64,000 bases of DNA. Source: an uncultured Pseudomonadota bacterium. Lineage in GTDB: Bacteria; Pseudomonadota; Alphaproteobacteria; JACZXZ01. The notes beneath the pieces are model-generated. The model saw only the letters and a program-made list of their open reading frames with translations. It was not told the origin of the DNA and searched no databases. The position numbers and the translations under genes are program-made. How positions within the stretch are numbered: position 1 is the stretch's first letter; every line of letters begins with the position of its first letter. The stretch lies in assembly GCA_963749075.1 (NCBI GenBank), contig CAVVLJ010000016.1, positions 672,001 to 736,000 of the forward strand. Reading direction: 5' to 3'. Below are positions 1-64,000 of this stretch, piece by piece.

Positions 1-252
1 CTCACCGGCACCGACGCCTGGAGCTGGGACGCGCCCTTCGTCCATACGCGGGAGCAATACCGCGAGACGGGCGACGCCTCGCTCATCTGGGAGGGCCACA
101 AGGCCGGGCGCGAGATCGGCTATTGCCATCTCGAGAAGCTGCACAATCTCGAGGTCCTGCCGTCGCGAGGCTTCGTCGTGAGCTGCTTTCCCGTCAAGAT
201 CCGCGGCGCCTCGGCGGGCTGGACCCGCGCCGTCGCCATCCTCGAGGACTGA
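1..252 (+). CDS. Cyclase (kynurenine formamidase-like) family protein, 5'-truncated by window edge
   Basis: Frame 1 reads LTGTDAWSWDAPF...IWEGHKAG...CHLEKLHNLE.LP..GF...CFPVKI.GASAGWTRAVAILED*, typical of the cyclase family C-terminus; not in ORF track. Confidence 0.85.
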   Translation, partial: LTGTDAWSWDAPFVHTREQYRETGDASLIWEGHKAGREIGYCHLEKLHNLEVLPSRGFVVSCFPVKIRGASAGWTRAVAILED

Positions 253-287
253 ACAAAACGCGCGACTAGAAGGGGGGAGTTCCAAGC

Positions 288-1217
288 ATGGCACGAAAGG
301 TCATCATCACCTGCGCGGTCACGGGCTCGATCCATACGCCCACCATGTCGCCGCATCTCCCGCTGACGCCCGACGAGATCGCGCGCGATTCCGTGGCGGC
401 GGCCGAGGCGGGCGCCTCGATCATCCACCTCCATGCGCGCGATCCCAAGACCGGCAAGCCGACGCCCGATCCCGCCGTCTTCATGGAGTTCCTGCCGCGC
501 ATCAAGCAGGGCTGCGATGCGGTGGTCAACATCACCACCGGCGGCGGCCAGGGCATGACGGTGCAAGAGCGCCTGGCCGCCCCCTTGCGCGCCAAGCCCG
601 AGATGACCTCGCTCAACATGGGCTCGATGAACTTCGGCCTCTACCCCATGCTGGCTCGCTACAAGGAGTGGAAGTACGATTGGGAGCCGGCGCACCTCGA
701 GGCTTCGCGAGATGCCATCTTCAGAAACACTTTCAAGGATATAGAGTATATCCTTAAGGAATTAGGCGAGGGTTGCGGGACGCGCTTCGAGTTCGAGTGC
801 TACGACATCGGCCACCTCTACAACCTTGCGCACTTTCTTGAGCGCGGCCTGGTCAAGCCGCCGCTCTTCGTGCAGACCATCTACGGCATCCTCGGCGGCA
901 TCGGCGCCGATCCCGAGAACCTCATGCACATGCGGCGCATCGCCGACAAGCTCTTCGGCGGCGATTACGAGTGGTCGATCCTCGCCGCCGGGCGCCACCA
1001 GATGAATTTCATCACCATGGGCGCCATCATGGGCGGCAACGTGCGCGTCGGGCTCGAGGATTCGCTCTATCTCGCCAAGGGCCAGCTCGCCAAGAGCAAC
1101 GCCGACCAGGTCGCCAAGATCAAGCGCATCATCGAGGAGCTCTCCCTCGAGGTGGCGACGCCCAAGGAGGCGCGCGCCATCCTCAAGCTCAAAGGCGGCG
1201 ACCAGGTGGCGTTCTGA
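288..1217 (+). CDS. Beta-keto acid cleavage enzyme (BKACE/DUF849, 3-keto-5-aminohexanoate cleavage-like)
   Basis: IITCAVTG, AGASIIHLHARDP (HxH metal site), SLNMGS, GGNVRVGLED; upstream GGGGAG SD. Confidence 0.92.
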   Translation: MARKVIITCAVTGSIHTPTMSPHLPLTPDEIARDSVAAAEAGASIIHLHARDPKTGKPTPDPAVFMEFLPRIKQGCDAVVNITTGGGQGMTVQERLAAPLRAKPEMTSLNMGSMNFGLYPMLARYKEWKYDWEPAHLEASRDAIFRNTFKDIEYILKELGEGCGTRFEFECYDIGHLYNLAHFLERGLVKPPLFVQTIYGILGGIGADPENLMHMRRIADKLFGGDYEWSILAAGRHQMNFITMGAIMGGNVRVGLEDSLYLAKGQLAKSNADQVAKIKRIIEELSLEVATPKEARAILKLKGGDQVAF

Positions 1218-1249
1218 GGAGACTTTGAGGAGGCTCGCAGTGCCATCGT

Positions 1250-1366
1250 GGGTCCTTCGAGACGCAACCTATCGAGTTGCTCGCTCAGGATGAGTCGAAT
1301 TCGTGTGTGGCAGAAAGACTTAGCCTCGTCCTGAGGAGCGAGCGCAGCGAGCGTCTCGAAGGACCC
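1250..1366. repeat. Inverted pair of CTC(A/G)TCCTGAG...CGTCTCGAAGGA REP-like palindromic repeats between convergent genes
   Basis: 1250-1294 GGGTCCTTCGAGACGC...GCTCGCTCAGGATGAG is the approximate reverse complement of 1325-1366 CTCGTCCTGAGGAGC...GCGTCTCGAAGGACCC. Confidence 0.8.
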
Positions 1367-1395
1367 GCCGCTTGCGGTCCCCGGCGCCCATCTCT

Positions 1396-2631
1396 TCAAC
1401 CCAAGAGCTCCGCGACCACATCCCTGAGCCTCCGCGTGCCGTCGCCGAGCATGGCGGGCTCGACTTTCGCCTTGAGCTCGACGAGCTTGCGCGCGAAGCG
1501 GATCTCGCCGCCCATGTTGAAGGCGGTGGCGCCGACGACCGCACCGCCCGCGAGATTGAAGCACATGAAGCGGCCGCTTGCCGGATCGCCGCGCAGAACG
1601 ACAGCATCGGTCGTGCGCGGTGCGCCCACCATCTGGATGTTGAACTCGTACTGATCGGACCAGAACCACGGCACTTCGGCGTAGGGCACGTGCGCCCCGC
1701 ACATGTTGCGCGCCGCGGCGATCGCCTGGTTCTGCGCGTTCTGCCAGGATTCGAGGCGCAGGCGGTGGCCGAGGAGCGGGTTCGGGTGATTGGCCACGTC
1801 GCCCGCCGCATAGACGTCGGCGACGCTCGTGCGGCAGCACTCGTCGACCACGACGCCGTCGTCGACCGCTGCACCCGCCGCGGCGGCGAGCTCTGAGTTG
1901 GGCTCGATGCCGACGGCGACGACGGCGAGATCGGCCGCGATGCGCGTGCCGTCCGCGAGCAAGACCGTCTCGAGGCGGCTCCCGCCGGCGATGCCGGTAG
2001 CCCTGGCGCCGAGGCGGAGCTCGACGCCCTTGGCACGGTGGATATCGGCGACGAAGCGCGCGATCTCCGGCGCCATGGCGCGGTCGAGAAGATGGGGCTG
2101 GAGCTCGATGAGCGTGACCGCGAGACCGAGCTTCCTGGCACTCGCCGCCACCTCGAGGCCGAGGAAGCCTCCGCCGATGACGGCTAAGCGCCCGGCCGAC
2201 TTGAGCGCCGCGGCGAGCGCCATGGAATCCTCGACGGTACGCAGATAGAAGACGCCGGGCGTTCCGATGGGTGCAAAGGGAAGCGTGCGCACGCGCCCGC
2301 CCGTCGCGAGGAGGAGCTTCCGATAGGCAATGCGGCGGCCGTCCGCGAGGATGACGTTTCTCGCGCCCGCATCGAGGGCCGCCGCCCGCCTGCCGGTCAA
2401 GAGCTCGATGCCATGCTCGGCATAGAAGCCGGCCGGCAGCAGCGCGGTCGAGCTTGCCGGCTTGTCGCCCGTGAGCACGGCCTTGGAGAGCGGCGGCCGC
2501 TCGTAAGGCTGGCTCGCCTCCTCGCCGATGAGGAGGACACGCCCGGCGAAGCCCGCTTTGCGCATCGCCTCGGCGGCACGTCCGCCGGCCTGGCCGGCGC
2601 CGACGATGACGAAGCCCGCCTCCTCGGCCAT
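1396..2631 (-). CDS. FAD/NAD(P)H-dependent ferredoxin reductase (Rieske/P450 electron-transfer type)
   Basis: GAGQAG, PYERPPLSK, GGGFLGLE, YAAGD, RLESWQNA, PWFWSDQY; start MAEEAGF at 2631. Confidence 0.93.
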   Translation of the reverse strand: MAEEAGFVIVGAGQAGGRAAEAMRKAGFAGRVLLIGEEASQPYERPPLSKAVLTGDKPASSTALLPAGFYAEHGIELLTGRRAAALDAGARNVILADGRRIAYRKLLLATGGRVRTLPFAPIGTPGVFYLRTVEDSMALAAALKSAGRLAVIGGGFLGLEVAASARKLGLAVTLIELQPHLLDRAMAPEIARFVADIHRAKGVELRLGARATGIAGGSRLETVLLADGTRIAADLAVVAVGIEPNSELAAAAGAAVDDGVVVDECCRTSVADVYAAGDVANHPNPLLGHRLRLESWQNAQNQAIAAARNMCGAHVPYAEVPWFWSDQYEFNIQMVGAPRTTDAVVLRGDPASGRFMCFNLAGGAVVGATAFNMGGEIRFARKLVELKAKVEPAMLGDGTRRLRDVVAELLG

Positions 2632-2639
2632 GCGGGGGA

Positions 2640-2954
2640 TTACGCCTCCGGCAGATCGACGAGGATCTGGCCGCCCTCGGTCTTGACCGCGAAGGTCCTG
2701 ATCGGCTCGCTCGCAGGTGCCGCGCGCACCTCGCCGCTCGCGATGTGGAAGCGCGCCTGGTGCAGCGGACACTCGATGCAGTCGCCCTCGATATAACCGT
2801 CGGAGAGGAGGGCGAATTCGTGGGTGCACACGTTGCTGGTGGCGTAGAAGGCGCCGCCCAGCTTGTAGATCGCCACCGGCTCGCCGTCGACTACGACGCC
2901 GATGACCTCGTTCTCGGGCACCTCGTCCGCTCGCGCCGCCACGTGCCAGGCCAT
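2640..2954 (-). CDS. Rieske-type [2Fe-2S] ferredoxin
   Basis: CTHE...IECPLHQARF Rieske motif, about 104 aa. Confidence 0.93.
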   Translation of the reverse strand: MAWHVAARADEVPENEVIGVVVDGEPVAIYKLGGAFYATSNVCTHEFALLSDGYIEGDCIECPLHQARFHIASGEVRAAPASEPIRTFAVKTEGGQILVDLPEA

Positions 2955-3026
2955 GCCGCTCTTCCTCCCCCTCAGCACCGGCGCAGCACGCTAAGTGCAA
3001 AGGTGCGGCCCGTCAACGGGCGTGAT

Positions 3027-3160
3027 CCCCTCTCCTCCTTTAGGAGGAGAGGGTAAGGGTGAGGAGGTGGACGTGCAAAACATGTCGTCGGCACCGGGGC
3101 CTCCTCACCTTCCCATCCCTTCGGGATGGGCCCCTTCCTCTCCTCCTAAAGGAGGAGAGG
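3027..3160. repeat. Gene-less inverted doublet of the DUF559-associated hairpin repeat
   Basis: CCCTCTCCTCC-ttta-GGAGGAGAGGG-taag-GGTGAGGAGG ... CCTCCTCACC-tt-CCCATCCC-ttc-GGGATGGG-cccctt-CCTCTCCTCC-taaa-GGAGGAGAGG; same hairpin sequence as the ends of 28386-28870. Confidence 0.9.
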
Positions 3161-3176
3161 AGAGCTGCCTTCACGC

Positions 3177-3890
3177 CTAGTCGAGACCGAGGTAGATGTG
3201 CTGCACCTGGGGATCGTCGGCGAGCTTGGCGGCGGGACCCTCGAGCACGGTGCGCCCGGTCTGCAGCACGTAGGCGTAGTCGGCGACCTCGAGCGCCAGC
3301 TGGATCGACTGCTCGGCCAAGAGGAGGGTGAGGCCGGCCTCGTGCAGCCGGCCGAGCGTCTCGTAGAGCGCCTCGACGATGGCGGGGGCGAGGCCCAAGC
3401 TCGGCTCGTCGAGGAGGAGGAGCCTGGGCTCGCTCATGAGCGCGCGGCCGAGCGCCAGCATCTGCCGCTCGCCGCCCGAGAGCGTGCCGGCGCGCTGGGC
3501 GCGGCGCTCCTTGAGCCGCGGGAAGAGCGTATAGACGCGATCCAAGAGGGCAGGTGCCCGTGCCTTGTCGGCGAGCGGCGTGGTGCCGAGCTTGAGGTTC
3601 TGCTCGACGGTCTGGCCGGTGAAGAGGCGCCAGCCCTCGGGCGAGAGTGCCAAGCCCTTGCGCACGATGGCGTAAGCCGGGAGGGCTGCGATGCTCTCCT
3701 CCTGCCATTCGATGCGGCCCTTGCTCGCCGGCACGAGGCCGGCGATGGCATTGAGCGTCGTCGTCTTGCCGGCGCCGTTCGAGCCTAGGAGGGCCACGAT
3801 CGAGCCCGGCCTCACCTCGAGCGAGACGTCGGCCACGCCGACGAGATCGCCGTAGCGCACCTCGAGATGCTCGACCTTGAGGAGGTCCAC
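3177..3890 (-). CDS. ABC transporter ATP-binding protein, LivF-like
   Basis: GSNGAGKTT, LSGGERQML, LLLLDEPSLGLAP; GTG start inferred. Confidence 0.92.
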   Translation of the reverse strand: MDLLKVEHLEVRYGDLVGVADVSLEVRPGSIVALLGSNGAGKTTTLNAIAGLVPASKGRIEWQEESIAALPAYAIVRKGLALSPEGWRLFTGQTVEQNLKLGTTPLADKARAPALLDRVYTLFPRLKERRAQRAGTLSGGERQMLALGRALMSEPRLLLLDEPSLGLAPAIVEALYETLGRLHEAGLTLLLAEQSIQLALEVADYAYVLQTGRTVLEGPAAKLADDPQVQHIYLGLD

Positions 3891-3898
3891 GGCCGCCC

Positions 3899-4633
3899 TC
3901 AGGCCTGGCCGCTGCGCCGCGCGTGGGCGCGCCCGAGATAGGCGTCGATCACCGCCGGGTTGCCCACCACCTCCTTGGGCGTGCCCTCGGCGATGACGCG
4001 GCCCTGGTTGAAGACGACGACGCGCTCGGCGAGCGTCAGGATGACCTCCATGATGTGCTCGACGATGACGAGCGTGGTGCCGAGGCGGTGGATGGCGCGC
4101 ACCAGCTCGATCGCCTGGTGGACCTCCGCGGGAGTCAAGCCCGCAAGCGCCTCGTCGAGCAGCAGGAGACGCGGCTCGGTCGCCATCACGCGCGCGATCT
4201 CGAGACGCTTGCGGCCAGGCGTGCCGAGGCTCTTCGCCTTCTGCCCGGCGGCTCCCTCGAGGCCGGTCAGCGCGAGTGTGCGCCTTGCCGCCTCGCGCGC
4301 GTGATGCTCGCGCGGGTGGCGCAGGAAGGCGCCGACCATGACGTTCTCGAGGATGGTCATCTCCTCGAAAGTCTGCGGCACCTGGAAGGTGCGGCCGATG
4401 CCGAGCCGCGCGTGGGCCTCGGGCGAGGCGTTGGTGATGTCGACGCCGTCGCACAGCACGCGCCCGGCGGTCGGCTTGAGCTCGCCGGCAAGGCAATTGA
4501 AGAAGGTCGACTTGCCGGCGCCGTTGGGGCCGATGAGGCCGATGATCTCGCCCTCGCCCACCGCGAGGCTGGCGTCCGCGACCGCGAGGAAGCCACCGAA
4601 GGCCTTGCTCACTCCCTCCGCCTTAAGCAGCAC
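3899..4633 (-). CDS. ABC transporter ATP-binding protein, LivG-like
   Basis: GPNGAGKST, RTFQ, LLLLDE, VEH, AYLG; GTG start inferred. Confidence 0.92.
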   Translation of the reverse strand: MLLKAEGVSKAFGGFLAVADASLAVGEGEIIGLIGPNGAGKSTFFNCLAGELKPTAGRVLCDGVDITNASPEAHARLGIGRTFQVPQTFEEMTILENVMVGAFLRHPREHHAREAARRTLALTGLEGAAGQKAKSLGTPGRKRLEIARVMATEPRLLLLDEALAGLTPAEVHQAIELVRAIHRLGTTLVIVEHIMEVILTLAERVVVFNQGRVIAEGTPKEVVGNPAVIDAYLGRAHARRSGQA

Positions 4634-5630
4634 GGCCGCCTCCGGCGCTGTCGAGGCTGCGTACCCTGGCCGCGCGCGCGTCGCGCCGCGCGGCAAAGCG
4701 CTCCCACAGCTCGAGCAGGCCGCCCGGCTCGAAGCGCGCCAAGATCATGATGATGCCGCCATAGAGGATGAAGGCGAGGCCGGTGCCCTCGCCGCCGAAG
4801 AGGCTGTTGGTCGTGGTCTGCAGCGGCACCAGGATGACGGCGCCGAGGAGGGGACCCAAGAGCCGCCCCGCACCTCCCAAGGCCGCCATCACGATCATCT
4901 GCACCGAGACGAGGATGCCGAAGGCGCTCGTGGGATCGACGAAGCCGAACTTGGCGGCATAGAGCGAGCCCGCGAGCGAGGTGAAGGCAGCGCTCAGCAT
5001 GAGCGCATAGAGCTTGCAGCGGCTGACCGGCACGCCGAGGCTGCGCGCCGCGCGCTCGCCGGCGCGGATCGCGCGCAGGTAATAGCCGAAGCGGCTGCGC
5101 TCCAGCCGCCACGTGAGATAGAGCAGCAGCGCCAGCACCGCGAGGAAGATGTAGTAGTAGGGCACCGAGCTGCGATAGACGAGGTCCCACCAGCCGCGCG
5201 GCGTCGCCGGCCCCATGAGCCCGATGGCGGCACCGAGGAAATCCCAGCTGCCGACCAGGATGCGCACGAGCTCGGCGACGGCGATGGTCGCCATGCTGAA
5301 GTAATGGCCGGAGAGGCGGAAGGTGGGCACGCCGACGACGGCGGCGATCGCGACGCTCACCGCGACGCCGGCGGGAAAGCCCAGCAGCGGGCTCGCCGCC
5401 CACAGCTTGTAGAAGAGGAGCGGCATATAGGCACCGGCGCCGAAGAACACGGCGTGGCCGACCGAGACCTGGCCGGCGTAGCCGCCGACGAGGTTCCAGG
5501 CCGAGGCCGAGATCGCCGAGAGGATGACGAAAGCGGCGAGCTGCTCGTAATAGGGGTTGGTGAAGACGAGGGGAAAGGCGAGGAAGACGCCTGCGAGGAC
5601 GAGCCAGCCGATGAGCGGCCGCGTCGGCAC
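4623..5630 (-). CDS. Branched-chain amino acid-type ABC permease, LivM-like
   Basis: WNLVGGYAGQVSVGHAVFFGAGAY, YFSMATIA, GGAG; hydrophobic. Confidence 0.9.
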   Translation of the reverse strand: MPTRPLIGWLVLAGVFLAFPLVFTNPYYEQLAAFVILSAISASAWNLVGGYAGQVSVGHAVFFGAGAYMPLLFYKLWAASPLLGFPAGVAVSVAIAAVVGVPTFRLSGHYFSMATIAVAELVRILVGSWDFLGAAIGLMGPATPRGWWDLVYRSSVPYYYIFLAVLALLLYLTWRLERSRFGYYLRAIRAGERAARSLGVPVSRCKLYALMLSAAFTSLAGSLYAAKFGFVDPTSAFGILVSVQMIVMAALGGAGRLLGPLLGAVILVPLQTTTNSLFGGEGTGLAFILYGGIIMILARFEPGGLLELWERFAARRDARAARVRSLDSAGGGRAA

Positions 5631-6488
5631 TTAGGCCTTCCCCAAAAGGCCGTGCGGGCGCACCCAGAGGATGACGACGAAGAGCCCGAAGACGAAGACG
5701 TCCTGGTAGACCGGTCCGAAATAGAAGGCGGAGAGCGCCTCGATGAGGCCGATCATGAGGCCGGCGATGAGCGCCCCCGGCACGCTGCCGAAGCCGCCGA
5801 GCGTCACCGTCACGAAGGCGATGAGGGCGAGCGATTCGCCGACCGTCGGCGAGATGGGGAAGAAGGTGGCGATGAGGGCGCCGGCGATCCCGGCGGAGGC
5901 GCCCGAGAGGCCCCAGGCGAACGCCTGCATGCGGTCGGGCCTGATGCCCATCAGCATGGCCGCCTGGCGGTCCTCGGCCACGGCGAGGATGCGGCTGCCG
6001 AGTGCGGTGCGCGTCAAGAGGAGGTGCATCCCGATGGTCAAGAGGATGGCGACGATGCCGGCCGCGAACTTGGGGCCGCTCACGAGGATGCCGCCCAGGT
6101 TCAGGCCGCGGCCGAAGAGGCCCTCGGGCAGCGTCACGAAGTTGGCCGAGAAGGCCCAGAAGGCGCTGTAGCGCAGCAGCAGGAGGAGGCCGAAGGTCGA
6201 GAGGATCTGGGCCAGCATGGGCCCGCGCATGACGTGCCGGATGAGCGCCATGTAGACGAGCACGCCGAGGATGAAGAGCAGCACGGCGGCGAGCGGAGCG
6301 AAGGCGGCGGGACCGAGATGCGCGAGCGTGAAGGCCCAGAACGCGACATACATGCCCAGCATGACGAATTCGCCGTGGGCGAAGTTGATCACGTTCATCA
6401 TGCCCCAGATGAGCGTGAGCCCGGACGAGAAGAGCGCGTAGACGGCACCGATCAGGAGACCGCCGACGATCACCTGGAGCAGAATCAT
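5631..6488 (-). CDS. Branched-chain amino acid-type ABC permease, LivH-like
   Basis: GLTLIWGMMNVINFAHGEFVMLG, GGFGS, RPHGLLG. Confidence 0.92.
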   Translation of the reverse strand: MILLQVIVGGLLIGAVYALFSSGLTLIWGMMNVINFAHGEFVMLGMYVAFWAFTLAHLGPAAFAPLAAVLLFILGVLVYMALIRHVMRGPMLAQILSTFGLLLLLRYSAFWAFSANFVTLPEGLFGRGLNLGGILVSGPKFAAGIVAILLTIGMHLLLTRTALGSRILAVAEDRQAAMLMGIRPDRMQAFAWGLSGASAGIAGALIATFFPISPTVGESLALIAFVTVTLGGFGSVPGALIAGLMIGLIEALSAFYFGPVYQDVFVFGLFVVILWVRPHGLLGKA

Positions 6489-6494
6489 CCGCCG

Positions 6495-7736
6495 TTAATT
6501 CCAGCCCTTGAAGGGATATTCGATCGCGTGCTGCGCCGCTTTGGCGGGCCAGACCGCGATGTATTGGCTGCCGAAGAGCTGGATGAGATAGGTGGCGGCG
6601 AGCACGTTCTGGCCGGTCTGGTCGAAGCGCACGCCCTTGAAGCCCATGATGAGCTGCTCGGGCTTGAGGTCGGTCGCCTGGAGCGCCTTCTGGATCGCCT
6701 CGGGCTTGGTCGAGCCCGCGCGGTTGATGGCGTCGGCGAGGACGAACATGGCCTGCATGCCGCGCGCACTGGTGTCGTCCAGGTCCTGCCCGGTCTTGGC
6801 CTTGTACATCTCGTTGATGCGCCAGGTGGTGCTGTCCTTGGGTCCCACGTCCCAGGCGCTGCGGTTGATGATGCCCTGGGAGATGTCGCCGACCGCCTTG
6901 ACGAAGGCGGGATCGGAGAAGCCGGCGTCGTCGGCGATGACGAGCTTCGGCAGGTAGCCCAGGCTCTTCATCGTCTTCATGTAGAGGATGGCGTCGGCGG
7001 TGTAGGAGATGAAGACCACGGCGTCGGGGTTCTTCTCCTTGAGCTCCAGCACCTGGGGCGAGACGTTGGCGCCGTTGGCATTGTAGGCGATGTCGGCGAC
7101 CACGGTGATGCCGTGGGCCTTGGCCGAGTCGCGCACCGTGCCGGAGACCGAGGTGCCGTAGTCGGTATTCTCGTAGACCAGCCCCAGCGTGCCCGCCGGA
7201 TGCCCCGCCTTCTTCATGTCGGCGAGGAATTCCATGTAGTTGTTGCCGAAGTCGCTGGCGATGGGCGTGGTGCGGAAGATCCACTTGAAGCCGCGGCTGG
7301 TGATGTTGGCGGCCACCGAATCGCCGACCACGAAGGGAATGCCGTAGCGCTCCGCGACCGCGGTCGCGGTGAAGGTGACGCTCGAGTGGTAGCTCCCCAG
7401 CATGGCCGCGACATGCTCCTGGGTGATCAGGCGCAGCGTCTGGTTCTGGCCCTCGGTCGGGTTGCCCTGATGGTCCGCCGCGAGGATCTTGAGCTTGGCG
7501 CCGCCCAGGTTGGGCAGCCCCGGCACCGTGCCGATCGGCAGGTTCTTCAGCTCCGGATGGCCCTGGTCGATGATGTCGGCGGCCACCTCGATCGCCGCCA
7601 GCTCGGCCTTGCCGGCACTCGCGGAATTGCCGCTGAGCGGCATGATGACGCCGATCTTCACGTCCTCCGCCGCATGGGCGGCGGCGCCAAAGCCGAGTGC
7701 TGCCGCGAGGGCCGCACAGAATAGCCGGTTGATCAT
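6495..7736 (-). CDS. ABC transporter periplasmic substrate-binding protein (Leu/Ile/Val-binding family)
   Basis: Signal peptide (AAHA), KIGVIMPLSG, GSYHSS, ENTDYG; heads the liv-type operon. Confidence 0.9.
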   Translation of the reverse strand: MINRLFCAALAAALGFGAAAHAAEDVKIGVIMPLSGNSASAGKAELAAIEVAADIIDQGHPELKNLPIGTVPGLPNLGGAKLKILAADHQGNPTEGQNQTLRLITQEHVAAMLGSYHSSVTFTATAVAERYGIPFVVGDSVAANITSRGFKWIFRTTPIASDFGNNYMEFLADMKKAGHPAGTLGLVYENTDYGTSVSGTVRDSAKAHGITVVADIAYNANGANVSPQVLELKEKNPDAVVFISYTADAILYMKTMKSLGYLPKLVIADDAGFSDPAFVKAVGDISQGIINRSAWDVGPKDSTTWRINEMYKAKTGQDLDDTSARGMQAMFVLADAINRAGSTKPEAIQKALQATDLKPEQLIMGFKGVRFDQTGQNVLAATYLIQLFGSQYIAVWPAKAAQHAIEYPFKGWN

Positions 7737-7833
7737 TTTCCGCTCCCTGTTCGCGGCGCGTAGACCGCCTTGCTCATTATGCGACTGAGCAGCTTAACCT
7801 ATTGAGCATTTTGTTCCAGCCTTGTCGAGTGTC

Positions 7834-7896
7834 TTCCCTCTCCCGTTTACGGGAGAGGGAAGGGGCCCATCGCAAAGCGATGGGAAGGGTGAGGGA
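7834..7896. repeat. Single copy of hairpin+GGTGAGG repeat
   Basis: TTCCCTCTCCCG-ttta-CGGGAGAGGGAA-gggg-CCCATCGC-aaa-GCGATGGG-AAGGGTGAGGGA, right at the hydantoinase B stop. Confidence 0.88.
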
Positions 7897-7900
7897 GCGC

Positions 7901-9646
7901 TCAGCCGCCGCTATTGCGCAGCGCCGCCGTGCGCGCCCGATCGACGCCGCCCCCGGCCGTGAGCGCCACTTTGTAGACCGTCTCCGCCGTCTCGCGCGAG
8001 ACGATGCCGTCGCGCACGTCCGCGGCGACGCGCTCCGGCTCGCGCCTCTCGGGCGAACCGAAGCCGCCGCCGCCCGGAAGCTCCAGGCGGATGCGGTCGC
8101 GCGGCGGCACGGTCTGGCGGCCCTTGGGCCGGATCGGCCGGCCGGAGACGAGGCTCACCCGGCCCGGCGCACCGCTGAGCCCGCCGTTGCGGCCGCGCGC
8201 GGGGTTCTTCACGCGCTCGAAATTGCACAGCAGGCTAAGCGGCGAGCCGTCGGCGCCGCCGATCTCGATGACCTGGCCGAGCCCGCCGCGGCTCGTACCG
8301 GCGCCGCCCGAGCCCTCGCGGAACTCGCGGCGCCAGAAGACGATGGGCGCCACCGTCTCGGTGGCCTCGACCGGGATGGTGCGCACGCCGCTCGGGAAGG
8401 CGGTCACGTCGAGGCCGTCCTTGGTCGGCCTGGCGCCCGAGCCGCCGCAGTGGAAGATCACCGTCGAGAACTGCGGCAGGCTCGCGGGGTCGGTGCCCTC
8501 CTCGACCTCGTCGACCATGGAGCCGCCGCCGTAGATCTGCGGGTTCCACAAGGAGGAGGCGCCCTCGGCCGGCACGCCGCCCTTGATCACCTGGTGGAGG
8601 CAGCCGAACACCGCGTCGGGCAGCATGTGGCCGACGGTGTGGCGGGCGGCGACCGCCCACGGCCGCCTGACGTTGAGCACCGAGCCCTCGGGTGCGGAGA
8701 CCGTGATGGTCTCGAGCGAGCCTGCGTTGTTGGGCACCTCGGGCGCTACCAGCACGCGCACGCCGAAGGCGGTATAGGCCGTGCAGTAGTTCATCACCAC
8801 GTTGATGCCGTAGGCGCTGGCCGGCGAGGTGCCGGCATAGTCGACGTGGATGCCGTCGTAGCCGATCGTCATGGTGGCGGCGAGCGTCAGCGGCTTGTCG
8901 TAGCCGTCCATGGTGACGACGTTCTTGTAAGTGCCGGGCTTGAGCTTGCGGATGGCGTTGAGCGTGGCCTGGCGCGACGCCTCGATGATCTGGTCGCCGA
9001 GCGCCTCCACGTCCTCGAGCTCGAACTCGCCCATCATGTCGAGGAGGCGGCGGCCGCCCTCCTCGTTGCAGGCGGCGCAGGCGAAGATGTCGCCCTCGAC
9101 CTGGAAGGGCTCGCGCACGTTGGCGCGCACGATGGCGAGGAGGTCCTGGTTGAACTCGCCGCGCCGCGCGAGCGGCATGATGGGGAGCGCCAGCCCCTCC
9201 TCGAAGACCTGGCGGCCGTCCGGCCCCATGCCGAGGCCGCCGATGTCGACGACGTGGATGGTGTTGGCGAAGAGCGCCACGGCGCGGCCGTCCTTGAAGG
9301 TCGGCGTCACCACCGTGATGTCGTGGAGGTGGCCCGAGGTGAGCCAGGGGTCGTTGGTGATGTAGTGGTCGCCCTCCCGCATGCCGTCGATGGGGTAGAC
9401 GGCGAGGAAATGCTTGACCCCCATGGCCATCGAGTTGACGTGGCCGGGCGTGCCGGTGACGGCCTGGGCCAGCATGCGGCCCTCTCGGTCGAAGACGCCG
9501 GCCGAGAGGTCGCCCGCCTCGCGCACCGAGGTCGAGAAGGCGGTGCGCATGAGGGTCTGGGCCTGCTCCTCGACGACGGCGATGAGCCGGCTCCACATGA
9601 TCTGCATGTGGATCTGGGAGAGCGCGGTGTTGCTTGCTACGGCCAT
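7901..9646 (-). CDS. Hydantoinase B/oxoprolinase family protein
   Basis: RTAFSTSVREAGDLS, TNDPW..SGHLHD, HVVDIGG, EEGL, GSGGAG..RGGLG, PGGGGFG. Confidence 0.92.
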   Translation of the reverse strand: MAVASNTALSQIHMQIMWSRLIAVVEEQAQTLMRTAFSTSVREAGDLSAGVFDREGRMLAQAVTGTPGHVNSMAMGVKHFLAVYPIDGMREGDHYITNDPWLTSGHLHDITVVTPTFKDGRAVALFANTIHVVDIGGLGMGPDGRQVFEEGLALPIMPLARRGEFNQDLLAIVRANVREPFQVEGDIFACAACNEEGGRRLLDMMGEFELEDVEALGDQIIEASRQATLNAIRKLKPGTYKNVVTMDGYDKPLTLAATMTIGYDGIHVDYAGTSPASAYGINVVMNYCTAYTAFGVRVLVAPEVPNNAGSLETITVSAPEGSVLNVRRPWAVAARHTVGHMLPDAVFGCLHQVIKGGVPAEGASSLWNPQIYGGGSMVDEVEEGTDPASLPQFSTVIFHCGGSGARPTKDGLDVTAFPSGVRTIPVEATETVAPIVFWRREFREGSGGAGTSRGGLGQVIEIGGADGSPLSLLCNFERVKNPARGRNGGLSGAPGRVSLVSGRPIRPKGRQTVPPRDRIRLELPGGGGFGSPERREPERVAADVRDGIVSRETAETVYKVALTAGGGVDRARTAALRNSGG

Positions 9647-9655
9647 GGCGGTACG

Positions 9656-11749
9656 CTACTCCCGGCGGCGGACGAGTTCAATATAGCCGAAGCCGTCGAT
9701 GCGCGCGCGGAAGCCAGGGCTCACTACGGTCGAGGTCTCGTCCTCCTCGATGACCGCGGGTCCGTCGAGGACGGTGCCCGGCTTGAGCGCCTCGCGGCGG
9801 TAGAAGGGCACCTCGAGGAATTCGCCTGAGCCGGGATCGAAGACCTGGTGCCGCGCCATCGGCTCGGCCGTGCCCGGCACCAGTGCCGCCGCCGTCTCCT
9901 CGCGGAGCACGAGGGGTGCCGTCACCACTGCGACCCAGCTCAGGATCTCGATGTCGACGCCCGGGATGGCGCGGCTGTAGAGCGCGCGGTAGGCCGCCTC
10001 GAAGGCGTCGCGCAGAAGCCCCGTGTCGCCGGCGGCGAACTCCCGCGCCGGCAGTGCCACGGCGATCTCGTGGCCCTGGCCGCGGTAGCGCATGAAGGCG
10101 GAGCGGCGCTCCTCGAGGGCCGCCGAAGCACCCGCACCGCGGCGCACGATGGCCTCGGCCTCGGCGCGCATCTCGCCGAGCACGCGGTTGGCGGCTGCGG
10201 CATCGAAGCTCGAGAGGCGCTGCATGTGGCTCTTCACGATCTCGAAGGCGATGGGGGCGCGGAGGAAGCCGATCGCCGAGCCCACGCCCGCGTTGGTCGG
10301 CACCAGCACACGCGAAAGCCCGAGCTTCTCGGCCACGCGCGAGGCGTGGAGCGGGGCCGCCCCGCCGAAGGCGATGAGGGTGCGCTCGGCCACGTTCTTG
10401 CCGCTCTCGATGGTGTGCACGCGCGCGGCGTTCGCCATGTTCTCGTCCACCATCTCGCTGATGCCGAGTGCCGCGAAGGCGCCCTCGAGCCCGAGGGGCT
10501 CGCCCACCCCGCGAGAGACCGCCGCGGCCGCGGCCGGGAGGTCGAGTGCTATCTTGCCGCCCGAGAAGGCCGCTGGATCGATGCGGCCGAGCACGAGGTC
10601 GGCGTCGGTGACCGTGGGCTCGCTCCCGCCGCGGCCGTAGCAGGCGGGCCCGGGCTCCGAGCCGGCGCTGTCGGGCCCGACCGCGATGCGCGCCATGGCG
10701 TCGACGCGCGCGATCGAGCCGCCGCCGGCGCCGATCTCCACCATCTCGATCACCGGGATGCGGAGCGGGATGCCCGAGCCCTTCTTGAAGCGGTAGATGC
10801 GCGCCACCTCGAAGAGGCGGTTGGTCTGGGGCTTGGCGTCGTCGATCAGGCAGATCTTGGCGGTGGTGCCGCCCATGTCGAAGGAGATCACCCGCTCGAG
10901 GCCGCATTGGCGGGCGATGTGGCTCGCGAAGATGGCGCCGCCCGCGGGCCCCGATTCGACGAGGCGCACCGGGAAGCGGATCGCCGTCTCGACGGTGGTG
11001 AGCCCGCCGCCCGAGGAGATGAGATAGAGCGGGCAGCGGAAGCCGGCAGTACTGAGGCCGTCCTCGAGATTGCGCAGGTAGCGGCCGATGAGGGGCTGCA
11101 CATAGGCGTTGGCGCAGGCGGTCGAGAAGCGCTCGTACTCGCGCATCTCGGGCGACACCTCGGAGGAGAGTGTCACGGTGACGTGCGGCAGCCGCGCCGC
11201 GATGAGCTCGCGCGCGCGGCGCTCGTGGGCCGGGTTGGTGAAGCTGTGGAGGAAGCCGATGGCGACGCTCGCGATCTCCTCGCGCGCGAGCTCGTCGATG
11301 ACCCGGCCGAGGCCTGCCTCGTCGAGCGGGGCCAAGATGCGCCCTTGCGCGTCGCTGCGCTCGGAGACGCCATAGCGCCAGCGCCGCGGCACCAAGGGCG
11401 GCGGCAGGTCGATGTCGATGTCGTACTGCTCGAAGCGGTTCTCGTGGCGGATCTCGATCACGTCGCGGAAGCCCTCGGTGGTGACGAGCGCCGTCGGCGG
11501 GCCCTTGCGCTCGATGAGCACGTTGGTCGCGAGCGTGGTGCCGTGGATGATCATGACGAGCTCGGCGGGGTTGAGCCCCGCCTCGGCGAGCGCCGCGCCG
11601 ATGGCCGCCAGCACGCCCTTCTCGGGCGCCTGGGTGGTGGTCAGTATCTTGCTCGTGTAGCGCTTGCCCTCGGCCGTCTCGAGCGCCACGTCGGTAAAGG
11701 TGCCGCCGATGTCGACGCCAAGGCGCGCGCCGCCGCGATCTCCGCTCAA
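9656..11749 (-). CDS. Hydantoinase A/oxoprolinase family protein
   Basis: GVDIGGTFTD, HGTTLATN, ESGPAGG, DMGGTT, IGAGGGS, PGPACYGRGG; TTG start after GGAGAG inferred. Confidence 0.92.
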   Translation of the reverse strand: MSGDRGGARLGVDIGGTFTDVALETAEGKRYTSKILTTTQAPEKGVLAAIGAALAEAGLNPAELVMIIHGTTLATNVLIERKGPPTALVTTEGFRDVIEIRHENRFEQYDIDIDLPPPLVPRRWRYGVSERSDAQGRILAPLDEAGLGRVIDELAREEIASVAIGFLHSFTNPAHERRARELIAARLPHVTVTLSSEVSPEMREYERFSTACANAYVQPLIGRYLRNLEDGLSTAGFRCPLYLISSGGGLTTVETAIRFPVRLVESGPAGGAIFASHIARQCGLERVISFDMGGTTAKICLIDDAKPQTNRLFEVARIYRFKKGSGIPLRIPVIEMVEIGAGGGSIARVDAMARIAVGPDSAGSEPGPACYGRGGSEPTVTDADLVLGRIDPAAFSGGKIALDLPAAAAAVSRGVGEPLGLEGAFAALGISEMVDENMANAARVHTIESGKNVAERTLIAFGGAAPLHASRVAEKLGLSRVLVPTNAGVGSAIGFLRAPIAFEIVKSHMQRLSSFDAAAANRVLGEMRAEAEAIVRRGAGASAALEERRSAFMRYRGQGHEIAVALPAREFAAGDTGLLRDAFEAAYRALYSRAIPGVDIEILSWVAVVTAPLVLREETAAALVPGTAEPMARHQVFDPGSGEFLEVPFYRREALKPGTVLDGPAVIEEDETSTVVSPGFRARIDGFGYIELVRRRE

Positions 11750-11896
11750 ACTCTCCCCCTCCGCCGGACGCGGAAGGGCCGCGAGCCCGGCTCGGCAATC
11801 GAGTCTCCAAGGTGCCCGAGAGTGCGGGCGGGCGCGGGCGCTGTCAACCGGGGCTGGCTGGCGGCTCACGTTGGTTTCGGATCGGGCGGTCGAGGA

Positions 11897-12012
11897 AACG
11901 GGCGTCCGGGGTCAGGGCGCGCAAGAGGACGCCAGCGAAGGGTCGCACTTCCCCGGTAAGCGGACCAGTTGGCCGACGGCCGGCGCGGCCGGGATGTGCC
12001 AATAGCAGAAAT
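11897..12012. repeat. Degenerate three-part repeat, left flank of signalling cassette
   Basis: GGGGTCA (11908) ... GGTCGcacttCCCCggtaaGCGG (11941) ... GATGTGCCAA (11993); same ordered motifs at 17686-17805. Confidence 0.55.
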
Positions 12013-12058
12013 CGGCTGGAGGACCGGGGTCTGGCGGGGTAAGACATCACCCCCAGAT

Positions 12059-13159
12059 CTATGCAGAAGCTTCGCGGACCCATAGACGGATCGCACCTGC
12101 CCGTCCGCGGAGCGTCTGGTCGCCCTGATCGCGCAAACGGCCGAGCAGGGCCCTTGCCTTGTCGGAGGGCGCCACTTTGATCGCGCAAACCAGCGCGTCG
12201 CTAACCACCAGCGGCGTTCCGAGGTTACGCGTCAGCGCCTGCAGCCGGCTCGCGGTGTTCACGGTGTCGCCGATTACCGTGAACGCCATGCTGTGCTTGC
12301 TGCCAACATCGCCGAGCACGGCAGGCCCGTAGTTGAGTCCGATGCCAATCGACAGTTGCGGTTCGCCCCGCGCTTCGCGTTCGCCGTTCCAGCGATCGAG
12401 TGCCGCGAGCATCAACTCGGCACAGTTGAGTGCGTTGGCGGCGTCGTTGCCGCTGGCAGTCGGTATCCCGAAGACCGCGAGGATCGCGTCGCCGATATAT
12501 TTTTCGACAGTGCCGCCGCACGTGAAAATCTCTGCCGTCATCCGCTCGTGGAACTCCCGGAGCAAGGTCACCACCGCCTCGGGCATCATGGCTTCAGCCA
12601 TGCGTGTGAAGCCGACGATATCGACGAACAGCACTGCGACAGTTTGCCGCCGCACGGCCCCCAGCGGCTCGTCCTGGGCGGCCAGCATCTCGACGATGTT
12701 CGGCGAGAAGTAGCGTGACAGGTTGGCGCGCGCCCGCTCGGCTGCCATGCGGAGTCGATCCATTTCGCGCAGCTTGGCGATATCGGCAAGCGTCTTGCGA
12801 ATGGTGATCTCAAGATCGTTAAAATCGACCGGCTTGGTGACGAAATCAAATGCGCCGCGGTTCATCGCGGTCCGCAGGTTGGTCATGTCGCCGTACGCGG
12901 AGACGATGATCGCCTTCACCGGCAATTGCCGATCGCGCAAGCACGAGAGCAGGGTAAGTCCGTCCATGACCGGCATATTGATGTCGAGAAGCATCAACTC
13001 GACATCGGGATCGGCGCCGAGCAGGCCCAACGCTTCTTCACCATGACGGGCAAATTGGAACGCGAACTCCTGATCTCGGATCTGCCGGCGGAAACGCTGC
13101 CTGATCAGCACCTCGAAATCGGGTTCGTCGTCGACGGCAAGGATCTTTGAGGGGCTCAT
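12059..13159 (-). CDS. Response regulator receiver fused to class III adenylate/guanylate cyclase
   Basis: AVDDE...LLDINMP receiver; VLFVDIVGFT, KYIGDAILAVFG, IGIGLNYG, IGDTVNTASRLQ cyclase motifs (K/D pattern suggests adenylate cyclase). Confidence 0.93.
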   Translation of the reverse strand: MSPSKILAVDDEPDFEVLIRQRFRRQIRDQEFAFQFARHGEEALGLLGADPDVELMLLDINMPVMDGLTLLSCLRDRQLPVKAIIVSAYGDMTNLRTAMNRGAFDFVTKPVDFNDLEITIRKTLADIAKLREMDRLRMAAERARANLSRYFSPNIVEMLAAQDEPLGAVRRQTVAVLFVDIVGFTRMAEAMMPEAVVTLLREFHERMTAEIFTCGGTVEKYIGDAILAVFGIPTASGNDAANALNCAELMLAALDRWNGEREARGEPQLSIGIGLNYGPAVLGDVGSKHSMAFTVIGDTVNTASRLQALTRNLGTPLVVSDALVCAIKVAPSDKARALLGRLRDQGDQTLRGRAGAIRLWVREASA

Positions 13160-13545
13160 CCGCGGAGCATCGACGGCAGGCGGCTCAGCTGTTCCTTGAG
13201 CGCGTCGAAATTGACTGGCTTGGTGAGGAAATCCATAGCGCCGGCCTCAGTGGCGCGCCGGCGGCGCTCGTCGTCGCCATAGGCGGTTACCATCATAACC
13301 GGCAGATTAGGGCGCCGCCGCTTGACCTCGCGCAGCAAGGTGAGGCCGTCCATCCCCGGCATGTTAATGTCCGACAGAATGACGATCAGCTCCGGCCTGA
13401 CCTCCGGAAGCTGATCGAGTGCCTCCTCCCCCGAGGCGGCGAAATGCAGCACGTAGGTGCCCTGGCGCGCCTCGCGTCGAAAGCGCTGGCGAAACAGGTC
13501 GGCGACATCGGGCTCGTCGTCGACAACCATAATGCTGACGCTCAC
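13156..13545 (-). CDS. Single-domain response regulator
   Basis: [25 protein letters not shown]; 4-bp overlaps with both neighbours. Confidence 0.93.
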
Positions 13546-16500
13546 GTTACCCTCCCCTCCGTCGTTGCGTGCCGATTGCGCGGCAATCGCACGGTGAATT
13601 CGGTGAACGCGTCCACCTCGCTGGCGACCTCGATCGTGCCGCCATGCTGTTGCGTGACGATCTCGTAGCTGATCGAGAGGCCAAGCCCGGTACCCTCGCC
13701 GGTCGGCTTGGTCGTGAAGAACGGCTGAAAGAGTTTGTCGCGATATTCGGGAGCAATGCCGACACCGTTGTCGCGCACACGGATCTCGACAAAGGCGCCG
13801 AGATTACGCGTCGATACCTTCAGAACGGGTCGGCTTCCGGCTGTACGGCTCCGCTTGACGGCGGCGTAAAAGCCATTGCCGATCAGGTTCAGCAATACGC
13901 GGGTTATGTCCTGCGGCACCAGCTCGATCGGGGCGAGGGCAGGATCGAGCTCGCGCTCCAGAGTGATGTTGAAGTTCGGGTCCTGGGCACGGGCGCCGTG
14001 ATAGGCGAGATTGAGTGCTTCCTCGATGAAGGCATTGAGATCGACGCTCTGCCGTTCGCCGCTGCCGCCGCGCGAGTGCAACAGCATGCTCTTGACGATA
14101 CCGTCGGCACGGCGGCCGTGCTCGGCGATCTTGGCGAGATTGCCGGTCAGCATCGCGATCGTCTCGTCGATCTCGGAACGCTTGTCCTTGTCCAGAGCCG
14201 CCAGCGCCGGCGCCGCCGCCTCCTTGAACTCGTCCAGCAGTTCGACGGAAAGTCCGGCGAAGTTGTTCACGAAGTTGAGCGGGTTCTTGATCTCGTGGGC
14301 GATCCCGGCTGTCAGTTGGCCCAAGGACGCCATCTTCTCCGCGTGAATGAGGCTTGTCTGCGCTGCTTTCAATTCGCGTAACGCGACCTCGGCGGTGTCG
14401 CGCGCGGCGCGGATCTGTTCCTCGGCGCGTTTGCGCTCCGTGATGTCGCTGTAGATAAGCACGAACCCACCGCCCGGCACCGCGTTCCGGCGGACCTCGA
14501 TAATCCGGCCGTCGGGCCGCGTGCGCTCGAGGCGAATTTCCTGATCGGCAGCTTCGAGACGGCGGCTCAATTCCGCCTCGATGTTATCGGTGCCGAATTC
14601 ACCGCGCTCGGCAAGGAGGCGGATGTAGTCGGCATAGCTCGGACGCTCCGCCAAGAGTCCATCGGGCAGGTCGAGGATCTGCTGGAAATTGCGGTTCCAG
14701 GCGGCGAGGCGCAACTCTGCATCGAACATTGCGACGCCGTCCCCCATGTTATCGAACGTGACACGCAATTCGGCCTGGCGCTGGCGGATCTCGTCCAGCA
14801 GCCGAGCATTGTCAATCGCGATCACCGCCTGCACCGCGAAGCTCTCCAACAGCGCAATCTCCTTGTCAGAGAAGGGCCGCATCTCCAGCCGGTTCGTGCT
14901 GAGATAGCCGAGCACGGCGCCGTCCTTGCGCAGCGGAACGAGCAGCATCGTGCGAAGGCCCAATTCGACGGCGCCCATGCGTTTCGGATCATCCCGCCCC
15001 CACAACGTTTCGACCGCAAGATCGGGAATATGGATGACGCGTTCATCGCCAAACAACCGCGCGTGGGGGCTGTTCGGCAACGGGCGGAACGGTCGGCGCA
15101 GCAACCCTGCCAGTGGCTCGGGATACCCGCGCGTCGCCACCGCCTGCAAATGCTCGCCGTCATAGGTTACTAACGCGCCGAAATTGACTCCGCAGAGGCG
15201 GTGCGCTTTCTCCAATATCGCGTCGAACACCGGCTCAAGCTTCCCGGGTGAGGTGTTGATCACCTGCAAAATCTCGGCGGTCGCGGTCTGTTGCTCCAGC
15301 GCGTCACGCGTCTCGGTAATAAGCCGCGCATTCTCCATCGCGATGACGGCCTGAGCCGCGAAGCTTTGCAACATCGTGATCTGCTTTTCGGAGAACGGCC
15401 GCACCTCTTGACGGTAGACCGTCAGCGAGCCAAGCAGCACGTTGTCCTTGACCAGCGCGACCTGAATGACGCTGCGGGCACCCGCGAGGTCGACCAGCGC
15501 ACGCCGCACCGGGTCGCCCGCCCGGTAGGGCTCTTCGTCGGCGACATCGACGCTGACGATCAAACGCTCACCACGCAGCATGCGGCCGAGCGGGTTGTCC
15601 GGGCGGACCTGCACCGGGTTGCGGGCGATCTCCGCGTAGGCCGCAGGCGCGCCGTGCAGGGCGGCCGCGTGAAATTTCTCGCCGTCGCAGAGCCAGAGGA
15701 TGCCGAAGGCAGCTTCGCACAGCTCGGTCGCCTTCTCCAGCAGAGCGTCGAACACCGGCGCGAGGTCGCCGGGCGACTGGTTGATGACCTGCAAGACCTC
15801 CGCCATTGCGGCCTGCTGGGCCAAGGACTCGCGCAGCTCATTGAGCAGGCGGGTATTCTCGATGGCGATCACCGCCTGATCGCCAAAGGTGGTCACCACC
15901 GCGATTTGTTTCTCTGTAAAGGGCTGCGGCACGATTTTTGCCACGAAGATTACCCCTACGACACTTCCCTTATGCAAGAGCGGGACGCCAAGCGCTGATC
16001 GGTAGCCACCAACCTTTTGAGCTTCACCATAGGTATATTCCGGGTCCGCCAGCACATCGGGAACATGAACCACTCTCGCCTCGAGCGCTGCTCGCCCAAC
16101 CACGCTGCCCCGATCGGTGAGGACTACATGGGTCTTGAAATATTTCTTGATCCGCGCATGGACGTCAGTTGCGTGGCCGAAGCTGGCGACCCAGCGTAAG
16201 ACTTCGCCCTCGCGCTGGAACAACCATGCATGATCGGCGTCACACAACCGCGTTGCCGCCTGCACCAGCGTATCGAGGACAGTTTGCAAGTCGAAAGTCG
16301 AGCCGCTGATAGCCTTGAGCACGTCGGCGGTGGCAGTCTGCTGCGACAATGACTCGCGCAGCTCGCCGAGCAGGCGCGTATTCTCTATGGCGATGACTGC
16401 CTGCGCGGCGAAGTTCGTCACCAGCTCGATCTGCTTGTCGGTGAAAGGCTGTACCTCCTGGCGCATTATGCTGATTGCACCGATCAGCTCATTGTCCTTG

Positions 16501-17538
16501 AGCATCGGAACCGCGACGATTGTGCGATAACCACCGAGTTTGACGGCGGAGACTAGGTATGGATCGCCCTCAGTGTAGGACTTCACCGTCGTAATATCGA
16601 CGATCTGAGCCACTTGGCGGGTTTTGGCGACCTGCCCAAGAGCCGAGTCCGGTGGTGGTCGCGCCAGATCGCGCTTGCGTGCTTCGGCATACGCTCGTGG
16701 TGCATTGTGTGTCGCAACCGCGCGGAAAGCATTTGCGTCTCGGAGGTACAGCGAGCCGAACTTGGCCTCGCAAATACGGGTCGCATTTTCCAGCATAGCT
16801 TGAAACACCGGATCCAGCTCTCCGGGCGAGCTGCTGATGACTCTGAGCACATCGGCGGTAGCGGTCTGCTGTTGGAGCGACTGACGGAGTTCGTTTAACA
16901 AGCGCGCGTTCTCGATCGCAATCACCGCCTGGTCGGCGAAGGTGGTCACCAGTTCGATCTGCTTGGCCGCAAACGGCTCCGGTACCGTTCTTGCCACGAA
17001 GATCACCCCTACGGTATTTCCCTCTCGTAGGAGCGGGGCGCCGAGCGTCGCTCGGTAGCCGCTAATCTTTTGGGCATCACCGCGGGCGTATTCCGGATCG
17101 GCCAGCACGTCCGGAATATGAACCAGTCTGCCCTCAAGCGCAGTTCGGCCAACGACACTGCCTCGATCAACCGAAATTGGATTCAGTTCGAGGTATTCTT
17201 GATGTTCGAGTGAAAACCCGTAGCGTGCGGCGACGCGGTAGAATTCGCCATCCCGTAAGAAGATGAAGGCATCTTTCGCCTCGCAGAGGCGAGTTGCCGA
17301 ACTCGACCAGCGTATCGAGCACCGTCTGCAGGTCGAAAGTCGCGCGGCTTATGACCTTCAAAACGTCGCCGGTCGCAGTTTGCCGCTCCAGCGCTTGCGC
17401 CAGCTCGCGTTTGAGTATGACATTTTCTCGTTTCAGGTCGACGGCGGGCTTGGCAAGTCTCCTCGCCGCTCGTGCCTTCAATAGCCGTTGCTTACGCTTC
17501 GCCATTGGCGTGAGCCTGAAATGCATTAATTTGTCCAT
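13542..17538 (-). pseudogene. 5xGAF-PAS-HisKA-HATPase sensor kinase split by a +1 frameshift at about 17300 (or a sequencing error)
   Basis: ORF 17167-17538 (...[13 protein letters not shown]) continues as (S)[13 protein letters not shown]...[25 protein letters not shown] in the frame of 13542-17108; span 3997 = 3n+1; HEIKNP, NLIGNG, DNGVGI, GTGLGL. Confidence 0.85.
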
Positions 17539-17685
17539 GCCCTTCCCGAAGGTAGAACCGGACTAACTCGCCTTTTCTCATTTGGCCCCCCAGACCAGTG
17601 CTAAGGACCCCGTGGAGCATAGTACGTTGCCGTCCAGCCGTGTGTCGACAGGACCGCTTTCAAGTGGCGCGACGTTCGCTACGGG

Positions 17686-17805
17686 ATGTCCGGATGGGGT
17701 CACGGGCGGCGGTCGCAAGCATGTCCGCGCTTGGTCGGATTAACCCCCAACTGCGGTCGAATTGGTGCGCCGGAACAAAGGAGCGAGATGTGCCAAACCG
17801 GCGAT
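17686..17805. repeat. Degenerate three-part repeat, right flank of signalling cassette
   Basis: ATGTCCggatGGGGTCA (17696) ... GGTCGgattaaCCCCCaactGCGG (17733) ... GATGTGCCAA (17787). Confidence 0.55.
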
Positions 17806-17880
17806 CCGCTGCCTCGCGGGCCGGCGATCGCCTTGCAGTCGGAGCGCCACCAGCCTTGGAGACGCGATCCACGCCGCCGG

Positions 17881-18687
17881 CTATCCGCTGTTGCGCTTGA
17901 GGAAGCTCAGCGTCCTTTCGTTGAACTCGGCGACGTTCTCGTAGATGGGGGCATGGGCGCAGCCCTCGAAGACCGTCGTCTCGCTGCGGCCGATGCCGTT
18001 CCTCATGGCATCCGCGAAGCGGGTGGAGGTGACGGCGTCGTGGCGGCCGAAGGTGATCTGGGTCGGGGCCTTGATCGCGGCGAGCGCGGCCCCGGCATCG
18101 TGGGCGATCACCGCGTCGGATTGGCGCAGGAAGGCTTCGAGCGGCTGCGCCGGACGGCCGCGCACGAAGGCGGCGAGCGCCTCGATATAGTCCGGCTTCG
18201 CCGCGTAGAGCTCCGGCGTGAAGCACCAGGGGAAGATGCCTTGGATCACCATCTCCGTGACGCTGCCGAGGCCCCTGGCCATGGTCTGCCAGCCCTGGAC
18301 CACGGCCTTGAGAAAGGGGTCTGACTTGCTCCAGCCGCTGTGCAGCGACAGCGATTTGACCTTTTCCGGGTGCCTCGCGGCAAGCCACAGTCCGGTCGCG
18401 GCACCCAGCGACAGGCCGGAGACGTGCGCGGAAGCGATGCCGATCGCCTGCATGAAGGCGGCCACGTCGTCGGCGAAGAGCTCCGTCGAGTAGGTGCCGG
18501 CCGGCTTGTCGCTCTCGCCCGCACCTCTAGGGTCGAGCGAGATGCACGTGAAGTGCTTGGCATAGTCCGCGACCTGAAAGGCGTAGCAGGCGTTGTCGGC
18601 CGCCAGATAGGGAATGAGGACGAGCGGCTCTCCCGTGCCTTGCTGCTCGTAGTTCATGGTGATGTCATTGACCTTGATCTTGGGCAT
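17881..18687 (-). CDS. Alpha/beta fold hydrolase (enol-lactonase/RutD-like)
   Basis: DPRGAGES, GLSLG nucleophile elbow, GRHD, AHAP. Confidence 0.9.
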   Translation of the reverse strand: MPKIKVNDITMNYEQQGTGEPLVLIPYLAADNACYAFQVADYAKHFTCISLDPRGAGESDKPAGTYSTELFADDVAAFMQAIGIASAHVSGLSLGAATGLWLAARHPEKVKSLSLHSGWSKSDPFLKAVVQGWQTMARGLGSVTEMVIQGIFPWCFTPELYAAKPDYIEALAAFVRGRPAQPLEAFLRQSDAVIAHDAGAALAAIKAPTQITFGRHDAVTSTRFADAMRNGIGRSETTVFEGCAHAPIYENVAEFNERTLSFLKRNSG

Positions 18688-18886
18688 CTCCTATCCCTCC
18701 CTCTTGGCTCGCCTCGGTTGGCCGGCCTGCTGTGGGCGAGTTTGGGCATCTTGAGGGGTCGTTGCAACCGCTGGCTGGAACAGGCCCTCCGACGGGGTTC
18801 CCATCATCAGGGGAATGTCGGCTAAAGTGCCCGCGCGGGCTGAGCTCGGCGCGGCGGTCGCGGCCGCTCTCGGGAGGTCTCGGGCC

Positions 18887-19939
18887 ATGTCGATGGCGAA
18901 TGGTGGCAGGCTCCTGCTCGCTCTCGCTCTGATCGCGGGCGCCGCCGCCGCCGGCGCCGAGGACGATGCGCGGACAAAGCAGCTGCGGCTGCTCTGCGCG
19001 CAGTTGAGCGGCGACCTGACCGAGCCCGGCGGCATCGCGGCGTTCCGCCGCTGCCTCACCCAGGATCCCGCCGCGGCGATGCGCGAGAACGCGTTTGGTG
19101 CTGCGCCCGCGGGGCGCGCGCCGGTGGCCCCTGCCGGCTATGGACGGAACAGCCGCCGCCTGGTCGCCGGCGCCGTCGCGAAGTTTCAGGCGTTGAGCGG
19201 CAACGCGCTCTATGTCGTCACCACCGACGGCAAGCTGTGGCGGGAGACCATCGACAAGAAGGACGGCCGGGTCGTCGATCCGGCCGTGGCCTCGTTCCAG
19301 GCGCTCGACGCGACCCTCTTCTATGCGCTCGGCCCCGACGGCAAGCTGTGGCGCGAGAGCGGCGACGCCAGGACGAGGAGCCTCGTCGATGCGGAGGTCA
19401 CCGCCTTCCAGGCGCTCGACGGCAGTCTCGTCTACGTGCTCGGGAGGGACGGCAAGCTGTGGCGCGAGCAGGGCGACATGAAGAGCCGCGCCGAGGTGGA
19501 CCGCGAGGTCGCCGCTTTCCAGGTGATCGACGCCTCGCTCGTCTATGTGAGCGCGCGCGACGGCACCCTGTGGCGCGAGACCGGCAGTGCCGCCAACCGC
19601 ACCCTCCTCGCCTCGAAGCTGGCCGCCTTCCACGTCGTCGGCGACACCACCTACGCCCTGACGGCCGCCGATCGCGTGCTGTGGCGCGAGGCCGGAGGCG
19701 ACAAGCCCGAGCAGGTCGACACCGGGGTGGCGGCGTTCCAGCCCATCGACATGCATCTCGTCTACGTGCTCGCCAAGGACGGCAGGCTGTGGAGCGAGCT
19801 CGTCAACAATCAGCACCGCACGCTGGTCGATGCGGGCGTCATGCTGCAGCCGGACGTCGCCTCGTTCCAGGCCATCGATGCGCACCAAGTCTATGTCCTC
19901 GGCAGCGACCACCGGCTGTGGGTCGAGAAGATGCCGTAG
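18887..19939 (+). CDS. Secreted repeat protein, probable 7-bladed beta-propeller (lectin-like)
   Basis: Signal peptide; seven ~38-aa repeats V(A/T)xFQx(L/I)DxxxxYVxxxDGxLWRE; GGGAGG SD. Confidence 0.75.
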   Translation: MSMANGGRLLLALALIAGAAAAGAEDDARTKQLRLLCAQLSGDLTEPGGIAAFRRCLTQDPAAAMRENAFGAAPAGRAPVAPAGYGRNSRRLVAGAVAKFQALSGNALYVVTTDGKLWRETIDKKDGRVVDPAVASFQALDATLFYALGPDGKLWRESGDARTRSLVDAEVTAFQALDGSLVYVLGRDGKLWREQGDMKSRAEVDREVAAFQVIDASLVYVSARDGTLWRETGSAANRTLLASKLAAFHVVGDTTYALTAADRVLWREAGGDKPEQVDTGVAAFQPIDMHLVYVLAKDGRLWSELVNNQHRTLVDAGVMLQPDVASFQAIDAHQVYVLGSDHRLWVEKMP

Positions 19940-19968
19940 GCGGAGGCAGGCATCTTGGTCGGGGCGCC

Positions 19969-20385
19969 ATGTCCGGAAGAACGTCGTTGAAACGGCTCAC
20001 TCTCGAAATCCTCGACCAGGAGCTGGCGGTCGTCCGCCTTGCCCGGCACGAGCCGCTGCCCGCTTGGTTCGAGTGGGGGGCTCGGCCGCTCTCGTCGGTC
20101 ACGCGCACGGACGACGAGACGTCCATTCTCTCTCCCGCCAGGCTGGTGCCGCCCGACGCTCGAGCGGAGCGCGGTTGGCGGGCGATCAAGGTACGGGGGC
20201 CCTTGGACTTCTCTCTGACGGGCATTCTCCACTCGATTCTTGCGCCGCTCTCGGCCGCCGGGGTCAGCGTCTTCGCGCTCTCGACCTACGACACCGACTA
20301 CCTCCTCGTCCGGCACGCCGACATGCCGCGCGCGCTCGCGGCGCTGCGACTTGACTTCGACATCGTCAATACCGATGCCGCATAA
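19969..20385 (+). CDS. ACT domain protein (CASTOR/GATS-like ACT_7 pair)
   Basis: SVTRTDDETSI, GWRAIKVRGPLDFSLTGIL, SVFALSTYDTDYLLV. Confidence 0.88.
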   Translation: MSGRTSLKRLTLEILDQELAVVRLARHEPLPAWFEWGARPLSSVTRTDDETSILSPARLVPPDARAERGWRAIKVRGPLDFSLTGILHSILAPLSAAGVSVFALSTYDTDYLLVRHADMPRALAALRLDFDIVNTDAA

Positions 20386-20635
20386 GCGATGCGGCATAGG
20401 ACGCGTCCGGCGCCGGATTGCTTCATCCGCGGGTGGCGGACTGCCGATCTTGCGGTCGCGGCGGCGCACTCGACCCTAATGCGACCTTGATCGGACGGCG
20501 CCGATCACGTGTCCGTATTGCCGGCCGAAAAACGTGCGATGGAGGTCGAGGCGGGCGACCGCGATAAGCGGCCGGAAGCAGGCGCACGGCCTTGCGGCGG
20601 ATCAACTCCCTGCACCGTCTCTCGGCACGCGGCGG

Positions 20636-21250
20636 CTAGTCGCCGCGGATCAACTCGGCTCTGCCGTCAGTTCCGACCTTGTAGGTCCGATCTTCCGATC
20701 GCTGCCGTCCGTCCGGTCCCATCAGCCAGTGGACATTGAGGGTCGCCGTTTCTTGGTTCCATTCGATTCCGGGCGAGGCCAACTCGACATTGTCGCGGCA
20801 GCTCGCAATCTTAAGCCGGAGCGTCTCGCGCGCGTTCTGATGGGCTATCGAGATGACGCGCAGGAACTGCTCCTTGCCGGCTTGGCAGAAAGACAAGCCC
20901 CCGGGGATCGAGCGGTAGGTGTCGGAAAGAACGATCGCGGCAGCGGGAACTTCTCCTATGACCCGCAACGCGACGACCGGCGCCGTCTCCGGCACCGTGC
21001 TGTCGCGCTCGAGCAGGGCATGAAGCGCAGCAGGTCCGCTCTCGATGCCTGGGCGGACGATGTCGAGTGTCGTCCGGTTGCCGCGCGTCCCGAGCTGAAG
21101 GATGTCGCCCGACGCGAGCCTCGCCACGAGCGGTTTCGCATCGCCGGTCTCGCCATGCGCCGCCGGTACCCAGATCGCGGCAGCGTACTCGGCGATCGGC
21201 GGCGCGATGACGAGAAGCGCGCAAGCCTCAGCCAAGAACGCGATCCGCAT
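20636..21250 (-). CDS. Hypothetical exported protein, candidate immunity protein
   Basis: N-terminal hydrophobic signal-like stretch; S..GGLSFCQAGKE...KIASC Cys pair; overlaps stop of upstream toxin-like gene. Confidence 0.6.
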   Translation of the reverse strand: MRIAFLAEACALLVIAPPIAEYAAAIWVPAAHGETGDAKPLVARLASGDILQLGTRGNRTTLDIVRPGIESGPAALHALLERDSTVPETAPVVALRVIGEVPAAAIVLSDTYRSIPGGLSFCQAGKEQFLRVISIAHQNARETLRLKIASCRDNVELASPGIEWNQETATLNVHWLMGPDGRQRSEDRTYKVGTDGRAELIRGD

Positions 21251-22055
21251 AGCACACTCCGAAATAATCCCAATGATCGCCCGATGCGGGCGGCGACGAA
21301 TAGCTCGTGCTGTCCCGTGCACGAAGGTCCTGCTCGGTCTTTCCCTTGTTGGCGGCATCCGTCATGTCCCAGCCGATATTCCCGGTCTTGGTATCGCACA
21401 GAATATCCGGATTGCGGACCCATGCCTTGGCCTTCTCGTCCCATGTGTGATAGCTGCCGCCGTTCCATCGCGAAACCGTCTCATATTCGAGCTGAACGTC
21501 CGTGTAGGTTCGCCCTTGCTGGGAAAGGTATTTCACGGCCGCGGCCCGCTTCTGGCCAAAAAGAAGAAGCCCGGCATCGATGTTGAGCTTCCAGTTCCAC
21601 ACCTGCTCATAGGTGGGGGCAGGATTGGTAAGTTGGGCCATGCCGTAGCCGTTGTCGAAAGACCGAACCGGCTCGCCCTGCGCATTGAAGTGGCGCGCTT
21701 TCGTTTCATGCTGGAGAATACTGTCGAACCCGGTACTGTTCGGTTTCGTCTGGAGATAGGTCGTCACTTGCTGCGCGGTCGGATTGGTTCCGGTGATTTT
21801 TCCGGCAAAACTTGCAGTTTCCTTGCCGGCGATCGCCGTCACGGTAAGCGTGCCGCCGAAATTCGCGAGGACGGAAAGCGCATTCCACAGATTGCCCGGC
21901 GTTGTCAGATTGCCGGTCTTGGTATACGTGCGCCAAGCGATGCTCCATTTCCAAATGTGGGCGCCGACGCCGTCCGTCTGAAACGTCAACGCCGGCCAAG
22001 TCGCATCCTGACCGATGACGAGATTCGCGCCGGCGCTTGGCGACATGATTTTCAT
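21228..22055 (-). CDS. Lysozyme/lytic transglycosylase-fold protein, candidate peptidoglycan-targeting effector
   Basis: ILQHET (catalytic Glu), GYGMAQL, NIDAG, RWNGG, YADRVL match SLT/goose-lysozyme motif order; AAGGAG SD; no signal peptide. Confidence 0.7.
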   Translation of the reverse strand: MKIMSPSAGANLVIGQDATWPALTFQTDGVGAHIWKWSIAWRTYTKTGNLTTPGNLWNALSVLANFGGTLTVTAIAGKETASFAGKITGTNPTAQQVTTYLQTKPNSTGFDSILQHETKARHFNAQGEPVRSFDNGYGMAQLTNPAPTYEQVWNWKLNIDAGLLLFGQKRAAAVKYLSQQGRTYTDVQLEYETVSRWNGGSYHTWDEKAKAWVRNPDILCDTKTGNIGWDMTDAANKGKTEQDLRARDSTSYSSPPASGDHWDYFGVCYADRVLG

Positions 22056-22504
22056 GAGGCGCTCCTTCGCAGGATTCGATTGACCCGATATTGCGGGTGG
22101 CCGATCAAAACAGCTCCTTCTGGGGAACAACAAGAACCCGATATCCACCGAGCACCCTCATAAAGGGTACAACAGATTCGCGCATCGCGGCAAACCTACC
22201 TAAAGGTTCGCCCCCTCCACCGCAGAAGCCGTAGTGCAGCACTGAAGAATTTCACATCCGCTCTAGGCTACTGGTCTGACGGCGCTGTTGCAGGGCACAA
22301 ATCTGGCGCACGGCAGGGAGCTTCGCGACCCTCCGGGTCAGGCATTGTCCAATTCGCCAACTGTACCGACCGTGGCGCCATTCCCGGCATCGACGGCGGC
22401 TGGCACCCGCTGGCAGACTCGTCGTCCGATGCCTATTATGTTATCATTCGTCAAAAGCGGGGTGCAGACGGGCGGCGCCGGGGTTCTCTAGCCTGGAGGA
22501 AGCG

Positions 22505-23044
22505 ATGCGGAGTTTTGCGGTGAGAATCGGCGGTTTGGCGGCCTTGCTCGCGCTCGCAAGCGGGCCTGCCTCAGCCATGACGCCGACCGTCCAGGTCCTG
22601 CCGGCGCCCAACAAGCCGCCCGAGGTCTTCCAGCAGGACCAGTACGTCTGCATGCAATATGCCGAGCAGCAATCCGGCGGCACGGCGGCGCAGAACCAGG
22701 CCGCCAACCAGGCCGTGGGGAGCGCCATCGTGGGCACGATCCTCGGCGCCGGGCTGGGTGCGGCGTTCGGCGGCGGCCGCGGTGCCGCCATTGGCGCCGC
22801 CTCCGGCGCCGTGGCGGGGACCACCTACGGCGTCGCCAACGCGCAGGCGGCGCAGTGGTCCATCCAGCAGCGCTACGACGTGTCCTACATGCAGTGCATG
22901 TACGCCAAGGGCAACCAGGTGCCGAACTTCGACCCCAACAACCCGCAACCCCCGCCGCCTCCGGGCAATTCCCCGCCGCCGCCGCCAAGCGGCTCGCCGC
23001 CCCCGCCGCCGAGCGGAGCACCTCCCCCGCCGCCGCCCCAATAG
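22505..23044 (+). CDS. Glycine-zipper exported protein with proline-rich C-terminal tail
   Basis: Signal peptide; DQYVC...GAGLGAAFGGGRGAAIGAASGAVAG...YMQCMYAKG; (S/N)PPPPP repeats. Confidence 0.85.
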   Translation: MRSFAVRIGGLAALLALASGPASAMTPTVQVLPAPNKPPEVFQQDQYVCMQYAEQQSGGTAAQNQAANQAVGSAIVGTILGAGLGAAFGGGRGAAIGAASGAVAGTTYGVANAQAAQWSIQQRYDVSYMQCMYAKGNQVPNFDPNNPQPPPPPGNSPPPPPSGSPPPPPSGAPPPPPPQ

Positions 23045-23181
23045 CGCCAAGGCTCAGCGCCTCGGGCTGGCGCCGCTCGCTTGCAGAGATGCGTCGGCGC
23101 GAGCCCGGGCGCCGCATTCCGTTGCCGCGAGGTAGCTGCTAGGATCGCGCCCGCGAAGGGCACCCGAGGAGAAGACGGCTC

Positions 23182-24447
23182 ATGTCGACCACGTCGGAAC
23201 GGCTGGATGCGGCCTCCCCATTGCCGGGAGCGCCGGCCGCGCGCGGCACGCTGAGCGCCGCGCGCGAGGAGCCGCGCGTTCCGCCTCGGCTGCGGCGTTA
23301 CCTCTCGCTCGAGGATTTCGAGCGCGCGGCGCGCCGCCGCTTGCCGCGCATGCTCTACGGTTTCGTCTCGGGCGGCGTCGAGAGCGATGCGGCCTTGCGC
23401 GACAACCGCCGCAGCTTCGCGGAATACGCCTTCGTCCCGCGGGTGCTCGTCGACGTCTCCGCCCGCAGCGCCGCCAAGAGCCTCTTCGGCCGCGGCTATG
23501 CCGCACCCTTCGGCATAGCCCCCATGGGCTCGAGCGCGCTCATGGCCTACCGCGGCGATTGCGCGCTCGCGCGCGCCGCCGCCTTAGCCAACATCCCGAT
23601 GATCGTGAGCGGCGCCTCGCTGATAGCACTCGAGGAGATCAGGCGCCAGGGACCGACCGCCTGGTTCCAGGCCTATCTGCCGGGCGAGCCGTCGCGCATC
23701 GAGGCGCTGGTCGAGCGGGTAGCTGTGGCCGGCTACGACACCTTCGTGCTCACCGCCGACGTGCCGGTCTCCGCCAACCGCGAGAACAACCTGCGCAACG
23801 GCTTCAGCATCCCGCTGCAGCCGAGCCTGCAGCTCGTGGGGGACGGCCTCGCCCATGCCTCCTGGCTGCTCGGCACGGCGCTCCGCACGCTCTTCAGCCA
23901 CGGCATGCCGCATCTCGAGAACATGGACGCGCGGCGCGGGCCGCCGATCCTCTCCCGCGATCTCGTGCGCGACATCGGCCCGCGCGACCGCCTCGGCTGG
24001 GAGCATCTCAAGCTCATCCGGCGCCTCTGGAAAGGGAAGCTCGTGCTCAAGGGCGTGCTCGCCAAGGAGGACGCCCGCCTGGCGCGCGAGTGCGGCGCCG
24101 ACGGCATCATCGTCTCCAATCACGGCGGCCGCCAGCTCGATGGCGCCACAGCGCCCTTGCGTGTGCTGCCCGAGATCGCGGCCGCGGCGGGCGGCATGGC
24201 GGTGATGCTCGACAGCGGCGTGCGGCGCGGCACCGACGTGCTCAAGGCATTGGCGCTCGGCGCCGATTTCGTCTTCGTCGGGCGCCCCTTCCTCTGTGCC
24301 GCCGCGGTCGGCGGCGAGGAGGCGGTAGGACACGCGATCCATCTGCTCGCGAGCGAGGTGGAGCGCGACATGGCGCTCCTCGGCGTGAGCTCGCTTGCCG
24401 AGCTCGGCCGCGAGCTCGTCATGCGCATCCCTGCCGATCGCGCTTGA
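23182..24447 (+). CDS. FMN-dependent alpha-hydroxy acid dehydrogenase/oxidase (LldD/MdlB family)
   Basis: PFGIAPMG, WFQAY, LVLKG, IVSNHGGRQLDG, DSGVRRGTD. Confidence 0.93.
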   Translation: MSTTSERLDAASPLPGAPAARGTLSAAREEPRVPPRLRRYLSLEDFERAARRRLPRMLYGFVSGGVESDAALRDNRRSFAEYAFVPRVLVDVSARSAAKSLFGRGYAAPFGIAPMGSSALMAYRGDCALARAAALANIPMIVSGASLIALEEIRRQGPTAWFQAYLPGEPSRIEALVERVAVAGYDTFVLTADVPVSANRENNLRNGFSIPLQPSLQLVGDGLAHASWLLGTALRTLFSHGMPHLENMDARRGPPILSRDLVRDIGPRDRLGWEHLKLIRRLWKGKLVLKGVLAKEDARLARECGADGIIVSNHGGRQLDGATAPLRVLPEIAAAAGGMAVMLDSGVRRGTDVLKALALGADFVFVGRPFLCAAAVGGEEAVGHAIHLLASEVERDMALLGVSSLAELGRELVMRIPADRA

Positions 24448-24458
24448 GGCGCCGCTCC

Positions 24459-25511
24459 GTGGGCAAGCGAATCGCCATCGTGGGTGCCGGCGCCGTTGGC
24501 GGCTACGTGGGTGCCCATCTCGCGCGCACGGGTGCCAACGTCCTCCTCATCGATCCCTGGCCGGAGCACGTCGAGACGATGCGGCGCCGGGGCCTCTCGG
24601 TCGAGGGCATGACCCAGGGTGAGAATTTCACCGTGCCCGTGCGCGCGCTGCACCTGACCGAGGTGCAGTCCCTCACCCGGGAGAAGGCGGTCGACATCGC
24701 CATCGTCAGCGTGAAATCCTACGATACGGAATGGGCCGCCGCGTTCATCCGTCCCTATCTGGCGCCCGACGGCTTCGTCGTCTCGATGCAGAACAGCATC
24801 AACGAGGAGTGCATCGCCGGCATCGTCGGCTGGGGCCGCACGGTGGGCTGCATCGTCAGCATGCTCGGCGCCGAGCTCGTCGAGCCGGCTCGTGTGGTGC
24901 GCGCCTCGCCGCGCGGCGACGACGGCCACGTGGGCTTGCGCGCCGGCGAGCCGCACGGCCGCATCACGCCGCGCCTCGAGGAGCTCGTGCGTCTCATCGA
25001 GTGCGCCGATTCGGCCAAGGCCACCACGAACCTCTGGGGCGAGCGCTGGTCGAAGCTCGTCATCAACTCGATGCGCAACGGCGTGTCGGCCATGACCGGC
25101 ATGAGCGGCCAGGAGCGCGACCTCGACGGCGAGGTGAGGAATCTCACCATCCGCCTCGGCGGCCAATGCATCCGCGTCGGCCAGGCGCTCGGCTACCGGC
25201 TCGAGCCGACCGGCGGTATCGATCTCGACCTGCTGGCCGCCGCAACCGACGGCGACGCCAAGGCCTATGAGACGCTCTCGCAACAGATCGTGCGGGTGGC
25301 GCGGAGCCGCAGCGAGCGCCAGCGCCCCTCCATGGGCCAGGACGTGCAGAAGGGCCGGCGCAGCGAGACCGACTTCATCAACGGCCTCGTCGCGCGCAAG
25401 GGCGTGGAGGCGGGCATCGACGCCTCGCTCCATGCGCGCGTCGACGCCATCATGCGCCAGATCGACGCCGGCAAGCTCAAGCCGGGACGGGAGCTGGCGC
25501 GGGGGCTGTAG
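24459..25511 (+). CDS. Ketopantoate reductase family protein
   Basis: GAGAVG, VKSYDT, SMQNS, WSKLVIN, SMGQD..KGRRSETDFING. Confidence 0.88.
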   Translation: MGKRIAIVGAGAVGGYVGAHLARTGANVLLIDPWPEHVETMRRRGLSVEGMTQGENFTVPVRALHLTEVQSLTREKAVDIAIVSVKSYDTEWAAAFIRPYLAPDGFVVSMQNSINEECIAGIVGWGRTVGCIVSMLGAELVEPARVVRASPRGDDGHVGLRAGEPHGRITPRLEELVRLIECADSAKATTNLWGERWSKLVINSMRNGVSAMTGMSGQERDLDGEVRNLTIRLGGQCIRVGQALGYRLEPTGGIDLDLLAAATDGDAKAYETLSQQIVRVARSRSERQRPSMGQDVQKGRRSETDFINGLVARKGVEAGIDASLHARVDAIMRQIDAGKLKPGRELARGL

Positions 25512-25516
25512 AGCGG

Positions 25517-26467
25517 CTACTCGTTCGTGAGCTTCTGCGCGCGTGCCACGAGGGTGAGGCACTCGAGCATTACCGTGCCGGCGAGGAAGGCGGTCATGCC
25601 GCCCACGTCGTGGGGCGGGCTCACGGTATTCACGTCGGCGGCCACGATGTCGAGCCCAGCCAGGCCCTGCAGGAGCGAGAGGCCCTCGCGCGCGCTGGCG
25701 CCGCCCCAGGTCGGCGTGCAGACGCCGGGTGCGCAGGATGGATCGAAGAAATCCATGTCGAAGCAGAGATAGACCGGCCGGCCGCCGAGGCGCTCGTGCA
25801 AGTGCGCAAGGGTGGCGGGGATGCCGCGCTGGAAGAGCTCGCTGCCGTCGATGAGCTCGTAGCCGAACTTTCGCGTATGCTCGAAGACGTGCTGCACCGC
25901 GAGCGGCCCGCGCGCCCCGATGTGGAGCGAGTTGCGCGCGTCGACGATGCCTTCCTCGGCGGCGCGCGTGAAGGTGGTGGCGGGGTTGTACTTGTCGAGG
26001 CCCTCGCCCTCGCCGGGATAGGTGTCCGTATGCGCGTCGATGTGGAGGAGCGCTATGTCCGGATATTTGCGGTGGAGCGCGCGCAGCTGGGGGAGGGAGA
26101 TGGAGCCGTCGCCGCCCATGGTGACCGGCACGGCGCCCGCCGCGACGATGCGCGAGACCGCCGCCTCGATGCGCGCGTGCGCCTCTAGGATGAGCGACGG
26201 CGTCACGTTCACGTCGCCGCAATCGACCACGCCCAGCCGCTCGAGCGGGTTGAAGTCCGCGGCGGGCGGCTGGTAGGGGCGCACGAGCGCCGATTGCTCG
26301 CGGATGGCGCTTGGCCCGAGGCGTGCGCCGATGCGCGTCGGATGGATGCCGCAATCGAAGGGCACGCCGAGAATGACGGCCTTGGCACCCGCGAGCTCGT
26401 AGCCGTGCGGCACCCCCATGAAGCTGCGGGTCGGGCGGAAAAGCTCTGGGTCGAAAATGCCGGCCAT
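25517..26467 (-). CDS. Agmatinase/ureohydrolase family protein
   Basis: GVPFD, GARLGP, GGDG, HIDAHTD, FDMDFFDPS.APG. Confidence 0.9.
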   Translation of the reverse strand: MAGIFDPELFRPTRSFMGVPHGYELAGAKAVILGVPFDCGIHPTRIGARLGPSAIREQSALVRPYQPPAADFNPLERLGVVDCGDVNVTPSLILEAHARIEAAVSRIVAAGAVPVTMGGDGSISLPQLRALHRKYPDIALLHIDAHTDTYPGEGEGLDKYNPATTFTRAAEEGIVDARNSLHIGARGPLAVQHVFEHTRKFGYELIDGSELFQRGIPATLAHLHERLGGRPVYLCFDMDFFDPSCAPGVCTPTWGGASAREGLSLLQGLAGLDIVAADVNTVSPPHDVGGMTAFLAGTVMLECLTLVARAQKLTNE

Positions 26468-26621
26468 GGTCCGCGGTCCTCTCGTTGCAATGCGCCGGCC
26501 CGGAGTGTGCCGGAGGGCCGCGGGCGAGCGCCAGAGCTATGGAGCCCAGGGCTGCAAGAGAGGCTGCGACAGAGGCCCTCGCCAAGCGCGCTCCGATTTG
26601 CTAAACCCTCGTAATGCTTAC

Positions 26622-26631
26622 TGGTATACAA
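26622..26631. promoter_or_regulatory. Possible GntR/FadR-family operator between divergent ureohydrolase and fhs
   Basis: Near-palindrome TGGTATACAA in an AT-rich intergenic segment. Confidence 0.35.
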
Positions 26632-26685
26632 CACACAAGGCGCTAATCACCACCCGAAATTGTAGAATAGCGAGAGGAGACGCGA

Positions 26686-28365
26686 ATGGCCGAGGTCAAG
26701 AGCGACATCGAGATCGCGCGCGAGGCGCGCCTGCAGCCCATCGAGGCGATCGGCGCCAAGCTCGGCATTCCGGCCAACGCCCTCTTCCGCTTCGGCCATT
26801 ACAAGGCGAAGGTCAGCCTCGACCATGTGGCCAGCCTCAAGGACCGCCCCGACGGCAGGCTCGTGCTGGTCACCGCGATCACGCCGACGCCCGCGGGCGA
26901 GGGCAAGACGACGACGACGGTCGGCCTCGGCGACGCGCTCAACCGCATCGGCAAGGGCGCCGCGATCTGCCTGCGCGAGCCGAGCCTGGGGCCCTGTTTC
27001 GGCGTCAAGGGCGGGGCTGCCGGCGGCGGCTATGCCCAGGTGGTGCCCATGGAGGACATCAACCTGCATTTCACCGGCGATTTCCACGCCATCACGTCTG
27101 CCAACAACCTCCTCGCCGCCATGGTCGACAACCACGTCTATTGGGGCAATCCCCTCAACATCGACGTGCGCCGCATCAGCTGGCGCCGCGTGATCGACAT
27201 GAACGACCGGGCGCTGCGCGCAATCGTCTCCTCGCTCGGCGGTGCGGCCAACGGCTTTCCCCGCGAGGACGGCTTCGACATCACGGTCGCCTCCGAGGTG
27301 ATGGCGATCTTCTGCCTCTCCAAGGACATGAACGACCTCATGCATCGCCTCGGCAACATCGTCGTGGGCCAGACGCGTGAGCGGAAGCCCGTGCGCGCGC
27401 GCGAGCTCAAGGCCGACGGCTCGATGGCCGTGCTCCTCAAGGACGCGCTGGCGCCCAACCTGGTGCAGACCCTCGAGGGCAATCCCGCCTTCGTCCACGG
27501 CGGCCCCTTCGCCAACATAGCACACGGCTGCAACTCGGTGATGGCGACCACGACCGCGCTCAAGCTCGCCGACTACGTGGTGACCGAGGCGGGTTTCGGC
27601 GCCGACCTGGGCGCCGAGAAGTTCTTCGACATCAAGTGCCGCAAGGCGGGGCTCAAGCCCGAGGCGGTGGTCATCGTGGCGACCGTGCGGGCGCTCAAGA
27701 TGCACGGCGGCGTGGCGCGCGAGGAGCTCGGCAAGGAGAATCTCGCGGCACTCGACAAGGGCTTCGCCAACTTGAAGCGCCATCTCGAGAACCTCGGCCG
27801 CTTCGGCGTGCCGGCGGTGGTGGCGATCAACCGCTTCAACTCCGACACCGCGGCCGAGCACGAGCTCATCCGCAAGAAGTGCGGCGAGATCGGCACAGAG
27901 GCCGTCCTCTGCACCCATTGGGCCGAGGGGAGCAAGGGCACCGAGGCGCTCGCGCGCACCGTGGTCAAGCTCGTCGAGAGCAAGGCGGCGCAGTTCAAGT
28001 ACCTCTATCCCGACGACATGCCGCTTCTGGAGAAGGTGCGCACCATCGCGAAGACGCTCTACGGCGCCGCGGACATCGCGGCCGAGCAGCGCGTGCGCGA
28101 CCAGCTCAAGGACTACGAGAAGAGCGGCTACGGCCACTTCCCCGTGTGCATGGCCAAAACCCAGTACAGCTTCTCGACCGATCCCAATTTGAAGGGCGCT
28201 CCCTCGGGACACGTGCTCGCCGTGCGCGAGGTGCGCCTTGCCGGCGGCGCCGAGTTCGTCGTCGCCATCTGCGGCGAGATCATGACCATGCCCGGCCTGC
28301 CCCGCGAGCCCGCCGCGCACCGCATCCGCATCAACGAGCAAGGCCTGGTCGAGGGGCTGTTCTGA
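26686..28365 (+). CDS. fhs: Formate--tetrahydrofolate ligase
   Basis: [60 protein letters not shown]. Confidence 0.98.
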
Positions 28366-28385
28366 TTCTGAGGCGAGCGCCGATC

Positions 28386-28870
28386 ACTCCCTCTCCTCCT
28401 TCAGGAGGAGAGGGTCGGGGTGAGGAGGCCTTCGAAGAACTCACCATGCCCGATCGCCAAACAAAGCAACGCCGCGCACCAGGCTCGAACGCCCGCGCCC
28501 GCGAGCTCCGCCGCGAGCAAACCAAAGCCGAGCAAAAACTCTGGCGCCTCCTCCGAGATCGCCAGCTCGAAGGGGCGAAATTCCGCCGCCAAATGCCGAT
28601 TGGACCCTATATCACCGACTTCGCCTGTCCGATCGCCCGTCTCGTCATCGAGCTCGATGGGGGTCAGCATGCCGATCAGCAGGCGCATGACGAGGCACGC
28701 ACGCGCATACTCGTCACGCAAGGCTATCGCGTGCTTCGCTTCTGGAACAACGAGGTGATGGAGAACCTCGAGGGCGTGGCGGAGGCGATACGGGCTGCGC
28801 TCCGGGCGTAACGGCTTGGCTTCGACACCTCCTCACCCCGACCCTCTCCTCCTAAAGGAGGAGAGGGAGT
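28386..28870. mobile_element. Putative autonomous element: DUF559 nuclease gene between 43-bp hairpin-containing terminal inverted repeats
   Basis: Left 28386-28428 ACTCCCTCTCCTCCttcaGGAGGAGAGGGtcggGGTGAGGAGG; right 28828-28870 is its reverse complement with one mismatch in the loop; no target-site duplication seen. Confidence 0.75.
28446..28811 (+). CDS. DUF559 / Vsr-like endonuclease domain protein (121 aa)
   Basis: RARELRREQT.AE..LW..LR, KFRRQ.PIGPYI.DF.C...RLVIELDGGQH, D..R...L...GYRVLRFWNNEV. Confidence 0.92.
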   Translation: MPDRQTKQRRAPGSNARARELRREQTKAEQKLWRLLRDRQLEGAKFRRQMPIGPYITDFACPIARLVIELDGGQHADQQAHDEARTRILVTQGYRVLRFWNNEVMENLEGVAEAIRAALRA

Positions 28871-29991
28871 CATGCGAACTCGCGGCGGATCGCCGCGCTG
28901 TGCTCGCCCAAGGCGGGGACCTTGCCGAGGGGCTCGGCGGGCTCGTCCGGGTGGCGCACGGGAGGGGCGATGAGCTCGATGGCGCCGGCCTCGCTCGCGA
29001 CCGTGGTGCGGCGGAGCTGGGGATGGCGGCTCGCGGCGGCGACGCCGTTGAGCGTGCCGAAGGCGATGCCGAAGCGCCTGAGCTTGGCGATGAGAGCCTC
29101 GCGCTCGAGCGAGGTGAAGGTGCGGGCGATCACGGCGTCGAGTGCGGCGCGGTTGGCGAAGCGGTCGGGGGGGCCGGCGAAACGCGGGTCGTCGGCGAGT
29201 GCAGGATCCTCGAGCACGCCCGAGCAAAGTGCCCGCCACTCGCGCTCGTTCTGGATCGAGATGACGACGGGCTCGCCCCGCGTCGGGTAGGCGCCGTAGG
29301 GTGCGATCGAGTGGTGGCTGATGCCGACGCGCGGCACCACCACGCCGCTGTGGATGTACTGGAGGAGGAGGGGCGACATCCAGTCGGCGACGGTGTCGAA
29401 GAGCGAGACCTGCACCCCGCTGCCGCGCCCGCTCCGCGTGCGCGCATGGAGCGCCTCGAGGAGTGCCGAATAGGCGGTGAGGCCGGTCGAGATGTCGCAG
29501 ATCGAGACGCCGACGCGGCCCGGCGCCTCGGGCGTGCCCGTCACCGCGGCGAGGCCGCTTTCGGCCTGCACCAGGAGGTCGTAGGCCTTCATCTCGCGGT
29601 AGGGCCCCTCCTCGCCGTAGCCCGAGATGTCGCAGGTGACGAGACGCGGGTACGCCGCGCGCAAGTTCGCCGAGCCGAAGCCCGCGCGCTCGGCGGCACC
29701 GGGGGCGAGGTTCTGGATGAAGACGTCGGCTCTGGCGAGGATGCGGCCGAGGAGGCGGGCGTCCTCCGCCTCCTTGATGTCGAGCTGAAGCGACTCCTTG
29801 CCGCGGTTGAGCCAGACGAAATACGAGCAAAGCCCGTTGACATAGTCGTCGTAGCGCCGCGCGAAGTCGCCCTCGGGCCGCTCGATCTTGATGACGCGCG
29901 CGCCGGCGTCGGCGAACTTGACGCTGCAGAAGGGTGCGGCGACCGCCTGCTCGAGGGAGACGACGAGGAGGCCTGACAGCGGCTTCGTCAC
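28870..29991 (-). CDS. CaiB/BaiF family III CoA-transferase
   Basis: LEQAVAAP, GARVIKIE, LNRGKES, QNLAPG, AYDLLVQAESG, PALGEH; GTG start inferred. Confidence 0.92.
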   Translation of the reverse strand: MTKPLSGLLVVSLEQAVAAPFCSVKFADAGARVIKIERPEGDFARRYDDYVNGLCSYFVWLNRGKESLQLDIKEAEDARLLGRILARADVFIQNLAPGAAERAGFGSANLRAAYPRLVTCDISGYGEEGPYREMKAYDLLVQAESGLAAVTGTPEAPGRVGVSICDISTGLTAYSALLEALHARTRSGRGSGVQVSLFDTVADWMSPLLLQYIHSGVVVPRVGISHHSIAPYGAYPTRGEPVVISIQNEREWRALCSGVLEDPALADDPRFAGPPDRFANRAALDAVIARTFTSLEREALIAKLRRFGIAFGTLNGVAAASRHPQLRRTTVASEAGAIELIAPPVRHPDEPAEPLGKVPALGEHSAAIRREFA

Positions 29992-30001
29992 GGCGGCGGC
30001 C

Positions 30002-30478
30002 TCAATAGCGGTTGCCGCGCTTGTCGGTCCACACGTCGCCCTCGGCCGCCGCGCGCACGTGAAGGTCGACGTCCGGATAGCTGCATTCGTCCTCCATGCT
30101 GCGGCTGCCGATGGCGAGGAAGCGCGCCGTGCGCGCACTGCGGTTGACGAGATGATGCCCATCCGCCTTGCCGGCGGGGAAACCCGCGGCGAGGCCCGGA
30201 GTGAGCGTCTGCTCGCCGGCCTCGGTCACCAGCACGAGCTCGCCCTCGAGCATATAGACGAGCTCGTCCTCGCGGCTGTGCCAGTGCCGCTGGGAGGACC
30301 AGGCGCCGGGCGGCACTTCGACGAGATTGACGCCGAACTGGGTGAGCCCCACGGCCTCGCCGAGGCGGCGCCAGCGGCGCGCGGCGACGGGCGCCTTGAA
30401 TGGCTCGGGATAGCCCGAGCCCGCTTGCTCGGGAAGCGCTCTCGGGTCGAACGCGGGCAGCGTCACGCGCGCGGGCAT
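30002..30478 (-). CDS. Cupin domain protein
   Basis: GLTQFGVN, SSQRHWHSREDE, FPAG...GHHLVN, YPD. Confidence 0.9.
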   Translation of the reverse strand: MPARVTLPAFDPRALPEQAGSGYPEPFKAPVAARRWRRLGEAVGLTQFGVNLVEVPPGAWSSQRHWHSREDELVYMLEGELVLVTEAGEQTLTPGLAAGFPAGKADGHHLVNRSARTARFLAIGSRSMEDECSYPDVDLHVRAAAEGDVWTDKRGNRY

Positions 30479-30497
30479 GGTGAAGCCTCCGTGGCGG

Positions 30498-31691
30498 TCA
30501 GTAGGAGCGCGGCAGGCCGAGCACGTGCTCGGCGATGTAGGAGAGGATGAGGTTGGTCGAGATGGGGGCCACGCGGTAGAGCCGCGTCTCGCGGAACTTG
30601 CGCTCGATGTCGAACTCCTCGGCGAAGCCGAAGCCGCCGTGGGTCTGCACGCACATGTCGGCCGCCTGCCACGCCGCGTCGGCGCCGAGCAGCTTCGCCA
30701 TGTTGGCCTCCTTGCCGCAGGGCTCGCCGCGGTCGAAGAGCAGCGCCGCGCGCTCGACCATGAGGGCCGCCGCCTCGCTCGCCGCATAGGCCTCTGCGAT
30801 GGGGAACTGCACGCCCTGGTTCTGCCCGATGGGGCGGCCGAAGACGTTGCGCTCGCGCGCATAGGCCGTCGCCTTGTCGATGAACCAGCGCGCGTCGCCG
30901 ATGCATTCGCCCGAGATGAGGATGCGCTCGGCGTTCATGCCGTCGAGGATGTAGCGGAAGCCCTTGCCCTCGTCGCCGATGAGGTTGTCTATGGGCACCT
31001 TCATGTCGTCGAAGAACACCTCGGTGGTGGCGTGGTTCATCATGGTGCGGATGGGGCGGATGGTGAGCCCCTTTCCCTTGGCCTCGCGCATGTCGACGAC
31101 GAAGACGGAGAGCCCCTCGGTGCGCTTCCTCGCCTGCTCCTTGGGCGTGGTGCGCGCCAAGAGCAGCATGAGGTCGGAATGCTCGGCGCGCGAGGTCCAT
31201 AGCTTCTGGCCGTTGACGACATAATAGTCGTTGCCCGCGCGCACCGCCGTGGTGCTGAGCGAGAGCGTGTCGGTGCCCGACGTGGGCTCGGTCACGCCGA
31301 AGGCCTGGAGCCTGAGCTCGCCGCGCGCGATGGCGGGCAGCCAGCGTGCCTTCTGCGCCGCGCTGCCGTGCCGGAGAATGGTGCCCATGGTGTACATCTG
31401 GGCGTGGCAGGCGGCACCGTTGCAGCCGCTCCGGTGAACCTCCTCGAGGATGGCGGTGCTTGCTGCGATGCTGAGGCCGCTGCCGCCGTACGTCTCGGGG
31501 ATGAGGGCGGCCAAGTAGCCGGCCTTGGTGAGGGCCGCCACGAACTCGCTGGGATAGCTGCGCTCGCGGTCGCACTTTCGCCAGTATTCGCCTGGGAAGG
31601 CGGCGCAAAGCGCCCGCACGGCGGCGCGGATCTGGAGGATCTCCTCGGCGCTCGTGGCGTGGGGCTGGCTCGCCTCTTCGAGAGCGGTCAT
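30498..31691 (-). CDS. Acyl-CoA dehydrogenase family protein
   Basis: FGVTEPTSGTD, VNGQKLWTS, GMNAERI, QTHGGFG..EE.DIERKFRE. Confidence 0.93.
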   Translation of the reverse strand: MTALEEASQPHATSAEEILQIRAAVRALCAAFPGEYWRKCDRERSYPSEFVAALTKAGYLAALIPETYGGSGLSIAASTAILEEVHRSGCNGAACHAQMYTMGTILRHGSAAQKARWLPAIARGELRLQAFGVTEPTSGTDTLSLSTTAVRAGNDYYVVNGQKLWTSRAEHSDLMLLLARTTPKEQARKRTEGLSVFVVDMREAKGKGLTIRPIRTMMNHATTEVFFDDMKVPIDNLIGDEGKGFRYILDGMNAERILISGECIGDARWFIDKATAYARERNVFGRPIGQNQGVQFPIAEAYAASEAAALMVERAALLFDRGEPCGKEANMAKLLGADAAWQAADMCVQTHGGFGFAEEFDIERKFRETRLYRVAPISTNLILSYIAEHVLGLPRSY

Positions 31692-31850
31692 CGGCGCACC
31701 ATCGGCTTCATGCGCCGCAGTCAAGCCGGATTTGCCGCGGAGCGCAAGGGCGGCGAGGCAGGTCCGAGGCGGTGTCAAGGCGGCAAAAAACCTACTAAGC
31801 TGGCGCCGGCCTCGATGCCGCAAGAAGCTCAGGCGAAGGGAGGATCGGAC

Positions 31851-33119
31851 ATGAAGCTGTTGTGGTTCCACCTCATGCCCTATACCGAGCTGCCCGACGA
31901 CTTCCGTCAGAAGCACCCCTCCGTCTGGGTCGACATCCACTCCTCTCTCTTCGACCCCCGCCGGGCGCACCTCATGTACAACGACTTCATGGACGAGCTG
32001 GAGTTCGCGGCCGAGTGCGGCTTCGATGCGATATGCGTCAACGAGCACCATTCGAACGGCTATGGGCTCATGCCGTCGCCCAACCTGATCGCGACGGCGC
32101 TGGCACGGCGCACCACCGATACGGCGCTCTGCGTGATGGGCAACTCGCTGGCGCTTTACAATCCGCCGACGCGGGTGGCCGAGGAATTCGCCATGATCGA
32201 CTGCATCTCCGGCGGCCGGCTGATCGCCGGCTTTCCGGTCGGCACGCCGATGGACACCTGCTTCGCCTACGGCCAGAACCCCAGCATGCTCCGCGAGCGC
32301 TACCTCGAGGCGCACGATCTGGTGATGCGCGCGTGGCGGGAGACGGAGACCTTCGCCTTCGACGGCCGCTTCAACCAGCAGCGCTACGTCAACATCTGGC
32401 CGAGGCCCGTGCAGAAGCCGCACCCGCCGGTGTGGATACCCGGCGGCGGCTCCGTCGAGACCTGGCAATGGTGTGCCGAGATGGACTACGTCTACTGCTA
32501 TCTCTCCTACTACGGCTACAAGACGGGCCAGGCGACCATGCAGGGCTTCTGGGACGAGATGGCCCGCCTCGGCAAGGACCGCAATCCCTATCGCGCCGGC
32601 TTCCTGCAGTTCGTCGGCGTGGCGGAGAGCCGCGCCGAGGCGATGCGTCTCTACCGCGCGCCGGCCGAGTATTTCTACGGCCGCTGCCTGCACGTCGACC
32701 CGCGCTTCGCGGCACCTCCCGGTTACAGCAGCGAGGCGACCCAGCGCATGGGCTTGCAGAGCCAGGTGGCCAGGGCCGCGACCTCCTCCTCGGCCGCCCG
32801 CTTCAGCAATCTGGCGCAGACCATGGAGGAGATCGTCGAGCGCGGCTACGTCGTCGTCGGCTCGCCGGACGAGGTGGCGGAGAAGCTCGAGGAGGTCGCG
32901 CGCACGCTCAACGTCGGGCATCTCATGCTGCTCATGCAGTACGGCAACATGGGCAAGGAGCTGACCCAGTACAACACCCGGCTCTTCGCCGAGCGGGTGT
33001 TGCCCCGGTTGCGGCCGCTCTTCTCCGAGTGGGAGGACCGCTGGTGGCCGCAGCCGATGGCGCGCCGCGAGCGCGCGGCGCTCCCGGCCTTCTCTCCTCG
33101 ACCGGCTGCCGCCGAGTAG
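31851..33119 (+). CDS. LLM-class (luciferase-like) flavin-dependent oxidoreductase
   Basis: GFDAICVNEHH, PSPNL, RVAEEFAMID.ISGGRL, WPRPVQKPHPP, VGSPDEV. Confidence 0.9.
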   Translation: MKLLWFHLMPYTELPDDFRQKHPSVWVDIHSSLFDPRRAHLMYNDFMDELEFAAECGFDAICVNEHHSNGYGLMPSPNLIATALARRTTDTALCVMGNSLALYNPPTRVAEEFAMIDCISGGRLIAGFPVGTPMDTCFAYGQNPSMLRERYLEAHDLVMRAWRETETFAFDGRFNQQRYVNIWPRPVQKPHPPVWIPGGGSVETWQWCAEMDYVYCYLSYYGYKTGQATMQGFWDEMARLGKDRNPYRAGFLQFVGVAESRAEAMRLYRAPAEYFYGRCLHVDPRFAAPPGYSSEATQRMGLQSQVARAATSSSAARFSNLAQTMEEIVERGYVVVGSPDEVAEKLEEVARTLNVGHLMLLMQYGNMGKELTQYNTRLFAERVLPRLRPLFSEWEDRWWPQPMARRERAALPAFSPRPAAAE

Positions 33120-33126
33120 CGCAAGC

Positions 33127-33909
33127 GTGAGCGAGCCGGAAACCTCGACCGTCAGCGTGAACGGCTTTCCCGCGCGCGTCTGGCGCAAAGGGAGCGGCCC
33201 CAAGCTCGGCTTCCTCGCGGGCTTCGGCGGGCTCACGCGCTGGGTCCCCTTCCTCGACCGTCTGGCGCTCGCCCGCACGGTGATCGTCCCCTCGCTGCCG
33301 GGCTTCCCCGGCGGCGACCGCGGGCACCGGGTGCTGGACAGCCATCTGGACTGGCTCCTCGCGGTCCGCGCGTTGCTCCTGGAGGCGGGTCTGGCCGGTG
33401 CCGACCTTGCGGGCAGCTCGGTCGGTGCCGCGTTCGCCGCCGAGATGGCCGCCCTTTGGCCGGACTCGGTGCGGCGCTTGGCGCTCATAGCACCCTTCGG
33501 TCTCTTCGAGGCGAGCGACCCGCCGGCCGATCCTTGGGCGCAGCGCTCGGATGGGCTCGCAGCACTGATGTGCGCCGACCCGGAGAAATGGCAGGAGCTC
33601 AAGACGGCGCCGCCCGGCGCCAACTCCGTCGAGTGGCCGATCGAGCAGACGCGCGCGAGCGAGGCGGCGGCGCGGATTTTCTGGCCGCTCGGCAACACGC
33701 GGCTCGAGAAGCGCCTGCCGCTCATCAAGGCGCCGACCTTGCTGCTGTGGGGCGAGGAGGACCGCTTGATACCGCGCGGCTACGCGAAGCGCTTCGCCGC
33801 CGGCATCGCTGCACCGAGTGCGATACGCACGATTGCCGGTGCCGGACACCTCGCGGAGCTGGATAAGCCGCAGGAGGTGGCCGAGGCCATCCTCGAGTGG
33901 CTGGCTTAG
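33127..33909 (+). CDS. Alpha/beta fold hydrolase
   Basis: PSLPGF, GSSVG, PTLLLWGEED, AGH. Confidence 0.85.
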   Translation: MSEPETSTVSVNGFPARVWRKGSGPKLGFLAGFGGLTRWVPFLDRLALARTVIVPSLPGFPGGDRGHRVLDSHLDWLLAVRALLLEAGLAGADLAGSSVGAAFAAEMAALWPDSVRRLALIAPFGLFEASDPPADPWAQRSDGLAALMCADPEKWQELKTAPPGANSVEWPIEQTRASEAAARIFWPLGNTRLEKRLPLIKAPTLLLWGEEDRLIPRGYAKRFAAGIAAPSAIRTIAGAGHLAELDKPQEVAEAILEWLA

Positions 33910-33919
33910 GAGGCCTGCC

Positions 33920-34867
33920 ATGCCCATCGATCCCGACGCCCAGCGGGTCCTCGACCTGATCGCCGAATCCGCCCGCCCGCCCTACGAGACGCTGGCCGTG
34001 GCGGAGGCGCGGCGGCTCTATCTCGCCTCGCGCTCAGTACTCCAGCCCGACCCGCCGGAGGTGGCCGAGGTGCGCGAGACAAGGATGCCCGGGCCGGCTG
34101 GCGAGTTGCGGCTGCGTCTCTACCGAGGTGCCGGGACCGCGGCTTCGGCGACGCTGCCCTGTCTCCTCTACTACCACGGCGGCGGCTGGGTGATCGGGGA
34201 TCTCGACAGCCATGACGGCGTCTGCCGCCGCATTGCCAACGGAGCACTTTGCCGCGTCGTCTCGCTCGATTACCGCCTCGGGCCGGAGGAGCGCTTTCCC
34301 GCCGCGGTCGAGGACGCGGCGGCGGCGCTCGACTGGCTGGCGAGGAGCGCTACGTCGCTCGGCATCGATGCGGCGCGCGTGGCCGTCGGCGGCGACAGCG
34401 CGGGCGGCAATCTCGCGGCGGTCGCCTCCCTGATGGCGCGCGACGGCGAGCTGCCGATGCCGTGCTTCCAGCTCTTGATCTATCCCGCCACCGACCTCAC
34501 GGCGACGCACGCCTCCTACGCGCGCGTCATGGAGGGGTTTCCACTGACGACGCGCACGGTGAAGTGGTTCCGCGGCCACTATCTCAGGGACGCGCGCGAT
34601 GAGCTCGATTGGCGCGCCTCGCCGTTGCGCGCCGCGAGCCTCGCGGGGACGCCGCCGGCTTTCGTGCTCACGGCCGGCCATGACCCGCTCGCGGACGAGG
34701 GCATCGACTACGCGCGCCGCCTCGACCGGGAGGGCGTGCGCGCCTGCCACATGCATTTCGCCGACCAGATGCACGGCTTCCTGACGATGGGGCGGATCAT
34801 CCGGGCGACCGAGGTGGCGCTCGAGGCGATCTCAGCGGCGCTGCGCCGCGCGTGGCTGCCGGCCTGA
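33920..34867 (+). CDS. HSL-family (family IV) esterase/lipase
   Basis: HGGGW, DYRL.PE, GDSAGG, DPLADEG, HGF. Confidence 0.93.
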   Translation: MPIDPDAQRVLDLIAESARPPYETLAVAEARRLYLASRSVLQPDPPEVAEVRETRMPGPAGELRLRLYRGAGTAASATLPCLLYYHGGGWVIGDLDSHDGVCRRIANGALCRVVSLDYRLGPEERFPAAVEDAAAALDWLARSATSLGIDAARVAVGGDSAGGNLAAVASLMARDGELPMPCFQLLIYPATDLTATHASYARVMEGFPLTTRTVKWFRGHYLRDARDELDWRASPLRAASLAGTPPAFVLTAGHDPLADEGIDYARRLDREGVRACHMHFADQMHGFLTMGRIIRATEVALEAISAALRRAWLPA

Positions 34868-34877
34868 TCGAGGGAAT

Positions 34878-35927
34878 TTACGGCTTCAGGATCGCGCGCC
34901 CGACGATGCGGCCGCCCTTGAGCTCGTTGAGGGTCGCTTCGGCCTCGGCGAGAGGGCGCGGGCTCAAGGGTATGGCCTCGACCGAGCCGGCCCTGACGAG
35001 CGCCATCAGCTCGGCCATCTCGGCGAGCGTGCCGACATAGGAGCCCTGGATCGCCACCGCGCGCAGCGGCAGCATGGGGAGCGGAGTTTGGAAGGCGCCG
35101 CCGAAGAGCCCGACGACGACGAGCACGCCGCCCTTGCGCAGCACCTCGAAGCCGAACTTGGCCGTGGCCTCGGCGCCCACGAAGTCGATCGCCGCGGCGA
35201 CGCCGCCGCCCGTCGCCTTGACGAGATTGCGCGCCGCGTCGGCGGCTGCCGGATCGATGGTCGCCTCGGCGCCCGCCGAGAAGGCGGCGGCGCGCTTTGC
35301 CTCGTCGATGTCGGCGACGATGGGCGCCACCCCGGTTACCCGCTTGGCAAGGCGCACGCCGGCCAGGCCCACGCCGCCCGCGCCGATGACGAGGAGTGGA
35401 TCGTCGCCGTCGAGCGGCGCCACCTTCTTGAGTGCTGAATAGGCGGTGAGGCCCGAGCAGGCATAGGTGCAGGCGAGCTCCTCGGGTACCGAGCCGAAAG
35501 CGAAGAGATAGCGCGGATGGGGCACCAGCACGTGGTCGGCGAAGCCGCCCGGCACGTTGATGCCGAGCTGGCGCGGCCGCGCGCAGAGCTCCTCATGGCC
35601 GCGGCGGCACACGGCGCATGCGCCGCAGCCGATCCAGGGATAGGCAACGCGGCGCTCGCCGAGGCTCACTCCCTTCGCCTCGGGCCCTAAGGCCACCACC
35701 TCGCCCGCGATCTCGTGGCCGAGCACGTGGGGCAGCGGAATGCCGCGCGAGAGATCGAGCTTGCGCTCGTTGCCGAGGGCGAAATAGCCGTCGCGCAGAT
35801 GGAGGTCGCTGTGGCAGACGCCGCAGGCGGTCACGCGCAGCAGCACCTCGCTTCCCTTGGGCTCCGGCGTCGCCGATTTGGCCTCTTCAAGCGCAGCACC
35901 GAAGGCCGTGAGTTGATAGCTCCGCAT
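34878..35927 (-). CDS. Zinc-dependent alcohol dehydrogenase
   Basis: CGVCHSD, GHE, CGACAVC......LC, GAGGVG. Confidence 0.93.
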   Translation of the reverse strand: MRSYQLTAFGAALEEAKSATPEPKGSEVLLRVTACGVCHSDLHLRDGYFALGNERKLDLSRGIPLPHVLGHEIAGEVVALGPEAKGVSLGERRVAYPWIGCGACAVCRRGHEELCARPRQLGINVPGGFADHVLVPHPRYLFAFGSVPEELACTYACSGLTAYSALKKVAPLDGDDPLLVIGAGGVGLAGVRLAKRVTGVAPIVADIDEAKRAAAFSAGAEATIDPAAADAARNLVKATGGGVAAAIDFVGAEATAKFGFEVLRKGGVLVVVGLFGGAFQTPLPMLPLRAVAIQGSYVGTLAEMAELMALVRAGSVEAIPLSPRPLAEAEATLNELKGGRIVGRAILKP

Positions 35928-35950
35928 CGCGTGGTCTCCTCGTGGAAGTT

Positions 35951-36039
35951 CACCCCCCACTCTACCCTCCCCCTCAAGGGGGGAGGGGAAGCTGAGTAGC
36001 CCCCTCCCCCCTTGAGGGGGAGGGATGGGGAGGGGGGTG
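35951..36039. repeat. Inverted doublet of a variant hairpin repeat
   Basis: CACCCCCCACtctaCCCTCCCCC-tcaa-GGGGGGAGGG ... CCCTCCCCCC-ttga-GGGGGAGGGatggGGAGGGGGGTG. Confidence 0.82.
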
Positions 36040-36047
36040 CATTCCGT

Positions 36048-37913
36048 TCATGACGCGGCACTCGAGACTACCAGCGCGAGCCGAATGATCTCCGCGTCCT
36101 CGCCGTAGAGCCGCTCGACGAGGGCGGCGCGGCGCTCGAGCACGGCGCGCTGGTTGATATAGCCCTTGTCGGTGATCTCGCCGGCGTCGATCGACGGCGG
36201 CTCGACCATGAGAAGGGCGGCTGCGACGCGCCGGCTCGAGGCAGGGTTCGCCTCGTTGTGCGCTATGAGCCCGGCCGAGAGCTTGCCCCGCACCTCGGGC
36301 CGGGCGACGAGCTCGGCGAGCGGCGTGTCATGGGCGGCGTCGCGGCAGAGCGTGCGGCAGCCCGCCGGGTTGGGAAAGACGAGGATGGCGATCTCGCCAC
36401 GGTCGTGGCCAGCAATCACGATGTCCTGCGCCACCGGCGCGGCGGCCGTGAGCAGCTCCGTCCGCAGCTCGCCGACATGCACCCAGCTCCCGGAGCTGAG
36501 CTTGAAGTTCTCGGCGAGGCGGCCGTCGAAGAGGATGCCCTGCTGCGGGTCGCACGCATCGGCGAGCTTGCCCGCGTCGCCCATCTTGAGGAAGCCGTCC
36601 TCGTCGAAGAGGCCCGCCGTGAGCTCGGGCCGCCGCCAATAGCCGGGTGTCACGCAGGGTCCCTTGACGCGCAGCTCGAGCTTGCTGCCCACGGGTGCCA
36701 GCTTGATCTCGGTGCCGGGGCCGGGCAGGCCGATGACGCCCGGCCGCTCGATGATGAAATGCACCTTGGTGGCGCTCGGCGCCGTCTCGGTCGAGCCCCA
36801 GGCCGCGAGCATGGGAATGCGCCGGCCGGTCGCCGCGATCGAGAGCCGCTCGAGCCGCTCCCAGAGATGCTGCGGCAAGGCGGCCGCGGCGTAGAAGATC
36901 ATGTCGAGCTCGCGGAAGAAGGTCGCCCGCAATGCCGCATCGCGCTCGAGGTAGGGGACCAGCATGTCGTAACCGCGCGGCACGTTGAAATGGATGGTGG
37001 CGCTGACCTCACTGAGGTTCTTGACCGTGGTCTCGATCAGCCCGGGCGCCGGCTTGCCGCCGTCGATATAGAGAGTGCCGCCGTTGCGGATGACCAGGTT
37101 GAAGTTGTGGTTGCCGCCGAAGGTGTGGTTCCACGGCAGCCAATCGACGAGCACCGGCGGCCGCTCGGCAAGGAACGGCCAGAGCTGTGCTATCGCCTGC
37201 TGGTTGGAGACGAGCATGCGCTGGGTATTGATGACGCCCTTGGGCCGGCCCGTCGAGCCCGAGGTGAAGAGTATCTTGGCGATGGTGTCGGGCCCCACCT
37301 CGGCGGCGGCGCGCGCCACGGCCGCACCGGGCGGCCGCGCCATGAGCTCGGCGAAGGCGGTCGCCTTGCGGCCGGGCGGCGGGTTGCTGCTCACCGCGAG
37401 CTCGCAGGTCTCCGGCACGGCGGCGGCGATGGCAGCCGAATATCGGGCGCCGTCGGCGGCAAAGACAAGGCCGGGCCGCACCAGCTCGACGATATATTTG
37501 AGCTGGCCGTGGTCGCGCGACATCAGGGAATAGGCGGGCGACACCGGCACGACGGGGATGCCCACCTGCATCGCCGCGAGCGAGAGGAGGGCGAAGTCGA
37601 TGCCGTTGTCGGAGAGGATCATGACCGGCCGCTCGCCGTCGAGGCCGCGCTCGAGGAGGGCCGCCGCGATGCGCTCGACCGCGGCGAGCGCCTCGCCGTA
37701 GCTCACCTTGCGCCAGCTCCCGCCGGGCGCGCGCTCGGCGAAGAGCGTGCGCGCGGGCGCCCGCTCGGCCCACCCCGCAAGGAGCTCGCCGATGCTGCGC
37801 GGGTAGGGTGCGAGCTCCTGGCGCGCGCGCAGCACGAGCCCGCCGCCGGGAAGCGCGCGGCTCTCGATGTCCGGGCGGGCCAGGCTCAAGGGCTTGTAAG
37901 GCGGCTTCGCCAT
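36048..37913 (-). CDS. fcs: Feruloyl-CoA synthase-like acyl-CoA ligase
   Basis: FTSGSTGRPKG, DWLPWNHTFGG, FNVPRG, WGSTET, GEITDKGYINQRAVL. Confidence 0.85.
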   Translation of the reverse strand: MAKPPYKPLSLARPDIESRALPGGGLVLRARQELAPYPRSIGELLAGWAERAPARTLFAERAPGGSWRKVSYGEALAAVERIAAALLERGLDGERPVMILSDNGIDFALLSLAAMQVGIPVVPVSPAYSLMSRDHGQLKYIVELVRPGLVFAADGARYSAAIAAAVPETCELAVSSNPPPGRKATAFAELMARPPGAAVARAAAEVGPDTIAKILFTSGSTGRPKGVINTQRMLVSNQQAIAQLWPFLAERPPVLVDWLPWNHTFGGNHNFNLVIRNGGTLYIDGGKPAPGLIETTVKNLSEVSATIHFNVPRGYDMLVPYLERDAALRATFFRELDMIFYAAAALPQHLWERLERLSIAATGRRIPMLAAWGSTETAPSATKVHFIIERPGVIGLPGPGTEIKLAPVGSKLELRVKGPCVTPGYWRRPELTAGLFDEDGFLKMGDAGKLADACDPQQGILFDGRLAENFKLSSGSWVHVGELRTELLTAAAPVAQDIVIAGHDRGEIAILVFPNPAGCRTLCRDAAHDTPLAELVARPEVRGKLSAGLIAHNEANPASSRRVAAALLMVEPPSIDAGEITDKGYINQRAVLERRAALVERLYGEDAEIIRLALVVSSAAS

Positions 37914-38040
37914 GGTGCCTTTTCCGTGCGCATCGGTTCCATCTCAGCGCATCGCATCCGGCCTGTCGAGGGGCTTCGCTATGAATGACGTGCATTTTGG
38001 TGTAGTCACCGCCGAAGGTCGGAGGTGTGATGCCGAGTTA

Positions 38041-38209
38041 TCCCTCACCCTCCCATCCCTTCGGGATGGGCCCCTCATCGATCCGCTTCGCGGCTCGATC
38101 CCGCAAGCGGGAGAGGGATTTCGGCATACGCCATCGATGCCTTCGATACCCTCTCCCGCTTGCGGGAGAGGGAAGGGGCCCATCGCACAGCGATGGGAAG
38201 GGTGAGGGA
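38041..38209. repeat. Inverted doublet of hairpin+GGTGAGG repeat, left half interrupted by a small hairpin
   Basis: TCCCTCACCCT-CCCATCCC-ttc-GGGATGGG...CCCGCAAGCGGGAGAGGG ... CCCTCTCCCGC-tt-GCGGGAGAGGG-aagggg-CCCATCGC-aca-GCGATGGG-AAGGGTGAGGGA. Confidence 0.88.
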
Positions 38210-38223
38210 ATGCCCGCTCTCCC

Positions 38224-39183
38224 ATGACCGCGCGCACTCTCAACCGGCTCACGCTCGCGGCGAGCCTCGTCGTCCTCGCCGCCGCCGCCTATGTGCTCGA
38301 GCGCAATCTCGCGACCATGCGCCTCGCGGATTTGATCGCCAACCTGCGCGCAATGCCTTGGCTGCGCGTAGCCGGCGCCCTTCTCTGCAGTGCCGCGAGC
38401 TATGCGGTGCTCACGGCCTATGACTATCTGGCGCTCCGCTACATCGGCCGCAGCCTGCCGTTCCGCAAGGTGGCCTTCACGTCCTTCGTCGCCTTCGCGA
38501 TCAGCCAGAACATCGGTGCCGCACTCGTGAGCGGCGGCTCGGTGCGCTACCGTATCTATTCGGCTCTCGGCCTCGGTCTGCGAGAGATCGCCGAGATCGT
38601 GGTGTTCTGCGCCGTGACTTTCGCACTCGGCGTCACCACGGTCGGCGGGCTCATGCTGGCGCTCTATCCGCGCGAGGTGGCGCACGTTCTCGCCATTGCG
38701 CCCGCCTCGATGCGCGCCTTGGGCGCCGTCCTCCTCGCCGCCGGCCTCCTCTATCTCGCCGCCTCGCTCCTCTGGCGCGGCCCCATAGCACTTGGCCGCT
38801 ACCGGCTGCGCCTGCCGAGCTTCGCCTCGGGTGTCGCACAGATGACGGTGGCATCGGTCGATCTCGCGCTGTCGGGCGCCGTCGTCTATCTCCTCCTGCC
38901 GCTCGATGCGGACGTGAGCTACAGGAGCTTCCTCGCCGTCTACGTGCTCGCGGCGGCGGCCTCGATCCTCTCCCACGTGCCGGGCGGCCTCGGCGTTTTC
39001 GAGCTGGTGATCGTGGTCATGCTGCCCGCGGTGCCCAAGGCCGCCTCGATGGCGGCACTCGTCGGCTTCCGCTGCCTCTATTTCCTGCTGCCGCTTGCCT
39101 TGGCGCTCGCCGCCATGGCGCTCTATGAGCTCTCGCGCGGGGAGCGCGCGCTCGAGCAGCGGCTCAAGGGGCGGGAGCGCTGA
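38224..39183 (+). CDS. Lysylphosphatidylglycerol synthase TM-region (MprF flippase-like/UPF0104) protein
   Basis: YDYLALRYI, NIG..LVSGGSVRYRIY, SHVPGGLGVFE, FR.LYFLLP. Confidence 0.85.
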   Translation: MTARTLNRLTLAASLVVLAAAAYVLERNLATMRLADLIANLRAMPWLRVAGALLCSAASYAVLTAYDYLALRYIGRSLPFRKVAFTSFVAFAISQNIGAALVSGGSVRYRIYSALGLGLREIAEIVVFCAVTFALGVTTVGGLMLALYPREVAHVLAIAPASMRALGAVLLAAGLLYLAASLLWRGPIALGRYRLRLPSFASGVAQMTVASVDLALSGAVVYLLLPLDADVSYRSFLAVYVLAAAASILSHVPGGLGVFELVIVVMLPAVPKAASMAALVGFRCLYFLLPLALALAAMALYELSRGERALEQRLKGRER

Positions 39184-39204
39184 TCGCCGGCGCCGGCCGC
39201 CGCC

Positions 39205-40593
39205 TCAGCCACCTTCCTCGGGCGCCTTCTCGAAGGAGGCCGTGACGCGCAGGCCCGGCGCGTTGTCGTCGAGCGCCAGGCTCGCGCGGTGCAGCTTGGC
39301 GACCGCCGCGACGAGGCTCAGGCCGAGGCCGCTTCCGGGCGAGGTGCGGCTCGCGTCGAGGCGCACGAAACGCTCGAGCACGCGCTCGCGGTCCTCGGGC
39401 GGGATGCCGGGCCCGCTGTCGGCCACCACGAGCTCGGCGCGCTCGCCGGCGCTGCGCACGGCGAGCAGGATGCTGCCGCCCGCGGGCGTGTATTTGATGG
39501 CGTTGTCGAGCAGGTTGGCGACGCTCTGGGCGAGGAGCTGGGCATGGCCGACGATGGCCACCCCGTCCTCGATTGCGACCTCGAGCGCCAGGTCCTTGCC
39601 CTCGGCCAGGGGCTCATAGAGCTCGAGGGCGGCGCGCGCGAGCTCGCCGAGCTCGAGCCGCGTCATGGCGGCGCGCGCGGTGCCGGCCTCGGCCTCGGTG
39701 ATCGCGAGGAGGGCGGTGAAGGTGGCGAGGATGGCGTCCGCGTCGGCGATGGTCCCCTCGAGCGTATCGCGGTAGCATTCGGCGTCGCGCGGACCGCGCA
39801 AGGCCACCTCGATGCGGCCCTTGAGCCGCGTGAGCGGGCTCCTCAGGTCGTGCGCGAGGCTGTCGGTGACGGCGCGCATGCCGATCATGAGCTGCTCGAT
39901 CTGCTCGAGCATCTCGTTGAGGCTGGCGGAGAGCCGGTCGAACTCGTCGCCGCTGCCTTCGAGCGGCACGCGGCCGGCGAGGTCGCCGCGCACGATGCGG
40001 CGGCTGGTCTCCGCCACCGCCTCGACCCGCTCCAGGAGCTTGTGGCTGAGGAAGAGGGCGCCGGCGACGGCGAGCAGCATGGTGATGACGAGGGCGACCG
40101 CAAGGGTCTTGGCGATGACCTCCTGGAAGGCCGAGCGCTCGGCCATGTCGCGCCCGACGACCAGGCGAAAGCCGCCTTGCAGCCGGAACGGCTTGGCGCG
40201 CACCTCGTGCGTCGTCGTCACCCCGTGGTCGTTGCGCTCGACCTCGAAGCTGAGCCAGCCGTCCTTCTCGGTGGCGTTGGCGGGCCAGGCGTTGAGGTTG
40301 CCGGCGAGCGGCAGGAGGTCCGGGCCGGTCAGGAGGTAGATGCTGCCCTTCTCGCCCTTGCTGCCGCTGCGCTCGGCCACCACCTCCGTGAGGCGGTCGA
40401 GCCCGCGCTCGCTGTATTGCTCCGCCAGCCCGCGGACCTCGGCCTCAACGGTGGCGTTGGTCTGCTGGTCGATCAGCTCGATGGTGCCGAGATAGAGGAA
40501 ACCGAAGAGGATGACGAGGAGCACCCCGAAGGGTGCCATATAGATGAGGGCGCGCCGGAAGGTCGCGGTGCGGAGAAGGCGGCCGGTTCTCAC
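39205..40593 (-). CDS. Sensor histidine kinase (HAMP-HisKA-HATPase)
   Basis: Two TM segments, GDEFDRL, AHDLRSPL, NLLDNAIKY, DSGPGI, GSGLGL. Confidence 0.93.
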   Translation of the reverse strand: MRTGRLLRTATFRRALIYMAPFGVLLVILFGFLYLGTIELIDQQTNATVEAEVRGLAEQYSERGLDRLTEVVAERSGSKGEKGSIYLLTGPDLLPLAGNLNAWPANATEKDGWLSFEVERNDHGVTTTHEVRAKPFRLQGGFRLVVGRDMAERSAFQEVIAKTLAVALVITMLLAVAGALFLSHKLLERVEAVAETSRRIVRGDLAGRVPLEGSGDEFDRLSASLNEMLEQIEQLMIGMRAVTDSLAHDLRSPLTRLKGRIEVALRGPRDAECYRDTLEGTIADADAILATFTALLAITEAEAGTARAAMTRLELGELARAALELYEPLAEGKDLALEVAIEDGVAIVGHAQLLAQSVANLLDNAIKYTPAGGSILLAVRSAGERAELVVADSGPGIPPEDRERVLERFVRLDASRTSPGSGLGLSLVAAVAKLHRASLALDDNAPGLRVTASFEKAPEEGG

Positions 40594-40605
40594 GAAGCTC
40601 CACTC

Positions 40606-41286
40606 TCATGCCGAATCCGGGCGCAGGCTGTAGCCGGCACCCCGCACGGTGTGGAGCAGCGGGCGCTCGAAGCCGCGGTCGATCTTCTGCCTGAGCCGGC
40701 TCACGTGGACGTCGATGACGTTGGTCTGCGGATCGAAGTGGTAGTCCCACACGCCTTCGAGCAGCATGGTGCGCGTCACCACCTGGCCGGCGTGGCGCAT
40801 GAGATACTCGAGGAGCTTGAACTCGCGCGGCTGCAGCTCGATCGCCTTGCCGGCGCGCCGCACGCTGCGCGCGAGCAGGTCCATCTCGAGATCGCCGACC
40901 TTGAGCCGCTGCACGGCGCCCTCGGCGGCACCGCGCCGCATGATCGCCTCGAGGCGCGCGAGGAGCTCGGAGAAGGCATAGGGCTTGGTGAGGTAATCGT
41001 CGCCGCCCGCGCGCAGGCCCTTGACCCGGTCGTCGACCTGGGCGAGCGCCGAGAGGATGAGGACGGGCGTGCCCTTGCTCTGGGCGCGCAGCGTCTGCAC
41101 GATGGAGAGACCGTCCAATCCCGGCAGCATGCGGTCGACGATCATGGCGTCGTAAGTCTCGCTGAGCGCCTTGAAGAGGCCGTCGCGCCCCTCGCTGGCC
41201 CGGTCGACGACGTAGCCGCTCTCGGTCAGTCCTTTGACGAGATAATCGGCGGTGGCCTCGTCGTCCTCGATGACCAGGATGCGCAT
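40606..41286 (-). CDS. OmpR-family response regulator
   Basis: MRILVIEDD, DRMLP, DDYLTKP, VIDVHVSRLRQK, TVRGAGY. Confidence 0.94.
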   Translation of the reverse strand: MRILVIEDDEATADYLVKGLTESGYVVDRASEGRDGLFKALSETYDAMIVDRMLPGLDGLSIVQTLRAQSKGTPVLILSALAQVDDRVKGLRAGGDDYLTKPYAFSELLARLEAIMRRGAAEGAVQRLKVGDLEMDLLARSVRRAGKAIELQPREFKLLEYLMRHAGQVVTRTMLLEGVWDYHFDPQTNVIDVHVSRLRQKIDRGFERPLLHTVRGAGYSLRPDSA

Positions 41287-41336
41287 GAGGGGAGAGTACC
41301 AAGCGGGGAAAACGAAACCAATGGCGGCCCTGCATC

Positions 41337-41374
41337 CCCCTCGCCCTACCCTCTCCCCCGCAAGGGGGAGAGGG
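41337..41374. repeat. Single copy of hairpin repeat
   Basis: CCCCTCGCCCTa-CCCTCTCCCCC-gcaa-GGGGGAGAGGG. Confidence 0.78.
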
Positions 41375-41431
41375 AGGCTCGGCGGGCGAGCAGGGCGGGG
41401 GAGGCCATGCTTACGCCTGCGGCAAGGGGGC

Positions 41432-42949
41432 TTACGCCTGCGAGAAGGGCAGCGCCACGAAGAGCTCGTCGCCGTGGCGGTTGAGCAGCAGCAGGACTGC
41501 CTTCCGGTTGGCCTTCTTGGCCTCAGCCAAGCGTTCGGACGCCTGCTTCGGCCCATCGACCGCCTCCTGGCCAACCTTGACGATCACGTCGCCGGGCCTG
41601 AGGCCGTGCTCGGAGGCGGGGGCGCCATCCTCCACGTCGGTGACCAGCGCGCCCTTGACGCTGTTGTCGAGGCCGAGCTCGCGCCGCGCGTCCGCGGTGA
41701 GGTTGCCCAGCGTCAGGCCGAGGGAGGCGACTTTGGCCTCGCCCGCGGAGGGAGACACGGAGCTGTCGGGCTCCTCGGCGCTGGCCACGGTCTTCTCCGG
41801 CATCTTGCCCACGTCGACGGCAAGCTGCATCTCATGTCCGTCGCGCCATAGCGTGATCGGCGCATGGCTGCCGGGCCGGGTGTCGGCGACCGCGCGGGTG
41901 AGGTCGCGCAGCTCCTTGATGTCCTTGCCGTTGAAGCGGGTGATCACGTCGCCCTGGCGCAGGCCCGCCGCCTCGCTGGGGCTGCCCTTGGTGACGTTGG
42001 CGACGACGGCGCCCGCCGCCGACTTCAAGCCGAGGCTCTCGGCCATGTCGGGCGTCACTTCCTGGATCTGCACGCCGAGCCAGCCGCGCTCGACCGAGCC
42101 GTGCTCGCGCAGCTGTGCGATGACCGGCTTGGCGATCGAGGAGGGGATGGCGAAGCCGATGCCGACGCTGCCGCCGTTCGGCGAGTAGATGGCGCTGTTG
42201 ATGCCGATCACCTGGCCGTCCATGTTGAACATGGGGCCGCCGGAGTTGCCGCGGTTGATGGCGGCGTCGGTCTGGATGAAGCTGTCGTAGGGCCCTTCGT
42301 GGAGGTCGCGGCCGCGCGCCGAGACGATGCCCGCCGTCACGGTGCCGCCGAGCCCGAAGGGATTGCCGACCGCGACCACCCAATCGCCGACCTCGGCCTT
42401 GTCGCTGTCGCCCCAGCTGACCGCCGGGAGCGGATGGTCGGCCGTGATCTTGAGCAGCGCCAGGTCGGTGCGCTCGTCATGCCCCACGAGCTTGGCCTTG
42501 AAGGTCTTGCCGTCGCTGAGGGTGACGCTGATCTGGCTTGCCGAGCCGGCCACGTGGTTGTTGGTCACGATGTAGCCCGCGGGATCGATGATGAAGCCCG
42601 AGCCGAGCGAGTGCTGCACCATGGGATGGCTCTGGCCGCCCTCCGGGCTGTTGAAATAGTGCCGGAAGAACTGGCGGAACGGCGAATCCTCGGGGAGGTT
42701 CTGGAAGGGCAGGTCCATCATCGGGCCGCCCGAGACCTTCTCGGTGGTCGACACGTTGACGACCGCCGGTGCGACCTCCTTGACGAGCGACGAGAAGCTC
42801 TGCGGCGCCTCGCGCGCGAAAGCGGACGCCGTGAGGAAGAATACGGCGGCGATCATGCCGAGAGCGGCACCTGCGGCCTTGCGGGTACCCGAGGACGGCT
42901 CGCCCGCGAACCGCGACGGCTCTGGGAGGGGTAGGACGGAATGGCTCAT
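41432..42949 (-). CDS. degP: DegP/HtrA (Do family) periplasmic serine protease with two PDZ domains
   Basis: GSGFII, TNNHV, TDLALLK, QTDAAINRGNSGGP, RGWLGVQIQ, GDVI twice. Confidence 0.9.
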   Translation of the reverse strand: MSHSVLPLPEPSRFAGEPSSGTRKAAGAALGMIAAVFFLTASAFAREAPQSFSSLVKEVAPAVVNVSTTEKVSGGPMMDLPFQNLPEDSPFRQFFRHYFNSPEGGQSHPMVQHSLGSGFIIDPAGYIVTNNHVAGSASQISVTLSDGKTFKAKLVGHDERTDLALLKITADHPLPAVSWGDSDKAEVGDWVVAVGNPFGLGGTVTAGIVSARGRDLHEGPYDSFIQTDAAINRGNSGGPMFNMDGQVIGINSAIYSPNGGSVGIGFAIPSSIAKPVIAQLREHGSVERGWLGVQIQEVTPDMAESLGLKSAAGAVVANVTKGSPSEAAGLRQGDVITRFNGKDIKELRDLTRAVADTRPGSHAPITLWRDGHEMQLAVDVGKMPEKTVASAEEPDSSVSPSAGEAKVASLGLTLGNLTADARRELGLDNSVKGALVTDVEDGAPASEHGLRPGDVIVKVGQEAVDGPKQASERLAEAKKANRKAVLLLLNRHGDELFVALPFSQA

Positions 42950-43244
42950 AAACGGCTCCTTGCCTATGGATGGGCAGGCAAACGGACGCCGGTCCGCGAC
43001 CTACCGCCACCTGACAGATATAGATATGGACGACGGTCCCTTACCTTGCAGTGGCGCCGAGATTAATCTTCGGTAATGGTGGCCGGGTCTTCGCCGCCGG
43101 GCTCCGCCCCGAGGGCTCTCGGACGCACGTCTCGCCGCGAGGTGGACCGCCGCCTTCCAGGGGGCTTGGCCGTGGACAACGGCCATTTAGGGCGCTACCA
43201 GTAGACGCGCCGGGCCTGTCCCGGGGTGCGAACGGGGAAAGAGG

Positions 43245-44939
43245 ATGAGCGAGCGGCCCAGCATGCGGAGCGGCGGCCAGATACTGGTCGATCAGCTCAA
43301 GATCCACGGCGTCGATACGGTCTTCTGCGTGCCCGGCGAGAGCTTTCTCGCGGTGCTCGACGCGCTCTACGACGCGCGCAACGAGATCAGGCAGGTCGTG
43401 TGCCGGCAGGAGGGCGGCGCCGCTTACATGGCCGAGGCGCACGGCAAGCTCACCGGGCGGCCCGGCATCGCCTTCGTCACGCGCGGCCCGGGCGGCACCA
43501 ACGCGAGCGTGGGCGTCCATACCGCACTGCAGGATTCGACGCCGATGATCCTCTTCATCGGCCAGGTCGCGCGCGGCGATGTCGAGCGCGAGGCCTTCCA
43601 GGAGATCGACTTCCGCCGCATGTACGGCCCGCTCTCGAAATGGGTGGCCGAGATCGACGATCCGGGCCGCATTCCCGAATTCCTCGCCCATGCCTTCTCG
43701 CTTGCGACCTCGGGCCGGCCCGGACCCGTCGTCCTGGCACTTCCCGAGGACATGCTGCGCGAGCCCGCCGCGGCCGCCGACGCGGCACCCTACAGAAGCG
43801 TGCAGGCCTATCCCTCGCCCGCGGACATGGCCCGCTTGCGAGCACTCCTCGCCGCGGCCAAGCGGCCGCTCCTCCTCCTCGGCGGCAGCACCTGGACGGC
43901 CGAAGCGGTCGCCGACATCACGGCCTTTGCCGAAGCCAACCGCCTCCCCGTCGCCACCTCCTTCCGCCGCCAGGACCGCTTCGACAACCTCCATCCGTGC
44001 TATGCGGGCGACCTCGGCATCGCACCCGACGCGAAACTCTTAGCACTTGCCCGAGAGAGCGACCTCCTCATCGCGGCCGGCCCGCGGCTCGGCGAGATGA
44101 CGACCGGCGGCTACGCGCTCCTTGCCATACCGCGGCCCAAGCAGACGCTCGTCCACATCCACGCGGGAGCCGAGGAGCTCAACCGCGTCTATCAGGCTGA
44201 GCTGCCGATCAACGCCGGCATGGCGCAATTTGCCGCTGCGGCCAGGGCGCTCGAGCCCGTGGCGCCAGCACCTTGGGCGGCCGCCACCGCGGCGGCGCAC
44301 GAGGCATTTCTCGCCCACACGGTGCCGGTCGGCAATCCGGGCGCCCTCAACCTCGCGGAGATCGTCGCCCATCTGCGCGCAGCACTGCCGCCCGACACCA
44401 TCATCGCCAACGGCGCCGGCAATTATGCGGCCTGGGTGCACCGCTTCTGGCGCTACCGCGAGTTCGGCACGCAGCTCGCGCCGACCAGCGGCTCGATGGG
44501 CTACGGCGTGCCCGCAGCGGTGGCCGCCGCACTCGCGCATCCCGGGCGCACGGTGCTCTCCTTCTCGGGCGACGGCTGCTTCCTCATGAACGGTCAGGAG
44601 CTGGCGACGGCGCTTCAGCATGGCGCCGCTCCCATCTTCTTCGTGGTCAACAACGGCATGTACGGCACCATCCGCATGCATCAGGAGCGCGAGTATCCGA
44701 CGCGGGTCAGCGGCACCGGCCTCGTCAACCCCGACTTCGCCGCACTCGCGCGGGCCTACGGCGCCCACGGCGAGACGGTCGAGCGCACCGAGGACTTCGC
44801 CGCCGCCTTCGCGCGCGCAAGGAAGGCGGGGCGGGCGGCCGTCATCGAGCTGCGCTTCGACCCCGAGGCGATCACCACGCGCACGACCCTCAGCAGGATC
44901 CGCGAGTCGGCACTCGCGGCGCGGACCAGGACGAGCTGA
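43245..44939 (+). CDS. Thiamine pyrophosphate-binding protein (acetolactate synthase-like)
   Basis: VPGESFL, CRQEGGA, TRGPG, AFQE, GSMGYG, GDGCF...NNGMYG. Confidence 0.92.
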   Translation: MSERPSMRSGGQILVDQLKIHGVDTVFCVPGESFLAVLDALYDARNEIRQVVCRQEGGAAYMAEAHGKLTGRPGIAFVTRGPGGTNASVGVHTALQDSTPMILFIGQVARGDVEREAFQEIDFRRMYGPLSKWVAEIDDPGRIPEFLAHAFSLATSGRPGPVVLALPEDMLREPAAAADAAPYRSVQAYPSPADMARLRALLAAAKRPLLLLGGSTWTAEAVADITAFAEANRLPVATSFRRQDRFDNLHPCYAGDLGIAPDAKLLALARESDLLIAAGPRLGEMTTGGYALLAIPRPKQTLVHIHAGAEELNRVYQAELPINAGMAQFAAAARALEPVAPAPWAAATAAAHEAFLAHTVPVGNPGALNLAEIVAHLRAALPPDTIIANGAGNYAAWVHRFWRYREFGTQLAPTSGSMGYGVPAAVAAALAHPGRTVLSFSGDGCFLMNGQELATALQHGAAPIFFVVNNGMYGTIRMHQEREYPTRVSGTGLVNPDFAALARAYGAHGETVERTEDFAAAFARARKAGRAAVIELRFDPEAITTRTTLSRIRESALAARTRTS

Positions 44940-44955
44940 GGCAAGGGGCCCCGTC

Positions 44956-45981
44956 ATGGTGGCGCGCTCCGGCTGGGCGGCACTCCCCGCTGCATTCCTC
45001 CTGGTGCTGAGCGCGCTTGCGCCAGCGCGCGCGCAGGCGCCGGGAAGCCCCGCCGGCGGCAGGGGCTCGCCGCTCTACGTCCAGCTCAAGACCATCGATC
45101 TTCCGGGCAAGGGCGGCGGCCCCGGCGGTGCCGTTGCCGTCGATACGGACACCGCGACCGTGTGGCTCTCCCAGACGGCCAACCGCAATCTCGTGGTGAT
45201 CGACGCCGGGAACAACACGGTGCGCCAGGTGATCGAAGGCGTCGAGCCCGCGAGCGAGATCGGCTTCAGCGAGCATTATGTCTTCATCGCCGACGCGGCG
45301 AACCCGGCGGCGGTGGTGATCGGCAAGCGCTCGTTCGAGAAGGCCGCGGCGCTGAAGCCGGTCGGACCCAGCCCCGATGCCGCCTATTTCGACAGCAAGC
45401 AGGGCCTGCTCTGGGTCACCGCCGCGAACGGCGAGATGACGATCTTCAAGGCCGTCGGCCGCGGCGGCTTCAAGCACCTGGCCGGGCTGCGGCTCCGGCC
45501 CAGCCCGCCCAAGGAGAGGCCGGGCGCCGGCCTCCAAGTCGCCTCGAAGGACCGCCTCTACCAGCCCGTCGACGACGTGATCGACGTGATCAACCCCAAG
45601 AGCCTCAAGCTCGAGCATATCTGGAACCTCGGCCCCGTCGGCCGCATCGCGAGCCTCGCCTATGATTCGCGGACGGACCGGCTGCTGGCGGGCTGCGAGG
45701 CCTCCGTCGTCATCGTCGTCGACGCCAAGTCGGGGAAGCCCGTGGCGAGACTGTCCATGAGGGGCAGAGCCGGCGCCGTCTCGGTCGACCCCGGCCTGCG
45801 CCGGGCCTATGTGGCGGATGCGGCCGGCCTCGTCGAGGTGTTCGATCTCGACCGCGACACGCGGGTGGCGGCATTCCCCTCGGAGCCGGGCCTGCGCGCG
45901 CTCGCGGTCGACCCGGCCACCCATGCGCTCTACGTCTATCGCGCGCGCGCCAACAAGCTCGACGTGTTCGCGCCGCGCTGA
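44956..45981 (+). CDS. YncE-like exported beta-propeller protein
   Basis: Signal peptide; repeated VAVD/LVVID/AVDP strands. Confidence 0.7.
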   Translation: MVARSGWAALPAAFLLVLSALAPARAQAPGSPAGGRGSPLYVQLKTIDLPGKGGGPGGAVAVDTDTATVWLSQTANRNLVVIDAGNNTVRQVIEGVEPASEIGFSEHYVFIADAANPAAVVIGKRSFEKAAALKPVGPSPDAAYFDSKQGLLWVTAANGEMTIFKAVGRGGFKHLAGLRLRPSPPKERPGAGLQVASKDRLYQPVDDVIDVINPKSLKLEHIWNLGPVGRIASLAYDSRTDRLLAGCEASVVIVVDAKSGKPVARLSMRGRAGAVSVDPGLRRAYVADAAGLVEVFDLDRDTRVAAFPSEPGLRALAVDPATHALYVYRARANKLDVFAPR

Positions 45982-46018
45982 AGGCGGCTGGCTCGCCTTG
46001 ACGCAAGACGCTTGGCCG

Positions 46019-46040
46019 CTCTCCCGCGCGCGGGAGAGGG
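46019..46040. repeat. Truncated hairpin of the same repeat family
   Basis: CTCTCCCGC-gc-GCGGGAGAGGG. Confidence 0.6.
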
Positions 46041-46055
46041 ACAGCAGCGCGCCGC

Positions 46056-46089
46056 AAAAGAAAGCGGCGCCGGCAATGGCCGGCGCCGC
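46056..46089 (-). terminator. Intrinsic terminator of OmpA-family gene
   Basis: GCGGCGCCGGC-4nt-GCCGGCGCCGC stem followed by TTTCTTTT on the minus strand. Confidence 0.8.
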
Positions 46090-46114
46090 AGACTTCAGTC
46101 GAACTCGCCTGAGC

Positions 46115-46940
46115 TTACTTCTTGAGCTCGATATGCACGTTCCGATTCTCCTGCTCGCGCACCTGATCGGGTGTCTTGACGCGGAGGTCGGTCTTGCCCT
46201 TGCCGATGGTGCGGATGCTCCGACGCGCCACGCCGTGCGTGCTCGAGGTATCTCGCCACGGCCTGGGCGCGGTGCACGGAGAGCACCTGGTTGTAGCCAG
46301 CCGAACCGACGGTGTCGGTGTGACCGGTGATGAGCACGCTCGCTCCGCCGAGGCGCCTGACCGAGTCAAGCACGCCCTCGAGGATGGCGACCGCATCCGC
46401 GCGCAGCGCCGCGCTGTTGAAGTCGAAGAACACCCAGAAGTCCGTCGCGATCGGCGGCGGCGGCGGCGGCGGCAGACGCTTCAGCGCGTCGGAGAAGTTC
46501 TTCTGGCATTCGTCGAGGATGCCGTCATAAACGTCATGCTCCCAATGCCGCATCATGCAGTCGTAAGAGACCTGCACGATCGCCGTATCGCCCGGGTCGC
46601 GCACCCGGTAGTCGCCCTTGAGCACGCGGTTGAGCGCGATCGCCGGCTCGTTGCCCTCTTGCGGCGGCATGCCCTGCAGGTTCGGGCTCTCAGGCGCCAC
46701 CTCCTCGCCGGCCGCGGCCTTAGCCGACTTCGCGTTCCAATAGAGCGCGTCGGACAGGTGGCCGCTGGCTTGGAGCTTGCGTGCAAGGCCGCTGTATTCC
46801 TTGTGCAGCGCTTGCGCGAATGGCGAGCCCTGACCGGGTGTCGACTCCACCGGGCCTAGCTGGGCATCAATGTAGTGAGGATTGCACGCACCCAGCAGAG
46901 CGATGCCGGCGAGCGCGCCAAGAATTTTCAGAAGCTTCAT
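46115..46940 (-). pseudogene. OmpA-family peptidoglycan-binding lipoprotein with +1 frameshift at about 46240 (or sequencing error)
   Basis: Lipobox LLGAC; PPPPPP linker; VFFDFNS, ITGHTDTVG..YN..LS..RA; C-terminal GKG......NR.V.I lies in another frame; span 826 = 3n+1. Confidence 0.8.
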
Positions 46941-47545
46941 AGACAACTCCCCCCTCCTGATCAGTGCCCTAAAAGCCGTTTCCGATGCGATCCGAAACCT
47001 TGCCGGATAGACGCCCGGTCCGCACGCAGCATAGCAGGAGCCGCGCCGCGGTTGAAGGGTTTGCTTAGCACTTTGCCGGGCCGATTGCACCAGTCGAGAT
47101 GGCCGCCCGGGCCGTCCTGCGGGCAGCTCGGGGCGGCCGCCGGAGAGCCGTTCCGCCGCCCTTCCGGGCGCTTTCCGCGGCCTCTGGCCGGGCTGGAGAA
47201 TAAGTAGCAACATATTGATTTGCATGGCAAAAACTATTGACCGGCTGCATCCGGCCAGGGCCCGCCGGACCGCCCTTCGCCGCCGCTGCGCCGGGCGTTG
47301 CAAGCCTCGCCGCGGGACGCGCGGAAAGCTGCTGCGGGAGGCACCGTGTAAAAAATCCGGACTCCGTGACTAAAATGCAACCAATGAGTAGAGCCGGGCG
47401 GGTCTTGCCGCCGGCAGGTCCATGCGTGCCGGCCTCGCACTGGGCGCGGCAGAGGTCGTTCCAAATTCGTTCTTGCGCGGCGTCGACGGCTCTGGGATTT
47501 TTCGCGGCGGCGGCCGAAGTGCCGCGCCGCGGGAGAGGACAGCAC

Positions 47546-48406
47546 ATGCGGTTGGCGAGCTATCTCGCGGCGGGGAAGCGGCGCTACGGTGCGGTCACGG
47601 GCGGCGGGATCGTCGAGCTCGGCCGCCGGCTCGGCGCGGATTTTCCGGATCTCCTTTCTCTCATTGCGGGGAACGGACTCGAACGCGCGCGCGAGGCGGC
47701 CGCGGGTGCCGCGCCCGACCACGCGCTCGAAGAGGCCGCGCTGCTGCCCCCGCTCGCGGCACCCGAGAAGATTTGGTGCATCGGTGTCAACTATGCGGAG
47801 CGCAACGAGGAGTACCGCGACGGCTCGGCCGCACCGCGCTACCCGAGTCTCTTCTGCCGCGCGCCGCTTTCGCTCGTCGGCCACGGCCAGCCGATCGAGC
47901 GGCCGCGCGTCTCCCGAGAGCTCGATTACGAGGGCGAGATCGTCCTGGTGATCGGCAAGGCGGGCCGCCACGTGCCGCGCGAGCGCGCCCTCGAGCACGT
48001 CTTCGGCCTCACCCTCTGCAACGAGGGCAGCGTGCGCGACTGGCTGCGCCACGGCAAGTTCAACGTGACGCAAGGCAAGAACTTCGACCGGTCCGGCAGC
48101 ATCGGCCCCTGGATCGTGACGGCCGACGAGATCGATCCCGCGGCACCGCTCGAGCTCACCACCCGCGTCAACGGCGAGGTGCGCCAGCACGACAGCACGG
48201 CGCGGCTGATCTTTCCCTTCGATGCGCTCATCGCCTATCTCACGACCTTCGCGACCTTGCGGCCGGGCGACCTCATCGTCACCGGCACGCCCACGGGATC
48301 CGGCGCGCGCTTCGATCCGCCGAGGTGGCTCAAGCCGGGCGACGTGGTCGAGGTCGAGGTGCCGGGGATCGGCGTGCTCGGCAATCCGGTGATCGACGAG
48401 CCGTGA
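47546..48406 (+). CDS. Fumarylacetoacetate hydrolase family protein
   Basis: CIGVNY, DYEGE, CNEGSVRD, GKNFD, GDLIVTGTP. Confidence 0.93.
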   Translation: MRLASYLAAGKRRYGAVTGGGIVELGRRLGADFPDLLSLIAGNGLERAREAAAGAAPDHALEEAALLPPLAAPEKIWCIGVNYAERNEEYRDGSAAPRYPSLFCRAPLSLVGHGQPIERPRVSRELDYEGEIVLVIGKAGRHVPRERALEHVFGLTLCNEGSVRDWLRHGKFNVTQGKNFDRSGSIGPWIVTADEIDPAAPLELTTRVNGEVRQHDSTARLIFPFDALIAYLTTFATLRPGDLIVTGTPTGSGARFDPPRWLKPGDVVEVEVPGIGVLGNPVIDEP

Positions 48407-48439
48407 GGGGAGGCGGCAGCTCGGCGCGGCCTCTTCCGC

Positions 48440-49108
48440 TCAGTCGACGGAGCGGGCGAGGATCATGCTCATGTGGCAGAGCGGGCGCTTCCCCGCCTTG
48501 GCACAGGCGAGGATGGCCTCCGCCGCCGCGGCCCTTTCGGCCTTGCCCTTGGGCTCGCGGGCGAGCGTGCCCCACTCCACGAGCGCGTGCACGACGTGAG
48601 GTGTCAAGATGAAGGTGTCCTTGCCGACCATGCGCAGGAAATAGGCCGAGGAATTGCCGCCCATCTGGCTGAAGCGCTTGGCGAGGTCGTCCCAGAGTGC
48701 CAGGATGCGCTCGCCCGGCCAGTCGGCGAGATAGCGCCCGAACGAGCCCTTCTCCTCCGCGAGCTCGAGGATTGCCGCCGCATTGTGGCGCACGGACTTG
48801 AGCTTGCCCCAATGGCGGATGAGGCGCTTGTCCTGCATGAGGCGCTCGAGCGCCTCGTCGCTCATCGCGCGCACGCGGCGGGGAGCGAAGCCGTGGAACA
48901 CCTCCTCGAAGGCCGGCCACCTGGCATCGACCAGGCTGTGCTTGAGCCCGGCGCGGAAGATGCGCAACGACATGGCCGAGAGATAGCGGTCGTCGGGCAC
49001 GGCCGCGAGCTCGGCCGCCGATTTGGGATTTGGCAGCACTTTGGCGAGCGCGTGGCCGCCGCCGCTCCGCTTCTCCGCCGCCGCGAGGATGGTCTTGAAG
49101 GGGGTCAT
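48440..49108 (-). CDS. DNA-3-methyladenine glycosylase I-like protein
   Basis: DDRYL..M...IFRAGL....V..RWPAFEE.F.GF, IRHWGK...V..NA, FLRMVGKD. Confidence 0.75.
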   Translation of the reverse strand: MTPFKTILAAAEKRSGGGHALAKVLPNPKSAAELAAVPDDRYLSAMSLRIFRAGLKHSLVDARWPAFEEVFHGFAPRRVRAMSDEALERLMQDKRLIRHWGKLKSVRHNAAAILELAEEKGSFGRYLADWPGERILALWDDLAKRFSQMGGNSSAYFLRMVGKDTFILTPHVVHALVEWGTLAREPKGKAERAAAAEAILACAKAGKRPLCHMSMILARSVD

Positions 49109-49248
49109 GACGCCGGACTTTAGTTTTGCGCGCCCCTCGGCACAAGCCGTGCTGAGGTTCTCCTGCTGCCGCCTCGACGGTCTACGATCTCGACGGCCTT
49201 CGATCTCGACCTGGACAGCCGCCGGTCCCGCTACCACAATGGTGGCCC

Positions 49249-49307
49249 CCCTCTCCCGCAAGCGGGAGAGGGAGGGGCCCATCGCGCAGCGATGGGAGGG
49301 TGAGGGA
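49249..49307. repeat. Single copy of hairpin+GGTGAGG repeat
   Basis: CCCTCTCCCGC-aa-GCGGGAGAGGG-agggg-CCCATCGC-gca-GCGATGGG-AGGGTGAGGGA. Confidence 0.88.
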
Positions 49308-49368
49308 CAGCGCCGGAGCTCCTACGGGCGCTCTTCACAAGGCGCTCGCGCGCGAGAGGCAAGCGTCG

Positions 49369-49611
49369 ATGCAGACCATCTTCATCATGGTCAAGTGCGA
49401 GCTGGGCCGGACCTACGAGGTGGCCGACGAGCTCGTGCAGACCGTCGAGCAGGTCTCCGAGGTGCACTCGATCTCGGGCCAATACGACCTCCTGGTCAAA
49501 TGCTACCTCCCCGAGGGCATGGACATCGGCCACTTCGTCGCCTCGCAGATCCAGCGCGTGGGCGGCATCAAGGACACCTATACGATCATTACGTTCAAGG
49601 CGTTTACGTGA
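49369..49611 (+). CDS. Stand-alone Lrp/AsnC ligand-binding domain protein
   Basis: FIMVKC, VSEVHSISGQYDLLVK, GIKDTYTIITF; 80 aa with no HTH. Confidence 0.88.
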   Translation: MQTIFIMVKCELGRTYEVADELVQTVEQVSEVHSISGQYDLLVKCYLPEGMDIGHFVASQIQRVGGIKDTYTIITFKAFT

Positions 49612-49683
49612 GCGGCGCGGCCAGCGCGGTTTGTCAATTTCTCGCTGTCAGGCCCAACCGAGCAATCATATAGATAGCAAGCA

Positions 49684-50763
49684 ATGAATGACGGCCGCAG
49701 TCCCTCCGCAGGTGCTGACGAGCCCCTCTCCATCGAGGCGTTCGACTTCGCCCTCCCGCGCGAGCGCATCGCCCAGCATCCGGTGCGGCCGCGCGATGCG
49801 GCGCGGCTCCTTTGCGTCGGACGCGGCGGGCTCGCGGATGCCGTGGTGCGCGATCTCCCGGTGCTCCTTCGCCCGGGCGACCTCCTCGTGCTCAACGACA
49901 CGAAGGTGATCCCGGCCCGGCTCGCCGGCACACGGCGTGGCGCCAAGGTCGAGCTCACGCTCCACCGCGAGGCCGCCCCCGGCGTCTGGCGCGCCTTTGC
50001 CCGCCCGGCGCGCAAGCTCGCGGTGGGCGACCGCGTCGAGTTCGCAGCCGATTTTGCGGCCGAAGTGGCGGCGAAAGCCGCCGACGGCGAGGTCACCTTG
50101 CGCTTCGCCACCTCTGCTGCGGCGCTCCTCGCCGCCCTCGAGCGCCACGGCGCGGCGCCGCTGCCGCCCTACATCAAGCGCCCGGCCGGCGCTTCGGTGG
50201 CCGACCGCGCCGATTACCAGACCATCTATGCGCGGGCGCCGGGCGCCGTGGCAGCACCCACCGCAGGGCTCCATTTCACCGACGCGCTCTTTGCCGCCCT
50301 CGACGCGCGCGGGATAGGGCGGACGACCGTGACGCTCCATGTCGGCGCCGGCACCTTCTTGCCCGTCAAGGTGGGGGACGTGCGGCAGCACCCCATGCAC
50401 GGCGAATTTGGCGTCGTCACCGAGGAGGCCGCGGCGGCGGTGAACGCGGCGCGTGCGGCTGGCGGGCGCATCGCCGCAGTCGGCTCGACCTCCTTGCGCC
50501 TCCTCGAGAGCGCCGCCGGCGAGGACGGCCGCGTCGGGCCCTTCGCGGGCGAGACGCGGCTCTTCATCCTCCCCGGCTACCGCTTCAAGGCGGTCGATCT
50601 CATGCTCACCAACTTCCACCTGCCGCGCTCGACCCTCTTCATGCTGGTGGCGGCCTTCGCCGGGCTCGCGCGCATGCAGGCGGCCTATCGCCATGCCATC
50701 GACGCCGGCTACCGCTTCTATTCCTATGGCGACGCCTGCCTCCTCGAGCGGGCCGAGACATGA
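49684..50763 (+). CDS. queA: S-adenosylmethionine:tRNA ribosyltransferase-isomerase
   Basis: [57 protein letters not shown]. Confidence 0.97.
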
Positions 50764-51893
50764 GCGGCCGCTTCGCCTTCGCCCTCCTCGCGGCCTCGGG
50801 CGCGGCGCGCCGCGGCCGGCTCGAGACCGCGCACGGCAGCGTCGAGACGCCGGCCTTCATGCCCGTGGGCACGGCGGGCACGGTCAAGGCGATGACCGCC
50901 GAGGCCGTGCGCTCGACCGGCACCGAGATCATCCTCGCCAACACCTATCACCTGATGCTGCGCCCCGGCGCCGAGCGCTTGGCCCGGCTCGGCGGCCTCC
51001 ACCGCTTCATGGACTGGCCGGGGCCGATCCTCACGGATTCGGGCGGCTATCAGGTCATGTCGCTCGCGCAGCTGCGCACCATCGGCGAGGAGGGCGTCGC
51101 CTTCCAGTCGCACCTCGACGGCGCCCGCCATCTCCTGACGCCCGAGCGCGCTGTCGAGATCCAGCGCCTGCTCGACGCCACCATCTCGATGGCGCTCGAC
51201 GAATGCACCGGCTGGCCGTGCGACGAGGCCACGGCGGCGCAGTCAATGCGCCTCTCCATGCGCTGGGCCGCGCGCTCGCGTGCCAGCTTTGCCGAGCACA
51301 CGGGCTACGGCCTCTTCGGCATCGCCCAGGGCAGCGTCTACGCGAGCTTGCGCGAGGAATCGGCCAAGGCGCTCGCGGCAATCGGCTTCGAGGGCTATGC
51401 CATCGGCGGCCTCGCGGTGGGCGAGGGGCAGGCGCGCATGCTGGCCGCCCTCGAGGCCACGCTGCCCCATCTCCCGGCCGGCCAGCCGCGCTATCTCATG
51501 GGCGTCGGCAAGCCCGACGACCTCATCGCCGCCGTGGCGCGCGGCGTCGATCTCTTCGACTGCGTGATCCCGACGCGCTCGGGCCGCACCGGCCAGGCCT
51601 TCACCCGCCGGGGCGCCCTCAACCTGCGCAACGCGCGCCACGCCGAGGACCCGCGGCCGCTCGACGAGGCCTGCCGCTGTCCCGCCTGCCGCACCGCCAG
51701 CCGCGCCTACCTCCATCACCTGGTGAAGGCCGGCGAGATCCTGGCCGCCATGCTGCTCACCTGGCACAACCTCACCTATTATCAGGGGCTTCTCGGAGCA
51801 CTCAGGTCCGCGATCGTGGAAGGGCGCTTCGCCGAGGTTGCCGCGGCAATCGCCGGCGAGCTTGCCGCGGGGGAGGTCGAGCCCCCATGCTGA
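50760..51893 (+). CDS. tgt: tRNA-guanine transglycosylase
   Basis: [50 protein letters not shown]. Confidence 0.97.
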
Positions 51894-51973
51894 CGCGTCG
51901 GATTGACGCGGCAATCTATCGACCGGCCGCCGAGACCCATGTATGATCGGCCGATTTCAATAGGTTGGCATGC

Positions 51974-52438
51974 ATGGTTCAGGCGAAATACCGGGAGCTC
52001 ACGATCCTCGGCGGCAAGGCTCGGCCGCCGCGCTCGCCGGCCGAGGCGCGCCTCGAGAGCGTCGCCAATCCGCATCCCCGGACGGCCTATCTGGTGCGCT
52101 TCACCGCACCCGAGTTCACCTGCCTCTGCCCGCTCACCGGCCAGCCGGATTTCGCCCATCTCGTCATCGACTATGTCCCGGCCCGCCGCCTCCTCGAGAG
52201 CAAGTCGCTCAAGCTCTACCTCGCCTCCTTCCGCAACCACGGCGGCTTTCACGAGGAGACCACCCTCGCCATCGCACGGCGCCTCGAGCGCGAGCTCAAG
52301 CCGCGCTGGCTCAGGATCGGCGGCTATTGGTACCCGCGCGGCGGCATGCCCATCGACGTCTTCTACCAGTCCGCAGCACCGCCCAAGGGGCTCTGGCTCC
52401 CCGAGCAGGGCGTGCCGCCCTATCGCGGGCGGGGGTAG
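51974..52438 (+). CDS. queF: NADPH-dependent preQ0 reductase (unimodular type)
   Basis: [31 protein letters not shown]. Confidence 0.96.
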
Positions 52439-52445
52439 GGCGCCC

Positions 52446-53597
52446 ATGCACGGCACGCTCGAGGAGGCCATCCGCGCCAAGGCGGCCGAGCTCGGCTTCG
52501 ACGCCGCGGCCGTGACCGCGGCACGCCTCGACGCGAGCGCCAAGCGGAACCTCGCCGAGTATGTCGCGCGCGACTATCACGGCGACATGGCCTGGCTTGC
52601 CGACACCCTGCCGCGCCGCGGCGACCCGCAAGCGCTGTGGCCCGAGGCGAAGAGCGCCATCGTGCTCGGCCTGAGCTACGCGCCGGAGGGCGATCCGCTT
52701 GCGCTCACGCGCCTCTCCGAGCGGGGCAGCGTCTCGGTCTATGCCCGCGGCCAGGATTACCACGACGTCATCAAGAAACGCCTCAAGGCGCTGGCGCGCT
52801 GGCTCGCGGCTTACCGGGCTTGCGCCGTCAAGCTCTTCGTCGATACCGCACCGCTCATGGAGAAGCCGCTCGCCCAAGCGGCCGGCCTCGGCTGGCAGGG
52901 CAAGCACACCAACCTCGTCTCGCGCCGCCACGGCTCCTGGCTCTTCCTCGCGGCCCTCCTCCTTGACGTCGATCTCTCACCCGACGCCCCCGAGCGCGAC
53001 TGCTGCGGGAGCTGCCGGCGCTGCCTCGACGCCTGTCCCACCAAGGCCTTCCCGGCACCCTACCGGCTCGACGCGCGGCGCTGCATCTCCTATCTCACCA
53101 TCGAGCACAAGGGGCACATCCCGCGCGAATTCCGCAGAGCACTCGGCAACCGCATCTACGGCTGCGACGACTGCCTCGCGGTCTGCCCGTGGAACAAGTT
53201 CGCGGCGCGCACGCGGGAGTATGCCTTCCTGCCGCGCATCTTCCTCACGGCGCCCAGGCTAGCGGACCTCGCCCTCCTCGACGATGCCGCCTTCCGCGAG
53301 CTCTTCGCGGGCTCGCCCATCAAGCGCATCGGGCGCGCGCGCTTCCTGCGCAATGTGCTCATAGCGCTCGGCAACAGCGGCGCGCCGGCGCTGGCGCCGC
53401 GCGCCGAGCGGCTGCTCGCGGACCCTTCGCCGCTCGTGCGCGGGGCCGCCGTCTGGGCCCTCGAGCGCCTCTTGGCACCCGCGCGTTTCGCGGCACTGCG
53501 CGGGGCGCACCGGCCGCGCGAGAGGGATCCCGCGGTGCGCGCCGAATGGGATGCGGGCGCGGCCTGCCAGTCGGCCGGGCAAGCGGCGAGCGCCTGA
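52446..53597 (+). CDS. queG: Epoxyqueuosine reductase
   Basis: [55 protein letters not shown]. Confidence 0.96.
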
Positions 53598-53725
53598 GCG
53601 CTCCCCGGCGCCGGGCGGCAGAGGCGCAAGGTCCCGCCGCAATACATCCGTCGATTGCAAGACTGCGACACATCTGCTAGACTTCTCGCAAAGGAAGCGA
53701 AAGCAAGGATAAATAAAAGCGGGTC

Positions 53726-54496
53726 GTGAACGGCCCGCAAGCCTTCGGGGAGAAGCCGAACGTGGTACCGGTCATGTCCGATGCGATCGACGAGTTCATC
53801 CGCCGCTCGGCGGCGGCCGCGCGTCCTCATGCGCTCTTCGATCTCTTTGCCGAGACGGTGGGCCCCTTGGGCTTTCCCGCCGTGGCCTACCTCGGCTATC
53901 AGTTCGGCGAGGAAGGCGAGCACCCGCCGATCGTCATGTCGAACTGTCCCGCGGACTGGCTCGCGCGCTACATCGAGAACGACAGCGGCCTGACCGATCC
54001 CGTGCTGATCGGCGCCGTGCGCGATGTGGTGCCGTTCATCTGGAACACCTCCGGCGCCGCACGGCTGGCGCCGCCGCCGCGCGAGGCGGCGGCCGCCGAC
54101 GGGCCGCACGTCGGAGCCGCGGTGCCCATTCACGGCTTCGCCGGCGAGTTCGCCATCGTCTGCCTCGCGTCCACCGCGGACCAGGCGGAGTTCGACAGCA
54201 CGTGGCGGCGCTACCGCCATGCGGCGCACGTGATGTCCTTGCATCTCCATTCCAGGATCGCCCAGGCGCTGACGCTCGACCGGCCGCGCCGCGCGCCCGT
54301 GCCCTTGAGCGAGCGCGAGGCCGAATGCCTGATCTGGATGGCGCGGGGCAAGACGAACTGGGAGATCGCGGAGATCCTGCGGCTCTCCGAGAAGACGATC
54401 CAGACCTACCTCGAGAACATCAAGCGCAAGCTCGGCGTCTATACCAAGACGCAGGCGGTGGTGAAGGCGATCATGCGCGGACTGATCAAGCCGTGA
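53726..54496 (+). CDS. LuxR-family regulator with autoinducer-binding domain (LuxR solo)
   Basis: WLARY...DPV...PFIW...G; C-terminal LSERE.ECL.W.A.GKT.WEIA.IL HTH; start may be ATG at 53774. Confidence 0.88.
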   Translation: MNGPQAFGEKPNVVPVMSDAIDEFIRRSAAAARPHALFDLFAETVGPLGFPAVAYLGYQFGEEGEHPPIVMSNCPADWLARYIENDSGLTDPVLIGAVRDVVPFIWNTSGAARLAPPPREAAAADGPHVGAAVPIHGFAGEFAIVCLASTADQAEFDSTWRRYRHAAHVMSLHLHSRIAQALTLDRPRRAPVPLSEREAECLIWMARGKTNWEIAEILRLSEKTIQTYLENIKRKLGVYTKTQAVVKAIMRGLIKP

Positions 54497-54654
54497 GCCG
54501 GCCGCAGCAACGAAGGAAAGCGGAGGATCGACGGAGAATCCTTTTGACTACACTATTTCGGGGGAGCGCGGCAATCCGGGAATAATGCCGGAATGCGCTG
54601 GGGGCGGGCCCTTGCTATGTGTTTTGTCCAACATGCTCTGGGCGGGGGGCGGCC

Positions 54655-54966
54655 ATGGCACACGATCAGGATGCGGCTCTGCGGGCGAACGGGGGCGATG
54701 TCCAGGCGGAGAAGGAGACGCAACGCGTAGGCCTGCTCAAGAGCCTCGAGTATCTCTACATCGAAGCCTGCTATGCGAAGATGTCGCTGGTCGCCACGCT
54801 GATCGGCGCGGCGATCGAGGCGGTCAGGGACGAGCTCAACGGCGTCAACGGCGCTACCCGCATGGCGAGTGCGGCCGTCACCGTCTCGATCCGCAACGTC
54901 TCGGCCAATCGCCTGCTCACCGACGACGACGATCTCGACGACGACGACTACTTCAAGGATTCCTGA
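54655..54966 (+). CDS. Small hypothetical protein with acidic C-terminus
   Basis: GC3-rich ORF; LLKSLEYLYIEA....LVATLIGAAIEAV helix; DDDDLDDDDY tail. Confidence 0.6.
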   Translation: MAHDQDAALRANGGDVQAEKETQRVGLLKSLEYLYIEACYAKMSLVATLIGAAIEAVRDELNGVNGATRMASAAVTVSIRNVSANRLLTDDDDLDDDDYFKDS

Positions 54967-54984
54967 GCCGCCTCTCTGCAGCTC

Positions 54985-56040
54985 TCAGGCGGCGATGCTG
55001 GCGGGAGCAGAGGCACCCGGGGCGTCCGGCGCGCGCGCGGCTTGCGCCGCCGGCTCGGGCATGCGCGCCGCGGCGGCGCTCACGGCCTCGGCGCCGGCTC
55101 CCGGCAGGGCGGCCAGCGCTGCGAGCGAGCGGCGCCACGCCTTGGCGCCGGGGACGCCCTGGAAAAGCCCGAGGATATGGCGCGTGACGGCGCCGAGCGG
55201 CGTGCCCTCGCGCCGCGCGCGCTCGATATAGGAGAGCAGGCCCGCGACCACCTGGTGCCGCGTCGGCACCGGGGAGGACGCGTCGAAGAAGCGCCGGTCC
55301 GCCTCGGCAAGCATGTAGGGGTCGTGATAGGCGGCGCGGCCGATCATGACGCCGTCGACGCGGGCGAGTTCGGCCGCGGCCTGCTCGAGGCTCGCGATGC
55401 CGCCGTTGAGCACGATCTCGAGGGCGGGGAAATCGGCCTTGAGGCGGTGCACGGTCTCCCAGGAGAGCGGCGGGATCTCGCGGTTCTCGCGCGGGCTCAG
55501 GCCGCTCAGCCAGGCCTTGCGGGCATGGATGGCGAAGCTCATGCAGCCGGCGTCGGCCAAGCGGCGCACGAAGCTCCTGAGCTCGCCGTAGGAATCCCGC
55601 TCGTCGATGCCGATGCGCGTCTTGACCGTGACGGGAAGCCGCTGGGCGCGGACCATGGCGGCAACGCCGCGCGCGACAAGCTCCGGCTCCGCCATCAGGC
55701 AGGCGCCGAAGCGCGCGCTCTGCACCCGCTCGCTCGGGCAGCCGAGGTTGAGGTTGACCTCGTCGTAGCCGAAGCCCTCGGCGATGCGCGCGCATTCGGC
55801 AAGCTCGCCCGGGTCGGCGCCGCCGAGCTGGAGGGCGATCGGATGCTCGGCCGCGTCGAAGCCGATGAGGCGCTGCCGCTCGCCGCGCAAGAGCGCCGCG
55901 GTGCCGACCATCTCGCTGTAGAGCAGCACGCGGCGGCTGAGCAACCGCAGGAAATAGCGGCAGTGCCGGTCCGTGCGCTCCATCATTGGGGCGACGGAGA
56001 GGCGCCGGCTCAAGGGGGCTGCGGGCGGACTGCCGATCAT
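54985..56040 (-). CDS. dusA: tRNA-dihydrouridine(20/20a) synthase
   Basis: SVAPMM..TDRHCR, LQLGG, NLNLGCPS.RVQ...FGACLM, VKTRIG, HARKAWL.GLSP.ENR, MIGRAAY. Confidence 0.95.
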   Translation of the reverse strand: MIGSPPAAPLSRRLSVAPMMERTDRHCRYFLRLLSRRVLLYSEMVGTAALLRGERQRLIGFDAAEHPIALQLGGADPGELAECARIAEGFGYDEVNLNLGCPSERVQSARFGACLMAEPELVARGVAAMVRAQRLPVTVKTRIGIDERDSYGELRSFVRRLADAGCMSFAIHARKAWLSGLSPRENREIPPLSWETVHRLKADFPALEIVLNGGIASLEQAAAELARVDGVMIGRAAYHDPYMLAEADRRFFDASSPVPTRHQVVAGLLSYIERARREGTPLGAVTRHILGLFQGVPGAKAWRRSLAALAALPGAGAEAVSAAAARMPEPAAQAARAPDAPGASAPASIAA

Positions 56041-56175
56041 GGCGACTCTCTACACCTGGTATGGCGTTCGGAGCAAATGGCGAGCTGTCTCCCCCAGCGT
56101 TTTCTTGACCGAGGTGGCGACGGGGCCGAATACTTCGCGCTGCGCGCATCTCGTGCGCAAGCAAGGGGGGACAAC

Positions 56176-56442
56176 ATGAAAAGACTGATTGTGAGCTCGA
56201 TCGAGCCGTTGAGTGCGGTCGTCATCGTTCTTATGCTCATGGTCGGGCTGATCGGCGGGGCGGGCGTAGGCTATCATCTCGGCGGAGCAGCTCTCGCGGT
56301 GGTAGGGGCTATTCTCGGCGTGATCGCCTACTTCGCGCTTGCGGTCTTGATCTTCGGCGCGCTCTTCATCCTGCTCGAGATGGACGAGAGCCTGCGCGCC
56401 ATCCGCGCGTTGCTCGAGCGCCAGGCCGCCCCTAAGCCCTAG
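56176..56442 (+). CDS. Small two-TM membrane protein
   Basis: MKRLIV... two hydrophobic helices then LRAIRALLE; GGGGG SD-like. Confidence 0.6.
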   Translation: MKRLIVSSIEPLSAVVIVLMLMVGLIGGAGVGYHLGGAALAVVGAILGVIAYFALAVLIFGALFILLEMDESLRAIRALLERQAAPKP

Positions 56443-56610
56443 GCCGGAGGCGGGCGCCGTCGCCCGCGCGCCAAAAGGGGATCGTGGTCGCCTAGTTCGC
56501 GCGCGAGGGGCAGAAGCTCGCGCGGGCGTGTAGGGCGTTGCGCTCGTAGGCGAGCGCCGCCGCGGGAATTACGCGCTAGACTTGCCCGGTCGAGCAAGAG
56601 GAGCATTGCC

Positions 56611-57975
56611 ATGGCCCAAGGGTCCGCTGCCGCCGCCAACCGCATCGAGGTCCACGACCCGGAGGCACTCGCCGCCGCCCGCGCCGTCCTCGACGCCGCG
56701 GCCAACGCCCGCGCCATGGGCGAGGCGGTCAAGGCGGCGGTCGAGCGCAATGCCGCGTTCCGCGGCGCCCAGTGCATCAATCTCCTGGCGCCCGAGGCGC
56801 CGACGAGCCCGGGCGTGCGCGCGCTGCTCGCGAGCGAGATCGGCACGCGTGCCGCCGAGGGGCATATCGGCCGGGTCAACCGCTGGTTCGCCGGGACGAC
56901 GCACATCGACGAGCTCGAGGCGCTCTGCGTCGAGCTCCTCAAGCGCTACTTCCGCTGCAACTACGCGGACCATCGCCTGTGCGCCTCCATGATCGGCAAT
57001 GCCGTGGTCTATACGGCGCTCTCCGAGCCGGGCGACATCATCATGTCGGCAGCCCAGCCGGTGGGCGGCCATTCCTCCAACCGCAGCGACGGGCCGGCGG
57101 GTGCCATGGGCCGCAAGATCGTCGACATCCCCTTCGACGCGCGCGAGCTCGTGGTCGACATGGACGCCTTCCGCAAGGCGGCACCCCTGGTGCGGCCCAA
57201 GCTCACCGCACTCGGCCTCTCGATGACGCTCTTCCCCCAGCCCGTGGCCGAGATGAAGCGCGTCGTCGCCGAGTGGGGCGGCCGGCTCTTCTTCGATGCG
57301 GCGCATCAGCTCGGCCTCATCGGCGGCCGCCAGTTCCAGGACCCGCTGGCCGAGGGTGCCGACATCATGACCGGCTCGGCGGGCAAGACCTTCTCCGGCC
57401 CGCAGTCGGGCATCATCCTGTGGGACGATCCGGAGCTCGCCCGGCCGGTCACCACCGCGATCTTCCCGGTCTGGGCGGCGACGCACCAGGTAAACCGCGT
57501 GGCAGCCCTCGCTCTCGCGACCGCCGAGGCGATCGCTTACGGCGAGGCCTTCATGGCGGCGATCGTGCAGAACGCCCAGGCCCTCGCCCGCGCGCTCGAC
57601 GCCCGCGGCTTGCCCATGCTCGGCGCCCACAAGGGCTATACCACGACCCACCAGACGATCGCCGACGCGCGCCGCTTCGGCCGCGGCTTAGACGCGGCGA
57701 GGCGCCTCGAGCGCGCCAACATCATCGTCAACAAGAACCTCATCCCGGACGACAAGCCGGAGGACTGGGATTTCCCCGGCGGCCTGCGCATGGGCACCAT
57801 CGAGATAACCCGGCTCGGCATGGGCGTGGGCGAGATGGAGACGATAGCCGGGCTCATCGCCCGCGTGCTGGTCGAGGGCGAGGCGCCCGAGGACGTGCGC
57901 AAGGATGCGCTCGCTCTCAGAAGCGGCTTTCAGACGCTCTATTACTGCTTCGAGAACGGCTTGCCGCCGGGCTGA
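56611..57975 (+). CDS. Serine hydroxymethyltransferase-like PLP enzyme (divergent)
   Basis: INLLAPE, AEG, GGH.S, FDAAHQLGLI.G, GSAGKTFSGPQ.G, ANIIVNKN, GLRMGT..ITR.G. Confidence 0.8.
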   Translation: MAQGSAAAANRIEVHDPEALAAARAVLDAAANARAMGEAVKAAVERNAAFRGAQCINLLAPEAPTSPGVRALLASEIGTRAAEGHIGRVNRWFAGTTHIDELEALCVELLKRYFRCNYADHRLCASMIGNAVVYTALSEPGDIIMSAAQPVGGHSSNRSDGPAGAMGRKIVDIPFDARELVVDMDAFRKAAPLVRPKLTALGLSMTLFPQPVAEMKRVVAEWGGRLFFDAAHQLGLIGGRQFQDPLAEGADIMTGSAGKTFSGPQSGIILWDDPELARPVTTAIFPVWAATHQVNRVAALALATAEAIAYGEAFMAAIVQNAQALARALDARGLPMLGAHKGYTTTHQTIADARRFGRGLDAARRLERANIIVNKNLIPDDKPEDWDFPGGLRMGTIEITRLGMGVGEMETIAGLIARVLVEGEAPEDVRKDALALRSGFQTLYYCFENGLPPG

Positions 57976-57991
57976 CGGCCGCCGGCGCCGC

Positions 57992-59494
<1,503 letters not shown>

Positions 59495-59668
59495 AAAGGC
59501 GTCACGCTGTGCCGTGCTGCGGCAGCCCAAGGGCGCGCATGTTTCGGGAAGCTACCAAGAAGATGTGGCCGCGATCATAGTTTTTCCAGCCCCCCTGTCA
59601 ATCTTTGTCGAATGCGGCAAAATGGCCTATCTCGTGGCCGGCTCCGCTAGTCGGGAGGAATTTGACCA

Positions 59669-61735
59669 ATGCAAGCCGCAGGAAACGCCCAGCCCGAGAC
59701 CGCCGCCGCGGCTCGGGACCCCTTGCTGCAACCCTTGAGGATCAAGCGCCTCGTGCTCAAGAACCGCGTCATGAGCACGAGCCACGCGTGCGGCCTCGAG
59801 GAGGGTGGGGTGCCCGGCGAGCGCTACCAGCTCTATCACGAGGAGAAGGCCAAAGGCGGCATCGCACTCACCATGTTCGGCGGCTCCTCGAACGTGGCCC
59901 CCAACTCGCCCAACATCTTCCGCCAGCTCAACGTGGGCGACGATGCCATCATCCCCCACCTGCAGCGTTTCTCGGAGCGCATCCACGCCCATGGTGCCGC
60001 GCTCATGTGCCAGATCACCCATCTCGGGCGGCGCGGCGAGCCCTATGCCTCGAACTGGCTGCCCACCATCGCGCCCTCGCCCTTGCGCGAGACGCTCCAC
60101 CGCAGCTTCCCCAAGGAGATGGACGAGCACGACATCGCGCGCGTGGTGCGCGCCTATGGCGCCGCGGCGCGGCGCTGCCAGGAGGGCGGGCTCGACGGCA
60201 TCGAGACGCTGGCCGGCGGCCACCTGATCGGCCAGTTCCTCTCGCCCAAGACCAACCGGCGGCGCGACCGCTTCGGCGGCTCGCTCGCGAACCGCTGCCG
60301 CTTCGGGCTCATGGTGCATGAGGAGATCCGAAGGCGCACCGGGGACGGCTTTCTCGTCGGCCTGCGCTACGTGGTGGACGAGGGCGCCGACGGCGGCCTC
60401 TCGCTCGACGAATGCGTCGCGGCGGCGCGCCTCTTCGAGGCCGCGGGCACCATCGATTTCTTCAATGCCATCTACGGCCGCATGGACACCGAGCTCGCGC
60501 TCGCCGTGGACAATATGCCGGGCATGGCCTCGCCCTTGGCTCCCTGGCTCGCCCGCGTGGGGGAGTTCAAGCGCCAGGTCAAGCTGCCGGTCTTCCACGC
60601 GGCGCGCATCGCCGACGTGGCGAGCGCGCGCCATGCCATCCGCGAGGGACTCCTCGACATGGTCGCCATGACGCGCGCCCATATCGCCGATCCCCACATC
60701 GTGGCCAAGCTCGCGGCCGGGCTCGAGCAGCGCATCCGCCCTTGCGTCGGCGCCACCCACTGCCAGTCGCAATACCGGCCGTCGTGCCTCCACAATCCCT
60801 CGAGCGGACGCGAGTCGACCCTGCCGCACGCCATCGCCCGCGCCGAGCGGCCGGGGCGCAAGGTGGCGGTCGTCGGCGGCGGCCCGGCGGGGCTCGAGGC
60901 GGCGCGGGTGGCGGCCGAGCGCGGCCACCGGGTCGTGCTCTTCGAGGCGGCACCCCGTCTCGGCGGCCAGGTCCTGCTGGGCGCACGGGCGGGCTGGCGC
61001 AAGGACTTGGCCGGCATCGTCGAGTGGCGCGCCGCAGAGCTCGCGCGCTTGGGTGTCGACGTCCGCGCCAATGTCCTCGCCGAAGAGGCCGACGTGCTCG
61101 GCGAGGAGCCGGAGGTGGTGATCGTGGCGACCGGCGGGGTGCCCGACCTCGAGTGGCTCGAAGGTGCCGAGCATTGCACCAGCCTGTGGGAGGCGCTCAG
61201 CGGCGGCACCCCACTCGGCCAGGAGATCCTCGTCTACGACGGCACCGGCCGGCACCCCGCACCCCACATGGCCGAGCTCGCCGCCAAGGCCGGGCGCCGG
61301 GTCTCGCTCGTCTCGATCGACGCGCAGCTCGCCCAGGAGCTCACCTATGCCGAGCGGGCGATCTGGAAGAGCCGCCTCGGCGCACTGGCACTGCCCATGA
61401 CCTTCGACCACGAGCTCGAGAAGGTGGCCGTCTCGGGCAACCGCATCGTGGCGAGCTTCCGCAGCCTGGTCACCGGCGCCGCCATCGAGCTGAGCGCCGA
61501 CCAGGTGGTGGTCGAGCACGGCACGCTCCCCTCGGACGGGCTCTACCATGCGCTGCGCGGCCTCTCCGCGAACGACGGGGTGACCGACATCGAGGCACTC
61601 CTCGCCGGCGCCCCGCAGCCGCGCACGCTCAATCCGGCGGGACGCTTCGAGCTCCACCGCATCGGCGACGCCGTCGCCAGCCGCAACATCCACGCCGCAG
61701 TGCTCGACGCGCTCCGCCTGTGCCGGGCGCTCTGA
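59669..61735 (+). CDS. NADH:flavin oxidoreductase (OYE/TMADH-like; N-methylproline demethylase StcD-like)
   Basis: LKNRVMSTSH, QITHLGRR, QFLSP.TN.R.D.FGGS, IRPCVGA..C, VGGGPAGLEAA, RIGDAVA.RNIHAA. Confidence 0.88.
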   Translation: MQAAGNAQPETAAAARDPLLQPLRIKRLVLKNRVMSTSHACGLEEGGVPGERYQLYHEEKAKGGIALTMFGGSSNVAPNSPNIFRQLNVGDDAIIPHLQRFSERIHAHGAALMCQITHLGRRGEPYASNWLPTIAPSPLRETLHRSFPKEMDEHDIARVVRAYGAAARRCQEGGLDGIETLAGGHLIGQFLSPKTNRRRDRFGGSLANRCRFGLMVHEEIRRRTGDGFLVGLRYVVDEGADGGLSLDECVAAARLFEAAGTIDFFNAIYGRMDTELALAVDNMPGMASPLAPWLARVGEFKRQVKLPVFHAARIADVASARHAIREGLLDMVAMTRAHIADPHIVAKLAAGLEQRIRPCVGATHCQSQYRPSCLHNPSSGRESTLPHAIARAERPGRKVAVVGGGPAGLEAARVAAERGHRVVLFEAAPRLGGQVLLGARAGWRKDLAGIVEWRAAELARLGVDVRANVLAEEADVLGEEPEVVIVATGGVPDLEWLEGAEHCTSLWEALSGGTPLGQEILVYDGTGRHPAPHMAELAAKAGRRVSLVSIDAQLAQELTYAERAIWKSRLGALALPMTFDHELEKVAVSGNRIVASFRSLVTGAAIELSADQVVVEHGTLPSDGLYHALRGLSANDGVTDIEALLAGAPQPRTLNPAGRFELHRIGDAVASRNIHAAVLDALRLCRAL

Positions 61736-61761
61736 GCCCGAGATCCTCGAAGGAGATCGCC

Positions 61762-62467
61762 ATGACCGACCGCACCCCACTCGTGCTCGTGCCGGGGCTC
61801 CTCTGCGACGCAGCACTCTGGCGCCACCAGATCGACCACTTGGCCGAGCTGGCCGACGTCACCGTCGCGGACGTGACGGCGTGCGATAGCATGGCGGCCA
61901 TGGCGGAGGCCGTGCTCGCGCAAGCGCCGCCGGGGCCCTTCGCGCTCGCCGGCCTCTCGATGGGCGGCTACATCGCGCTCGAGATCATGCGCCGGGCGCC
62001 GGAGCGCGTGCAGCGCTTGGCCCTCCTCGACACCTCGGCGCGGCTCGATACGCCCGAGCAGCGCGAGCGCCGGCTCTCCCTCATCGCCCAGTGCGGGCGC
62101 GGCGACTTCCAGGGCGTTACCAACCGTCACCTGCCGCTCTTCATCCATCCCGATCGCCTCAAGGACGAGCGCCTCACCGGCGAGATCATGGCGATGACGA
62201 AGCGCGTCGGCCGAGACGCCTACCTGCGCTGTCAGCAGGCGATCATGAGTTCGGCCGGACAGCCGGCCGCAGCTCGGCGAGATCGTGAAGCCAACCCTTG
62301 TGCTGGTTGGCCGACAGGACATTTCGACGCCGCTCGAGGCCCACGAGGAGCTCGCGGCCCGCATCCCGCGCACCAAGCTCGTGGTTGTGGAGAATTGCGG
62401 CCACCTCTCGACCATGGAGCGGCCCGAGGCGGTCACGGCCGTGATGCGCTACTGGCTGCAGGATTGA
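61762..62467 (+). pseudogene. Alpha/beta hydrolase with +1 frameshift at 62250 (or sequencing error)
   Basis: PGLLCD, GLSMGG; after AIM-S the conserved RPDSR...PTLVLVG.QD...CGHLS.MERP is one frame over; span 706 = 3n+1. Confidence 0.85.
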
Positions 62468-62621
62468 GCGGCGTTTCGGCCGGTTGCTTGCAAGCTTGCC
62501 GTGCCGCCGCTCTTATAATAAAAGAAGCAGTATGCCGCACTCGAACGGCCGAATGAAGAAACCCGGCGGGCCGCGGCAAGGCGACGCTTCAGAAAAACGA
62601 TAATTCGAGCAGGGAGGAACA

Positions 62622-63632
62622 ATGTTTACGAACAGGATGCACGTGATCGGGGGCGGCGCCTTGCTGGCGGTCCTGCTCCTCGGCTCGCTCTCGGTTGCCT
62701 CGGCGGCCGAGTTGCGGAAATTCACCTTCGGCTACGACCAGCCGCATACGACGGCTTATGGCATTGCCGGGGACATCTTCAATGCCAAGCTGATGGAGCT
62801 GAGCGGCGGCACCATGGGCATCGACCAGTTCCCGGGCGCCCAGCTGGGCCAGGAGCCGCAGATGCTCGAGAAGCTCAGGGCCGGCGACATCGATTTCATC
62901 ATCACGTCGACCGCCAACGCCGCGACGGTGGCGCCGGAGGCGGGCGTGATGTCGCTGCACTTCATCTTCCGCGACAAGGACCACTTGCGGAAGACGCTGG
63001 CCGATCCCGAGGTCGTCAAGGCGTTTCGCGACATGATTCACGACACCGTGAAGGGTGCCCAGGTGCTGGCCCTGATGACGATGGGCCTGCGCAACATGTA
63101 CGGCAAGACGCCGGTCACCAAGGTCGAGGATCTCAAGGGCGAGAAGGTGCGCGTGCAGGCGACCAAGACCGAGGACATGGCCTTCCCGGCCTATGGCGCG
63201 CAGACGGTGCACATGCCGTTCGGCGAGGTCTACACCTCGCTGCAGACGGGGGTGGTGAACTTTGCCGAGAACGGCATCAACGTTTACCTCGCGAACAAGC
63301 ACTACGAGGTGGCGCCGGTCCTCTCGATCACCGAGCACGAGGCCAACAACAACGCCATCTGGGTCAGCGACAAGACCTGGAACAGCCTGAACGACGAGCA
63401 GAAGAAATGGGTCCAGGCGGCCGCCGACGAGGTCGGAAAGGTCGAGCCGGCCAAGGCGCTGCAGCTCGAGGAAGATTCCGAAGTCAAGCTGAAGAAGATC
63501 GGCGTGAAGGTCGTCGATGACGTCGACAAGTCAGGCTTCATGAAGGACGCCCAGCCGATCCAGGACGAGCTCGCCAAGGAGCTGGGGCCGCACGCGGTCA
63601 AGATCCTGGCGCTGATCCGCAATGTGAAGTGA
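62622..63632 (+). CDS. dctP: TRAP transporter substrate-binding protein
   Basis: Signal peptide; FPGAQLG.E, DLKG.KVRV, MPFGEVYTSLQTGVV..AEN, YEV. Confidence 0.92.
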   Translation: MFTNRMHVIGGGALLAVLLLGSLSVASAAELRKFTFGYDQPHTTAYGIAGDIFNAKLMELSGGTMGIDQFPGAQLGQEPQMLEKLRAGDIDFIITSTANAATVAPEAGVMSLHFIFRDKDHLRKTLADPEVVKAFRDMIHDTVKGAQVLALMTMGLRNMYGKTPVTKVEDLKGEKVRVQATKTEDMAFPAYGAQTVHMPFGEVYTSLQTGVVNFAENGINVYLANKHYEVAPVLSITEHEANNNAIWVSDKTWNSLNDEQKKWVQAAADEVGKVEPAKALQLEEDSEVKLKKIGVKVVDDVDKSGFMKDAQPIQDELAKELGPHAVKILALIRNVK

Positions 63633-63690
63633 CCCAGCCGAAGGACCCGGGCGGCGTCGAGCAGCCTGCTCGCGCTGCGGGGGGAGGTTG

Positions 63691-64000
63691 ATGGAGGGTC
63701 AGAAAGCCCTGATCATCCAGCGCCATCGCCACCTCAAGTGGCGCGCGCTGGACCCGATCGAGGCGCTGCTGATGGTGCTCTGCGGCGTCAGCATCGCCGC
63801 CTTCACGCTGTCCGTGTTCCTCGACGTTGTGACGCGCACGCTGGGCGAGCCGTGGCTGTGGCTCCAGGAAGTGACCACCGCGTTCTTCGCCTGGGGCGTC
63901 TTCATCGGCATGGCCGCGGCGACCCGGCGCAACGATCATCTCTATCTCACCGAGCTCACCAAGCTCATGACGGGCTCGCTGCGCAGCTTCTTCGAGTCCT
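63691..64000 (+). CDS. dctQ: TRAP transporter small permease, 3'-truncated by window edge
   Basis: VVTR....PWLWLQE......WGVFIG.A.A.RRNDHL follows dctP. Confidence 0.85.
   Translation, partial: MEGQKALIIQRHRHLKWRALDPIEALLMVLCGVSIAAFTLSVFLDVVTRTLGEPWLWLQEVTTAFFAWGVFIGMAAATRRNDHLYLTELTKLMTGSLRSFFES

Follow-up and report, generated by a model that had tools for sequence, protein, structure and literature searches.

In REP/REPIN systems, one small gene for a Y1 HUH enzyme, the RAYT, lies between inverted copies of a hairpin repeat whose head, GTAG or CGTC, is conserved. The rest of the genome contains many copies of the repeat that have no gene, as singlets and as inverted doublets, and the enzyme gene is low-copy and often syntenic. 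MITEs and the in-frame palindromic insertions known as Rickettsia palindromic elements offer two further points of comparison.

A family of structured repeats, which first came to notice in E. coli during the 1990s as BoxC, was renamed PIT elements in 2000 and triplex motifs (TM, for intrastrand triplex) in 2015, and is present in more than 260 genomes, according to the available text of PMC4666352. In 2016, Kaplan et al. re-described the motif as a 'G-quadruplex-hairpin-duplex switch' (PMC5100583, available text). The BoxC/TM loci of E. coli are hotspots of strain-to-strain variation, for which the same portion of Holder et al. 2015 (PMC4666352) gives no mechanism; it also states that PIT/TM motifs showed neither a stable triplex in vivo nor promoter or terminator activity, and that transposase or integrase remnants were not found near TM sites. 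The available portions of PMC4666352 and PMC5100583 give no function, origin or protein partner for the motif, and the word 'endonuclease' is absent from both main texts.

On the protein side, a survey of PD-(D/E)XK enzymes puts I-Bth0305I, which it gives as a homing endonuclease of a group I intron, together with VSR and DUF559 (PMC3424549). VsrA, a Caulobacter DUF559 protein, is needed for the SOS (DNA-damage) response when the ScmA cytosine methyltransferase is missing, and its authors read it as a T:G mismatch repair nickase (PMC12907096, available text). This requirement points to a DUF559 protein as able to cause DNA damage in vivo; flanking repeats are not mentioned for VsrA in the available portion of that paper. 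In the literature searched, we found no established function for short stand-alone DUF559 proteins and no paper linking DUF559 to BoxC/PIT/TM repeats, the flanking-gene tables in the supplements of PMC4666352 lying outside the scope of the search. The link between gene and repeat family appears to be the new part of what we describe here.

The window, a 64,000-nucleotide (64-kb) stretch of DNA from a 1.38-Mb contig, holds a 485-bp unit (28386-28870) in which a small DUF559 nuclease gene is enclosed by two copies of a structured repeat (Table 1). The first-pass annotation had placed a 121-aa DUF559 gene inside 43-nt inverted arms, and direct reading bears this out: the left arm and the reverse complement of the right arm are identical at 42 of 43 positions, the sole mismatch falling in the hairpin loop (TTCA versus TTTA). 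Its description of each end as an 11-bp-stem hairpin with an inward tail holds as well, both arms containing a perfect hairpin, CCCTCTCCTCC(T)/(A)GGAGGAGAGGG (28389-28414 and 28842-28867), followed on the gene side by the linker TCG and the tail GGGTGAGGAGG. A repeat finder stretches the inverted repeat to 56 nt at 89% identity (28373-28428 and 28828-28883); its outer 16 nt are identical at 11 positions by eye, and this weak outward extension may be chance. With DNA folding computed from Watson-Crick pairs only, the left arm gave -14.6 kcal/mol (z -2.5) and the right arm z -3.8 and -3.1. Compared with the mirrored purine arm, the left tail agrees at 11 of 12 positions and the right tail at 12 of 12.

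Table 1. Positions of the gene-bearing unit and of related modules in the window
Feature	Position	Strand	Remarks
Left arm	28386..28428	+	ACT, hairpin 28389-28414 (11-12 bp stem), TCG, G-rich mirror tail GGGTGAGGAGG facing the gene
DUF559 gene (P0001)	28446..28811	+	121 aa + stop; small PD-(D/E)xK / Vsr-like nuclease fold (predicted)
Right arm	28828..28870	-	module of the left arm on the opposite strand, tail facing the gene
Weak outward extension of the inverted repeat	28373..28385	.	partner 28871-28883 is the 3' end of the CoA-transferase gene
Gene-less inverted doublet	3028..3161	.	11-bp-stem subtype as in the unit; both tails inward; 32-nt spacer
Solo composite module	7833..7896	+	hairpin, second hairpin CCCATCGC AAA GCGATGGG, tail GGGTGAGGGA; DNA fold z -6.6
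Solo composite module	38149..38209	+	subtype as at 7833..7896
Solo composite module	49249..49307	+	subtype as at 7833..7896
Third subtype	35965..36037	+	two hairpins (CCCTCCCCC/GGGGGAGGG), then G-rich tail
Fourth subtype, solo module	41349..41404 (approximate)	+	CCCTCTCCCCC/GGGGGAGAGGG, then G-rich stretch

The unit lies between convergent genes, as had been claimed for fhs and caiB: upstream is a formate-tetrahydrofolate ligase (26686-28365, + strand; Pfam FTHFS, 1.2e-270) and downstream a family III CoA-transferase (28870-30162, - strand; Pfam, 2.2e-98), whose stop codon (28870-28872) shares the last base of the right arm. A hairpin directly follows the stop codon of each neighbour, and DUF559 is the only ORF between the arms. 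Also in keeping with the earlier description, a scan of 131 window ORFs of at least 170 aa and 54 of 115-169 aa turned up no member of a transposase, integrase or Y1 family, and the ends of the unit (...CCGATC/ACT and AGT/CATGCG...) show no direct repeat, so that the unit has neither the transposase gene nor the target-site duplication of an insertion sequence or transposon. Rfam at gathering thresholds gave 0 matches across the whole window; the arms therefore belong to no known RNA family and no intron is present. Over 28200-29000, a sigma-70 promoter scan found none, and an intrinsic-terminator scan found none at the arms, which have no T-run.

Like a REP/RAYT system, the locus has a small enzyme gene flanked by inverted repeats, gene-less inverted doublets elsewhere, and a gene that is low-copy and often syntenic. 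It differs in its enzyme, which is a PD-(D/E)xK DUF559 protein rather than a Y1 HUH enzyme, in arms that start ...GATCACT/CCCTCTCC with no GTAG or CGTC head, and in the mirror-image G-tail on its repeat. The doublet at 3028-3161 resembles a MITE in being a short element bounded by inverted repeats without an enzyme of its own; unlike MITEs, the window arms go beyond plain terminal inverted repeats and look like structured modules of the triplex type, and there is no target-site duplication.

Judged by their sequence, the arms are variants of the published BoxC/PIT/TM family and not a new repeat. In both, a perfect stem pairs an all-pyrimidine 5' arm with an all-purine 3' arm, and a 3-nt linker leads to a third, G-rich block in mirror image to the purine arm (G·G, A·A or T·A triads). 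In the window the modules are intergenic and repeated, and stand as singlets and inverted doublets, as do the E. coli motifs (TM-ECO; PMC4666352). The common plan is a CCCTCNCCC-type pyrimidine arm, loop, purine arm, 3-nt linker and G-rich third block, and by eye a 19-nt core, GGAGAGGGTCGGGGTGAGG, is identical between a window arm and TM-ECO numbers 12 and 20. The window arms depart from the strict E. coli consensus, CCCTCNCCC N3-6 GGGNGAGGG N3 GGGNGAGGG: their stem reads CCCTCTCCT..., one register longer, which makes them a variant. Compared with TM-ECO, this subtype has an 11-12 bp stem with a correspondingly longer tail, and some window copies have a second hairpin where the 3-nt linker stands. 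By analogy with the published motif, a module exposed as single-stranded DNA could form a hairpin, an intrastrand triplex or a G-quadruplex.

The window contains about 11 hairpins belonging to the family, every one outside Pfam-matching ORFs, and only 2 of them flank the DUF559 gene. The gene-less doublet consists of a left module (3028-3067) and a right module (3100-3161), the latter with an additional small hairpin (CCCATCCC GAA GGGATGGG) between hairpin and tail. Internal deletion of a gene-bearing unit is a possible origin of such doublets, though an unsupported one: the spacer of this doublet does not visibly resemble the sequence that adjoins the unit's arms on the inside, and at another locus (L009) doublet and unit share only ~18 nt beyond the tail, with no coding remnant.

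The window protein matches Pfam DUF559 at E 3.1e-44 and holds every invariant residue of our protein alignment (A1). In a Foldseek search of the PDB with its AlphaFold2 model (pLDDT 83.7), the best match was 3hrl, itself a DUF559 protein (E 3e-7). Going by this model, the nearest functionally characterised structural relative is the homing endonuclease I-Bth0305I, the best-matching solved structure of known function (3r3p; E 1.8e-4, TM-score 0.62/0.76, identity only 21%), which a profile search also matched (E 0.0015); Vsr was found only at E 0.04. The protein thus modelled would have the nuclease fold of a known homing family (the I-Bth0305I catalytic domain), and its gene stands in the window with no intron or intein (Rfam 0). 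A library of defence systems gave only weak partial matches (DpdF, 1.9e-5; methyl-directed restriction enzyme, 6.5e-4), and no defence system was assigned. Relatives occur in only 46 of 72,556 plasmid records, mostly megaplasmids or mislabelled chromosomes, which is not the picture of typical plasmid cargo.

These data bear on a first alternative, in which DUF559 serves the host as a nuclease for repair or guard duty, a solitary Vsr-like T:G nickase like that proposed for VsrA, the modules are cis-acting packaging (insulators, read-through barriers or mRNA end hairpins), and the dispersed gene-less modules are unrelated. The fold superfamily is common to Vsr and the window protein, VsrA, with its DUF559 domain, has a functional connection to a cytosine methyltransferase (PMC12907096, available text), the DUF559 gene is single-copy and syntenic within genera, and the hairpins come right after the stop codons of both neighbouring genes; all of this would suit such a role. 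We nevertheless find it improbable. The Vsr family model TIGR00632 gives the window protein 18.4 bits, below its cut-off of 97.85, and no DNA methyltransferase family, cytosine-5 enzymes of a Vsr-type linkage included, was found among the 185 window ORFs scanned. Packaging is difficult to reconcile with the report that PIT/TM motifs lack promoter and terminator activity (PMC4666352, available text) and with arms that have neither a T-run nor a predicted terminator, and it leaves unexplained both the gene-less doublets of the same subtype and the triplex-type mirror symmetry of the tail.

The first-pass annotation had proposed a survey of the flanks of other DUF559 genes, which we carried out. 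We picked 80 loci by protein similarity alone, taking the nearest 80 out of 595 confirmed matches; the result covers this subfamily and not necessarily all of the 27,554 DUF559 clusters (50% identity) that match at E <=0.001. The threshold was a score of 13.0, the 99th percentile of 569 shifted controls (maximum 16). Inverted-repeat scores of the 200-nt flanks exceeded it at 55 of 74 DUF559 genes for which both flanks were present (54 of 73 when the window's own is left out), compared with 2 of 235 control ORFs neighbouring them in the same loci; 0 of 235 did so at 20. With flanks measured from the conserved core, 64 of 74 genes (the window's included) scored above 13, inverted or direct: 39 were clearly inverted, 10 clearly direct and 15 ambiguous, and at 10 of the 74 a flanking repeat was absent. 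Direct flanking repeats are also found at DUF559 genes of N. gonorrhoeae and Picosynechococcus. The suggestion that a REP/RAYT architecture is used here with a different enzyme is upheld as regards bracketing and gene-less doublets, but inverted orientation is not universal.

Hairpins with a pyrimidine arm and a purine arm are concentrated in the same places: 135 are found no more than 150 nt from the ends of 82 DUF559 genes (5.7 per kb) and 57 elsewhere in the 80 loci (0.10 per kb), a 56-fold higher density at gene ends. Tails mostly face the gene, both on the left flank (28 gene-facing, 11 away) and on the right (31 and 10), and where modules could be oriented on each side of a gene (23 genes), the window's arrangement of two inward tails is seen in 17. 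The fetched loci also contain singlets and inverted doublets that have no gene. Within the sampled subfamily, the association of gene and repeat is general across 10 phyla. In Dyella and Pseudoxanthomonas, gene and repeats occupy one shared syntenic position in related species, which indicates that the gene itself moves rarely, if at all.

With about 11 such hairpins in 64 kb, abundant intergenic palindromes could conceivably fall on both sides of a short gene by coincidence. We regard this as scarcely credible. The near-identity of the two arms takes in their asymmetric tails; the hairpin pattern (<=3 mismatches) occurs 5 times in the window and in none of 100 shuffles, and the tail motif 4 times, against a shuffle mean of 0.43 and with no shuffle reaching 4. 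A chance neighbourhood was rejected on the locus-wide flank scores, on the control ORFs (2/235 past the threshold, as opposed to 55/74) and on hairpin density.

Hairpin subtype follows the nuclease protein tree, and host phylum does not. Hairpin class requires 13 changes on the tree compared with a shuffled mean of 21.1 (as low in 0 of 500 shuffles), and phylum 11 compared with 10.9 (as low in 500 of 500), on a tree that is poorly resolved (107 columns; SH-aLRT <80 on 50 of 80 inner branches). The annotation had asked whether subtype tracks protein phylogeny, and on these counts it does. One clade (SH-aLRT 88) includes Binatota, Nitrospirota, Acidobacteriota and Chloroflexota genes, all with the unusual ACTCCCCCC/GGGGGGAGT hairpin.

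The module itself seems to be under structural constraint. Among 62 purine arms that are not self-mirror, the tail is a full fit to the mirror image in 36 and to the direct reading in 16; the mirror fit is the better one in 33, the poorer in 5 and on a par in 24. When the two arms of one element are compared, ~6% of paired positions differ versus 18% of unpaired ones, and two-sided changes comprise 11 compensated and 6 broken pairs.

E. coli K-12 has 18 BoxC loci and 23 modules, 1 of which is near its DUF559 gene, ycjD. TM number 9 lies about 170 nt downstream of ycjD, and the gene bears a degenerate hairpin at its 3' end, together with a duplicated fragment of that same end. Matches to ycjD occur in 3378 of 5426 E. 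coli genomes, with a median of 1 place and a highest count of 2, the other 2048 having no match at the sensitivity used and the modules having been counted in K-12. The gene thus shows no sign of proliferation.

A second alternative attributes the spread of the modules to a different enzyme or process (a transposase that escaped notice, for example, or replication slippage), with DUF559 a bystander or else a homing passenger in pre-existing doublets. Most modules are gene-less, as seen in the window and in K-12, and inward-tail doublets without a gene exist; a passenger would also suit a nuclease whose nearest characterised structural relative is a homing endonuclease. We consider this unlikely, and to about the same degree as the guard nuclease. 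Transposase, integrase and Y1 genes are absent from the window ORFs scanned, and none is reported near E. coli TM sites in the available text of PMC4666352. Passive accumulation predicts neither the enrichment of hairpins at DUF559 gene ends nor a subtype that follows the nuclease tree across phyla, although the homing variant is compatible with both.

Our preferred reading, which we could as readily accept as doubt, is that the unit represents a RAYT/REPIN-like partnership run by a PD-(D/E)xK nuclease. The nuclease would recognise a folded or distorted module and nick or cut there. When the break is repaired, through gene conversion, template switching or slippage, modules would be copied, homogenised or lost, as would, now and then, the gene. 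The gene-bearing unit would be the master copy and the gene-less modules its non-autonomous relatives, in the relationship of a RAYT to REPs and REPINs, with hydrolytic chemistry of the homing-endonuclease type replacing HUH strand transfer.

Several observations count against such a partnership. A hydrolytic PD-(D/E)xK nuclease alone cannot join DNA strands, and the unit lacks a target-site duplication. ycjD is found at no more than 2 places per E. coli genome, yet K-12 has 23 modules; of 74 genes, 10 lack a flanking repeat and another 10 have direct ones; and the position of the gene is fixed in Dyella and Pseudoxanthomonas. The available text of two papers adds to these the lack of a stable triplex in vivo (PMC4666352) and the T:G nickase reading of VsrA by its authors (PMC12907096).

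Recurrence of the nuclease-repeat pairing in many phyla makes the nuclease a candidate for the missing partner of an orphan repeat family. More tentatively, and with rather more doubt than belief, we suggest that DUF559 nucleases could fill this place for BoxC/PIT/triplex-motif repeats throughout bacteria, as cutters that read the DNA folded into a hairpin-triplex or G-quadruplex and thereby spread, homogenise and delete them. The phylum-spanning link gives two orphans, the repeats and the DUF559 family, a candidate partner each, and the question can be tested directly in E. coli K-12, with its one gene and 23 repeats. If the partnership is real, it would be a new class of nuclease-driven structured-repeat system, and would explain the reported genome instability at TM loci. 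An enzyme reading the folded motif would amount to natural recognition of triplex or quadruplex DNA, and to a second solution, reached independently, to living as REP and RAYT do.

At two of the surveyed loci (L001 and L010), an HsdS-like ORF, of a type coding for proteins of about 715 aa, continues in frame through the unit, a likeness to the Rickettsia palindromic elements.

Direct reading of the sequence confirmed the anatomy that the first-pass annotation had proposed for the unit, a DUF559 gene between inverted hairpin arms. The two arms are reverse complements at 42 of 43 positions, with the sole mismatch within the hairpin loop. Each runs, in order, through ACT, a perfect 11–12 bp hairpin whose 5′ arm is all pyrimidine and whose 3′ arm is all purine, a TCG linker, and a G-rich block (GGGTGAGGAGG) facing the gene. 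The neighboring formate-tetrahydrofolate ligase and family III CoA-transferase genes converge on the unit, and the final base of the right arm falls within the CoA-transferase stop codon. The same annotation had described the unit as lacking a target-site duplication and a transposase or integrase. Both observations held: direct duplication is absent at the unit ends, and our scan of the 185 window ORFs of at least 115 aa revealed no transposase, integrase or Y1 family.

Coordinates of the unit, its relatives in the window and the comparison loci
Feature	Position	Strand	Remarks
Left arm	28386-28428		43 nt
DUF559 gene	28446-28811	+	121-aa ORF, Pfam DUF559 E 3.1e-44
Right arm	28828-28870		43 nt
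Gene-less inverted doublet	3028-3161		both tails inward, 32-nt spacer
Solo module copy	7833		second small hairpin between first hairpin and tail
Solo module copy	38149		second small hairpin, as above
Solo module copy	49249-49307		second small hairpin, as above
Further module subtype	35965-36037		CCCTCCCCC stems
Further module subtype	41349-41404		CCCTCTCCCCC stems
Queuosine gene run	49684-53594		Pfam: QueA-like, tRNA-guanine transglycosylase, QueF-like, QueG
ycjD, single E. coli K-12 DUF559 gene	1351407-1351760	-	
TM-ECO number 9, E. coli K-12	1351204-1351239		~170 nt from ycjD stop codon
Partial second copy of ycjD 3′ end	L081:3300-3420		
N. gonorrhoeae modules	L082:1360-1420, 1940-2020		direct orientation
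Picosynechococcus pAQ6 modules	L083:1390-1450, 1890-1950		direct orientation
HsdS-like ORF with DUF559 domain	L010:2843-5173		776 aa
HsdS-like ORF with DUF559 domain	L001:2936-5110		724 aa
Serial hairpins	L053:3850-4900		ATCACTCCCCCCTTGAGGGGGAGTCGG

The hairpin pattern occurs five times in the window and not once in 100 shuffles, and a search for perfect hairpins of the CCCTC.../...GAGGG kind returned about 11. Gene-less relatives of the unit's modules are present in the same genome: the exact 11-bp-stem subtype has four copies in the window, the two unit arms and the gene-less inverted doublet. In the right half of this doublet, as in the solo copies, a second small hairpin separates the first from the tail. 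Its sequence is CCCATCGC-NNA-GCGATGGG in the solo copies, whereas the doublet has the compensated version CCCATCCC-GAA-GGGATGGG. Two further module subtypes share the 64 kb with the single DUF559 gene. One solo module lies just upstream of a queuosine gene run that is itself ordinary and unrelated to the unit.

The window arms are variants of the published BoxC/PIT/TM repeat family. A full-text search with motif strings pointed to Holder et al. 2015 (PMC4666352) and Kaplan et al. 2016 (PMC5100583). The main text of the former gives the TM-ECO consensus as CCCTCNCCC N3-6 GGGNGAGGG N3 GGGNGAGGG, a motif formerly named BoxC and PIT, with 23 copies in E. coli K-12, all intergenic and including five inverted doublets. 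It places the G/C-rich motif class in more than 260 prokaryotes, describes TM loci as far more variable among E. coli strains than control sites, by a mechanism given as unknown, and notes that TM sites never had "remnants of transposases or integrases" nearby. Kaplan et al. present these E. coli sequences as a G-quadruplex-hairpin-duplex switch, for which their main text proposes no function. Compared by eye, TM-ECO 12 and 20 have a 19-nt identical core in common with the window arm, although the arm departs from the strict consensus and its stem is longer. The word "endonuclease" is absent from both main texts, and we found no published link between DUF559 and these repeats in the literature searched, which takes in only a minority of subscription-journal papers and not the original descriptions of BoxC and PIT.

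The association between DUF559 genes and these repeats is general and specific. An alignment of 32 relatives was used for one scan of species-representative genomes, which gave 601 matching stretches, 595 of them confirmed; we retained the best 80 of the 595, each with 4 kb of sequence to either side. These loci, chosen by protein only, are the closest relatives and hold 82 DUF559 genes from 10 phyla; the window's own genome is outside them, and the best-matching locus has 66% identity. Gene starts were estimated from the alignment and control ORFs were called mechanically. For each gene, we aligned the 200-nt upstream flank with the reverse-complemented 200-nt downstream flank, and set the cut-off at 13.0, the 99th percentile of 569 controls shifted by 1.2–3 kb (control maximum 16). 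The first-pass annotation had proposed asking whether DUF559 genes have flanking repeats more often than random intergenic-adjacent genes. The score exceeded 13.0 in 55 of the 74 DUF559 genes with both flanks (window included), as against 2 of 235 other ORFs in the same loci, none of which reached 20. Because palindromes score in both orientations, we also compared inverted with direct scores, with boundaries at the conserved core. One or the other exceeded 13 in 64 of the 74 genes; the inverted score was ahead by at least 8 in 39 of these and the direct score in 10, with 15 undecided. By a strict module detector, tails point towards the gene rather than away in both the left (28 vs 11) and the right flank (31 vs 10), and both point inward in 17 of the 23 genes whose two flanks each contain an oriented module. 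Hairpin density is 5.7 per kb within 150 nt of DUF559 gene ends and drops to 0.10 per kb in the rest of the loci; of the 57 copies away from the gene, some form inward-tailed doublets. Over-long annotated relatives translate through the modules, ending in strings such as 'PHPDPLP.GERE' and 'AAKRWEGEG'.

Hairpin subtype co-varies with the nuclease tree, not with the host. That subtype might track protein phylogeny had also been raised from the sequence alone, and it does: four hairpin classes among 45 classified genes take 13 changes on the tree against a shuffled mean of 21.1 (0 of 500 shuffles as low), a signal inflated by the common labels of related sequences and by syntenic orthologues (Dyella, Pseudoxanthomonas). 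On the same rows, phylum is unclustered, with 11 changes against a shuffled mean of 10.9. The tree, a quick maximum-likelihood one of 83 proteins and 107 columns, is poorly resolved, with 50 of 80 inner branches below SH-aLRT 80 (drawn open). The clearest case is a short-branched clade (SH-aLRT 88) of genes from Binatota, Nitrospirota, Acidobacteriota and Chloroflexota, all bearing the unusual ACTCCCCCC/GGGGGGAGT hairpin. Such a pattern would be expected if the gene and its arms had been transferred together.

The tail forms the third block of the module, a mirror image of its purine arm. Of 79 hairpins adjoining DUF559 genes, 62 have a purine arm that differs from its own mirror image; for these we examined the sequence up to 45 nt away, accepting G against G and either A or T against A. 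The tail, which usually starts 3 nt beyond the hairpin, fits the arm's mirror image at every position in 36 of the 62 and the direct reading in 16; the mirror fit is better in 33, equal in 24 and worse in 5. The window arms fit at 11/12 and 12/12 positions. Since asymmetric subtypes behave in the same way (GGGGGAAGG then GGATGGGGG; GGGGGAGGG then GGGAGGGGG), the tail co-varies with the stem. Such co-variation is what a purine-motif triplex would require, and it could be imposed by a triplex, a quadruplex or a protein alike. Within each element, we also compared one arm with the other, taking the left arm's minimum-free-energy fold as reference. Between arms, 643 of 711 predicted pairs are unchanged; two-sided changes keep the pair in 11 cases and break it in 6, and one-sided changes keep it in 18 and break it in 33. 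Arms differ at about 6% of paired and 18% (160/873) of unpaired positions, and the second hairpins of three loci (L002, L072 and L060) provide clean compensated examples. These patterns suggest that selection acts on each arm's own fold, with support that is only modest because the reference fold contains some spurious pairs.

The AlphaFold2 model of the 121-aa protein has a mean pLDDT of 83.7. Its best solved match in a structure search is 3hrl, an uncharacterised N. gonorrhoeae DUF559 protein (E 3e-7), followed by the homing endonuclease I-Bth0305I in its catalytic domain (E 1.8e-4, TM-score 0.62/0.76); AbaSI and PvuRts1I match through their nuclease domains, Vsr matches at E 0.04, and a sequence profile search agrees. 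VSR, DUF559 and DUF2726 are grouped together in a PD-(D/E)XK survey, as reported in PMC3424549. The window protein falls far below the curated Vsr threshold. The family is very large: among clusters at 50% identity, 27,554 match with E ≤ 0.001 and 14,277 with E ≤ 1e-10.

In E. coli K-12, read on the gene's strand, the 3′ end of the ycjD ORF enters a degenerate hairpin (CCCTCTCCC...GCGAGGG) that overlaps the stop region, and a partial second copy of the last ~40 nt of ycjD sits between the gene and TM-ECO number 9. This arrangement resembles what a rearranged or second unit might leave behind. The sapF-fabI site holds ycjD, and in other lineages the eefRABCD operon, according to PMC12817139. 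ycjD matches occur in 3378 of 5426 complete E. coli genomes, at a median of one place per genome and a maximum of two, and the repeats are many; E. coli therefore combines a single-copy fixed gene with many repeats. This is the pattern known from RAYT/REP, and is unlike that of a proliferating insertion sequence. Active transposition of the unit is disfavoured by ends that lack a target duplication, a low gene copy number, a gene position that is syntenic within genera and the rarity of relatives on plasmids (46 of 72,556 records). Moreover, a hydrolytic nuclease cannot join strands.

A plausible reading is that DUF559 proteins and these repeats are partners. The nuclease would recognise the module when folded or distorted and would nick or cut there; modules would be copied, homogenised or deleted as the break is repaired, and the gene-bearing unit would be the master copy. 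The same process would account for the reported instability of TM loci. We consider the case for the partnership as a whole evenly balanced, and hold the stronger claim within it, that the nuclease itself spreads the repeats, only tentatively and with some doubt. In Caulobacter, cells that lack a cytosine methyltransferase are reported to need a DUF559 protein for their SOS response (PMC12907096), indicating that proteins with this domain are able to cause DNA damage in vivo. The authors of that report take the protein to act in mismatch repair, and this is the main alternative to a partnership with the repeats.

Other arrangements were also seen. In N. gonorrhoeae, modules flank the 3hrl relative in direct orientation, as a direct repeat ~75 nt long, and a DUF559 copy on the Picosynechococcus plasmid pAQ6 likewise has direct flanking modules. 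In two of the 80 loci (L010 and L001), the DUF559 domain lies in frame within an HsdS-like ORF, directly after a conserved 'FIDFDPV(R/H)AKAAL' stretch; both ACTCCCCCC/GGGGGGAGT hairpins of each unit are also read in frame, the palindromes translating as 'ITPPL(R/G)GSR' and 'TPPQGGSD'. Several library proteins of ~715 aa (P0158, P0193, P0212, P0213 and P0270) have a DUF559 domain at the same relative place. Others (P0121, 377 aa; P0122, 262 aa; P0184; P0231) contain two or three DUF559 stretches per ORF, suggesting tandem units that may be read through as one protein. At a further locus (L053), both flanks of the DUF559 gene contain several hairpins in series, each with a similar ~50-nt stretch after it; the arrangement is an array and not one pair of arms.
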